A stretch of 55,726 bases of DNA, the filler included, from Bipalium vagum (lineage: Eukaryota), in NCBI GenBank assembly GCA_037834085.1. It is 3 parts of 3 records of this genome, joined end to end, with 100 filler letters (N's around TTAATTAATTAA, not from the genome) between each part and the next. Parts side by side here need not be neighbours in the genome. Positions count along the whole stretch, not along the records: positions 1 to 20,306 come from JBBMKC010255758.1; 2 more parts are not named here. One strand, written 5' to 3'. Of the stretch, positions 1 through 55,726 are shown one piece after another. Under the pieces are notes generated by a model. The model was not told the DNA's origin. It saw only the letters and a list, made by a program, of their open reading frames with translations, and did no database searches. The position numbers and the translations under genes are program-made. Each line of letters starts with the position of its first letter. Positions within the stretch are counted from its first letter, which is position 1.

Positions 1-1244
1 TATAATTACCCAACAATTATCTTGTCTCCGGACGAAATTGCCAACCATTACAGGGAGACGCTCTTATATTTAAAGGATTCAAAAAAGGAGAAACAATCAA
101 TTCCTACGAATTCCTACGAATTCTTTCGACGAACAGAACCCAATATAAACCAAAAATTGAGGACTTTCCCTGGATCCGATTATACCCGACATCTCCCAGC
201 CACCGTTTTCAATCAGACAATAGACCATCACCAATTATTCCAATCATTCGACTGGCAGCTCAGTACATTGAACCAGTTAGGATCATCCAAATCAAAACTT
301 GGCCAGGACAACCTCAAAGACATTTACTATTCTTCCCGATTCCCATCGACCACATTGGAATCCTGAAGTTGTATTCCAATCCAATCGCATTCGGACTGTT
401 CTTCCAGATTCGGCACTAGTTTAGGCTCCTTAAAAGTAAATTTTTAGGCTTGACACTGAAAGTGTCAATGCAAATATAATTTATTTAATTTAGTCTTATT
501 CGTTTTAGTGTTTTTGACTTATCTTATCTCAATTTTAGTAATTTTAATATTAAATAGTGTTTTATAATCAGTATTTTATTATTTTATTAACCACATTTTA
601 TTTCATTTGGTTTTTGGCTTAAAGAAGTATATCTTTAAGACCTCTGCATAAATTTAGAGTAATTGAAATTTCTTTAATCCATATTCATAATATAATATAA
701 ACCGGCTTCCAATTCGAACATTGAAAGACTGGTCCCGATTGATAATAAATTCTTATTTCAAGTTATATATTTTAATCCTAATTAAACCAAGCGTGTTCTG
801 TAGTCAGAACATAGTTCGGATCAATTTAAATAAATAAATTCTCAGACCAGGATCTGAGCATCAATTAATTTTTTGAGAATCCTTTTCTTAGATTTTACCT
901 TTTGTTGTTTTTTGTTCGTATTTCACACGCTAAGTAGGGCGGTGAAATACATTTGTTTTTCTATACCGAGGACCTCTAAGCCTAAGAGCGAGAGGATTTT
1001 TATAATTAATAAATATAATTAATAAAATCATTTTAAAAATCAAAAGAAAATCGGTCAGAATTGTCTCATTCATTGTATATTTGATATCGATTCAAATAAA
1101 AGTATTAAATTGAAAAATCGTTTTCTTAGTATATTTAATTAAAAACGAACACGATCTAAAGCAACCTTCAACCGTTGAGACCTAAGTCATATTCACGCTC
1201 CGACCTTTGACATCCTTTTTGTCCATCAGCTTAGGATCTTAACA
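1..1244. mobile_element. LTR-like repeat, truncated by the contig start, ending ...GATCTTAACA
   Basis: ~1115-1244 is the diverged reverse complement of 20173-20306 (TGTTAAGATCCTAAG...). It has a TG/CA-type terminus, an AATAAA near 830 and several short hairpins (e.g. TTGACACT-GAA-AGTGTCAA at 450-468). No gag/pol is seen. Confidence 0.5.
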
Positions 1245-2065
1245 AGTGATTGCTATTTGAACAATCCTCTGCAAGAAAACTTTCCCCGAGTTTAGGATTA
1301 ATTAAAGAAAGGAAATCTTTTCGCACTGATAAAAATATCAGTGTCTCAAAAGCCCTCAAAGATAGGTAATTCACCACCCTAATTAGTGTGTGAACTACGA
1401 AAACAAAAAGATCTGTGACAGAAGTGAAGAAATGAACAAAAACAATTATTTGATTTTAGAGCTGAACACTAACATTTATTTATAATGTATTTAGTTAAGA
1501 CAGTTGTATAATTTATTAAAATTATCAACTGTAGAATTAATTTTAAGTGATTTTAGCAAATTTATGAAATTTATACGTTGATATTCGGTACAAAAAATTA
1601 TGCAATTCTTTTCAAATTACTAATTATTCAAAACTTTAAAAATGAAATTATAGTAATTATTATTATATATATAATAATAATTACTTGTGGGCATTTATTG
1701 ATTCAAAAATATTTGTGCAATTGGACTTTGCGTTTATGTTTATGTTGATTAATTTGGAATTGAATATGGTCTGAAATATATCCGTTAATCTCTTGGATTT
1801 TGACTGCGCTTTAGATTTGACAATTGACGTGTAAAAAATGTGGGTGTTTTTCAGTATTTCATTCTGTTTTTATATTAAATTTTTTGATTATGTTTTATAT
1901 TTAGTAACACCTTGTTACTAATTTTAGATTTTGTTTTTCTATATGTTACCATATATAATTTTTACTTAACTATTATTTGTTTAAAATCTATTTTTAGTAA
2001 GTTGTACTTACTAAATTATATTTTAGTATATTTTTTATATTTTTGTTTTAATTATTAAAATATGA

Positions 2066-2079
2066 GTAATAATAATGGC

Positions 2080-2121
<42 letters not shown>

Positions 2122-2136
2122 GATAATAATAATAAT
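2066..2136. repeat. (AAT)n microsatellite
   Basis: Directly visible, with two short interruptions. Confidence 0.9.
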
Positions 2137-2247
2137 TAATTACATAATTTATATTTTAATTTCTTGTTCTATAATAAATCTTTTTCGGGAAAGAATTCTT
2201 GTCATATCAAAATCAAATAAAAATAAATATTAAAATAAAATTTTTTA

Positions 2248-2355
2248 TATTAACACAAATAAAACTGCTTTTTGGGATAAAATCATTGTTAAGTTATCAA
2301 ATAAGGATCACATTATCATTTGTTCTTTATTTGTTTTGGGAGTCTCCACATTTCT
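2248..2355. repeat. Direct repeat copy A (contains the stop codon and 3' end of the cassette ORF)
   Basis: TATTAACACAAATAAAACTG...GGGAGTCTCCACATTTCT; 103/108 identical to 4630-4737. Confidence 0.95.
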
Positions 2356-4427
2356 CCCTCTGGAACATGACTTTTGTCCGCAAAAGTTGGCATGTGGAAC
2401 AAGACATGATGATTTCGGCGGGTTCGCCCGATTACGGCTACAATTTCTACTGATGATCCTGTTGGATTGATGACGGCGGACGGGAAGGTGTAACATTGAA
2501 TAAGTTGAACTTCTTTGTCAACGGGTTTGCCTTGAAACATTGGGGTAGGAGCATCCATATCGATCGGATAAGTGATGGGAAGAGCTGTAAAGGCAGCGTT
2601 GGTAACTTCAGACTGCGTGGAATGGTTTTTAGTATTCTTTTGCCTTTTAATGGTTTGAGACGATTGGGAGGACATTATACGATCATCGGTTTGTAAGGAG
2701 ATTGACAAAGATTGTGGGGTTTCTGTCTGAGTCGAAATTGGAAAAAGAACATCCTTGGCTTTTTTGAGAACCTCTTGGATACGAGGTCTTTTTCGCTTGG
2801 ACTTCTGAGTCCCCTTGTTTGCGATTAAAGGAGGGGCTGTGGGAAATGGAATTGTTTCCAGAATGATGTTTGTGCTAGTCGAAGGACCATTATCGATGAC
2901 AGGATCGAAAGAAGTATCCTGATTTTCGTCGATTATGAGGATACAATCCTCATAATCAGATTTATCGTACTTCAGGTGGCGTCAGATACGGTTGATTGTC
3001 TATTATCATTGGAGATTTAGATTTATCTCTAGGTTGGTTTAAAGGAGGAGGTAATTTCCGTAACAGTGGGCTGTTCTCAGTCTGCAAATTCGTTAAGATT
3101 TTGCGACCTCGACCACTACTGAACGTGCATTCATAAGAAAATGGGGAGGAGGGGAGGCGGGTGTAAAATGACTTCATTAGCATTATGAATGGGTGGGTAA
3201 TCACTGAAGGTCAAATCGGCTCTTACTGACAGTTCTTTTTTGAACCAAATTTCGCAGAGCATGTGTATTTGCTTGACACACTGCACTTTTCTCCATTTGT
3301 GACCGCGTTTGGTTGTGGTTGCCATCTCTGGAATATTAAGTTTATTAGCCAATGGTAATAATCGTAAAGTGGTATTTGGTTTTAAGTGGCACATATGCTT
3401 TATTTGGGGAATATATTGCAAGTCGATGTATCCTGCAATATGTGTTGTTAGAATACCACATAATGTTAGCATATACTCGACTTGGTTTCCCACGATTATT
3501 TTTCCTTTGATGACATCACGAAAAAATTCACAGGCTTCTGGCTCATCCATGCCATTTTGGTAAGCACCATCAGTGATGCCTGTTTGATCAAAATTTGACT
3601 TAAATCTTCGTCTGGATGAGACTATAGTTTGGAAAAGGTCTGTACGATCATATCCTAAAACATGAATGGCAAGTAGCACGTGTTTACAAGTTAAAGGTGG
3701 TTACATCTATTAAAACTTCATTGCGATGTAAGTGATAGAGGTATCCCAATTTTTCTGGCTTGGGTAGGAAGTAAGGGTTTTTGGCCAATAGGGATTTGTA
3801 TAAATCGTTATCCTCATTGATCAATCTGGTGGTAGGTTCATAGTCTGATCCTTGAATGTCCTCGATGACAAGGATAGTGTTAGGTTTTATTGTCTCAAAA
3901 CACATGGTACGGGCTCTAACGATCAAGTGTTCACATTTGACAGAGAAATATCGTTCGATGGTCAGGGGAGCTGGAATTCCTCCAACACTTAGAATAACAG
4001 AGTTATTGCACACGTGTTCGTGAATAGTTTCTTTTGGGTACGTATTATCTTTGTAATAGGGGATGACCTCATGGAGGTAGAAATATTTAGGATTAACTAC
4101 TCTGTGTATATAAAATGTTCTGATGCCTGTGGAGAACAATTTGCAGGCGTTAGGTATCTCCTTTGTGTCAAAAGTGACGTCATGGACAGGGATTAGTTCT
4201 TCTTGGGCCTCAAGATATTTGATCGACTGTTGGAAAGGGAATTTTTTGAATTGCTGTACATGAATAACAGCATCTGGAGAGACATTGGTCATGTACTGAC
4301 TCAAAGAGATTGAATAGGAAGGGGCATTGGTGGATATAGATGAGGAGATTGGTTTGGGGATGGATTTGATGGGATTGATCGGATGCTCCATATTGAATCC
4401 ACGGGAAGGTTTTGATTTGTGTTGCAT
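2316..4427 (-). pseudogene. Frameshifted ~700-aa ORF: SNase-like domain + REX4/ISG20-type DEDDh exonuclease-like domain + disordered, basic (KSKRKRPR) tail
   Basis: ORFs 3684-4514, 3131-3679, 2962-3204 and 2316-2708 (the last frame is open upstream to ~2980) are chained by three +1 shifts. ATG at 4427 follows a TTTCAG acceptor. Motifs VLIDVTTF / LLAIHVLG / TGIT / IKGKIIVGN / YIDLQY parallel the REX4 family. VILSVGGIPAP...DLYKSLLAK parallels SN domains. Confidence 0.55.
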
Positions 4428-4629
4428 GGCTGAAAGTAAAATTAATAATAACACCATTCTATCAAATTTGGTTAATAGATGTGTGTTACTGATGAGCAGC
4501 AATACGTTAAGCAAGTGAATTTCTACAAAATCCCTGCTTTTATCTGTAGTTGCTATAATACCGTCATTTCATACATGACTGGTTCAACCACATGGGTTTC
4601 ATAATCATTTTTAAAACGAAAATATTTTT

Positions 4630-4737
4630 TATTAATACAAATAAAACTGTTTTTTGGGATAAAATCATTTTTAAGATATCAAATAAGGATCACATTATCA
4701 TTTGTTCTTTGTTTGTTTTGGGAGTCTCCACATTTCT
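4630..4737. repeat. Direct repeat copy B (upstream of the cassette ORF)
   Basis: 103/108 identical to 2248-2355. Confidence 0.95.
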
Positions 4738-5059
4738 ATAATAATTTTAATATCATTCTCATATCATAAAATAGAAAATTATTTCTTGATTTTATTTTAA
4801 TCATTTAGTATCGATTTAAAGATTTAGTTTATTTATTATTTTAAAAATATTGGTTTCTAGGTGAAGATTATTCTGCAAGTGAAACCAAACTTTTTTCCTT
4901 TATGAACAAGAAAATTATCATCTTATTTTAATTACTAAAATATCAGGTTTTTACAGTCACAAAAATATTGCCATAATGTTTGACAAGATCATAAAATCAA
5001 TATACACGTAAAAAAGAATGTAGCCAATCTTACAGAATTAAAAATGTATTTAATATTTG

Positions 5060-5270
5060 TGTTGGCGCAACTCTTATCAAGCACACCTGAGGTTGCTGTG
5101 GACCTATCTAAAGAGCTCGTAACAAAAACAAAAAACAACTATTCTAAATATGTATTGATAAAATGAGGGTAAGACCCTTTTAATTATACAAACAAACTGC
5201 AACAGGCAGTCTCAACACAAACATCAATCTTTAATTAAAAATCTGTGCCAGAGAAAACCCTGGTCAGCAA
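5060..5270 (+). repeat. Dispersed repeat (LTR-like start TGTTGG), copy 1
   Basis: Shares the blocks CTGAGGTTGCT, CTAAAGAGCTCGT, ATGAGGGT and CAGGCAGTCTCAACA with 30991-31289. Confidence 0.7.
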
Positions 5271-6368
5271 GAAAAAAATTACCAAGATAAAACATTACGG
5301 CAATTTTCTGGACGAAATATAATGAATTTTTGCTGGGTTATATACTATTTTACTGTTCATTTTAGCGTCTCTGATTGGTCAGTAAAGCTATCAATCATGA
5401 TGTACTTTCTATATTTAATTATTACTAAAAATAAAATAAATTTCTAAAAATGAAAAACTATAATATTATTATTTATACATGCTACTGACTTAAAATCAAT
5501 AGTTGATTCTATTTAAAAATTTTTTTATTAAAACTAATTATAATTTAATAATTTTAGGATAACATGCTACTAATTAAAAATCAGTAGTGTCTCCTGAAAT
5601 AATATTAAAAATTTATTTTTAAAAATTTATTTAATTAATTCTAAATTAATAATTAAAATGCACAATTTTAAATCAGCCAGTGTATTAATTAAATTTTAAT
5701 TTTTCGCCAAAATTTTATTTACAGAAATTATGAGATAGGAGTCGAACCTCAACATTTGTGACACAGAATATTTTAATTAATATGTAGATAAGTGTAGTTA
5801 TAAAAATTGTCCACTTTGTAAGAAAATATATATACTATTTTTTAATGAACACAAATGTTATTTAAAATCTTGAAAGTAAATCTAAACCAAGTAATAAATA
5901 TTTATTTTTTGAATTTGAAGGAATACAAGAAAATGCAGGTTAACATTAAATGACTTATGTAATAGTATACGATTCAGAAAGACAAATATATTATAAAATT
6001 AAAATAATGGAACTTTTATTTTACAATTAAATGTAATTTAGAATATTCAAAAACTGATAAATATTAGATAATATTAAATTTTTAAAAGAAATAATAATTG
6101 AAGATTCAATTTCTTCAGTTGATACTTTTTTGTAAATTTTTCATTTGAAAAGATTTTGTAACGGTATAGGTCGCTTAACTAAGCAGTTACAAGGGGCTTA
6201 TATCTGAGCTCATCAACTCCCTCGAAGGAGGTTTAAACAATAAGATAATCACGAATAAATAAAGCGAATAACAAAAGGTATATTTATTATCAGAAATGCA
6301 AGGTTAGATATCTAATATACAATCAACATACACAAATACAAACAATTAGTTATTTAACTACTAAAATA

Positions 6369-7697
6369 CATTCTTGTGCAAATTAATTGAAACAAAACAT
6401 GTCTTAAAAAATCTTATTCCTCTTACTACAAACAGACAATTTTTAATTATATACATAAATTATGATTCCAATGACTGATAAAATCATTAAGCTATTTCAT
6501 ATTACACTTTTTTCAAAGTATTTTCTATTAACTTAAATTAATTGTAAGCCAATCGTGATTCAAAAGGGATATTACACCCAGAAAACGAACAGAGATCAAA
6601 AGTTTACTCGAACACATATCAAAAACATTTTGAGAGATTGCTTCAATTGCTGGTGTGAGTCTTGTAACTGTCAGCCGTGTCACCAAGTTGAGACAAGATA
6701 CTGGATCGATTTCTCTTTTAAACGCAAAGGTAGGTGTTGTCGTAAAAAGAATACCACTACAAGAGATGATGCATACTTACTGCGTCAAAGAAATAAAGAT
6801 CCCTCAAGACAAGCGATGGATTTAATATAGATTTGAAAGGGAAAAGAATCCAAATTAATTCTTCTACAGTTCGCAGTCACCTTATCGCAGCTGGTCGCCG
6901 CACTAAAAGACCTGTCAGAAAACCATTTCTAACAAAAGCAATGAAAGGAAAACGGTATAACTGGGCAAAGAAGTACAAGTATTGGACTATGGAGCATTGG
7001 AGAACAGTTTTTTAGCGATGAGAGCCATTTCTTTGTACAAGGTTAGAGAATTCAATATATTCTCATGTCACCAAGAGAGAAGTTTCGCCATTTTTTTACA
7101 TAGATCAGCGTGTCAAGCACCCGTTAAAGATGTTTTTGGGAATGTTTTACTTATTATGGTATCGGAAACTTACAACCAATCGAAGGAATGATGTGTTCAC
7201 AACAATATGTTGAAGTTCTACAGAAAGCAGTTGTTACAGAGCTGCAGAAGACGTATCCTGAAGGTTCTGGAATCTTTCAACATGAACTTGTTCCATGCCA
7301 CAGATCGAAAATGGTGAATGATTTCATCAAAGAAAGGCATATACAAGTACTTGATTGGCCCAGTAATTCTCCCGACCTTAATCCAATTAAGAATTTGTGG
7401 GTCATATGCAAAAGTTGTCTTTGTTTTATCGACTGCACCACAATGCAAAAGCTTATTTCGGAGATCAATCAAGTGTGGTTAAAGGATCCGAAAATCACAA
7501 GTGATTATTTAAAACTAGCAGGCTCCATGCCAAATTGTATTGAAATGTTATTTAAAAATAGAGGAAGTCATATTCCTTACTGATGTTTTTGAATATAAAA
7601 TTTAATGTAAAATAAACGACGTACAATTTTAGTTAAGTAAAAAAATTAATTATTAATATATTTTTATTTGTTGTTTCAATTAATTTTCACAAGAGTG
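6369..7697 (+). mobile_element. Tc1-family (DD34E) transposon, full-length but decayed
   Basis: TIRs CA(T/C)TCTTGTG(C/A)AAATTAATTGAAAC with TA on both sides. Broken transposase ~6565-7583 with HTH, RPVRKPFLT, F-SDESHF, GIFQHE.VPCH and WPSNSPDLNPIKNLW; it has stops and frameshifts. Confidence 0.92.
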
Positions 7698-9826
7698 TAC
7701 CATCTTCACTTTATGACAGCCGAAGAAGTCCTGCTCTCAAAAATGCGTATTCTGTCGCCTAAAGCAAAGCAGAATCGAATTACCAAGAGAACAATAAAAA
7801 GGAATATAAGATTATTTTTAAAAGAATTTACTTCGATCACTAAATAAACGTTTATTAATTATTTTATTTAACTCTATCGGTTAAGCACTTTTGGAATTAA
7901 TACAAATTCCTTACCTTTATTAATATTACCGACGTCTTAAGAACTTTTTTGAATAGATATCAAATCATATTCTAAGCTGTGAAGGGCATTTTGAATTTGA
8001 AAACCACGAGTTTATATATTCCTGTTTTCCACACTCTGGAGCTCATCATAAGATTTTTTTTGAGCTTATCAAATTTTGGTTTTGAGGTTTAAAAGAATAT
8101 TTTCCACATTATTTTAATACAACAAAAATCATAATTGCATACCTTCTAATTGCAAATCCTTTCCAGATGTTGTAATTATTGATTCTTCTCCAAATATATT
8201 CCCATGTGTTCCTCAACATTTCCTTTTATTTGTTTCCTTGAATTTTTGAAGTTTTTAGCCATTTCACATCCTTTCAATTGAATTAATGAGCCCGTTTGTT
8301 ATAGGGTTTTGAAGGCTTTTAAGTGGTTGAAGGTTAAATGTTTGAAGAATATTATTTTATTTCACTTTTATTATTATAGTCACTATTCTTTATAAAAACT
8401 TAACAAATAGTTAAACAAATTTTTGTCAAAGAACTTTCTCACAAATTGGCGATATAATTAAAAACTATCACAATCACTATTTAAAGGTCATATCAATGGA
8501 AATGAAACATTATATAAAAAATCTATAAACAATAACTATGGATGTTTAAATTTTTTGATATATGGAACCTGATAATATTCAACATATACAAGAATCTGAA
8601 TCAAAATTCTAATCTCCTACATTTGAACATTCTGTAAGAGTAGAAGTCTTTGAGTTAAAAGCTTAAGTACTTGTGAAGAGATTTCAAAAATGAGTAACAA
8701 TTCAAAATATTATTCACCATAAAATCTCAATGATGAAAATATCACAAAATAGTTTATATAAATATTCTCATACGTCAAAAGCATTAGATATTTATTTTAA
8801 TAAATAACAAATGACGACATTACTGGAATCATTTTGAGCTGAAAGGTCAATTTTCGATTGTTATTGATAAGTATTATTGACGAGTTTAATGAATTCTTAT
8901 ACTTATCTGATTTAAACAAACTTTATCAGTTCTAACAATACCGCTCATGTTTTAGAATACTATTTCCAGATAAAAATATTTTTTTAAAGTATTAAAAGCT
9001 TAAAATTATCCAATTTTTTGTAAATAATTTTTACAAAATATTTTCCTTAGTAATAAAAACCCTCTATTGTTCTAACATTTCTTATTTGGATTTTCATTAA
9101 ATTTGAAATATCTTGCTAATTCGAAAAATCAATAAAGTGAGTCAATTTTTTCTAATCGTTGAATCTTAAACAATTTTTTAATATTTAACAAATGAAAATC
9201 TATCGAACTAAAATTAAATCATTTTAATAAAAAAGAAACAATCCAAATTAAAGCAAGTTTTCTTAACATTGAATTTCAGAAAACTGAAATTGATAATAAT
9301 AAAAACAAATGCCAGCGTTCTATAAACGTAAATTAGTACAAAAACTAACACCGCTAATGTCAATAAATATTTAAACATAACAATAATATTATATGAACTC
9401 TAAAAATTCGAATTTTACAAAGATATAGATTATTAGGTGAATAATACAAAATCAACGTCAACTTAATAATTAAATTTTTACTTCTTCATAATAATGATAA
9501 TCTAACAATTCATTCAAAAATATTGAGTCTTAACGAAAACGACAAAAGAAAACTATTTGAGATATAAGTTTAATTCTATTATAACAATCTAAGAGTAAAT
9601 ATTTCTTTACTCAACCCATTCATACAATATAGGCGTGAAGAAGAAAACGGCAGAAATATTATAAAACTGCTAATAATATTAATAATAACTCGAAATAATA
9701 TGAAATAAAATTGAAGGTAAAGAAGAGAACATTTATGATAAGTTCGAAAATATTTAATTTTAAAAACTAAACAAGTAACCAAAATCAAATATCATTAAAG
9801 TAAAATCGCGGTTTTCATAATTTTAG

Positions 9827-12800
9827 CTAATTTTGAAACAAATGTCCCGTAAAGGCTCTATAGTCGTAAGCATCTGGAATCGGCTGGCCAGATTCCGATA
9901 TATAGGGAGGCATGCTTCGAAGACAGAATTCGGCTTGGTCTTTTGTCAGATTCTAAAAAAGTTTATTAAATACCAAATATTTCATCAAAAAACAAATGAT
10001 TTTAATAACATACTGCATATAATTCCTGTTTGGTTATATAAGGTTTCGATTCTTTTGTCAAAGCACAGAAAGCCTCCTCTACTTCTTGACGAGATTGTAC
10101 ATTTTCTGTTTCACGACTAATCATAAACGCCATAAACTCTTGCAATGTCACGTAACCATCACGATTAGGATCAACAACAGCCAAAATTGTTTCGAACTCC
10201 GGATCGATTTGACCTTCTTCAACAAAAGCCAAATCCATTCCCAGTGCTCTCAAACAAGATTTGAACTCTCTGTGATCAAGTCTTCCAGACTTGTCTTTGT
10301 CGAAATGTTTGAACATCATTGAGAATTCTCTAAGTGCCTCTTCACTAACACCACTGACGTTACGGGCTTGTATTTGTTGTTCCAAATTATGATGCATTCT
10401 CATGGCTAATTGGTCTAATTGATCCCAAGCTTGACTGAGTCCAACCTTAAGTTTAAAACTCAATTTCGGTCCGACAAAATTAATAAGATTTAATCAATTT
10501 GTATAATTGAAAATTATTATTAAATATTGTCATACATTTATGTTTATGAGTTGATATTTCATATCTAAAAATTCAGATTTAAAGATTAAGAATCACTTAA
10601 CAATAACCGGTCATCAATAAAAAACGACTTAATAAAACAATTCAGATAACTTTTAAAGCTTGACCTTCCAGATTTATAAAACTGAGAAATGTTTAAAAAA
10701 ATGATTTTGTAAAATCTTCTAAAAATTTAATACGATGCAGACAGAATAAGACAAACGTAAAACAAGCGAAAATTAAATGTTAAGAAAGTTTTGAAATTGT
10801 TTTTAAATGCACAAAAAGTAACATAAATATAAATTTGCTAAAAGAAAATTCAAGGCATTGGTAAAAGTAATATCTAATATTTCTTAAAATCAATACAAGA
10901 GAAAAAAAATTTCTGAATTTTTCTGCTAATCTGATTATTTTTCATTCTATATAGTGTGTATTATTGATTTCATTTTGTTCCTAATAATTTAGAGCTAATG
11001 AACTTCGTAGTAAACACATTACTTATTTTCAGAAAAGAGAATAATAAATTATTGTAATTTACGGCATTTAAGCATAAACTATTTAATCTATTCTAAATTG
11101 TTAAGTATTCTAATGATTAATACAGAACTTTCATCAGTGATAAGATTTAATTTTATTCTACCATGAAAATTTGAAATAACAATTAGCTTTAAACAAAAAG
11201 ATTAAACTAAAAAATAATAAAATCTGAGTGAAAATGTTCACAAAATATTAATCAATAAATTATTGAATAAGATCTGAAATTTATGTATTAACCTTAATTG
11301 ACCAAGAATCCATTGTGATGATAATGTAAAGTTGTGCAGTTCATAATTTTCTCAAAATACGAACACGATATTTACATTACATAATAATAATATTGAACAC
11401 TAGAATTTTAAGACTAAATATTTAGAAAAAATGGACCATATGTGATTATGTAAAGCAAGTTGTCTAATCAATATTTTACACTACACATTAGGATTAAGTA
11501 GTAAGCAACAAATAAAATTACCGTGCTGTGTTCTGTGTGACGATTATCAAGAATCAACCGTTCTTCTAAAATAGCTCCTTTTTCTTCAATTTGCTTCAAG
11601 TCAATCTTACGATCCTTAACTTCCTTCGATTTGACTTTGGTAGCTTCCAGCTGCTCCTCCAATGTTCCAATACCTTCCATTAAGGCTGATCGTACACCTT
11701 GTAACCATTGATGGAATCTGTCAGCCATCTGTGCAAATTCTTGTCGGAGAACATCGTTCTCTTCTTGTCTTTTATTTTCTCGAACCAATTCAGCATCTCG
11801 TTCCTGAATAATTCTTTGAAGATTTCTCCAAGTTTCTTCTAAAGCTTCCATGGTGAACCATGTATAAGGATTTCCTCCAACCTGAAAAAAATTTATAGGT
11901 TTTCAAAAGTATTCAAATGTTATACTCCATAGCTTTGAATTTCTTTGTCTAATTCTCCAAGGTACAAGAAGTCTTCTTCAGCGGCCTTTAATGAATTTTT
12001 AAAGTGAGCATGTGCTTCACAAAGAGCCCTAATTTCTTCTAACGAATTGCATCGTACAGGATCGGTTAGATCTTCTTCAGCATTTTCAAACCATGAGTTG
12101 AAGGCCGAAGCTTTCTTAGCAAACGTCAGATAAAGTTCCTCAACTTTTTTGTATCTCTCTTGTAATTTAAGCAAATGATCTTTCCTTCTCTTGGATTCTC
12201 TTTGTAACTTGTCCCATCGATCAATAAGATTTTGATATCTGTGCTTAATGGCGTCACTTTGTACATGATTCGACTCAATAAGTTGATTGTGTAATGATGT
12301 AATAACTTCAATTCCTTCAACTCTAAAAGATTCCAGACCGGTGTCAAATGTTTCGTGTTTGGTTAACAAGGTTTGCACACTACTCAAATCTCTACCATAG
12401 TCATCACTTTTTACCTAAAAATAATCAATTAATAATATTAATAAATATTTTATTCAAACTTGAGTTTCTTTATCAGCAATCCACGATTCTACAACATCGG
12501 TCTTCCACATAAATTGCAGAAAAGCTGAATTATCTTCAAGACAACGTTTTCTTCTTAGGGCAGCTTTACGAAGAACTAATAACTTTTCACGCAATCCTTC
12601 ACATCGCTGATCAATGGCTTTAGAATTGTGATTATTATCCTCAATCAATTTCTGACCCTCAGCACATATATCATTGCATTTGTCTTCATGAACTTTCATG
12701 TCTGTTTCAAAGGCATCATGTTTTTTCAACAATCCTTGAACTGCAGCTAAAGTGTCTCCATAATCAGTGCTGCTTAACAAATGCTGCTTTTCTAAGATCC

Positions 12801-15800
12801 AAGCTTCTTCTTCCTCAACAGTATCTAAGAACCTTTGATATTCTGATGATTCTTCAAGCTTTGTTTTGCGAACCATTGACAATTGTTGCAGTTCTTCCCA
12901 AGCAGTTTCCAAATGATGCAATTTTTTCTTGATTTCTTCAGGATTTGCTAATTGAGACTCATTCATTAATTCATGACCTTGTTTGTCTACACTTTCAATT
13001 ACTGGTTTATGAGCCAGAATTTCATTTTCTAATCTCTGATGTTTTTTCTTTAGGTTACGTACGCCTATTAAATCTCGACCATAGTCTTCAGAGCTGACAA
13101 GAATTTTTTTCTCTCTTATCCAAGCTTCTTCATCATCAATTGTTCGATAGAAATCATGAAGTCGCTTTGCTTTACCCAAAGTAACAGCTCGATTTTCAGC
13201 TAATTGTTTAACTCTTTCATACCGTTCATTGATCATTTTCTTACGCTCCCTAATCGTATCAGAATCACACGTACCGGATTCAATGAATTCGTCGGCTCTC
13301 TCATTAAGATCTCGGATTCGGTCTTCATGAGCATGAATGTCGGTACCTAATACTTGATGTTTGGACAGTAAACTGTCAACGGACGCTGAATCTTTTCCAT
13401 AGTCTGGACTGGATAATGAATGTTCAACCTCTCCTAGCCAAAATTCAACATCTTTTAATCCAGCATTATAAACAGCTTGTCGATTGGCTTCTTGTAACTT
13501 TTCCGATTTGTCTTTTGATTTATTGACTAAGTAATCCCATTGATCTGCTAATTTATTTACTCGTTCCTCAACAGCATTTTCCTGACCCATACATTGTCCT
13601 GGAAAAGAGTTACATACAAATTAACCATGTTATGTAATAATAACAATAATAACTGATTTAGATTGTTATAATGATTATTCACTGATACGTATTTTAATTA
13701 ATCAATAACAAATCAATAAATGTAAATTCTTGAAATTTAAAAATCATAACAATTTACACACAAAATAAAGCACGTCGAAACCAGATAGTGTCACAAATAG
13801 TGAAATAAATTACTAAATTTCAATTCACCTTTTTCTTTCAATCTTTGACCTGATCCCAAAATACTTTGCAGTCTTTCAGCATTGGCAGCTAGTTCAGCTT
13901 CAAATGCCTGATGCTTTTGGTGTTTTGCTTGAATATTTGTTGTCGGATCTTTGTATGATTCATCCAACGTGTTCTGTAGTTTTTCATTAATCCAAATTTC
14001 CATCTCATCTGCATCTCTTATAAACGCCTGCAAAGTTTGAACGTCTCCTAAACGACATCTGTTAGCAATCATATTTTCTTTAAGATTTCCCCATCGAGCA
14101 AGAACTTCATTGCATTTTTCTTTTATGCCACCCTTGTCATAATGTTCATGTTCAACCAACTGATCAGCAAATTCCTTCAATGCTTGCATCTTGTCCTCTT
14201 GCATATTAATAGCTCTATTAAAGTCCTCGTGCTTCTTTATAAGTGAATCTACAGTTTTGTCATCAACATCTTCACCCAATAAAGATGATTCCCTAATTGT
14301 CATCCAGTCTTCTGCTTGCTCACAATCACGAAGATATAGTTGCAATTCCAGACATTGGTCAAGTTGTTTTTTGCGATTAATCCATTTTCTGAGTACATTT
14401 GTATAATGATTACGAAATCTCAAAATAATTACTCATTTAATTGCTCTTTAGCGTCAGCAATACTCTGCAATTTATCTTTTATTTCATCCTCAGCATAGTG
14501 TCCGGTTTTTAATAATTCTTTACCAAAATCTTCAAAGTTTTGAAAGGTTCCTGATCTGGTATCTATTTCCGCTTGGTGTTCCTAGATGAATATCATAAAA
14601 TATATTATCATAAATCTATGACAAGTGAACTGAAAAGTTAACTTCAAGTCAAGTGCATTGCATGCATAATAAAATTATTTAACAAAACATTGTAAAATAT
14701 TTTTTCCATAAAATTACACAAGAAACATCGATACTTTGACAAAAAATACATATTTATTTTAGAAGAATACATCATGCTCTGATCATTACTATTATACTAC
14801 CTCGCCAATAGGTTCCTGACCTATGCCATAATCACCAGTTCGATTACCAATTTCACCTGCTAAATCCTTAATTTGCGAAAAGTTAATTAACTGATATTTG
14901 AAAAGGTGTACTATCATCAGTTGAGAAGAGATTAACATTAATAAATATTTGAAATAATATTTAATTAAAAATATAACATTATACTAAAAACTTTCAATAT
15001 TTTTAAATATAATGATAATCATTATCCATTTCCAATAATTAAATTTATTAATAAAAATCGAGATTAATTTTACCCTGTGACGCTCAAGAAGAGCTTCTGC
15101 GCCGGTCACATCTTTAGCTAATTCATCTGATGATACCAAGGCATTCATAGTATTAACCCATGACATTAGGTCTCTAAATAAAAACCATAGTTATTAGCAA
15201 ATCGAAAGTAATATTTTTGAAAACCTGTAATCAGCTAAGAACTTCTGTAAATCAATAGAATTAAACAATTTTCCTTTATAATCTTCGGCCTTTTTCGTTA
15301 GATTATTCCACATTTCATTTATTTCTTCTTGATGTTGACAAATACCTTCGGCCTCATTTGGATGAGTTTGAACCAACTCAGCTGCCTTCGAGTCTAATAA
15401 TTTAACTCTTTCTCCCAATGCCACAAGATCTCTTTCAAGTGCATCATGTTTTCGAAATAGTCTTTGAACTGAAGTGAGATCTTTTCCAACATCATTTGTG
15501 TTTAATCTAGCATCTTTTTCCTCAATCCATTCTTTCGCTTCATCACATTCTCTATGATAACGTTGCACTGCATAACAATCTTCTAGATCCTTTACTTTTC
15601 TTGTAGTAACTTCCTCTAATTGTTCATATTTCTTCTGTAATTGAGTTATGATGCCTTCAATTTTTTCAACCGCTTCAGTTTGACCACTTCTTTTTAATTT
15701 ATTTGCCTTATCCTTCAATTCTTTAATCTTTTCCTCTTTCTCTTTCTGCTCGCTAACAAATTCATCAACTTTTTTCTTTTCACTTTGTACCGCTTCAAGA

Positions 15801-18800
15801 TGACCCGGAGTAATGACCTCGGTCACTGCCACTAATTCCTTTTCCACTACCCACTGATGAAGATCATTAGCCTCTCTGACCAATTGATAAGCTTGAACAG
15901 AGTCCTTCAACCGATCTCTTCTATCACGACCAAGACTTAGTAAGTTTTCATATTGGTTTTCTAAATTCTTTTGTTGAGATGCTACAGTTATCTGTTCAGG
16001 TGCGTTTGGGTCAATTTCGGACATCATTGCATCCACCTTTTTTACATATGCAGCTGGCACATGTCCTTGGCGATCATTTATTTCAACTTTCCACCAATCT
16101 TTATGATTGCTATTTAAAAGAGTTAACACATCGCCTTTTCTCATCGACACTTCTCGTGGATTCTTTTCCTGGTAATCGTACAAAGCCATGACGGTCTCTT
16201 TTCCATAACTGTCACTAACTGGAGCTTCTTGCATTTTGCAAGCATCAGCCTGAATCCGCAAAGCATCGATAGTTGATCTATAGGCTTCAATATCAGCCAT
16301 CAATGCATCGTGTTTTTTCAGCAGTGCCTCAGTAGAATCTTCATCCTTTCCGAACTCCGTACTGCCAACTAAAGGCTCCTTTTCTCGCATCCAGCTTTCA
16401 GCTTCACTTGCATCAGCTAAATATTGTTGAGCCTCAAGAGAGTCGTCTAAAAGTTGTCTCCTTTTATCTGCTTTACTCTTTAGGTCATTCCAAATATTCT
16501 TCAAATCTGAAATCTTTTTATCAATATCTCTATTTGCATAGTGATCCGTATCAATCATTTTCTGTCCTTCGTTGCACACCTCAAAGATTCTTGGTTCATG
16601 TCCAATAATTTCAGCTTGGATAGCCTGATGCTTTTTGATCAAATTCTGTACTCCAATCAAATCACGACCGACATTTGTTGATCCAGCAATCGGTTCCTTC
16701 TCGTGAATCCAATCCTCTTCATCATCAGCATCCCGGTAGAATTGGTGCAATTTATAAGCATCACTCAACTTGTTTTTTCTTCGTTCCAAAGGATCTTTTA
16801 ATTTTGCATATCGATTACATACCTCGATCTGTTTCTTCTTTATCGTATCGGAATCAAAATGTTTTTCGTCAACAAACTGATCGGCTTGTTGCACGAAAGA
16901 ATCGATTCTGTCTTGGTGTGAAGATATATCTGATTCCAACAAATTATGTTTCTTTTGCAGATTTGTCACACTATTCAAATCTTTTCCGCAGTCATCAGAT
17001 GCTAATTGTGATTCGACTTCAGTTAACCAGATTTCCATATCTTCCACATTTCTAATGAACTGTTGCTGACCACTGGCCTGGGAGAGATTTTTCTCTTTGA
17101 CTTTTGATGCCAAGACTAAATCGTTCCACAGTCTGTCGAGCTCTTCGATTCTTTCTCGTATATCGTCTGATTTGTTGTGATTAGAATCCAACAGACTTTG
17201 ACCCCGATCTTTAACATCATCCAAGCGACTTTCATTGGCTGCAATTTCAGCCAAAAAGTTTTGATGCTTTTGCACTTTTGATTGCAGATTTGTTGGCTCT
17301 TTGTAATTTTCATCTGACGCAGTCTTCAATTTTTCAACAATCCATGCTTTGATCTCATCAGCATCCCGATCAAATAACTGGTAATTGTGCGAGTCGTCCA
17401 AACTTCCTTTTCTTAATTTTGCTTTTTTCTCCAAATTATCTTTCCTATTTAATAAATCGTCCCTTTTCTTTGCTACATCGGCAGCAGCATAATGACCGTT
17501 CTCTATTAATTTGTTAGCAATATCATCTAATCTTTGAGTTTTCTCCTCTTGGGCCGCAAGTGACTTTTCAAAGTCTTCGTGTTTTCTAATTAAAGCTTCA
17601 ACGGAATCTAGGGAATCCCCAACATCATTATTCTCCAGAAATGCTTCCTGTTTAGCAATCCAGGCCTCGGCTTGTTCAGTATCTCGATAAAATAATTGTA
17701 AATCCATATTCTGTTCGTATAGTGCACGACGTTCTTGCCACAATTGAATCAAAAGAATTCTTTCTTTGTCCAGACGCTCCAGCTTGACATTTATGTCATC
17801 TTTTTGAGGGTGATTCATATTAATCAGCTGTTCGCCTTCGCTTCTGCAAGACTTAAAGCTCTCTTCACGAGAATCAATCTCACTTTTGTGTTCGCCGTGT
17901 CTCTCCATCAGAGCCTCAACTCCAGCTACATCTTTGGCTAATTCATCAGCCGATATCACAGCCTTCATGTCAGTGAGCCATGACAATAAATCTCGATAAT
18001 CTGATAAAAATCTATGCAATAAATATGAAACATCAAGTTGCTTATTCCTCTCTACTGATCTTTCTTTCAGCTGTCTCCAGGCCTGCAGCAAAGCATCTTT
18101 TTTGTCTTGAATTGCGTCTTTAGAATCTGGATGCTTTTCTGACAATTCCGCTGCATCTTTGGCCAACTGATTTACTTTTTCTTCCAATGCCATCAAATCT
18201 CGGTCAAGTGCTTCATGCTTTCGTTTCAAAGCCTGAACAGATGCTAAATCTCTTCCGAAATCTTCACTGGAAAGAGGAATAGACTTTTCGTTTACCCATG
18301 AAATCGTTTTATCAGTATCCCTGAAAAATTTTTGGATTTCATGAGCTTCAAACAACTTTTGTTGGCGCTTTTTTGCTAATTTCTTCAATCGATTCAGGGC
18401 TTCTTCAACATCATTTTTCTTATTGATTAATGATTCCTGTTCAGGGAAACCCTCTTCTATTAATTGATCGGCCTTTGCATATATTTCCGCTGCCTTTTCT
18501 TCATGATACTCCAAATCTTTCATGAATTCATTAAACTTTTTCTGTAAAACTTCAACATGTTCCAGATCTTGGCCGAACTCTTCGGATGTTACAAAGGTTT
18601 CCTTTTCCTTAACCCAGCACAATATTTCCTCAACTCGTCGTGAAAATTGAACATAATCCATAGTCAATCTCAGTAGTCGAGATTTCTCTTTGAACATGTT
18701 TAACAATTTATCCCACAAAGCATGCAACTGATCAAGTCTGGTCTGAATGATCTCCGACGCATAATGATGACTTTCAATCATTTCATTTCCACTTTTATCA

Positions 18801-19160
18801 AGAGCATTTAAATTTTCTGCTTGAGCTGCAATTTCCAATTCTAATGCTTGGTGTTTTTGATTTTTACTTTGGAGATTGGTAACATCTTTGAAATGTTCAT
18901 CTGAATATGTCTGAATTTTTTCCATAATCCAACTTTCCAATTCATCGGCATCTCGTTTGAAAAATTGATATCTATAAAAAAATTAACAAACTTATATGGA
19001 TTTGAAATAATAACTTTTTGGCATCTTCCAATTTTTTTCGTCTTTCTTCGGTAGCTTCTTTGAAAGCTGAATAACGATTCAGTACCTGTTCACGTCTCTC
19101 TTGAATATCTTCTGGAGTTTCAAGTATTTTAATTTCCTTTGGTATAGTGATATCTGCCAT
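9827..19160 (-). CDS. SPTAN1: Alpha-spectrin (non-erythroid type), complete, 10 coding exons, 2415 aa
   Basis: Exons (minus, all GT-AG, phases consistent): 19160-19015, 18971-15225, 15173-15074, 14581-14433, 14388-13829, 13598-12460, 12414-11926, 11881-11522, 10445-10014, 9952-9827; total 7248 nt. N-terminus [16 protein letters not shown]; spectrin repeats; SH3 ([19 protein letters not shown]); EF hands ([26 protein letters not shown]); C-terminus [13 protein letters not shown]. An AG acceptor lies immediately before the ATG. Confidence 0.98.
14801..14866 (-). CDS. Candidate alternative cassette exon of alpha-spectrin ([22 protein letters not shown])
   Basis: 66 nt, AAG| acceptor, GAG|GTAGTA donor, stop-free. 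Phase 0-0 matches the host intron 14582-15073. It is a GC-richer island within the intron. Confidence 0.6.
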
Positions 19161-20172
19161 CTACAATTACAGAGAGAATTTTACAACTGAATTATATAGA
19201 TTTGAAAACTAAATTTATACAAAAAAATTGTTTACTGGTAATATGTGATTAAAACTATCGAAAGTGAAAATAAATACAAGGAAACAAATTTAATGCAGTC
19301 AAACAATTATGTCTGGAAATGTTTTTATATTAGTATTTTTACTAATTTTAAAATAATTACTTTCATAATGATTTCATAAACATTTTTTATTAAAATCCTA
19401 AAACATTTTATATAATTTTGTTAATTAATGTATATAGAATTTTTACTAGCTGGTTTATTAATTATTGTTTATCATTAATAAAAATAAATTATTTTCATGA
19501 CTTTGTATTTCAAATAAAATTTCCTTAAGAACATTTGTATATCAATAAATTACAATATTCATACTTTTTCTTTGTCTGTGAGTTTATTTAATGAATATTT
19601 TTATTAATTACTTATAAATAACGTACTTATTGTAAGTATTGAAGGTTAAAATGATTTCTTATAGTTTTGAAAAAAGAGTTAAATTTTTATATTAAATTAA
19701 TATAATTCTAAAGATATTACTAATTACTGGTAGTCCACATTTGTTATATAGAAATTAAAAAATATCAGAAATAATTTTTTACATTAAAATACTGATGAAA
19801 ATTTTGTAAAGAAAAAGATTGTTTACGTTAATGTCGAAAAAACATGTTAAGTGTTGAACACAAAACCCGGTAATTCTCAGATAAACTTTATCTAAAATTA
19901 AAACTATAATTATAGAATCTGAACCGAATATATAGAAAAATGCTCTTAAATTGACTTGACCATGAGTTTCTTTTCAGAAGAAATAGTATTCTTAATAAAA
20001 TTATAATTATTGAGTAAGAGATCTTTCCACATATAAACTACCTAGTCACTGATCAAATTTTCTATCAAATTTTTGATTACTTAAATTAAGTTAATAACAG
20101 AAAAACTAATACATGAAATTTTGTAATAATATAATTCAAACAGATTATTGTTATTATTATTATTATTATTAT

Positions 20173-20306
20173 TGTTAAGATCCTAAGTTGATGGATAAAA
20201 AGGATGTTAAAGGTTGGAGCGTAAATGTGTCTTAGGTCTCAACGGTTGAAGGTTGCTTTGGTCGTGTTCGATTAATTAAATGAATTGAGAAAACGATTTA
20301 TGGTTT
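20173..20306. mobile_element. LTR-like repeat terminus (same family as 1-1244, inverted), abutting (TTA)n and the contig end
   Basis: Begins TGTTAAGATCCTAAG; reverse-complement match to ~1115-1244. Confidence 0.7.
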
Positions 20307-20406
20307 NNNNNNNNNNNNNNNNNNNNNNNNNNNNNNNNNNNNNNNNNNNNTTAATTAATTAANNNNNNNNNNNNNNNNNNNNNNNNNNNNNNNNNNNNNN
20401 NNNNNN
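20307..20406. other. Artificial contig linker (N44-TTAATTAATTAA-N44)
   Basis: Exactly 100 nt with a six-frame stop palindrome; identical to the second linker. Confidence 0.97.
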
Positions 20407-20687
20407 AATCTTCAGCTTCTTACTAATAGCACTTAATGAATTACCTTCTTTGTGTAATAATAAAATATTAGATCGTGTAATTGTAGATAATTCTGGAGCT
20501 TTACCCATGAAAATTATGTCAATGCTGGATGATGCAAATATAATCTGTTATTGTAATCTATAAAGATTTAATATATAATTGGATTTGAATAATCGACTCA
20601 CTTAAAAATAAATTGATCGCATAAACATGATTATTTTTAGTATTTTATTGTTTTCTATAGGTGTTCCTAAACTTTTCGCGGGTATTG
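20407..20687 (-). mobile_element. Tc1 transposon 5' end (TIR + transposase N-terminus), cut by the contig edge
   Basis: TA-CAATACCCGCGAAAAGTTTAGGAACACC TIR; ATG at 20508 gives MGKAPELSTITRSNILLLHKEGNSLSAISKKLKI. Confidence 0.8.
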
Positions 20688-21109
20688 TAGTTACCTATAT
20701 CATCTTTAAGTCTTTTTCATTTATAGTCTGAATATTTTGGTTTTAAATTTTTTTAATCCTTTTGAATAAATCATGTAATGATGCTTTTATATTCAGCCTT
20801 TCCTTAACATATTCATAATATTTTAAATCTCATTTAGTCGATATCTACCTCTTTTAGTTCCATATTAATGACCAAATTCTGTATTAATCTTTTCAATGAA
20901 TCTTTTTTTGTCCTACCTCTCCTCAAGGTTGTCATTATTTGATGTGCACAATCCGGTATGTCTTTTTTCAGTAAATTAATGTTTTCAATTTATTACTTTC
21001 TTATTCTTTTATAAATATAAAAAATTATAACATATATACATTATATAAAATTAGTTCTATTTTTAAGATGCTTTCTAATTCGAGCTTTGTCATTAAAATT
21101 TATAAAAAA

Positions 21110-21500
21110 ATTACCTTCTTGATCGTATTTTGTAATGACTTGATAGTGTAGTGAGGTTTTGATTTGACATGTGTCTCAATTATACCACATAGATTATAAC
21201 AGGGAAGATTGCACTCAATACAGGAAAATTGAAAATCGGTTGATCATCAGTGAATTAAATTTTCATAAATCCATGCTTTTTTATTTTTGAACCGGAGCAG
21301 AGTCCTGATGGAATACATATTTGTTCTCATTGTCTCCAATATATCAATATTTTTCTCCGGGATGACTGCAAAGCCTTCCTTGGAAAATTGATGGAATATA
21401 ATGTCACTTTTACTAGATATGAAAACAAACACCACGATAGATGCATAAAAATTAGAATACATGAAAATTGGAATATCAAACGAATGCTGGCAGATCCAGA
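21110..21500 (-). pseudogene. maT/DD37D-like transposase relic
   Basis: YVFHQDSAP...AWIYEN...CGIIETHVKSKPHYTIKSLQNTIKK, read across frameshifts. Confidence 0.55.
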
Positions 21501-24500
21501 GATCTGCCTTAAACGAAGTATTAATCATCTGAAAAGAACTTTAAATACATCATTTCATTAAGTAAATCATAAACCTTAAGTTAAAAACGTATCTTCATTT
21601 AAATTTTATTGTAGCACATAATTCTTGAGTGTGTTATTTTGTTTTCAAAATATCATTTGAAAGAATGAATCATGGCATGGGTGCACGATGAAGACAATTT
21701 TTTAAATACTTATATAATTGTAGATTATCCTTTCTATTCGGCTTTGCAGCGTATTGAACACAGCAGAAAATCACTAATTACCACGCCTATATGGAATCAC
21801 TAACACAAACATGTGAAATGGTTGCCCATTATACCGTAGAATAAAGGAAAAACTTGATTAATACTACAGAAGAAAATCATGGAATTCTTCGTGTTTCTTG
21901 TCTAACATTGGTACTTCGAATAGGCTGTCACGACCAACAGTTTTGAGGTTCAAGAAGGACCTTGACTCAGCCAGTCACTGGGCTGTTGTGATAGTTGATC
22001 CTTTCGGCGAAGCACAATTCTTTCTTCGGCACCTGATTTCGAAACATTAACCAGATTATTGGTTCAAGAAGATCAGTTGCTAATATTAATTAGATAAGTT
22101 CAATTAACATTGTATTTATAAATTATTTGGAAAATACTAATCTTATTTCCTTCTTTATATTAAAACATCCATTTTTGGAATGGAAATATTAGTATATATT
22201 ATTTTAAAAGTTCGAATATTGCATCTGAAATGAAACATATTATATTTTTTCACATTTAGATAATGAAATGACAACTTACACTCTGGGTACCACAAGTATA
22301 ACTTCAGACCATTTCTTTGAATATAAAGAGGTAATTAAAATTTTTACAGTTCTCAAGACATACTTTTACATAAATACATTTTAGTTATTGCAAACATTGA
22401 TTCTTATTTTTCTAAAGTTTTTATTTAATAATATTTTATTTAATCGTGTTTTTTCAAAATTTTACTTGGTTATTTTTTTATTTATTTAATATTTTTATTT
22501 GCATTTAATATTAATTATATGAATATTTGGAAAATGCATTTATTTAAATTTTATTTTTAGAATTGTGTAAATAATTTTAATAAATAAATGGTTACTGATC
22601 ATTTATATTCACGACTAAACAATTATTCTTAACTTTGTAAATAACCTTTTACAAATTTCGGTCCATGGTCCGATTGAATTCATTCCAGACTCTGTAATTT
22701 CTGGGATAATTTTTTTTCTTCCTCTATGAATGATCCCACAAAACGAAAATGTATTTTTCTCCCATTTGAAATCTTTTTCATATTGTATCTCGTTGTACTA
22801 CTTCATTTGAGATAATTTACTTCTGATAGATCATTCTTCACCAAATATTTTCTGCAAAAATTTTTTTTCCAGCTTTTTTTTCCTATTAACTTCTGGATAC
22901 TTGTATCTAGAATAAATTAGATCTTTGAAATAATGGAATTCTATGTTTCACCTCCTGAGTTTTGCTATGCCCTCACCATCTTTCTTATTATTCGAAATTG
23001 CTTCTCTGTCATTTCATAGCTATTATGGTAATAACAACTTGAAACACCTAAAACTACCTTAATAAAGCTTTCAAAGGTCTTCATTTGTGATGATAAAAGT
23101 CTTTTCGCTGTCGACATGCATCTCCTTTTAGATCACCAAATATTGAGAATTGTTTTTTTCAAGACCTTAGTTATTGTTCTTCCAATTGTCACTAACTATA
23201 CATAACTAAGTTTCGATAACACTTGAATAACAGCACGAGGGAATGTTTCTACTTTAACAAAGCTAATTTGCTATGATCATACATAAAAAAAGAATTATTC
23301 AATTGTTCAAAACTTTTATTAGCATATAAAAAACAGGTTGTTTATTTTCACTTATGTATTACACCGTTTTCACCTCCATTTTGACATTATAAAACTCTAT
23401 TTTGACATTGCAAATTTAATTTTGACTTTGTAATATTATATAATTAACTACAGTAAGTCGAAAAATAGAGTTATACCTTGTTTCTCCATTATAAGAAATC
23501 TCCTGTGTATAAGGCATCCATTAATTTTGTGTTATTTTATGGTAATAATATAATAATTATCAAAATATAAGACTAATTTTATTATTTTTTGCAAGGATGG
23601 TTGATATTAAATTTATGTCTTTGTTCTGTCACATCTGTAGCAATCGAATATTAGAACTTTATTTCATTACTAGTAATTGGTTAGTAATGAATTACGTTGA
23701 TTTTTTATTATGTAATTCGTAATTTGTATGGAGAGAATCGGAGATTATTGAAAAAACTAGAAATTATAAAATACTAGTGGGTAGGCAAGAGAGTAATTAT
23801 CCATTTTACATAAAGGCAACTTCAATTTATCTATATTTTAAATAAAATAACCATTATTTAAATATAATATTAAAAGATATTCGATGAATTCAAATTTTAA
23901 TCAGAAAGTTAATTTCATAAACTATTTTTTTTTATTTTTCAGCTTTAGTATGGAGGATCGGAACACTTTTCTAGGCATATTTTACTTTTTTATTAACGGA
24001 AAACAAAATTCGTGAAGTCTATGAAGAGTGCGCATTTAAAGAACTCCAATGTCGGAATTGATTAGAGAGATTACGAAGAGGTGATTTTTCACTCAAACAT
24101 AAGCAACGATCTGGCTGTCCACTAGAAGTCAAAGATTTAATTTAATTGTTCATAATATATGAAATATAATTTAGCTTATAAATTAATTGTTTTGTCTAAT
24201 GTAGTTCATATAAATATTTTTCACGATTGATTTAAGATTTTTATATATATGTAAATTTAAATTTCAAATATCGTTTAATGTTCATTTTCGTGTTGAAAGA
24301 ACTATGGAATTGTTGGTCTGAAGAAATTTGAGGTAAATTTATTTATTGTTTTATGTTATTTCATTGTTTTACATTAAGTTATCAAATATTATAAATATTA
24401 GGGAAATTACTAAAATAAACTAACACCCAAGCTTTAAAATAAAAATTAAAAAACACTATATTCATCCTCATAAATTCGGACAAAAATGATGTTTTTTATT

Positions 24501-24789
24501 TATATTTTAAATCTTGGATCTCGATTTATTTTAGTAATCTCCCTACTACCCTAGCTAAAATATTAATAAAAAACAATTTTTTTTCATCATAAATGGGTCG
24601 AAATGGATGTTTTTAAAATTTTTATTAATATTTTCGACACATGCTTTCCACTTGGTACATGCATCCTAAATTGCTTGGGGCTCTTTTATAATTTTTGATT
24701 TTATCACATCGTTTTTCATTGACAATAACATTTTTAATTTTATAAAATATATGAAAAACATTTTTTATCTTTATTTTCTATATAAAAAA

Positions 24790-25805
24790 GGACTGGATCA
24801 TATTATTGTGAAGTTTGTAATAAAGGTATTTCAAAATATAATAAGGGTAAACATTTAAATACAAAAATACATTTTAAAAAAAGTACTAATAAAAGCAGTA
24901 AAACGTAATATTGAAAAAATAGAAGAAAAATATCAAAATTTCTTTATTAAACCGGTGGTGACATTCAACAAACTATTACAAATAATAATTTTTTAAATAG
25001 ATTTACAACAGGGAAATATCCAGAAGAATTACATTTAAAATCTTTTAAATGTAATTAATTTTTAAAAAAGCCTACTGGACCAGGAACAAATATTGATAAA
25101 CTTTCGAAAAATTATGAAGATGTTATAAATAATTCATATATTCTTCCAATTCCAATATATAGAGTTGATCAAGCTGCAATGAAACATGATGTAAAAAATA
25201 TTTCAAAAGATTTAAAAGATAGACATGTTGCAGATGTAGAAATGATTCATGAAATGAACAATATTCAAAACCCAACTCCAAAAGAAAAAACTTGAAAGAG
25301 CAATAGTAAAATTATTATGAAAGGTAAAGTAGCTTTCGGATTAGGTCTTCAAAGAGATAAAAATATTGCAAATGAAAAACTATTTGAAGGTGAAGAAGAA
25401 ATAAAACCAGAAAATAAAAAAACAATTAGCAAATGAACTTCATATAAAATTTAGGAAACCTAAACAATACCTTAAAGTTAAAGTTTTTAATAAAGATGAT
25501 ATTTTGTCAGCAGATTTAACATTTGTACCAGGAGAAAAATCTTGTAAACTAATTCTAACAGTAATTGATTTATATACAAAATACGCTTTTGCTGTACCTT
25601 AAAAAAGTAAAATTGAAAAATCTATAATAGATACATTTGATACAATATTTAGAGGCTACCAAAGAAAACTAGAAAACTTTGTGTTGATAAAGGTACAAAA
25701 TTTTATAATAAAACTTTGAAAAATTTTGTGATGAAAATGAAATAGAAATGTATTCAATAGAGATTGAAGATAAAGCTGTTGTCATTGAAAGATTTATGAC
25801 AACTT
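24790..25805 (+). mobile_element. Maverick/Polinton (adintovirus-like) relic: C2H2 zinc finger, parvovirus-type PLA2 domain and rve integrase
   Basis: YYCEVCNK...KHLNTKIH; GGDIQ..KYPEELHL..TGPGTN..RVDQAAMKHD..KDRHVAD..KGKVAFGLG; LANELH..SADL..LTVIDLYTKYAFAVP..VDKGTKFYNK..KAVVIERF. Multiple stops and frameshifts. Confidence 0.8.
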
Positions 25806-25890
25806 TTATTATTTAAAGTTTTAGACAGTCTGCAACCAAAAACAAGATTGAAAAAACTTTCATTATTTATTACATCATTAGAATTAAATA

Positions 25891-27482
25891 CAGTATAACC
25901 TGCTTTAATAGAACAAAAATGGGACTGGAAAAGTTTATTCTGTTTAAACGATATAATAAGAAAAATAAAACACTAATAAAAGAAAATGTTATTACAAGTA
26001 AATTTTATTTCAAGTTAAAATATTCCCTAATTTTTTTCTGGCTCAATTTTTCCTTGAAAAGTCTATATCTGAGATCATTCTCAACGTTAAGTAAATTGAT
26101 ATAAATAACTTCATTGTAATTTTCTGTAAAAAAATATTTCTTAACTATTTTAAAGCTTATAAAACCTCAAAAATTTCAATTTCATTCGTTTTATCCAATA
26201 GTTCTATTAGGTTGTTCAAAAAATAATGTTGTTTTTTTAATATTGAACTTTGAAAGCATATGTTGTAATAAAAAAAACAAATAACTAATCAAAATAAGAT
26301 CCATTTGAATCAATACACTTTCGCTAACAAATCACAAGTCACAATATTTATCTGCCGTAATGGGATAAATATTGTTTCGCTAAAGGAGCGAAAACTCCAC
26401 TTCAAATCGATGATTTTTCTGTTTTTTTATTGAGTTCATATGGAACCTATTTTTCAAGTTTTTTCGATTTGCTAATTTCACCCAAGTGATTCCAAATGGT
26501 TCCAACAGAAACACTCATTTCTTGAGAGAGTTTTCGAACTGTTGTGCAAAGTCTTCAATTTTTCGTTTTCAATCACCGTCTTTCACTCACGACCTTCACC
26601 ATCTTCAAGTGTCTTGTCACCATCAAGAAATTTTTTTAACCAGCGTTGAAGCAACCGCTCTTTAGCTGTTCCTTCGCTTAATGCATCGTTAATATTACGA
26701 CTGGCTTCTGTTGCATTATGGCTTAGTTTATATTCATATAAAAAAATAGGTCGTAATTTTTTCTTTTCCATTTTACGTTCTATGTTAGTTAAATAATAAA
26801 AATATTATTTTAACTTTTTAGAAAAAAATAATACTACCAGAATGTAGATTGAAATCTGATTGAATTGAAAATATATAATTTAAGTAGTAAAACAAAAGAA
26901 AATTAATAATTTATTTTAATATAATTTATTTTTTTTATTTTATTATTTATTTAATAATTTATTTAAATTAACGTTAAATAAATGACTTCATGAAAACCGA
27001 CATTATTATTTGAACAACCAAATAATACAGATCCTTCGGATATTCTCAGTTCCTTCTTTAATCCCCATTACTTCCAAATCATTATGTATAACTAAATAAT
27101 CTTCTAAATCTCGTCTTGATTCAAAAAATTCGGCTAAAACATTAAATTCATTTTTAATTTTGTTCTCAATTAAAGCATTTACATCTTTAGAAGTCTCAGG
27201 AATGTTTACTTGTTGCGACAAAATTGAATGGTGAAAGCGATTATAAATAAAGAAAAACAAATTAAATATAAATTAATAATTATAAAGTTGAAACATAAAC
27301 AAAAAATCAAAATTATTAGAAGTTAAAAATCTTAAACTAAAATTTGTTCTGTTTAAACATAATCGCTTAAACAGAACAAAAAGTAATAGTAAAGATAGGA
27401 AGGCGAAAATACAGGACCGAGATTTGTTCTTTTTAAGCGATATATTCTGTATATACGGGTTTTGTTTAAGCAGGTATTAGAC
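25891..27482. mobile_element. Tigger/pogo-like non-autonomous element hosting a nested mariner
   Basis: Left TA-CAGTATAACCTGCTT; degenerate right end GTTTAAGCAGGTATTAG; GTTCTGTTTAAAC-type subterminal repeats at both ends. Confidence 0.55.
26207..27022 (-). mobile_element. Internally deleted mariner (cecropia/Hsmar1-like)
   Basis: TIRs TT(A/T)GGTTGTTCAAA flanked by TA. ORF 26583-26771 MEKKKLRPIFLYEYKLSHNATEASRNIN...QRWLKKF is a mariner N-terminal HTH. Confidence 0.9.
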
Positions 27483-28994
27483 CAAGATTAAATCTTATTT
27501 CTAGAATGAGTGATGAGAAAAATATTAATGTTAATTTTCTATGTAGAAATTGTTTAGAATTAAAATTAACTGAAGGAACAACAAATATAAAATATCCCTA
27601 ATATTCCTATATATTTATTTGTTGGTTTCAGAGAATCAGATATAGATTATAACAAAAATAATAGTTTATTTGTTCAAGAAAAATTTAAATCTTTACAAAT
27701 TCAACTTATTGATACTTATTATTCTTTGAAACCAATATACTTTATACTTTAAAGCGTTTATTAGTATGAATTCAGTAATATGCAAGTTAAAAGTTCTATT
27801 TAAAGTAAAGTGAAAGTATGCTAATATTTTTGGATCATTTATTGAGTACAATACATAAGTTATCATAGAGGTTAAAATATTTTTATTTTCCAACTATTTT
27901 AGGAGTGTTTTAATTTAATATCTTCCTAATTTTTGCCAATCTGTTTCTAATAAACATTATTTTTATTTAGAAAAAATGTTATATAAATATGGAAGAACAT
28001 TCGAACATTCAATTGGAAAATATACTATTCTATACTTCTCTTATTATCCTTACTGAATTATCAACAAATCTTACTGCAACATATGTATCCTGCTTAATAA
28101 TATCACTGGGGATTTTCCTCAAAGGATTAATATTTCTATATTGTAAAAAAAATTTTCCAACAAAAATATTTGTAATAACCTTAAATATGTTTTTTTCATT
28201 TGTTATAGATATGATTGTTATACCATCTTTACAATATATAACACTTTATGATATAATGAAATCCACTTGGTAAAGGATGATATTTTATTTTATTATTCAA
28301 AAATAAAAGTTTTATTTATTTAATATTATGAAACCCTGTAATAAAAAGTTTTATGCAAAGATTTTTCCTGCCGAACAATGTTAAGCATTTAACTCTCGAA
28401 CATTATGAGTTTTACCTTCATATCTTTTATGCATTAACACGTTATTTCTAATTCCCTTGTAAATTTCAATGAAAATGTAAGGCAATGTTCCACATAGTGA
28501 TTATTTGACAGCTTTATAAGCTCATGAGTATCAATGTTTATTGAATATAATTACTCTCTTTTAGTAACCTATAATAATAATTGAGGTAAAGCTTCTAGGT
28601 CTCTTTTGGTTTGAAAGATTTATTTCGTTGAACGTCGAAAGAATAAGTTAAACCACATAATCACAAATATTAATTTTAAGTCATCTGATCTGATCATAAT
28701 CAATGTTATAAAAATATGAACAAGAAATAAGCATTATAAATAGTTATACGTAATATTTTAAGAATGAAGTTACAGTAAATTCTTTTACGAATATTTTTAT
28801 TTAAATTATCAAATTTTTATTCATTTTATGTTTACTCTTGTCGTAAAACAGATTATATATTCTTTGCATTAACTAGAGGTATACCAGAAATATAAAAATG
28901 ATAATGAATATCAAATAGTAAATTTGGGAAAAGGCTCAATAAATATCGATGCTTAGCGTCATTTAAGTTAATACAAAAATTTTATTAACTTATA

Positions 28995-29280
28995 TATGGT
29001 GAGCACTGAAAGACTGAACTATGTAAAACAAAAATAAATTTTACAAACACGTGTATTTTTAATTTTTAATTATTTTATTTACAAATATAAGTTATGGAGT
29101 TATTTCAGGATTATGTATGAAAAACCACATCAGCCAAATGGCAACCGTTTTACTGCTCACAAATACAGACTCTTTTCAGTGTGCTTTTCATGGTAGTTCA
29201 TTAGGTTTGAAGTCTATAGTTTCGAATTTCAGCTTTAATGTTATCCTTAAAATCACAAATGGTCTTAGGTTTGTTGAATC
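28995..29280 (-). pseudogene. 3' end relic of a DD41D/rosa-like Tc1-mariner transposase
   Basis: NKPKTICDFKDNIKAEI...NGCHLADVVFHT*, followed by a TIR-like GGTGAGCACTGAAAG. Confidence 0.5.
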
Positions 29281-29852
29281 ATATTAAATATATGAAAATT
29301 TTTATTTACAATTTAAATATTTGAAAATTTATATATAACAAAGACAACTTAAAATTTATTTATGAAATTTTGCGATTTCACAAAGTATATTTTCAAAGGT
29401 ACCTTGATCATTTTTTGTATTTCTTTCACTTTACATATATTCATAAGGTTAACTATTTAAACGATCTTTCCCGACATCTTCCATTTTTTATATTTATTTT
29501 CCATATAACCTAATAAGATTCTATATTCTGTACTATATTCCAGTCTTTTTGTCGAAAGATTTTCCGAATGATTTAAAAATCGAAAATCATAAAACTTTTC
29601 CTGCATTTTTGGATAAGCGAGTCATACACTTTCAATTATTAGTAATAAAGTACCTGCGCTATGTTTTCCACACAGGTTTATAACTGATGTCCAATAGTTT
29701 TTTTTCATGTTCCGGTGTTTTACCTCTGTGATTTTTAGATTTATATCTAGAGATTAAAGAGTTTGACATGTTATACTATTTCCACCTAGCTTTATAGTAT
29801 TATTTACAAGGTAATTAGCAAATATATCTCAAAGAAATACACATATTTTAAC

Positions 29853-30900
29853 TGTAGTTGGCCCTGAAAGTCAAGTCTCATTAAAAACTGTTTTAAAGTT
29901 CTAATAGCCCATAATTATATTGCAAAAATAATAGATCTCTAGTTCGATTGCAGTCTATAGAAAAAAACAATATCGGATACTGACGGAATTATTATAGTTC
30001 ATGCATAACTAATAAATGAATTCTTTTAATAATAATAATTTTTAACAAATTTCAATGTAAATATGTGACAATTGAAATATATGACAAAGAATTTTCATAT
30101 ATTTAATATGATCCGGTTTGCTGATGTAAACCCTATCTTTCAGGTATTCCCATAAAATAGAAATCTGGAGCCGACAAGCCAGGTGAACACACAGTTTAAT
30201 TAAATTCTGAATTTTTAGAAATTATTCGTTTACCGAAAAAATTCTGAGAATTTTCAATGTGGTTTTGGTAGTGTGAGCAGTAGCTCCATCCTGTTGACTA
30301 CTTTCGATTGATGGGCGTAAAAATATTTTAAGCATTTTCTTATACAGAGCACCGTTAATTTTTTCTGAACGACCTTCCACATTTTCAAAGAAATATGAAC
30401 CGATAACTCTGCCAGTCATAACGCTGCATTTTGTGGATGCAATTGATTATTGTGTAATTCTCTAGAATTTGATATATCCCAAAATCTGTTTTTTTTATTT
30501 GGTGATGCAATCATTAAAACAGAAATGAGCTTCATGTTTTATTATCAAAATACTCAAAAATTGATTGTTATCTTTTTGCATTTGCTGAATTTGTATAGCA
30601 CACAGCAAGCTCTTATGACATTGATTTTCAAAGATTGGACCATTTGAATTTTGTTTTAAATCCAATTGCTAAATCTTCTGAAGTGATGTTTTCGATATGC
30701 CTACTTGAGAAGATCGACGACCATTAGATGCAAATGGAGTGTGAAGTACACTTCGATGTACACATTGGACAGCTGTGTCATTATACATAGTCCAACAAGG
30801 ATATCTTCCGGGAAGATTTGTGACTGATCTAGTATTTTCAAAACAAGCGATTAGGTAACTAATCATGTGTGTGGTAGGGGATTTTTTATTTTAAAATTTC
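29853..30900 (-). mobile_element. Decayed DD41D/rosa-like (DUF4817-type) transposon
   Basis: FENTRSVTNLP...RRSSQVGISKTSLQKI; VIGSYFFE..QQDGATAHT; PDF..WEYLKDRVY. Confidence 0.75.
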
Positions 30901-30990
30901 AGATATCTTCTTTGTGTTAAAATAATAGACACAGAATAATAGAATAGAATTACTCTATTAGTTTTACTTGGTGTTGAATGTCATATATAC

Positions 30991-31289
30991 TGTTGGCACA
31001 ACTATTGCCTAGCTCACCTGACCAACACTGAGGTTGCTATTGGGTTACCTAAAGAGCTCGTTAACTCAACTCTAAGAAAACACAAAAAACTGCTCTAAAA
31101 ATGTATTAAATAACATGAGGGTGAGACTCTTCTTAATTTACGACAATCAAACTGCGACAGTAGTCAATAGCAAGCAGGCTGCCAACACTCGACAGTGAAA
31201 AACAAAATCAACAAACTGCTCAGGCAGTCTCAACAACCACAAGCACTCCCTAATTAAAGGCTGTTCCAGGGAAAACCATGATCAGCAAA
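30991..31289 (+). repeat. Dispersed repeat (LTR-like start TGTTGG), copy 2
   Basis: Homologous to 5060-5270 with internal indels. Confidence 0.7.
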
Positions 31290-31799
31290 GATATAATTTT
31301 TAAAAAACATACTTAGAGATCTATTTTTTGCATATTGCTTATTTGTAACAATTCTTATTTGTAAAAAATGTATTTAGTTAGTGTAAATAATTTCAGAATA
31401 TTTTCAAATTTATAAATTTTATTCTATTTTAGTTAATAAATGGTAAATTGTGTAATTTTTCATTATTATTTTAGAATGACTTGTAAATGTATTAATTTAA
31501 AATTTACTAAAATCATCATATAATTTTATTTTTAAAAATAAGTTAATAAAATTATTGTGAAAGTAATTTAAAGTATTAAAATATTGTTTTAAATCACTAC
31601 CATTTAACCTTTTAAAATTGCTAGATTTTGAATTTCTTATAGCATTAATTTTATTTATTATTTTAAATGATATAGATTTTCTAGTTCTTATATCGTTTCA
31701 TGAATCATTTCGTGAAAAAAAATTATATTATTAAAGGAAATAAATTTGCAAAACAGTATTTAAAAATGTATATTTATATGTTTAATTACTGTAAATTAG

Positions 31800-34700
31800 A
31801 TTGCAAACTAAAGATTTCGATGAAGCGAAAAACAACGAGCAGATCTTTTTTAATCAAATTTTGAAAGGGATTATAAATATTAATGAAATCACTGATCCTC
31901 AACCACGGGAGTTGAGAATATTTATCAGTTCAACGTTTTTAGATTTTAAGGTATTGAAATTGTCAATTATTGCTGTAAACGGTATTTTATCATTTGAACT
32001 GTTTCATAGCACTTATTATTATGAAACAAAATTTCAATAAATAATATGTTCAATAATTGCATTTTTTACACACGACTGGATTTTATGATTATTTAAATAT
32101 CTTATTTTAGATGAGATGTTCTGAAATAATTTGTATCATTTCTGCCGTATAGAATTTCAAATGCCGATTTTACAACCATCAGTATTTCACAGTATTACAG
32201 ACCAGGAATATTGGAAAACTTAAATTAATTTGATTCACAAATCTTGTCAATTTATTCAATTTTTCCTGATTTATCTTATTATTCTCAGTTTTGTAGGATA
32301 TTATTTCAGAATACTGAAAATGTGTTAAAATTAAAAATAAACTTTATTTATTAAATCAACATAAAGCTCCAATACTATATAAAAATTGTTTCTAAAATTC
32401 TAATTTCCGTCTGATCATGTATTTTTCAGTATTAATTAAGAATGATGTTACATATTTTCTTTAAAATATCTAGGGGTTTAGTATTACAAAAATTATTTCT
32501 AACAATATTTAAAACAAATTTAATTATCACACCATGGAATTTTCAATTCTGTATTATTTTAAAATTTGTTGATTTATTTTAATTATTTAATTTATATAAT
32601 TAATTAATGATTTTATATCATATTGATATTTAATTATTTAAATCATGAGTTTAAAATTAAAATTCTCTTAACATGAAAGTAAGAAGAAATCAATTTTTTT
32701 CACTATTTACAATACCATTCTGTCTTTCTGATAGACTTAAAAAAACCCAGATTTTTGAGTTATATTAATTACATTTAACATTTAAAGAAATATTATTTTT
32801 AATTCTAGAAGATTTGAACACTGGAAAAGAAATATTAATATATTATAGATAATTGAGAATAGTAGTTAGTGATTGAAATCTACCTAGGTTCTGTTTTAGT
32901 ATTTTCTTATAATTACATATATAATCTTTTAATTTTACAATCTGGATAAGCTTTCCTGATCAAACCCTCTGTGTTACACCTTGAATAAGACAATTCTTGT
33001 ACTTTTCTTTATAGCAACTATTATTGGATGTTTATTTATTAATTTTTTCTACAAATTAATATTTTAAAACTTATTATTCTCAGTTCTTTTATCATCAACA
33101 CATCTACAAAGGATAATTTATTTTATTTTTTAATAGTAAATTCAATATGGCCATGGAGATTATTTATGTATTCCAGAAATCGATCAAATTGTTTCAATGA
33201 TGATTTTAACATTCGCTGTCGACTCAACATGAAAAGTCAAATAATTGCTTCAAGCTGAATTATTATTGACGTTTTATTATCACTTTAATATAAAGAGAAA
33301 TACATACTTAAATCTTTTCCAATATGGTTGCATTCTTGAAAAGTCTTGGATATGCTTGAAATATCAAATGATAACATACGATATTTCTTAGAATTTCCCT
33401 CACAACTATTTATAGAATTGGAGAACTCACTTTCACTTAATGTTTGATTTCCATAAATGGTTGTCTAAATTTTTAAATTACTTTTGGTACTTTACATTGA
33501 GCACAATTTATCATCAAAAAGAATTATATTACTCATCGGTTATCTTTGTCATACAATCCATATAATTTCAATAAAAACACAAAACTTTTATGAAATAAAT
33601 TTTTTTTCAATGTTATTTATAATATTAAATTGGTTCCGTATTTTTAGATTGAAAGATATCTCTTTATCTCAAAGGTCATTCCTGAAATCCAATTAATATG
33701 TAGATCATATGGACTAAAATTATATTTCTGTGATATGCGATTAGGAATTACAGATTCCGCTATAAATGAACATCTTGTAGAAAAATTGTGTATTAAAGAA
33801 ATTAATACCAACCCAAAAACCTCTATTGGATCTATTTTTGTGGTTATTTTTTTTTAAATTTATTTTTTAAAATATGGAAAAATTTTGGATTTTAATAATA
33901 AATTTAAAAATTAACTTTGTCAGTAATAAATTTAAGATTTTTTATATTCATATGCATATAGGAGTATTTCGAAATACTTCATAAAATCATTTAATTTGAG
34001 CACCATTTTAACCACTTTTATATTATTATTTTATATTTTCAGTTATTAATTGGAAATCGATATGGATATAAGCCTATGCCTAATGAGATTCCCAGTTCTG
34101 AATTCGATATGTTATATAAAATTATTTCAGAAAAATTTTCAAAGGATACTGATTTATTTATGAAGTGGTTTCGAAAAGATGAAAATGCCGAGCCTAATGT
34201 TCACATTTTATTGGTAAGATATTTATTTATTGAAATTTCAATGGTAATAAAAATCTAAATAATAAATATAATAATAGTAAATTAAAATAATAATAAAAAA
34301 ATAATAACAATTACAATAAATAAAAAAAATAAAAAATTAAATTAAATAAAATTTAAAAAAATCCTTTGATGTATAATGCAAGCATAATTAAAGTGGATAA
34401 TAAAAGAATAAGTAGTGTTGTATTTGACGAGGCATTACAGTCACAATAAAAAAATTCATCAATGTATCCAAATGTTATATCTTCAAATTCAATTAATAAA
34501 AAATGAGTTTGTCTCCAAATAATGTGTCTGTGCTGTAAAAGAATCTATAGAAACAAATGTACAATATCGGATATTGATTCTAATGGTTAAGAAAATATGA
34601 ATTTTGAATTAAAGGTATATGTGATATAAAAAAATTTTCATAAGAAATGATGTGCCAACTTTGTAAATATAAGAGGCGTTAGAAAGAGTCGATTTTGTAG

Positions 34701-37003
34701 TAAAGAAGACAGGTAAATAGTTTTCAATAAACTTAATACTTTTTGAATTTTAAAGAATGATTGAGAACTTAGGAAGATATTTTGATGTTATGTGCCTGAA
34801 GTTTGTTACTGAATTTTTATATATCAGCTTGTCAAATATGACAGTTGTATGATGAAATAATAAGTATATTGATAATTAAAAATACAAGGAATTATCTTAT
34901 TCATCAAAGCATGCATCCACATTGTCTAAACACCTGTTCCATTTAAACGAAAGTTTGTTCAGATCATATATGGCGAGTGAGAGTCAATTAATTCCTGGAA
35001 GACCAGTTTTACATAATATTCGGATTGAATAGTTTTCAAATAAAAAAGTTTCGGAAGAAATAGTAGTCAATTGGGTCTATGTCTAGTGAGTATGGAAGGT
35101 GATTAAAAGTCAAAATTTCAATGACTGTAATTTTACCAGTCATTTGTGCTGTTCGCAGTTATCAGCGTTATCATGCAATAAGGTAAGAGTTGGGGTATTG
35201 AATGTGGTGTTTTTCTTTAAGGTTTTTCCTTATTTTTACCAGTTGATTATATTATATTTCTGCTTTGATGATAAACCTGGTATAATGAATTCCTAAGGAA
35301 TCGAGTGTCACTCACCAACAGCTTATTTTAATAAATATGCTTATAGTTCAATTTGTCAAACAACTATGGTTAACGTTTACTATTGTCATATATGATCTAA
35401 TTTTCAACTCAAGTGACAATTCGGATTAGAGATGGATCAGATTTGTCATGAGAAGGCTACAACAATGATTTTTGCAAACTATTTTATTATTTTTTTCATG
35501 AAGTTCATGTGGAACCCATTTATCTATCTTCTTCACCTTTCTAAATGATTTAACATTGTTTGTCTGCAAACACCAAACTTTTCAGACAATTAATAGTCAC
35601 TCTAAGATATGTTAATCACAAAAGTTATCTTTAATTTGTCATTACGAACTTTTGATTCGAGGCGACCACTATTCTCAGTTGTGAAGTCAAAATTATCTGT
35701 ATGAAATATGGTGAATCAATTTAATATTGTCTGTTGTGTAGTAACAGTGTAGTGAAATACTAATATTTAGGGCGATCTGTGATGCTATTGTGTCATAAAA
35801 AATAAAATTCATAATGGTGCGCATTTCAGATATATTCATTTGAAATAAAATTGATTAATTAAAAAAATTGATTACTATTTTTTCACTTTACAAAGATTAC
35901 TTTAGGCGAAATATGTAAATTACTAACAAAAAACTTTTGTTAAAATATTAACTCAATGTTAAGTAATTAGCTATTAAAGTTGACATGATTAACCAAAACT
36001 TTCATGCTGGGCGACCAAGCACGATATTTAAAATTCTTTAAAGTCATTTTCACTTTTCCTTAAGTTTTAGATGTATAAAAATTGCTTATATTTTATTGAA
36101 AAAGTAATTCTCAGTATTCAAGCTTAGGATTTAAAATATTGATAATAATAAAAATATTTTATATCCTTATACATAGAAATATATAGATAATTTATTCAAA
36201 AGAAAAATAAAGAGAAAAATTTTTTTAAAATGGGACTTATCATTATAATACGCATTCGTTGGGAAACAATATTGGAAGTCAAAAGAGCTGCTTTGGATTG
36301 GTTCAAAATAAAGGATAAAATTTTTTATAGACATGGTTTAGAACGCTGGCGACACCATATGGAAAAGTGTTATGAGTTAGATGGTTCATATGTAGAAAAA
36401 TAAATTTGTATTATGTACTTTGTTTTGATTTTTATGATTATTCCGGGAACTTTTTGATTCACCCTCGTAGTATAAAGTGAATATTTATTTTCACAAATAA
36501 TTAATAAAAAAGCGAAAAAATTCAAAAGCAAGAGAAAGTATCCTATCCATCCTGTGAAAAAAATAAATGTCTTTATTTAAATTTCTAGTTTTACAAATTT
36601 TATTATATTCGACTGAAAATACTGCCAAGTTATAATAAATCTGTTTCTAAGTTTTTAATTTAATATATATTATATATAATTTAATATTGATGATGTTGAG
36701 ATATTTATTTATAATTTCCTTATTTAGCCTATCAAAACTTATATTCCAAATTATATCAATTATCAAGATGAAGTAAAACGAAGAGAATCTGGTCATGATT
36801 GGTGGAATGTAGAAGAGAGACTGAGAAAATGTTTGAAGAAGACCTGTAAAATTGCATATTTAAATGGAAATTTATCTAAAGATAGACAGAGTGAATTAAC
36901 TAGAAGCGTAGCGGAATCCGAATTTTGGAATGCCCTTCAAGGAACTGATTCAAAAATTGATAAACAAAAATGCTGCAAATGTCTGGTTTATGAACGACAA
37001 TTG
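31800..37003 (+). CDS. NWD1/NWD2-like (DUF4062-NACHT-WD40 family) gene, partial; N-terminal DUF4062 region
   Basis: Exons 31800-31950, 33648-33842, 34043-34213 and 36728-37003 (AG/GT; the three introns between them are phase 0). They join to LRIFISSTFLDFK-IERYLF..CDMRLGITD..HLVEKLCIKEI..SIGSIFV-LLIGNRYGYKPMP..EF..KWFRKDENAEPNVHILL-PIK. Truncated by the contig end; 5' exons are unresolved. Confidence 0.88.
34880..35830 (-). pseudogene. Decayed mariner transposase in an intron
   Basis: KWVPHEL, LLHDNA, HLPYSLDIDPIDYYFFR and KWNRCLD motifs with many lesions. Confidence 0.8.
36250..36467 (+). mobile_element. Mariner (irritans-like) 3' fragment with TIR
   Basis: EVKRAALDWF..FYRHGLERWRHHMEKCYELDGSYVEK*, then GGAACTTTTTGATTCACCCTCG-TA. 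Confidence 0.8.
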
Positions 37004-37042
37004 GTTAGTCTCTTGATTTATTGTTATAATTTTTTATTATTA

Positions 37043-37275
37043 TAGTGCGTTGCATAATCTTAGCCGCACCTGAAATTCTGGACGGCCTGGTGACTTCTTC
37101 GATCCGTAATTATCAACATTCTTTAAATAATTCCTAACCACTTTATCATTTCTGTTGATTAGGCGTCCGATTTCTCTGAAACTTTTACCACTATGTTAAA
37201 AAGCGGCAATTTGCCCTTTTTCAAACTCGGATAGTGATTTTCCTTTAGCCATATCTAATATATCAATCATTAATC
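37043..37275 (-). mobile_element. Internally deleted Tc3/Tc1-like element, cut by the contig edge
   Basis: TIR (C>T)AGTGCGTTGCATAATCTTAGCCGCACC; ATG at 37252 gives MAKGKSLSEFEKGQIAAF..SFREIGRLINR..SPGRP. Confidence 0.75.
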
Positions 37276-37375
37276 NNNNNNNNNNNNNNNNNNNNNNNNN
37301 NNNNNNNNNNNNNNNNNNNTTAATTAATTAANNNNNNNNNNNNNNNNNNNNNNNNNNNNNNNNNNNNNNNNNNNN
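37276..37375. other. Artificial contig linker (N44-TTAATTAATTAA-N44)
   Basis: Same 100-nt design as 20307-20406. Confidence 0.97.
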
Positions 37376-37450
37376 TTAAACTCTTTCAGTTATCTTTTGT
37401 TTTAGATTAATACCATTTTAAAATCCCGGAGTGACTTATCGAACACCCTG
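37376..37450. mobile_element. Terminal fragment of a Tc1/mariner element inserted at a TA inside the adjacent Tc1 copy
   Basis: Ends GACTTATCGAACACCCTG-TA; the sequence after the TA resumes mid-transposase of the 6369-7697 family. Confidence 0.6.
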
Positions 37451-37977
37451 TACTTACTGTTTCACACAAAAAAGATCGATGTATTGAATATAGATTTGAA
37501 ATAGAAAGAAATCAAAATTTATTCTTCTATAGTTCGCAGACGCCTCATCGCAGCTAATCGTCACACTAAAAGACCTGTCAAAAACAACTTTCAACAAAAA
37601 CAATGAAATTTGGCAAAAAAATACAAGAATTGGACAATAAAACAATGTAGAAAAGTTCTTTTTAGTGATGGGAGCCATTTCTTGTACAAGGTCAGAGAAG
37701 TCAATATATTCGTCTGTCACCCGGAGAGAAGCTTCGCGATTGCCACATAGATCAGCCTGTCAAACATCGGTTAAAGAAGATGTTTTAGGGATTTTTCTTA
37801 TTATGGTATCTAAAACTTGCAACCGATCGAAGGAAAGATGTGTTCACAACAATATGTTGAAGTTCTCCAGAAAGCAGTTGTTATGTAAAATACACTATGT
37901 ACAATTTTAATTGAATAAAAAAATTCACTGTTATTATTTATTTTTATTTGTTGTTTCAATTAATTTTCACAAGGGTG
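37451..37977 (+). mobile_element. Deleted second copy of the 6369-7697 Tc1 family
   Basis: Colinear with ~6773-7235; same right TIR TTGTTTCAATTAATTTTCACAAG.GTG. Confidence 0.88.
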
Positions 37978-38137
37978 AATCTTTGGCAAACCCAGCATAA
38001 CACAAATTCAGTCTTTAAAATCGATAGCTTTTACCTTACTAAAGACCTACTGTCACTATAAGACAAATATTCAAGAGAAAAAATAAAGTATTGGTGATAC
38101 ATCAAAGGTTTTAATAATAACTCAATATAAAATGGTA

Positions 38138-38760
38138 CAGGGTGGGCGCTGGAAGACAGAAGGACTTTAATCTAAAATAAATTTCAGTAAAACAAATTTA
38201 TTTTAAATCAAAATAGTTTATTTGAAAGATACAAGCTTAGAACTTAAGTTTTTCTAAATCCGGAAAATAATGTGTCTTTTAAATGACCACCATTTTCTTG
38301 CTCACAAAGAATTACACTTTTAGGACATTTTCCATTTCTGCATCCAATATTTCCGAGTCAAGAGACGTATTTTACCAACCTGAGCAGATCGTTGAAGTGT
38401 TGGAGTTATTGGATGTTCTTGAACGCTTCGCCGCACATATTCGACCATCAATTCAGTACGCACGGTTTTCCCTGGACCCTTCTTAGTAAGATCTGCAAAA
38501 GATCTAGTTTCTTCAAATCGTTTATTTAAATTTCTAATCATGTTGTCACTGGGAGCTTCTTTAACATGGAAGTGTCTTCGGTAGTTTCTCTGCGTTTGAA
38601 TGATTGACTTTCTATTTGAGCAGAAAAATCCAACAATTTTAGCCTCGTGAAACAATACCTTGAATGTGTACTGTGCTCAGTTAGAGAGAACTGAATATAA
38701 AATTGGTGAAATAGCCATTTGTGGCAAACAAAAACAAAGTTATTATTCATCAAATTAATC
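38138..38760 (-). mobile_element. Internally deleted DUF4817/DD41D-like Tc1-mariner element
   Basis: TA-CAGGGTGGGCGC TIR; ORF 38320-38655 SIIQTQRNYRRHF..APSDNMIRNLNKRFEETRSFAD..GKTVRT. Confidence 0.75.
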
Positions 38761-39562
38761 TACAGCAGCATAGCGCAAAGAAGACAGACCAAAAGACATT
38801 GGTTTTCTACAGTCCGGACATCAAAACTACTGTAAAAAGTCTGTAACGTACAATGCAAGGCTTCTCCATTTTCGTCTCTTATCAGACTATATATATCTTC
38901 CAATCTAAGAAATTTTTGATTCCAAGCCAGTAAGTCTTATAAAGATAGCATCATGAAATTGCTTTGTAAATGGAGTGACATGGTTGAACAGGTAAGTTTT
39001 AAACAGTGTTGCATTTTATAAATTTTTTTTGTAGAATCTATGGTAAAATGTTGTGGGAGTGAGCTTTCATTGACTAAATCAAATGAAAAGCTCTTAGTAA
39101 AAGTAATAACCCACCGAGAAATTATCAAAACAAAAATTGTAAATCTTTATTGATTCAAGTTTTTGAGTAGCGCAGTTTTCTTCATCCAAAAATGTCAATT
39201 AGCTGTTCACGAATAATGCTATCGTCTCCTTTCTCATCATAGACTTCGTCAACCCTTTCCTGTTCATCTTCAAAAAAGTTGATTGCTGTCTTCATGAATA
39301 GACCACTAATTGCGGAAACTGGAACGGTTCGGATCAATTCCCAAGCAAATATTTTGAGAATGAGTATACCATTATTTCTTGGTTTATGATGAATTACAAA
39401 TTCATTTCACTTTGGTAACACAATTCTTGTAGGAGATGGGCAACGAGTTAATTAACTTTAAAATTGACAAACGTTTTAAAAGTATTAAAATGTACTACTT
39501 ATAACAGTGAGTAGACAGGTTTGAATTTTGATATCTAAAGAGAGAATATGAAGAGCTCCTCA

Positions 39563-39660
39563 GGCAGGCATAGCTTGCTGGTTACTTCTGATTCCGAATG
39601 CTAATGAAAATTGACTTTCGATTTGCTTCTCTCTAACCGTAAGCGCAAACCTGTCTTTTT
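39563..39660 (+). ncRNA. Vault-RNA-like Pol III small RNA, copy 1 (93 nt + T5)
   Basis: 5' GGCAGG-CATA-GCTTGC-T-GGTTACTTC ... TAACC-GTAAGC-GCAAA-CCTGTC-TTTTT. Terminal panhandle, box-A-like TAGCTTGCTGG and oligo-T terminator. Confidence 0.75.
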
Positions 39661-40251
39661 ATTGAATATCAATCTGAAAATAATTATATTATAATTATTT
39701 TAATATAATAAATAATAAATAATAATATAATAAATAATAAATAATAATAATTAATATAATTTTTATCAATAAAATACCATCTGAAAAGGTAATTAAAAAT
39801 CTGTTCCTTTCCGAGAAGGACAACACTCAATGGCAAATTTACGGGAAGATTTCACGAAACCCGTAAATGATGCCTTACGCAGCCGTCGGTTCTGAAGCTG
39901 AGGAATGATTTTATTGGATATTAATAATTTTTAATATTTCTCAGTACATTTTTAAAAAATAATAATCAATCAAACAAAAAATAAAATGAAAAATTATTTA
40001 TATTTGGAATCAATCAGGGAGAGATATTTTCATTTCATAAATATAATTTATGTATAATAATAATATATAATAATCATAAAAATATTTTTTCAGAAAATTC
40101 GATAATAACTTTTTATAATGAAAATCCATATTTAACGGAAAAAAGTGGATCACGAAAAAGGTTGAAAGATCCACATTTGATCCCTGAATCAATTTTATTA
40201 AACGAATTTTAAAAAATTAAAAACTTACCGTATTCTTTTGCATAAATAAAC

Positions 40252-40315
40252 AAAAGCAGGATTGCGCCAGTGGTTAACGAATTTTAAAACTTAAAGTTTT
40301 TAAATTTGAAAGTTG

Positions 40316-40350
<35 letters not shown>

Positions 40351-40394
40351 ACTAGTAGTAGTAGTAGTAGACGTAACCAACAAGCTGTGCCTGC
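40252..40394 (-). ncRNA. Vault-RNA-like small RNA, copy 2 (139 nt + T4; microsatellite-expanded centre)
   Basis: 5' GCAGG-CACA-GCTTGT-T-GGTTACGTC ... TTCGT-TAACC-ACTGGC-GCAAT-CCTGC-TTTT. Confidence 0.65.
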
Positions 40395-40703
40395 ATTATA
40401 ATTAAAATTATTTTGTCATATAAGGTCATTTTAAATTTATGCTACTCAGTATTTGTAAGCAGTGTGTAAATATTAAAACATTAGTTAATTAAAACAATTG
40501 ACGTTACTGTTTCAAAACCAAAAAAGATTTATTTTTTAATTGATTAAATAAACTACAAAATCATATTTTATGAGAGGATTTTAGAAAGTGCCCAATAAGG
40601 AATGGGACAAACCTTTAATATCGATTAATAATCCATAAAATGATTCTGTCACATCTCCTTCAGTAATTATATAGAGAAACCTTAGGCTGAAAGTTCTAAT
40701 GGT

Positions 40704-40787
40704 AAAAGCAGGTCTGCGCCAGTGGTTATGAGGTTATTGATTTAACAAGCCAATTTGATACCGATGTAACCAACCAGCTGTGCCTGC
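40704..40787 (-). ncRNA. Vault-RNA-like small RNA, copy 3 (80 nt + T4)
   Basis: 5' GCAGG-CACA-GCTGGT-T-GGTTACATCG ... TAACC-ACTGGC-GCAGA-CCTGC-TTTT. Confidence 0.72.
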
Positions 40788-41279
40788 GTTGAAGTGAATA
40801 AAATGATTGTTTAACTTCTAAATTACTCGTATTACACATTTGTTACTTACATTTGACAGTAACATATTTATCTTGGAAATTTAATTCTGTATTCAAATTA
40901 TTATTATATAATAATATTATTATGTGATAATATAATAATGAAGTTTTTTATATTAGTAAATTTGATATTGCATAATGAAAATTTGTTTTTATTTAGAACG
41001 ATTTTAAAATTGAAAAAATACGAAACCGTTCATTTATCGATTATGAAAAAAAGTCGTTAAATATTTTATTTGGAAATATTAATTAAGAATTTTATTATTT
41101 ATTTATTTATTGAAGTTTAATGCCAGTCTTAGGAAATGATAGATTATGTGATGCAATTATTGATGTCATTATTCAAGCTTTATGTGGTTAATTAAGAAGG
41201 CCGTTAGCAATTATAGAGAAACAGGTTCAAGAATTTGGTGACGTTACAACGTTACCAGCGATTAAATTAATAATATTAT

Positions 41280-42292
41280 TGTTTTTATATGACTTTCCCC
41301 ATTTCAACGTCTTTCGAATACATCAATCACAAACTTTCGATTATAAATTTTTATTGATTTGTTATGTGGACGACAATTTATCTACTGTAACAATGCACGT
41401 TTTCTGTATATTAGAGCTGGGTATTTGGCCGCAAGGTTTTCATACATACCTTGAATCTGCTCAACATAAAACTGGACAGTTATTGTACGTCCATTTGGAA
41501 CCAACTCAAAGTGTATTTGGCCATCCTTATACCACCAAACGCACAATAAAACGTTGGGTTAAAATCGCTGGCGTTTGGAAATCGGGATAAGAGTCTGATT
41601 AGAGCTTAACCACTGATTTCTCAAGTATAGATTCCGGAAGTACACCCATTTCTCTAACAAGTAACGATGGTTGTTAGAAATCGTTCATTATTTAGATAGA
41701 GAAGGAGTTGTTCACACATTTGCAAACGTTTTTCCGCTTGTTTCCGTAATCAAATCATACGGTACAACTTTGCATCCACTATTTCTTCTGCCATGAGATA
41801 GGAGTTTGTGGTGTACTGAAGATTTCGGAATTTGAACTTCACCTGAAAGTCTTCTGATACTGGTACAAGGATTTTCATATAAAGAATGCATAATTTCTTG
41901 GGAATAAAATGTTGAGGGTCTTCCAGAACGTGACTCATCATTAAGATCCGCATTGCCCGAATTGAATCTTTTAAGCTATTTGTTAGCTTTTAGTGACGAA
42001 TTTGTCTTCTTCAAGTTCACATATTTCAACTGCAGCAGATTGAGCACTGAAATCTTTTTTCCAATGAGGAGTAAAATGATACGAACAGTATATTTCTTAC
42101 CAACTTCATTCATATTACTCTGTAATACTAAGAAAAAGTATTAGATCAATATATTTTATTTCTGGCACATCACTTGTTGTGTGTCTTTTCAAAATAGTTG
42201 TAAATAAGTTCAATTTATTGGGCTATTTAAATAATTTACCTTTAAATATTACGATTTCAAAAAGTGATCACGAACCTATAGAAAACTCTAAT
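41280..42292 (-). mobile_element. Decayed mariner element
   Basis: KRFNSGNADLNDESRSGRP; VVPYDL (WVPHEL-like); VLLCVWW..IHFELVPNGRTIT..LAAKYPALIYRKRALLQ; TIR-like TATTAGAGTTTTCTATAGG at ~42292. Confidence 0.8.
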
Positions 42293-44299
42293 ACTTTTTA
42301 TTGGTGAGGCCATTTTTTTTCGTTGGGTGTATTAAAAGGGCACCTTCAGAAATTATACATTCTTTATATATAATGACAATATTTTATACTCCTGTTACCA
42401 AGAATTTTTAACATTTTTTCCTGCCTTTATTTAATTCTTCCCATTGTGTTTTCAAAAAAATATATCTTTGGTCATACACGTTATTTACAATTTTTCTCAT
42501 TGTTTCAAGCGTTGGGTTTCATTGTAATTGCTCTACATGATGTTGATCCTGGTTCATTTTTTGATTAACAGCATCTTTACTATGGGTATTATCTGCATTA
42601 TCCAAAGTGTAACGTTTGAAAACAAATTCAGTCTATGCCTATTTGAGCACAGTCGATTTTACCGCCCTGGGTTTGATATTGTCATTTATTTACCATCTTT
42701 CCTACTTCTTGCAAAAGAAAATCTTCTAGAAAAAAAATGTTCAGAATGCTTTATGTGAATTTATCGATTCCAGGAGACCGGATGTCGACATCTTTGGAAT
42801 AAATTAAATGTTATTTAGCATTGGCAGAAATGTGTTGCTTGTCATGGATCTTATTTCGATTAAAACGTGTCTGAGATTTTTAATGATACAATAGTCTTTT
42901 GAAAACTCCTGGAGTTTCTTTCAAACATGATATGATAACCCGATTCCTTATTTTTGTTGAATCTACTCTCCCATTAACAATTTGTAACAAGGTTATGACT
43001 GTAGAACCAAACGTTATCTTTAAACTAGTTAAAGATTTCATTTTATAGTATAATACTTTACCACAGTTCAAGAGTGAACTGGTGAACCCTTAGGTTGCTG
43101 GTATTTCTAACTGGTCCTTTTGTAACCAATCTTTGTTAACTATGTACAAGAAGAACTTTCTGATGTAAATCAATGGCGAAATTCGATTTAATTTTCATGA
43201 ATGAAAAATGTGATGATATTTATTCATGGGTTAGTTTTACTAAACAAAAAGTTTAATCCGGAAATCATAATGGACACAAATCTACGATCATATTATTATT
43301 TATCAGTTTTCGAAAATACGTGCTATTTTATAACTATACAAAATGGTAAATGAATTTATTTGGCGAAGAGTGACATCCAAAGTGACATTCCTCAGGAAGT
43401 ACCAGTCGTCAAAAAAAGACACGTTAGAATCCGGTATTTATCATTGTTGACCTTATACGTGATTTGTATTACAATTTAATTGATCGATTAATTGATTAAT
43501 CTATTGATTAGTTACTGATAGATGATTTGATTATTTAAATGAAAAATGAAGTAATAACAATGTGATAACCTTGTAATAATCTTACAATTCCCCTACCTTG
43601 GAGGATTAATATTTTTTAATGATAATATGTTACATTAGAGGGTGAGTAAAAACATTTGGCGAAAATGATAAACCAGAACTTTTAGTGTTATAATAAATTG
43701 ATTTTATGTATTTAATTTATTGGATTATTTCTTATTTTTGTACATTATAAATTTTAGACTATCGGAGCATAGGAAATCAATTTTTCCATAATTTATTAAA
43801 TGCTACAAAATCAATTGTGCTCTATGCCTACGTTTTAAAGAAACTTTAATTAATGAACTCGGAAGTAGAAGGCCTAAAATGACAAGAAATAGGGGAGGAG
43901 CAGACTTTTCCAAACTTCCAAAATCCTAAAGATTTTATTATTATCACTGCCTAAATCAATAAAATATTTTAATTTTTAGTCTTTTCAAAAGAGGAGTAGA
44001 ATAAGATGAAACTAAAGTGATTGGTGAGCGATAAATGATCCTTCTACCATTCAGTTTCTAATTAAGAAAGATGGCCATTTAACTATATATGAAATAGTTG
44101 AGCAAAGGTGAACTTCCTTTTACAGTTCAACATATTTTCAACTATCGCGAATAATTTGAAATCGTACAATTATACAATACCATGTCAGACATGAAACGAA
44201 GAATCCGGTCAGCTCTCATTTTAAATCAAAAGATCAAAGAAACACTTTGTCAAAAGTCCTAGGAGCTGAAGAAAAACAACTGGAAATATGTAAGTTTTT

Positions 44300-44990
44300 A
44301 TTCTGTTCGAATGAGAAGACCAGCTATCATCAAAGTGACTTGATTGATTGATTAAGAGATTTGTGTGAAAACAGGTTCAGAATAACTAATACCATAAAAC
44401 GACCAAACTCAATTAAAGCCGATTTTTACATCGTAAATGTGAAACAACTTGACACGAAAAGTGCTCATAATTTACGATTTTTTTATTTATACAAAGTGAA
44501 AATATTTACTGTTTTGTTTTCAAAAGACTTTCACATACTTTGACCAAAAACGAGCACTGATCATGGAGAAGTGTTTTGATTACCTGTTACTAGATTTTTA
44601 AACAAGGTTGAAACTTTGCCGCGAAGAGACGGAAGTAAATGGCTCTTCTACATGAATAATATATACTGTTTTCAAAAGAATTTACACCAGTTGATAAAAT
44701 ACCAAACTATGATCAAGGAAAAGTAATTTGATTGGCTCTTTAATAAAGCCGTGTCAACATAATTATAAGGATCATAAACACAATTGAACTTTCAAACTAA
44801 AGCTGTTTTTTACAAAAACCATTTTGAAACTTTGTTACCAAAATAAATTACACCAGAAAAGTGTTGCACTGCTTTATTTTTTTCAAGACTTTCACTCAAA
44901 TTGACTGAACACAAGACCAGTGATCACGGAGACGTAATTTGATTGGCTGTCAGGAGATTTTGGAAAATTGTGAAAGCGAAAAATAGGAAC
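44300..44990. repeat. Degenerate tandem array, 3-4 units of ~150-235 bp
   Basis: Recurrent block CAA(A)AGA.TTT.AC...TGATCA.GGA.A...TTTGATT(GG/AC)CT at ~44520-44590, ~44670-44740 and ~44885-44950; partial unit at ~44315-44350. Confidence 0.6.
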
Positions 44991-45246
44991 CAAGTCTTAA
45001 TTCTCATAATATATATTATATTATTCAACAAGTGTTACAATCTAAGAATAACAGAACATTTGTCCACAAAGAAAAGCACAACGGTAGACACCATCGATCG
45101 AATGGACCCCGTGCTTTCACAGTCCACAAACATTCATATCACAACAAATGATCGATTTATTCAAAGAGCAAAGCAAAAAACATGTTAAATGATCAATGAA
45201 TGATTATATTGGTAAATAATCGATGGTCGGTCGGTCAATCGATCGA

Positions 45247-48200
45247 TCAAAATTGAGGATAGAGCTGGTTCGGGTGGTTCGACATATTTTGAGGCTGGAA
45301 TGGAACGAAGTTCGAGTTTGAGTTCTGATAAAGAAACGGGTTTTGCTGGATCATCTGCTGTTGTGCAAACGGTGGTATTATTGATTGATTGCTCATGGTT
45401 GGATTGTACACCGAATTGGAACCGAATGCCGGTTGCATTTGATTTAAGTAAGACTGAAAATGAAGAAGAGATCACATTGGAAACAGTTGAAAAATCAAAT
45501 TAAATATATAGAAAATTGATACTCACATAATCAATGATAACCTCAATTTATTTACATTTTTAAGACATAAAAATCGATTGTACAATAAAAAAATCAATAA
45601 TTAATGACGATCAATTGATTGGCGATCAACTTGCCGTATGGACAGGAGATAATTAAAAAATAATTATCATTTTAACTAAAATAAAAAATTGATACTCAAT
45701 TTTGTTATATTGATTTTAAAAATTATTTGGAAGGTTCACTAAGCAGCTTCTAATTTAGTGGTACAATTGACAGATAAGTAGGTGTTCCTTACACTCAAAT
45801 TCATTGTAAATTGAAAAAATGATTTAAAACAATGAATTATAAAGAAATAATGGATTCTGTGAAAATAGAAGTTATAAAATTGGCCCATGTTGTCAATTAC
45901 AAAAGAATAATATATTAAGATACTTATTCATTTATCGTAATAATGATAATAATAATAATAATAATAATTTTATTTAAAGTCATTGATATATTGATTTTTA
46001 TTATGATTGACTGAAAATGAAATATTTATTATATATTAAGAAAAGATTTTTCTTCTGATAATTTTGTATGGACGTTCTGGAAATTAATTCCACTTCAAAG
46101 TTAATATATTATCAACATATTTTTTCGCCATTGAAATTTGGTCCTCAGTTCGATAAATGATAATTTCATTTGAAAATATTAAACGAAAATACAAATGACA
46201 TTAGTTATTTTTCCAAAAGAAAATGTTTTCAGCCAATGTTTTATTTATGGTTATTGATTATTCAATTATTTTCCAATTTCCTGTGGGTGAAAAGTGAAAA
46301 ATTAAATTAAAAAAAGATTAATTAGTTTCATTGACATTTAACAAGATAAATATTTCTATTTTCGATATTTTATCGTTTTAAACCCAACCATTGCACAAAA
46401 ATTGGCTTTAATGATAACAAACAGTGAATTTTTATAAAGATTTATTTTTGTTTCACAGAAAGTTTTGAAAAAATCATGTTCTTTTCAATTAATAATTATG
46501 CTAAAATTAATAAATAAAAATCTAATTTAAGAAAAAAGAAAATAATATTAGTTACAAAAATTAAAAAAAATGTCGAGTGATTAGCCCACTCGATAAATTG
46601 AAAATAGATAAGAGGAATTTTATATATGAACAATTTAAAATATTGATATCGATTTTCAATTAAGAGAAGCGGATTTTCCTCAAGTGGATACTAGAAAATC
46701 CGAATCTCCCAAGATAAACACAATCACCAGTCCTCAAAATCACTGAAGTTTTCGGGATCATAAAAATAACAAGTTAAAATTCCTTTTGCAATTGTTGAAG
46801 AATAAATATACTATTGTCAATTTATTTTTTTAAAAAAATCAAAGACTTAAAGAACTCACTGAAACATTTTTTTCCAAATTTGAATCAAAGAGACTGAAAT
46901 TTCAATTTTTCTTCTTAAATAATAATTATTTTGTTGATTATAAATATATACATTTGTAAAAATCCACGTCGTTCCATAAATATTATACTTTCTTATTTTA
47001 ATCTCGTTTAATTATAAAGACAAATTTTTCAAGTCCATTTTTGCAGGTGAAATTAAACGAAGATTTTCCCATTCCCACGATATAATCAATTAATGCGAAC
47101 ACATCCACCACCTACAAGATGACCGTGTCTTTCTTTGCAGAATTTTTTCTCCCGTACCCTCTCAGTCAATAAGTACATAGATTCAAAAATAGATGACTGA
47201 AAAATATTAAAAATGTCCCTACAGAAAACCATGTCGGATGAAAACTGGTTCATAAATGAATATTTCAATAATTACCTCTAAACATTGAAAAACCAGAAAA
47301 ATAGAAAATACCATCTATGCACTTATCTAAAACTAAGTCAGTGATTTTTCTTAACAGTATTGTTGACTTATGGAATAAATGTTGTCCTTGTTGATTATTC
47401 AATATTTCAAAAACTCAGTTTGAGACAGACAATTATTCTTAAACCTTATAATAATAATAACTCAAACAGATACGGTCAAACCTGTTCAAGTTTTAGAACG
47501 GCCAATATTAATGGCTTGTGTCGAAATCTTCTTTGATATAGAACTTTCCATGTGTATGTTGAATATTCTTTTATGTGAAAAAAAACAGAACATTACATTG
47601 GTCCCATGATATTCAACTTTAACGGTTTGACTGTATTAACTAACGAAAATGCAACGATTTCCACATGGAATTTGTAAAACTATCAAATCAATTTCAGATT
47701 ATTTTTATGAGGATTTTTGCACAGTAGTGATAGACAAATATCAAAGTGCCATTCAACAATTTTCAGAATTCTTTCCAACGATTACTTATTTTGATAAAAA
47801 GTTTCTCAAAGGTCATCGATTAATTTCAATTGATTACTGGCTCAATTAATAAAATTATCAAATTAAATTTCTTCAATAAGAATCAGGTGTCAAAGATTGA
47901 AATAGTTATCCAAAATCAATTCACAACCGTTAATAATTAAATAAATTTTTAAATTAGAAAAATTTACAAATTTGACCCATTAAAGTACACGTGTGAAATC
48001 AGAGATCTTTGGCAATTTAGTTTAGTTAGTAAATATTCAATTCAAATAAATTTTTAGAAATTTGACTATTGATTAATTGTAAAGTAAATGAATATTCAAT
48101 CTTAACAGAAATCGATTTTTTTTAAAATGTGCCGGAAATAATACGTTTAGACTATTATGAAAATGGTAATGAGTTTAATCATTATTACAATTTACAATGA

Positions 48201-51200
48201 ATTATTCGTTTAAAAGAACTATCAAGGCTTACGAGGACAGGTGAATTAATTTCGGTCAAAATCGATTTAAGATTACTATGCCATACATTACAATTAATAG
48301 ACTTGTTAAGTGTCTGATAAAATTAAAATGATAAAATAATGACATAAAATAATAAAATCTTCGAAAAAATTCACAAAAAACCGTACATGATTAAAACCTG
48401 AACCCATTGGCATGTATTGCATAGGTGTTACTTGATTCCCAAAGACCCCGCCAACGGACATTGGCTGCACTGGAATCTGTCAAAAATGTTTTTCAACAAA
48501 ACCAGAAAAAAATTTCCATTCAATCAAAAGTACACCACGGTGAATTTCCATTTTAACTATTCAAAAGTGAATCAAATCGATATTTTCTATTTATTATTAT
48601 TATTATTGTTGTTGTTATTATTATTTATTATTATTGTTATTATTATTATCATATTAAAAAGTTTTTTGAACAAAATTAATAATTTTAATAAATTTATTTA
48701 TCAGATAAAATCGTAATAAATTAAAATAAATGATCGATTTTTTATTAGATAAATCAAAAAATTTTATTTCAAGAAATTTGTCGAAATCTGATAAAATATT
48801 TTCTAAAAATCGATATCATTCTTAAATAAAAATTGATCGTGGACATTTTACAAAATCAAAATTGACTAGAGAAACATTTTTTTGAAAAATTAATTTAAAT
48901 TATCAAATCATTCTCATCGAAATTTAACTTTGATAAGCATACATCAGAATTAAAATAATATTACGTAATTATTCGAACTTTTGCCTTCTTTATTGGAAAT
49001 TTTAGAAACTGTAACTAATGAACAGATTTACCATACGAACTGACTCTTCTATTTTATTAAGAAACCAAGGCAACCAATGACGTCTATGAAAGTATCTGAC
49101 CAAACACGTGCTTATATTATTATCGATATTCAAATAACACAATTGACGCTTTGATACGGTTCACTTAATCCTTTAAGTTATTCTTCTGACATCCGTAAAA
49201 AATATAAAAGATCCATGATGAAAAATTTATCTTTTATCAGCGAAATCGATTTTTTAAAAATTAATATATGTAGAAAAATTAAAATTGCCAAGTGAGTTTT
49301 TGAAATAATCAAAAACTGATTTTATGTTAATTAAATCCAATAATAAAATAATTTCATTCCAATTTTTATTAAGTAAACACACAAAATTGATAAAAATAAT
49401 ACAATTGCAAATTAGATGGATTACGTGATCACTTAAGATTGCCCACCATAGTGATTGGATGTGATAAAAATCAATTTGATAATAATTTCATTCTTATTTT
49501 AATTTTGAAGACTGATATAGTAAAATAATGGTCCTTAAAATTCAACAAATAATTTAGAAATGTCCATTCTAATTGAAATGTGTTTGTTTGAATATGTAAT
49601 TTATTAATTGATTCATTTATTTATTATGAATGATAAATTTAATTGACCAAAAATGTTGGATTTCCTGCTTTAGTCGAGAGATGATGTGCATGTTTCTTGA
49701 TTTCAATAGAGACTATTGCAGCACAACCACAACCAGTGGTAATATGTTTGGATATTGTTAAACATGGTAACCAGAGAAGTGATTTTAGTTTTTCTAAAGG
49801 GAGAAAGAGATGGTGACCAAATATTCAAAATCAATGTCAATTATTGACTTTTATTCTCAGTAAATTATATAGCCTGGTTTTAAAGTTTATCATAACCACG
49901 TAACCTTGGAGAACCTGATGCAGTCGGATAGGCTCATAGGCGTGATGTATTTAAGCAATCGTATTTATAAATAAGCCTTATAAGTATAAGTTTAAGCCGG
50001 GATCATAATAATTTGAGTGTGAAGACTAGATAATTTCATTTTATCTTCAAATTGAAGTAAAAAATCACATTAATAAATCAATAAAACTGGATAAAAATTA
50101 AAATGAACAAAACAAAAAAAGAATTTCCAAATCAAAAAGTTAAAAATAATTAAATTTTTAGAGAATTTTCTAAAGTATTTTTATACACTTTTTGATGTAG
50201 ATAAAATAAACTTAAAGTTTCGGAAAAAAATGTAATAAAATCGATAGATTTCATCGATTTAAAATCTTTAGATAAATCTTTTCAATGTACCGAGAAATAA
50301 TTAACGAAGCATAAATTATGTTGGAATTACGACACAACATTAATTTATGAAATCAGTAAATCACAATTTTTAATAAACATAACGAATGGCACAACAATTA
50401 CTTGAGAGGAATTTGCCACCGAACTGGTGTTGTTGTTGTTAGAAGCGTTCCAATTGATATTGTTCGATTTTGTTTGGCTGTTATTGAACACCTGTCACAA
50501 ATTGATATATACAGAGAAAATCATTACAACAATCGAAAGGAACAAATTACAGTTTTATCCGAAGAATTTCCCCAATTAACAGAAGTCACATTATTCAGAT
50601 GACTCCGAGCACCTGGGCCAATACTGAAATTACCAACCAATGAAGCCAATTTATCATCCAATGTCATGGGCTGAGTTGTTTCAACTGGTTTGACAGGTTG
50701 GTAAGCAATTGTGGTGACAGTTGGACCGTTGACATCTGATAGATAATTTTTATCAAATATAGCATATGGGGGGAACGGGCTTTTATGATTGTTTAACATA
50801 ACATGTACAGTATTTTATAGCACAAGCGTAAGAGAAAAAACAGGTCAACAAAAGCCCAATATCATTTATAAATCAAAAAAATGGATAAGATAATAATTAA
50901 TAACAAAAATCCATTAAAAATGAAATCAATCGACATTTGGGAGAAATTTGCAATCTCGTGGGAATGGATATGTATATCTTTTCCTCAATTATAAACATTT
51001 CACATTGATAATATCAATTTTTGATTATGTTATTAGAAGAAAAAATGTAAAAATAAATTAAGAAAATAACAGACGCAGAACGAAAATCGAGATCTAAATA
51101 TTAATGTGTATTGCCAATTTATTTTAGATGTGTCAATTGTTATTGATGTTGGAATTTATTAATTATTAATTCAATTAACTGACACAAACAAAAATGCTCT

Positions 51201-53121
51201 GAAAAAGACGTGATTGAATTTGGGATTAATATTAAGGAGACAACAATATAGAGACAGAAACGCAACCTCGGTGACATTTTTGTCTCGGATTGATAAATAA
51301 TTGATTTGATAACTTTTAACTAAAAGTGATTGTGACACATTAGTACAAAAAAGATAAGCTGATAAGACAAACATAAATACTATTGATAATAATAAAATGG
51401 GAAGCCATCAAATTAATAAAAAAAAATAATTTAAACTTAATAGTAAGAAAATTAAAGATCAATAATAATAATAATAATAATAATAATTGAAAATGAAAAA
51501 TTAGTGGCTAATAATAATGCCGGCACTATTAATGATAAAAGGAAAATAAGAATAATGGTAATATAATAGCTTAATTAGATATAATAATATTGTTATCAAA
51601 TAATAGATTTAAAAAACCACCTTAGTACAAATACACAAATAAGAATAAAGGCCAATAAGAAAGATAATAGAATTAGTAGCAAAACAAACAAAAATTAAGA
51701 GCAAACGAAAATTAATATCAAAGTTTATTTAGTCTAATAAAATCATTACGAAAGTAAAAAAATCATCAAATGATCCGACATTTACGGATCATTTCAATTT
51801 TTAAAAATAACATGGAAATAATGAGATCAAATAAAAGTATTAACAAGAGCAGTTTTAAATTATTAAGTATAAAAATAAGAATACAGATTTTTACATAGTT
51901 ATAATAAATATCGATAAAACTAAATATTGATTAGAATTAAACCTGAAGTTGATTTTAATTTCAATTTAATCTCAAAAAAGTTTCAATCATTTAATGATAT
52001 TGAATATAATAATCAGATTAGAAATAAAAATTAATAATAATAATAAATAATAAAAAGTAAGGATTGGATTTTAATTAATATTAAATAATAATTCATAAAT
52101 CATAAATATTTTAAAAATAAATTTTTAAGTAATATGTTAAAATTTAATCCTTAATGTAAAATAAATTTTAAAGTAATATATTAAAAATTTATTTTACATT
52201 AAGGATTAAATTAGCAGAATTATTTTTATTATTTTACTAAAATCAAATTAATTTCAGCCAAGTTCTTAAAATAAACAAATTCCAGGTTTTATAGAAGTCA
52301 ATAAAAAAATTTCTAATTTTAATTTCTGGACTTCATTTTTAGTACAATATAAATTAAATATTGGCATTTAAAACACCATTTTTGTTATCCAGAAAGAAAT
52401 CAATAAAACTTTCTTAAATTGATAAATTAAAATTTTTTCAAGGAGACATTATTTAATTATATCAGGTCTATTTTTTATTATACAACATTTTTATTAACAT
52501 CTCAGTGCAACAGAGATCAATAAAATATGACTTTAATTTCATAATTCATCAGAACATCTCAGCGATATCGAAAAGAATGTTAAAAATAGTTTTTATTGGA
52601 AATTTATTAGTAATAATTATCAATATTTTACAATAATACTTTAATAGCGATTTTGAGTGGGATTTAATTGATATAATAAAATATTAAACGAACCCCTATT
52701 CATTGGACCCAGGTTACTGTATGCTTTGTCGAAGTTTAAGTCTTTGTAGAATGCTGTGAGAACCAATCGATAAATGAGTGTTATTTTTGAACTCATCAAT
52801 ATTTACCCGGTGCCTGTTGCTGCTGCTGAGTACCGAAAGAAGCATTCATTGCAAAGGCATCGTTATTGTTGAATGGTTTCTGTGAATGACTATTTATTGA
52901 AGTATTTACGGAGAATATATCAGCGATCTCCGGAGAAATAAAGTTGCTCTGAGAACTGGTTTGAGGATCAGGATCTAATCCCAAGAGCACCAAATCATCA
53001 TTGACTTTGGTGATTGGTTTAGATGGTTTTATGCTAGTGCCCATCACATTGTTGTTCAACGTTGTTGCTGTTGTTGTTTGAGCTTTTAAATGGGGTTCTG
53101 ATTTAGCGCTTGTTAATTTTG
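45247..53121 (-). CDS. PICALM: AP180/PICALM-like clathrin assembly protein, 3' exons only
   Basis: Exons 53121-52807, 50735-50551, 50491-50402, 48476-48387 and 45453-45247 splice in frame (GT-AG). TLDDKLASLVGNFSIG..VNWG resembles the CALM/AP180 DLDSSLANLVGNLGIG..VNW helix. There is a DIF motif and a Q/P/M-rich tail with NPF ending YPQF*. The ANTH domain is not in the window. Confidence 0.72.
47473..47633. mobile_element. Tigger-like MITE (161 bp)
   Basis: TA-CGGTCAAACC ... GGTTTGACTG-TA. Confidence 0.7.
52141..52212. repeat. Perfect 29-bp inverted repeat with a 14-bp spacer
   Basis: AATTTAATCCTTAATGTAAAATAAATTTT / AAAATTTATTTTACATTAAGGATTAAATT. Confidence 0.9.
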
Positions 53122-55497
53122 CTAAATATTGATTTTGTTAATTATCAAAATTTGATGGTCAATAAAATAATAAACAAAACAGATGAAACTAATTTCAAAA
53201 AATGTTATAAATAATAACTACATAATTGAATGGTTTATTTTTTATTGATTTTTACTGATTTAATTGTGATAATTCATTGAAATAATGAAAATAAATAAAT
53301 GAAAATTACTTAATTTGTATCATTATTGTTATAATTTTTATTAATTAATTTATTATTAATTTTATTATTTTATTAATGTTATATGATAGAAATATGATTA
53401 TGAAGAGTCTCTAAATTTCAAAAGGCCATTTGAAGGAGCATGAAGATTGATAAATAAAATCTGGGTCAAATTTGGCGAATGTTAAATAAAATTACAAAAT
53501 CAGGCAACAGTAACATCTCAGCCTACGGAACTTGTACCCAGCCAAACAAATTTTTAATTAAAATAAAATTGATACAAGTTGAACTCTAAATGAATCAATA
53601 GAGTGAAATAAATTTTATCAATCGAAACAGGATATTCATCTTTTATGTTGGAAAAAAATATATTTCGGTTTGATACTAGACTCTTTGAGTATCATATGAG
53701 GGACTGAGACTAACTTTTCATATCATAAAATGGCATCAGAATTTTATTTTCCACAATTACATAACTTTTACCAGGTTTCATTAACTATTCAATATGAAAT
53801 CATAGAAATATTGTGGATCACGTAATTATACACATATTTAACTTGAAAGAGAGCAAAACATGAAAAAAATTAATCTTCGCTGAAACAAAGTGCAGAAGAT
53901 CAAGTCAGAAATACAACTAAAAACGAAGGAAATTGTCAAATGTGTCATAAATTTGTGATTCTCCAATAAAATATTGAAATACAATTTTAACAGCGAAACA
54001 AATTTCAATCAATAATCGGGTGCTCAAAAGATTGACAAAATCAAAGTTAGCTTTAAAGGTAACTGAAATGAATAATTCCGAAAACAAATGTTTCTATACA
54101 TTTCATGTGACAACATAATAGATTTTCCTTAACATATAAAGATTTATTATCGGATAAAAGTAAGAGATTGAATAGTATCGAATTGTATTTATTGGGCTAG
54201 AATCATAAATGGAACAATGTAAGCACAGAAAAGTACTGGTCAATAAAACCAAACGTTAAAGAAACAGATTTTTATGTAAAGTGATAAGACTTAAATTCTA
54301 TCAATCTAATTCTAATTTGAAACATGATTTTCACATTGATCTTTTCTGAAACTTGAATTGAAATTTAGAAGGAATATATTTGAAAAAACACCGGAAATCT
54401 TTTTTCAAACGAAAACTTTTCTGGAATGACTTTATGATTTTAAAAATATTATCTGTCAAATAAAGTTATTTAAATTAATCGACTCGTTTTATAAGACTTT
54501 TTCCTCTGCTCTCCATAAAGAATTATTACTAAACGAAAGAGAAAATGACAATTATTTCACAATAATTTGAGTATTAAATTTCTGATTGATATCAAAGAAC
54601 CATGATGGTCTTCTTACACTGTTTTGTGATTAATAATAATACACTCTGGTCAATTATTGTAATATAAAAACATCGTTCATCAATAAAAAAGTGAAATTGT
54701 TCCAGTCACAAGCTTTCAGGTTCTCCATATTTTCACAGAATATTTTGGATCAATTTCATTGATTGGTCTTTATAATTTGGAAAAGTCAATTCAATAAAGG
54801 CATTTTGAATATTAACAAACATTTAAGGTCTCGATTAAAAAACCTTTAAAATCAACAGTTTAAAGTTTTTAGTTTTGATGTGGTTTTTTATCAATTTTTT
54901 CTGTAATGAACTTTTTCAGGGATTTAATATTTTTTCAATTAAAATACTTGGATAATTTCAGTAAAACTTATTAATTCAAAAAAATTCAAAAAAATCGATT
55001 TTCCGAAATACTTTGTTGTATATCTATTATAATTATATCAAAATTGGAAGGAAGAAATAAAAATTCAATAAATTTATTGATTATTTCAGTTTAAATTAAT
55101 TTTGGTCAATTAATAAATTATTCAAAATGCATATAAAATAATTGATTTTATGAATTTTCGATAAAATATTATGATTAATCAATATTAAGAGACAAAGTAT
55201 ATTTAAAATATACCACACTTTCGTTTTAACAGCACAGTCACTTTAAAATAAATAACCATTTAACCATAGATCAATGATACCTACATATATATTTAATCAA
55301 TACTGAATAATAAGCCATTTCTTAAAATAATATCATGAGAATTAATAATAAAAATATTATTTATATTTTCATATATATATGAAAAAATGTAATAATTGTA
55401 ATAATAGAAATAGTGATTAAATAAATCATAAAATTAAAAAATTATTCATAATTAAAATAAAATGTAATAATAATATAATATATATAATAATATAATA

Positions 55498-55726
55498 TTA
55501 GGTGTACAAGTTGAAAATGACGTTTTTTAAGACTGTAAAAAAGTTTATTTTTTCATAGAATAAACAAAATTTTTTATACAAGATAATTTCCATCACAATC
55601 TACAACATTGGCCCATTTTTGTAGTAGTTGGTGAATACCATAAAAAAAATTTTCCTGTTTCAGAGCGATCCAGTCATGAAGCCATTTTTGGACATCCTCG
55701 AAGTTTTGGAACCGGTGTTCACAGAG
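55498..55726 (-). mobile_element. Mariner (mauritiana/Mos1-like) 3' end
   Basis: TA-TTAGGTGTACAAGTTG TIR; LCEHRFQNFEDVQKWLHDWIALKQENFFYGIHQLLQKWANVVDCDGNYLV*. Confidence 0.9.

Follow-up and report, generated by a model that had tools for sequence, protein, structure and literature searches.

A deleted copy of an enveloped Ty3/gypsy element in Bipalium vagum and its accessory gene with two predicted enzyme folds

Anatomy of the locus

Within the window, a stretch of 55,726 nucleotides of Bipalium vagum DNA (GCA_037834085.1, filler included), the region at 2167-4744 and its left flank can be read on the minus strand as the first 96 bp of a 5' LTR (4637-4732), the last 27 codons and stop of ORF3 (4553-4636), an accessory gene named ORF4 (2316-4427), a polypurine tract (2351-2360) and the adjoining 3' LTR (1245-2350). 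ORF3 encodes a membrane protein fused to pol, of which only the cytoplasmic tail is left here. ORF4, whose reading frame continues across the polypurine tract and ends inside the LTR, is ~720 aa long in unbroken relatives; it had been treated as an ORF in a first-pass annotation of this DNA, but the copy in the window is broken by three frame changes (near 3690, at 3170-3155 and at 2968). As noted in that annotation, its ATG at 4427 is preceded at 4430-4450 (minus strand) by a T-rich tract with an AG 2 nt before the ATG. This is likely a splice acceptor for ORF4, and it is present in 10 of the 11 clade copies examined.

The 3' LTR starts with TG at 2350 and is matched by solo LTRs of 1.1-1.3 kb. 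LTRs in this family are true, direct repeats of ~1.2 kb with TG..CA termini (148 exact starts and 148 exact ends in the assembly), and 4-bp duplications flank three of three solo LTRs in one set and seven of eight in another, with one locus common to both. A nested LTR from a sister family has inserted close to the distal end of the 3' LTR of the element; its 3' part corresponds to positions 1-1244 (plus strand), and many of its copies stop at the identical point with variable flanks. AGTG at 1245-1248 is the target duplication of this nested LTR, with its partner on contig C201293, and a solo LTR that has a 4-bp duplication of its own (L319) links the end of the nested LTR to its start on the same contig. 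The true target duplication of the element itself is TTTC at 4733-4736, whose partner adjoins the LTR end on C201293. From these two matching 4-bp duplications we infer that the window's contig was joined to C201293, with which it shares no overlap, and that the final ~157 bp of the 3' LTR lie there, L274 carrying the missing end. Among 60 LTR-end loci, L274 alone is interrupted where the nested LTR inserted, and the sequence flanking it is TTTC. All 14 LTR ends of the element's own family that were selected for ending in TTTGG are followed by a primer-site motif, which is complementary to two host tRNA-like sequences. One of these has a CCA anticodon-like loop, which points to "Trp" as the probable primer tRNA; ARAGORN made no tRNA call at the six candidate loci.

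The layout that had been flagged initially is a direct repeat of 124 nt (2232-2355 and 4614-4737), 93% identical at a spacing of 2382 bp, the last 108 nt of which differ at five places (95%), exactly as first described. It had been interpreted as the end of an ORF and its 3'UTR, of which only ~40 nt are indeed coding, the rest being mostly the start of the LTR. An 11-bp direct repeat had been placed at the outer boundaries. This 11-mer, TTCTATAATAA, does occur at 2167-2177 and again at 4734, but it is internal LTR sequence rather than a target duplication and marks no boundary, because LTR homology continues ~900 bp further left to 1247 and the four closest LTR copies carry it at the corresponding interior position. 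The degenerate sub-repeat at 2176-2222 was borne out, since it aligns to 2260-2313 within the LTR with a score reached by 2 of 1000 shuffles.

This copy lacks gag, env and pol entirely, as well as most of its 5' LTR, and their loss was likely due to a microhomology-mediated deletion. The 5' LTR stub is joined to the element interior across an A/T-rich microhomology (4614-4636), which is matched by an LTR site at 2232-2254. The assembly has a single occurrence of the junction 30-mer, and of the 11 copies that reach 4636, 10 run on into common upstream element sequence while none has the stub. This deleted form is therefore a decay product and not a cassette spreading in that form. Over its 96 places, the stub has four differences from the 3' LTR, two of them derived on each side. 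Since both copies have changed, the repeat is unlikely to be an artefact of assembly overlap. The stretch is covered by contigs of one sequencing run, one of which carries 4705-5088 unchanged but extends just 28 letters to the left of the LTR edge, short of the junction at 4636. Another copy of the element, L005, also breaks at 4636, there into unrelated DNA.

These features would be explained if the element integrated whole at TTTC, its 3' LTR subsequently received the insertion of a sister LTR, and ~12-14 kb (a size summed from distances over several partial copies) were deleted across ~20 bp of A/T microhomology. It is very improbable that the stub is not the original 5' LTR but an insertion made during repair, templated by the 3' junction between polypurine tract and LTR. 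What speaks for such copying is that the repeat extends five bases (TTTCT) into the polypurine tract of the 3' copy, for which the chance is ~0.003 per site, and that 28 other LTR flanks match the polypurine tract for at most three bases. However, a 4-bp target duplication requires the first four of the five bases to be present next to the displaced LTR end as well, and on C201293 they are; the fifth matching base (T) is a modest coincidence because the site was chosen for its repeat.

A multi-copy family of enveloped Ty3/gypsy elements

The genome-wide search that had been proposed revealed a multi-copy family with 4-bp, not 11-bp, target duplications; there are at least 49 genome matches to the region, with 40 of 386 candidates scored. 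Across overlapping copies, the order of genes is gag-env-protease-RT-RNase H-integrase-membrane protein-ORF4, and the size of a full element is estimated at ~16 kb from distances summed over partial copies. L077, which is 88% identical to the window at the DNA level, encodes a mononegavirus-type fusion protein (Pfam E 5e-35) between the zinc knuckles and the protease. In both L077 and L075, which belong to the element's own family by 74-93% protein identity, a gB/mononegavirus-type env sits between gag and pol. The pol order protease-RT-RNase H-integrase, deleted in the window copy, is found in L074, L076 and L073, and the family RT is closest to that of Ty3 (E 7e-38). Sister subfamilies have ankyrin repeats.

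The region is thus almost certainly one dead, internally deleted copy of a multi-copy enveloped Ty3/gypsy element, in which a 5' LTR stub, the ORF4 accessory gene and the 3' LTR can be recognised as what is left. The LTR termini, polypurine tract, primer-site motif, 4-bp target duplications, gene order and unique junction are all read directly from the DNA. The first-pass annotation had correctly considered the region mobile, retro-derived and non-autonomous, but its class and anatomy have to be revised to a deleted Ty3/gypsy copy with the stub of a genuine 5' LTR. The absence of RT holds for the window copy and not for the family, which has RT, RNase H and integrase. We give practically no credence to a Penelope-like pseudo-LTR element or a cassette that arose from a circle and moves as one unit with an 11-bp duplication, the layout that had been suggested. 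Terminal redundancy, a splice acceptor and a window copy without RT would fit such an origin, but TG..CA LTRs, a polypurine tract, a primer site, an integrase and 4-bp duplications do not, the 11-mer is internal, the junction is unique, and the repeats are the stub of a genuine 5' LTR and a 3' LTR behind a polypurine tract. A Penelope-like element was specifically rejected since the RT is Ty3-like, an integrase is present and there is no hammerhead; an Rfam scan of 1-8000 gave no match at E<=0.1, in agreement with the hammerhead core not having been found by eye. The flagged repeat layout is ordinary decay and of little importance, and the ORF4 cargo carries more weight.

The GAG-ENV-POL layout of the host element is already published for flatworm errantiviruses (PMC13524379). 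Smed_errantivirus_1 and _2 (Chary and Hayashi, eLife 2026, PMC13524379) are likewise multi-copy Ty3/gypsy elements in which gag and pol are separated by a gB-type fusion protein, and their coding span of ~14.8 kb in the authors' table is similar in size to the family described here. They are listed there without a tRNA type, whereas our family has a clear primer-site motif. The main text of that article contains no mention of exonuclease, DEDD, AlkB, dioxygenase, fibronectin, ankyrin or splice, and its seven supplements none of exonuclease or DEDD. The giant planarian gypsy elements Burro/GYPSM1, as reviewed in PMC6431247, share with our family the in-frame position of env between gag and protease and the accessory ORFs, and with its sister subfamilies the ankyrin repeats. 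However, their internal region is up to 25 kb (>30 kb in total), compared to LTRs of 1.2 kb and an estimated ~16 kb here, and the review's account of them names no 3' exonuclease or dioxygenase-fold gene. BIR, BCL2, MATH and Smc domains characterise the Burro/GYPSM1 polyprotein; here, one 398-aa frame between the knuckles and env, in copies that are decayed, gave no Pfam match, BIR, BCL2 and MATH included.

Two predicted enzyme folds in ORF4

Pfam had no match for the window's ORF pieces and no domain in 64 ORF4 members (the best match was an unrelated family, E 0.002), and word-based protein searches returned no ORF4 relative, or just an input sequence. A SWIM zinc finger (CKH) was rejected as an artefact of a frame change in the window copy. 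A structure model from 11 close copies reached a pLDDT of 36, and its profile matched nothing relevant in the PDB; the usable model (pLDDT 86) was made from a 60%-identical relative, L150, and not from the window copy.

The N-terminal part of ORF4 (3850-4325, minus strand) is predicted to adopt a double-stranded beta-helix fold of the AlkB/prolyl-hydroxylase type, complete with N-terminal extension but without the HxD..H iron motif. Residues 1-161 of the model match ALKBH1, ALKBH6, AlkB and P4H with Z 10-11 and rmsd 3.2-3.6 over 138-152 residues, and fold matches include vaccinia C16 N-terminal domains. Comparing the profile of this domain with three AlkB sequences was not significant, and the Atlas search returned nothing for it, making this an assignment by fold alone. 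The iron motif appears to have been lost, as HxD/E is found in none of 30 N-domains and a His in the expected strand windows, which were set from predicted strands and the usual topology of the fold, in 1 of 30.

The second domain (3230-3730, minus strand) resembles ISG20/REX4-like DEDDh exonucleases, with most catalytic residues missing. ISG20L2 was found at E 1.4e-5 in a profile search with ORF4, and residues 202-378 of the model match ISG20 with Z 16.1 and rmsd 3.3 over 163 aligned residues; DEDDh leads in the Atlas search were all below 0.9. All five catalytic residues are kept in 2 of 46 element-type or unnamed domains, some of these rows being partial, and the set of four acidic residues and His is absent from the window's clade. 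Two related lineages do keep a complete nuclease site, where the motif is DEED. Elsewhere, the Glu of the ExoI motif is replaced by Thr in 49/51, and the second acidic residue, the catalytic His and the last Asp are replaced differently in different lineages. The first Asp/Glu is kept in 50/52, a Cys in 41/42, and a Glu that lies a position or two away from exonuclease motif II in 43/49. Residual metal binding is possible because this neighbouring Glu is conserved and the first Asp/Glu retained; remote relatives (P0001-P0008) lack even the first Asp. Deep support in the domain tree is weak, and we make no claim about the order or number of inactivation events. Taken over both folds, catalysis has probably been lost.

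ORF4 dN/dS is nonetheless 0.02-0.27 in 19 of 21 estimable comparisons, which are not independent and of which several have dS >1 (saturation affected 7 of 28 pairs); values of 0.44 and 1.10 were obtained for the youngest pair. Like the missing DEDDh residues, these low ratios come straight from the aligned genes, and they indicate that ORF4 is under strong purifying selection in related elements. Downstream of the two folds, all on the minus strand, are an acidic-hydrophobic motif, YEDC-I-L-x-I-D (2919-2966), conserved in 37 of 54 loci, many of them truncated, which we take to be SUMO-interacting-like, and a basic cluster, KSKRKRPR (2781-2804), with a similar cluster in 34 of 54 loci, which is likely a nuclear localisation signal. 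The ORF4 tail is acidic and proline-rich. The full explanation, in which a dead enveloped Ty3/gypsy copy preserves an accessory gene with two predicted folds, is in our view highly probable.

Possible roles of ORF4 and known systems

We tentatively propose an anti-silencing role for ORF4. In active relatives, a spliced subgenomic RNA would encode the protein, which in the nucleus would serve as a decoy that binds nucleic acids without catalysis, the dead DEDDh fold holding RNA 3' ends and the dioxygenase-type fold reading modified bases or binding a partner, such that element RNA would be protected from host decay or piRNA-type silencing. PIWI silencing strongly targets LTR elements in planarians (PMC8532177), and ORF4 would be a concrete candidate for how such elements persist against it. 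A transactivator is a less likely but possible reading: ORF4 might work on the LTR from within the nucleus, by transactivation or by targeting chromatin, much as the spliced accessory genes at the 3' end of complex retroviruses do. Its location at the 3' end, where it overlaps the LTR, would suggest this, as would the conserved acceptor, the basic cluster and a tail that is acidic and rich in proline, except that both folded domains match enzymes acting on RNA ends and modified bases, and no known DNA-binding folds. By analogy with the inactivated dioxygenases of poxviruses, ORF4 could also be a scaffold or decoy that binds a host protein without contacting nucleic acids. We consider this doubtful. 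Neither domain carries net basic charge, the N-domain has the vaccinia C16 matches mentioned above, and inactivated prolyl hydroxylases are described in poxviruses (10.1101/2022.11.22.517515), but a shared fold is no proof of function and, judging from the nuclease domain of active relatives, the ancestral substrate was a nucleic acid. It is unlikely that the active site of ORF4 has been remodelled and still serves to trim or modify nucleic acids. The retained first acidic residue, nearby Glu and Cys, the full site in two related lineages and the strong purifying selection would be consistent with this, whereas the lineage-specific replacement of the other residues, and the lack of the first Asp in remote relatives, argue against it.

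With hundreds of matches in deeply split lineages, two predicted enzyme folds have been kept under strong selection while their catalytic sites appear to have been lost, and the lineages with an intact nuclease site in the same genome would make this a natural series in which a mobile element turns an enzyme into a binding or decoy protein. More speculatively, and with considerable doubt, a large clade of enveloped flatworm elements may have turned a captured dioxygenase-exonuclease fusion into a dedicated, spliced nuclear counter-defence protein that combines two dead enzymes with a SUMO-binding-like tail. If true, an animal retrotransposon would here encode a suppressor of silencing of the piRNA/SUMO type, and its active and inactivated stages would exist together in one genome.

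The text of the literature searched contains no description of an AlkB-like/ISG20-like fusion, of the dioxygenase fold in this setting or of the inactivation. In orchid Ty3/gypsy elements, a 2-oxoglutarate dioxygenase of the AlkB type is an extra ORF proposed to counter host surveillance (PMC9289625), but it is recent, recognisable by sequence and described as an active m6A demethylase, while the fold in ORF4 is seen by structure alone and has no iron motif. The poxvirus proteins C4, C10, A37, F11 and A51 are described as a captured dioxygenase fold with a disrupted catalytic site that was kept by the virus, but in large DNA viruses and with no fused exonuclease fold (10.1101/2022.11.22.517515). 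In the published account of the bdelloid elements Juno and Vesta, a DnaQ-like exonuclease is a separate ORF after pol with the motif DEED, as in the two intact lineages here (PMC5408684). Their ORF3 belongs to the RNase D-like DEDDy type, retains its catalytic residues and lacks a dioxygenase fold, unlike the mostly dead and fused ISG20-like DEDDh domain of ORF4 (PMC5408684). The extra enzymes of both the rotifer (DEDDy) and orchid (AlkB) LTR elements are reported to keep their catalytic residues (PMC5408684, PMC9289625). Juno and Vesta also offer a parallel for the locus itself, since microhomology deletions yield partial copies there (PMC5408684), as is likely in the window.

A deletion scar in a Ty3/gypsy element

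The layout at 2167..4744, which the first-pass annotation took for a retro-mobilised or circle-derived cassette of unknown class, is an ordinary deletion scar, and the element is of a known kind. The direct repeat behind that reading is borne out (2232-2355 against 4614-4737, 124 nt, 93%, spacing 2382), with five differences between the two copies of its 108-nt terminal part, and a search found neither a hammerhead core nor, within 1-8000, any Rfam match at E<=0.1. The 11-mer at the supposed boundaries is present at 2167 and 4734, but it is no target duplication, because the four closest copies have the one at 2167 in the interior of their LTR. Between the two LTR copies of this element, 4 of 96 positions differ, two on each side, which speaks against an assembly overlap; the stretch is covered by contigs of one run, coverage that does not decide the 4636 junction.

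The LTR starts at 2350 on the minus strand, directly after a purine tract (2351-2360), and at this flank other copies carry either the same tract or variable host DNA. Exact LTR starts and exact LTR ends each number 148 in the genome, and solo LTRs are 1.1-1.3 kb long with TG..CA ends and 4-bp duplications (in 3/3 solo LTRs and in 7/8 of a second set, one locus being common to both). Sister families (window 2340-2357; loci L096-L149) have a common LTR start, TGTGGAGACT, following the purine tract, and the junction of tract and LTR doubles as code for the conserved final ORF4 peptide, GEMWRL.

At the other end, 4637-4732 is the initial 96 bp of an LTR, 4614-4636 is similar to the LTR site as well as to the ORF3 site, and the deletion junction occurs once in the assembly. 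The 3' LTR of the window is interrupted at 1245 by a sister LTR. Among 60 LTR-end loci, only L274 (contig C201293) supplies the 157 bp that the window's 3' LTR lacks, with AGTG and the start of a sister LTR coming next; its outer flank, TTTC, is identical to 4733-4736, and a solo LTR connects the sister-LTR start seen on C201293 to the end at 1244. Since the window contig and C201293 do not overlap, we infer the link between them. In the simplest history, the element would have inserted whole, a sister LTR would then have nested into its 3' LTR, and a large deletion would have followed across the microhomology. The minus-strand ORF is interrupted by three frame changes, and the window copy is almost certainly a dead remnant.

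The contig (window 1-20306, from a 441-Mb, A/T-rich animal assembly) also holds a separate high-copy repeat of ~700 bp (5050-5760), a decayed Tc1/mariner-type element with 34-bp inverted arms and a DDE_3 frame (6367-7699), and a host alpha-spectrin gene with an exon-like frame of 3.8 kb (10002-18982, minus strand).

Gene order and a predicted second surface protein

Scoring 40 of 386 candidates gives at least 49 genomic matches to the flagged region. Eleven copies lose similarity at 4636, and 10 of them run on into common upstream sequence encoding a membrane protein (ORF3), with integrase, RNase H and an RT nearest to Ty3 (E 7e-38) lying upstream of it; the remaining one leads into unrelated DNA. 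A break into unrelated A/T-rich DNA at the ORF3 equivalent of 4636, the same position as in the window, is seen in the copy L005/L078 (contig C22627), and the site may be fragile. Pieced together from natural copies that overlap, the order is LTR, primer site, gag, zinc knuckles, mononegavirus-type fusion protein, protease, RT, RNase H, integrase, pol-fused ORF3, ORF4, polypurine tract and LTR; across ORF4, the window shares 88% identity with L077, a copy that has env. Such a gag-env-pol layout has been published for flatworm gB-type errantiviruses (PMC13524379) and for Burro (PMC6431247). Sister subfamilies have ankyrin repeats and a second protease, and at L141:5828-7755 the repeats are flanked by two protease-like domains. 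Big internal deletions are frequent in the superfamily (L075, L077, L118, L119, L125, L126 and L143); L125 joins an env tail, protease and exonuclease fold in a single 726-aa frame.

In ORF3, integrase continues in frame into a stretch resembling a signal peptide, then an ectodomain and a single membrane segment (L191:1389-2663, L141:1729-2685, L074:562-1440 and L204:2903-3259), and one of seven frames has a weak fibronectin type III match (E 0.002). From sequence, ORF3 is predicted to be a second surface protein in addition to env.

ORF4, a predicted fusion of two altered enzyme folds

The cargo is a selected, probably doubly inactivated enzyme fusion whose putatively active relatives share the genome. 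ORF4 (2316..4427, minus strand, in the window's broken copy) is one frame of ~720 aa when assembled from overlapping unbroken natural frames. Of 11 clade copies examined, 10 have a putative T-rich splice acceptor ahead of it, with AG shortly 5' of the ATG; none was apparent in the two distant copies whose nuclease site is intact. Scoring 150 of 769 candidates gives at least 151 matches to its exonuclease-like part, 38-100% identical. At 9 of 51 loci examined this part lies 3' of integrase or RT, most of the remainder being short contigs, and it has eight unnamed relatives in a 1.84-billion-protein library. A 64-sequence profile matches human ISG20L2 across 180 positions (E 1.4e-5). In a structure model of a 60%-identical relative (pLDDT 86, pTM 0.83), residues 202-378 resemble ISG20 (Z 16.1, rmsd 3.3), and residues 1-161 resemble ALKBH1, ALKBH6, AlkB and prolyl hydroxylases (Z 10-11, rmsd 3.2-3.6); for this second similarity, which is one of fold, a profile comparison with three AlkB sequences was not significant.

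Domains of the window's clade retain an acid at the first position of the DEDDh site (D in 36 and E in 14 of 52); the second position is Thr in 49 of 51, neither of two registers tried has an acid at the third, and other residues replace the His and the final Asp. The full D-E-E-H-D set is present in 2 of 46 element-type or unnamed domains, some rows being partial: L191 (3371-4531), which follows RNase H and integrase, and L193 (3171-4589); P0009 is a further intact-site relative. The match between the L191 domain and the dead domain has a probability of 98%, and as a query L191 gives 141 matches, mostly at 19-34% identity. With the register set from predicted strands and the general topology of the fold, HxD/E is missing from the expected strand in all 30 N-domains, and one has a distal His. 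Of 21 estimable comparisons, whose pairs are not independent, 19 have a dN/dS of 0.02-0.27, and the youngest pair gives 0.44 and 1.10; 7 of 28 comparisons were saturated.

Possible roles and known systems

The ORF4 tail is acidic and rich in proline and serine. At 37 of 54 loci it carries a conserved YEDC-I-L-x-I-D motif, by its pattern a possible SUMO-interacting signal, and at 34 of 54 a basic cluster that may serve nuclear import. Our tentative preference among four readings is that ORF4 in active relatives would be made from spliced RNA and act in the nucleus as a non-catalytic nucleic-acid-binding decoy, shielding the element's RNA from decay or from silencing of the piRNA type. In Maelstrom and EXD1, both inactive DEDD derivatives, RNA binding is retained (PMC5408684), and planarian LTR elements are under strong PIWI repression (PMC8532177). 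A putative LTR transactivator is a somewhat weaker candidate, and a putative protein scaffold an unlikely one; most doubtful is a putative remodelled enzyme, a Glu lying near the motif in 43 of 49 sequences as a caveat to the loss of catalysis.

PMC13524379 does not mention exonuclease, DEDD, AlkB or dioxygenase in its text, nor exonuclease or DEDD in its seven supplements, and our literature searches gave no account of the fused, inactivated form. Rotifer LTR elements carry exonucleases as extra ORFs with intact sites (PMC5408684), whereas most catalytic residues are missing in the window's ORF4 clade. An active AlkB is described for orchid gypsy elements (PMC9289625), and dead dioxygenase folds for poxviruses (10.1101/2022.11.22.517515).

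Follow-up and report, generated by a model that had tools for sequence, protein, structure and literature searches.

We find in the window (the whole stretch of DNA analysed here, 55,726 nt) three small units that are, with a probability of roughly 0.8 in our judgement of their sequences, paralogous and diverged genes of the vault RNA (vtRNA) family. They are predicted genes of a family that is already known, and make up no new class. All three lie inside 1.2 kb of an 18-kb piece, which has a G+C content of about 27%, and are referred to below as copies A, B and C:

39563..39660, + strand: copy A, predicted vault RNA gene and best preserved of the three; RNA at 39563-39655 (93 nt), then T5
40252..40394, - strand: copy B, vault-RNA-like gene; RNA at 40394-40256 (139 nt), then T4
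40704..40787, - strand: copy C, predicted vault RNA gene; RNA at 40787-40708 (80 nt), then T4

The three copies are found where the original prediction had placed them, and the lengths of 93, 139 and 80 nt agree with it.

Arrangement and structure of the three copies

On the whole, the copies have about 26 nt in common at the 5' end and about 25 nt at the 3' end, plus an oligo-T tail, while their centres are unrelated and do not align. The 22-nt 5' motif GCAGGCAYAGCTKGYTGGTTAC is matched at 39564 (+), 40394 (-) and 40787 (-), that is, 3 times in the window against 0.00 expected from 100 dinucleotide shuffles. An independent repeat search also recovers the ends of B and C, with 28 nt at 89% and 25 nt at 92%. 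The pattern of shared ends with unrelated centres, on which the original prediction was built, is seen again by motif count, repeat search and alignment, and the oligo-T that it described after the 3' arm is present as T4-5 at the end of all three copies. The conserved part is the RNA body alone, from G(G)CAGG to the T4-5 run.

In all three copies, the 5' and 3' ends pair into the same 16-bp panhandle. It consists of P1 (5-6 bp, GCAGG/CCTGC) and of P2 and P3, which together have 11 bp with one bulged U, and an asymmetric internal loop, CAYA opposite GCRAW, lies between P1 and P2. The combination of paired ends, internal loop and variable centre, by which membership in the vault RNA family can be judged, is present. 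In the three-copy alignment 97.9% of the panhandle cells are paired, a share that falls to 23-46% once the 3' partners are shifted by 1-3 columns. All 16 pairs form in copy C, and copy B has one U.U mismatch, which is located in P2. The minimum-energy folds of A, B and C each contain the panhandle (z of -2.87, -1.94 and -2.0, respectively), and RNAalifold on four sequences returns the same 16 pairs. The compensatory changes claimed earlier for the helix are real, with two pairs changed on both sides (C-G to U-A, and U-A to G-U) and three changed on one side; however, they are few, and with three sequences the covariation is not significant alone, being reached by 117 of 500 shuffles.

The cluster is located among transposon relics, about 4.5 kb downstream of an AP180/PICALM-type gene. 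The features around it are the following:

53122-52799, - strand: C-terminal exon of the AP180/PICALM-type clathrin assembly gene
52751-52707, - strand: C-terminal exon of the same gene
50721-50548, - strand: C-terminal exon of the same gene
45345-45241, - strand: C-terminal exon of the same gene (introns of 2-5 kb)
37607-37747, + strand: degenerate transposon relic
38323-38676, - strand: degenerate transposon relic
41385-41975, - strand: degenerate transposon relic
55577-55726, - strand: degenerate transposon relic
39790-39900: short island of higher G+C between A and B; it matches no Rfam family, and coding similarity is not recognisable

The ANTH domain of the AP180/PICALM-type gene is beyond the end of the piece. 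Searched singly, its exons match P0003, a 650-aa ANTH-domain protein found by an exhaustive HMMER search with one exon, at 51-63% identity. Homologous-protein, protein-atlas and encoding-contig searches with single exons gave no match. The identity of P0003 to its orthologues from molluscs, an annelid, a hemichordate and insects is 38-60%, and it stands on a very long branch. The gene thus points to a fast-evolving metazoan other than an insect, and to nothing finer; the "flatworm-type animal" of the original prediction is not confirmed by it, and flatworm and hydrozoan are both guesses. The relics are Tc1-like, a DUF4817 helix-turn-helix (Pfam E 9e-09) and pieces of mariner-type transposase, recognised by eye except for DUF4817, whose open reading frame led to short contigs only. 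In addition, the AT-rich stretch at 40041-40097, between A and B, has a summed contig depth of about 1485 versus a baseline of 20, and is a highly repeated simple or low-complexity element.

Family assignment and an outside homologue

We scanned the 18-kb piece against 4227 Rfam families with E up to 10, and Vault (RF00006) is the only family among them that matches A and C. Copy A scores 30.3 bits against Vault, with E of 0.0037 over the 18-kb piece and 2.6e-05 locally, and copy C scores 21.2 bits, with E of 0.0088 locally, while copy B reaches only 13.8 bits. All three are under the Vault gathering score of 34 bits, and therefore they are probably unannotated. The alignments of A and C span the full Vault model (positions 1-99) and so take in the 3' arm with its GCGC motif. 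Aligned to the RF00006 consensus, copy A agrees with the likeness to human vtRNA1-1 described in the original prediction. Neither Y RNA nor sbRNA has an Rfam match at E up to 10, in the whole piece or in the local scans of A and C; apart from Vault, these local scans give nothing of note and no tRNA match, and no tRNA is detected by ARAGORN. When Vault is set against Y RNA and sbRNA with Infernal, as had been proposed, Vault alone matches, and a new TROVE-binding small-RNA family, the other possibility put forward at the time, is not needed.

A homologue from outside the window is found in another data set. Here we built a covariance model from copies A, B and C, as the original prediction had suggested, and call it R1. 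On the 18-kb piece R1 gives 85-102 bits to the window copies (86.1 for B), with 9.6 bits for the next best match, and it detects no further copies in the other 17 kb. A relaxed 5' pattern run over JGI metagenome contigs yields 29 loci, and one of these, L020, is found by R1. It is an AT-rich contig of 2655 nt with a full-length R1 match of 54.2 bits (E 1.5e-10), and its RNA scores 38.4 bits against Rfam Vault, over the cut-off of 34. Among the controls with the same 5' pattern, which comprise 28 metagenome and 25 bacterial-genome loci, none exceeds 18.9 bits with R1. The 25 bacterial-genome matches to the 5' pattern are set aside as chance, with no relative among them. When Rfam is applied at gathering scores to 20 of the metagenome loci (L003-L022), the Vault cut-off is reached by L020 alone.

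By blastn, L020 is similar to the 18-kb piece over the RNA only, and copy A is 72.6% identical to the L020 RNA over 106 nt, part of the centre included. As the similarity between L020 and the window is limited to the RNA, selection therefore acts on the RNA body. The contig starts and ends with the same 127 nt, an exact overlap, which fits an assembly path that closes on itself, either as a circle or as a tandem repeat, the unit being about 2.5 kb long. The L020 RNA adjoins a Tc1 relic. Across the junction of its ends, L020 holds a Tc1-type transposase relic that a small element interrupts; this element has inverted ends (CAGGGGTCAGGAACC...), is flanked by duplicated GGCTAGAC, and looks like a hAT-type MITE inserted into the transposase gene.

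Overall, the prediction of a vault-type Pol III gene cluster is borne out in part: Vault is the sole Rfam match to A and C, and L020 passes the Vault cut-off, but the window copies themselves stay below it.

Transcription signals, copy number and other explanations

A further feature of family members is an internal Pol III box A in the 5' arm, and this is found. It reads TAGCTTGCTGG in copy A and TAGCTTGTTGG in L020, in both cases with 7/9 specified positions of TRGCNNAGTGG, at RNA positions 9-19, and GGTTAC comes after box A in the 5' arm. Copy B has 6/9 at the homologous position, and for copy C the homologous site is not among the best two matches listed. For the canonical box B, GGTTCGANNCC, the best matches have 5-6/9, which is reached by 41-99% of shuffles and so is at chance level. 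Without a recognisable box B the case for vault RNAs is weaker but not lost, since the vtRNAs of Fasciola are likewise reported to conserve box B barely. Upstream of two of the copies there are TATA-like octamers:

39532..39539, + strand: TATA-like octamer TATCTAAA, from -31 to -24 relative to copy A; it may be a Pol III promoter element upstream of the gene
40416..40423, - strand: TATA-like octamer TTATATGA, from -29 to -22 relative to copy B

L020 also has one, TATAAATA, at -29 to -22. Such octamers carry little weight because the DNA is AT-rich; as candidates, the TATA-like boxes at about -30 and an ACTRCT element at -70 perform no better than shuffles, whether their position is constrained or free.

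At the other end, the T-run of A (T5), C (T4) and L020 (T4) is at the 3' end only, so that a terminal oligo-T without an internal one, as expected of a family member, is present in these three, with B excepted. The centre of copy B is filled with microsatellites, (TAC)6, (ATA)n and (CAA)3, and its RNA has an internal T4 at position 106, 35 nt upstream of the terminal T4. Provided that T4 suffices, as it must because B and C themselves end in T4, Pol III would terminate at this internal T4 and not reach the 3' arm; B is for this reason probably a decaying duplicate. With its 13.8 bits, its microsatellites and its internal T4, B looks degenerate, and for this copy the earlier view of three vault-type genes is overstated, while copies A and C look functional as far as their sequences tell. 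An exact 14-nt direct repeat, AACGAATTTTAAAA, occurs at 40276-40289, inside the centre of B beside the 3' arm, and at 40201-40214, about 40 nt past the terminator of B. In AT-rich DNA such a pair may arise by chance; alternatively, it may mark a patch duplication or conversion by which the 3' end of B was rebuilt.

If the copies are transcribed as vault RNA genes, Pol III would start at or beside the first G, guided by the internal box A, perhaps together with a TATA-like element near -30, the latter being invoked because a canonical box B is not recognisable. Transcription would then stop in the T run and leave a U-tail. The panhandle with its internal loop may serve as a platform for the vault protein TEP1 (TROVE domain), and the variable centre may give individual properties to each paralogue.

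The number of copies was estimated by depth, taken from one DNA-type run stored as contigs, in which the baseline k-mer depth is about 20. Copy A has a k-mer depth of 20.4, equal to that of its flanks, and both A and B are single-copy by depth. For copy C, a 76-nt unitig with 5 differences over 40704-40779, the body of the copy, has a depth of 138 vs about 20. At 40787, the 5' end of C, two contigs part from the copy and run on into the same alternative flank. C-like genes are present elsewhere in the genome at about 7 times the single-copy depth. Their one common flank suggests an array or a segmental duplication and not dispersed retroposition, and the multi-copy state fits a gene array but also a mild amplification of a repeat. 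Copies flanked by target-site duplications had been named beforehand as a sign against RNA genes; looked at for the three copies, no such duplications abut A, B or C (the longest words that the flanks share measure 5-8 nt and do not lie adjacent), and none of the copies has an A-rich or simple tail. Without target-site duplications, with unrelated bodies, and with 3 copies in 18 kb, the units lack the marks of a SINE or MITE.

These data bear directly on the idea that the units are a non-functional repeat, be it a SINE derived from vtRNA or tRNA, a MITE with terminal inverted repeats, or pseudogenes spread by a transposon. We regard this as improbable. Ends that are kept around unrelated centres are the opposite of what a SINE or MITE should display, and the asymmetric loop and one-ended T-run have the same orientation in all four sequences, L020 included. 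The surroundings do lend the idea some weight, with the cluster lying among Tc1, mariner and DUF4817 relics and L020 adjoining a Tc1 relic, and so do the degeneration of copy B and the multi-copy relatives of copy C. However, A and B are single-copy, the extra C-like contigs share one flank and not many, the next R1 score in the remaining 17 kb is only 9.6 bits, and neither target-site duplications nor an A-rich or simple tail accompany the copies. Mere chance similarity in AT-rich DNA has in its favour the low G+C of the region and nothing more. It is refuted by the motif, matched 3 times while 100 shuffles yield 0, by R1, which gives the copies 85-102 bits and the next best match 9.6, and by an independent homologue in another data set, and we leave it hardly any probability at all.

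The units might also belong to another panhandle Pol III RNA, similar to Y RNA or nematode sbRNA or of a new family, and be vault-like only through box A and the paired ends. The sub-cut-off Vault scores of the window copies and the lack of a recognisable box B, a usual feature of vtRNAs, are in line with this, but the alignment to Vault goes beyond box A and extends to the 3' arm and the GCGC motif of the internal loop, and L020 passes the Vault cut-off. Moreover, no Y RNA, sbRNA, tRNA or other family appears at E up to 10 in the local scans of A and C, ARAGORN reports no tRNA, and the layout agrees with that of the expressed vtRNAs of Fasciola. The odds for such an RNA are thus, in our opinion, quite poor. 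Within the preferred reading as diverged vault RNA genes, a more specific version can be drawn, to which we give a small chance as a whole: the copies would form a diverged vtRNA sub-family of a fast-evolving invertebrate lineage, which has lost box B, uses box A together with a TATA-type element, and is kept partly in tandem arrays, and this lineage would be one with no previously described vault RNA. The tandem arrays are proposed here because the 2.5-kb unit of L020 closes on itself and the C-like depth is 7-fold.

Comparison with known vault RNAs and related families

The statement in the original prediction that vault RNAs are characterised mainly in deuterostomes and trypanosomes is out of date. 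Vault RNAs are mentioned in two lophotrochozoan lineages in the part of PMC2770079 that cites Mosig et al. 2009, and the Rfam Vault listings include Lottia, Helobdella and Macrostomum (PMC8824774). In Fasciola hepatica there are five vtRNAs, which were found only by relaxed searches, and four of the five are clustered; they are expressed, enriched in vesicles and 107-112 nt long, with box B barely conserved (PMC8824774). In Hydractinia, 3-4 Vault genes are annotated with Rfam, and small RNA genes often form evenly spaced tandem arrays (PMC11067881). The major vault protein partner, MVP, is recorded in sponges, cnidarians, bivalves, annelids and echinoderms, and was not found in arthropods (PMC3762200); it is also recorded in the "nematodes" of PMC3762200, of which the named species are the flukes Clonorchis and Schistosoma.

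With vtRNAs already reported in molluscs, annelids, flatworms and a hydroid, our results leave the knowledge of the family unchanged. Vault RNAs evolve so fast that standard annotation misses those outside deuterostomes. If confirmed, the cluster and L020 would add sequences of protostome grade or early branching to a thin alignment, would allow better search models, and would help to tell the features that are kept (panhandle, loop, box A and GGTTAC) from those that are dispensable (box B and the centre). If the host lineage lacked MVP, there would be vault-type RNAs working without vaults.

Y RNA genes have upstream promoters and no internal box A. The Y RNAs and the nematode sbRNAs, which bind Ro60, resemble A-C as small Pol III RNAs with paired ends, a variable centre and a U-tail, and they are often clustered. 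They are different in that neither family gives an Rfam match here at E up to 10, and in that A-C have an internal box A.

The members of RF00006, which include human vtRNA1-1, 1-2, 1-3 and 2-1 and those of other deuterostomes, are close to A-C in many respects. They have a length of 80-140 nt, paired ends with an internal loop, box A followed by GGTTACTTC, GCGC in the 3' arm, an oligo-T terminator and a variable centre, and their paralogues are clustered within about a kilobase. Unlike them, A-C have scores below the cut-off, no recognisable box B and AT-rich centres, and the sequence of P1 (GCAGG/CCTGC) differs.

In the Fasciola vtRNAs the elements follow each other as in A-C: the terminal stem of 6 bp leads to an internal loop and then to a short second stem, and box A is followed by GGTTACTTC. 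They too are clustered, with a weak box B. Their 3' end, GGCAATCCCGATCATTT (GCAATCC..G.TCATTT), is similar to GTGCAATCCTGTCATTTT of L020, as judged by eye on short motifs (Table S9, PMC8824774). In contrast to the predicted genes of the window, they are G+C-richer and shown to be expressed. Compared by gene arrangement, the Vault genes of Hydractinia, outside Bilateria, are likewise present in few copies per genome, and the 127-nt end overlap of L020 and the multi-copy C-like genes fit the same pattern as the tandem arrays of that species.
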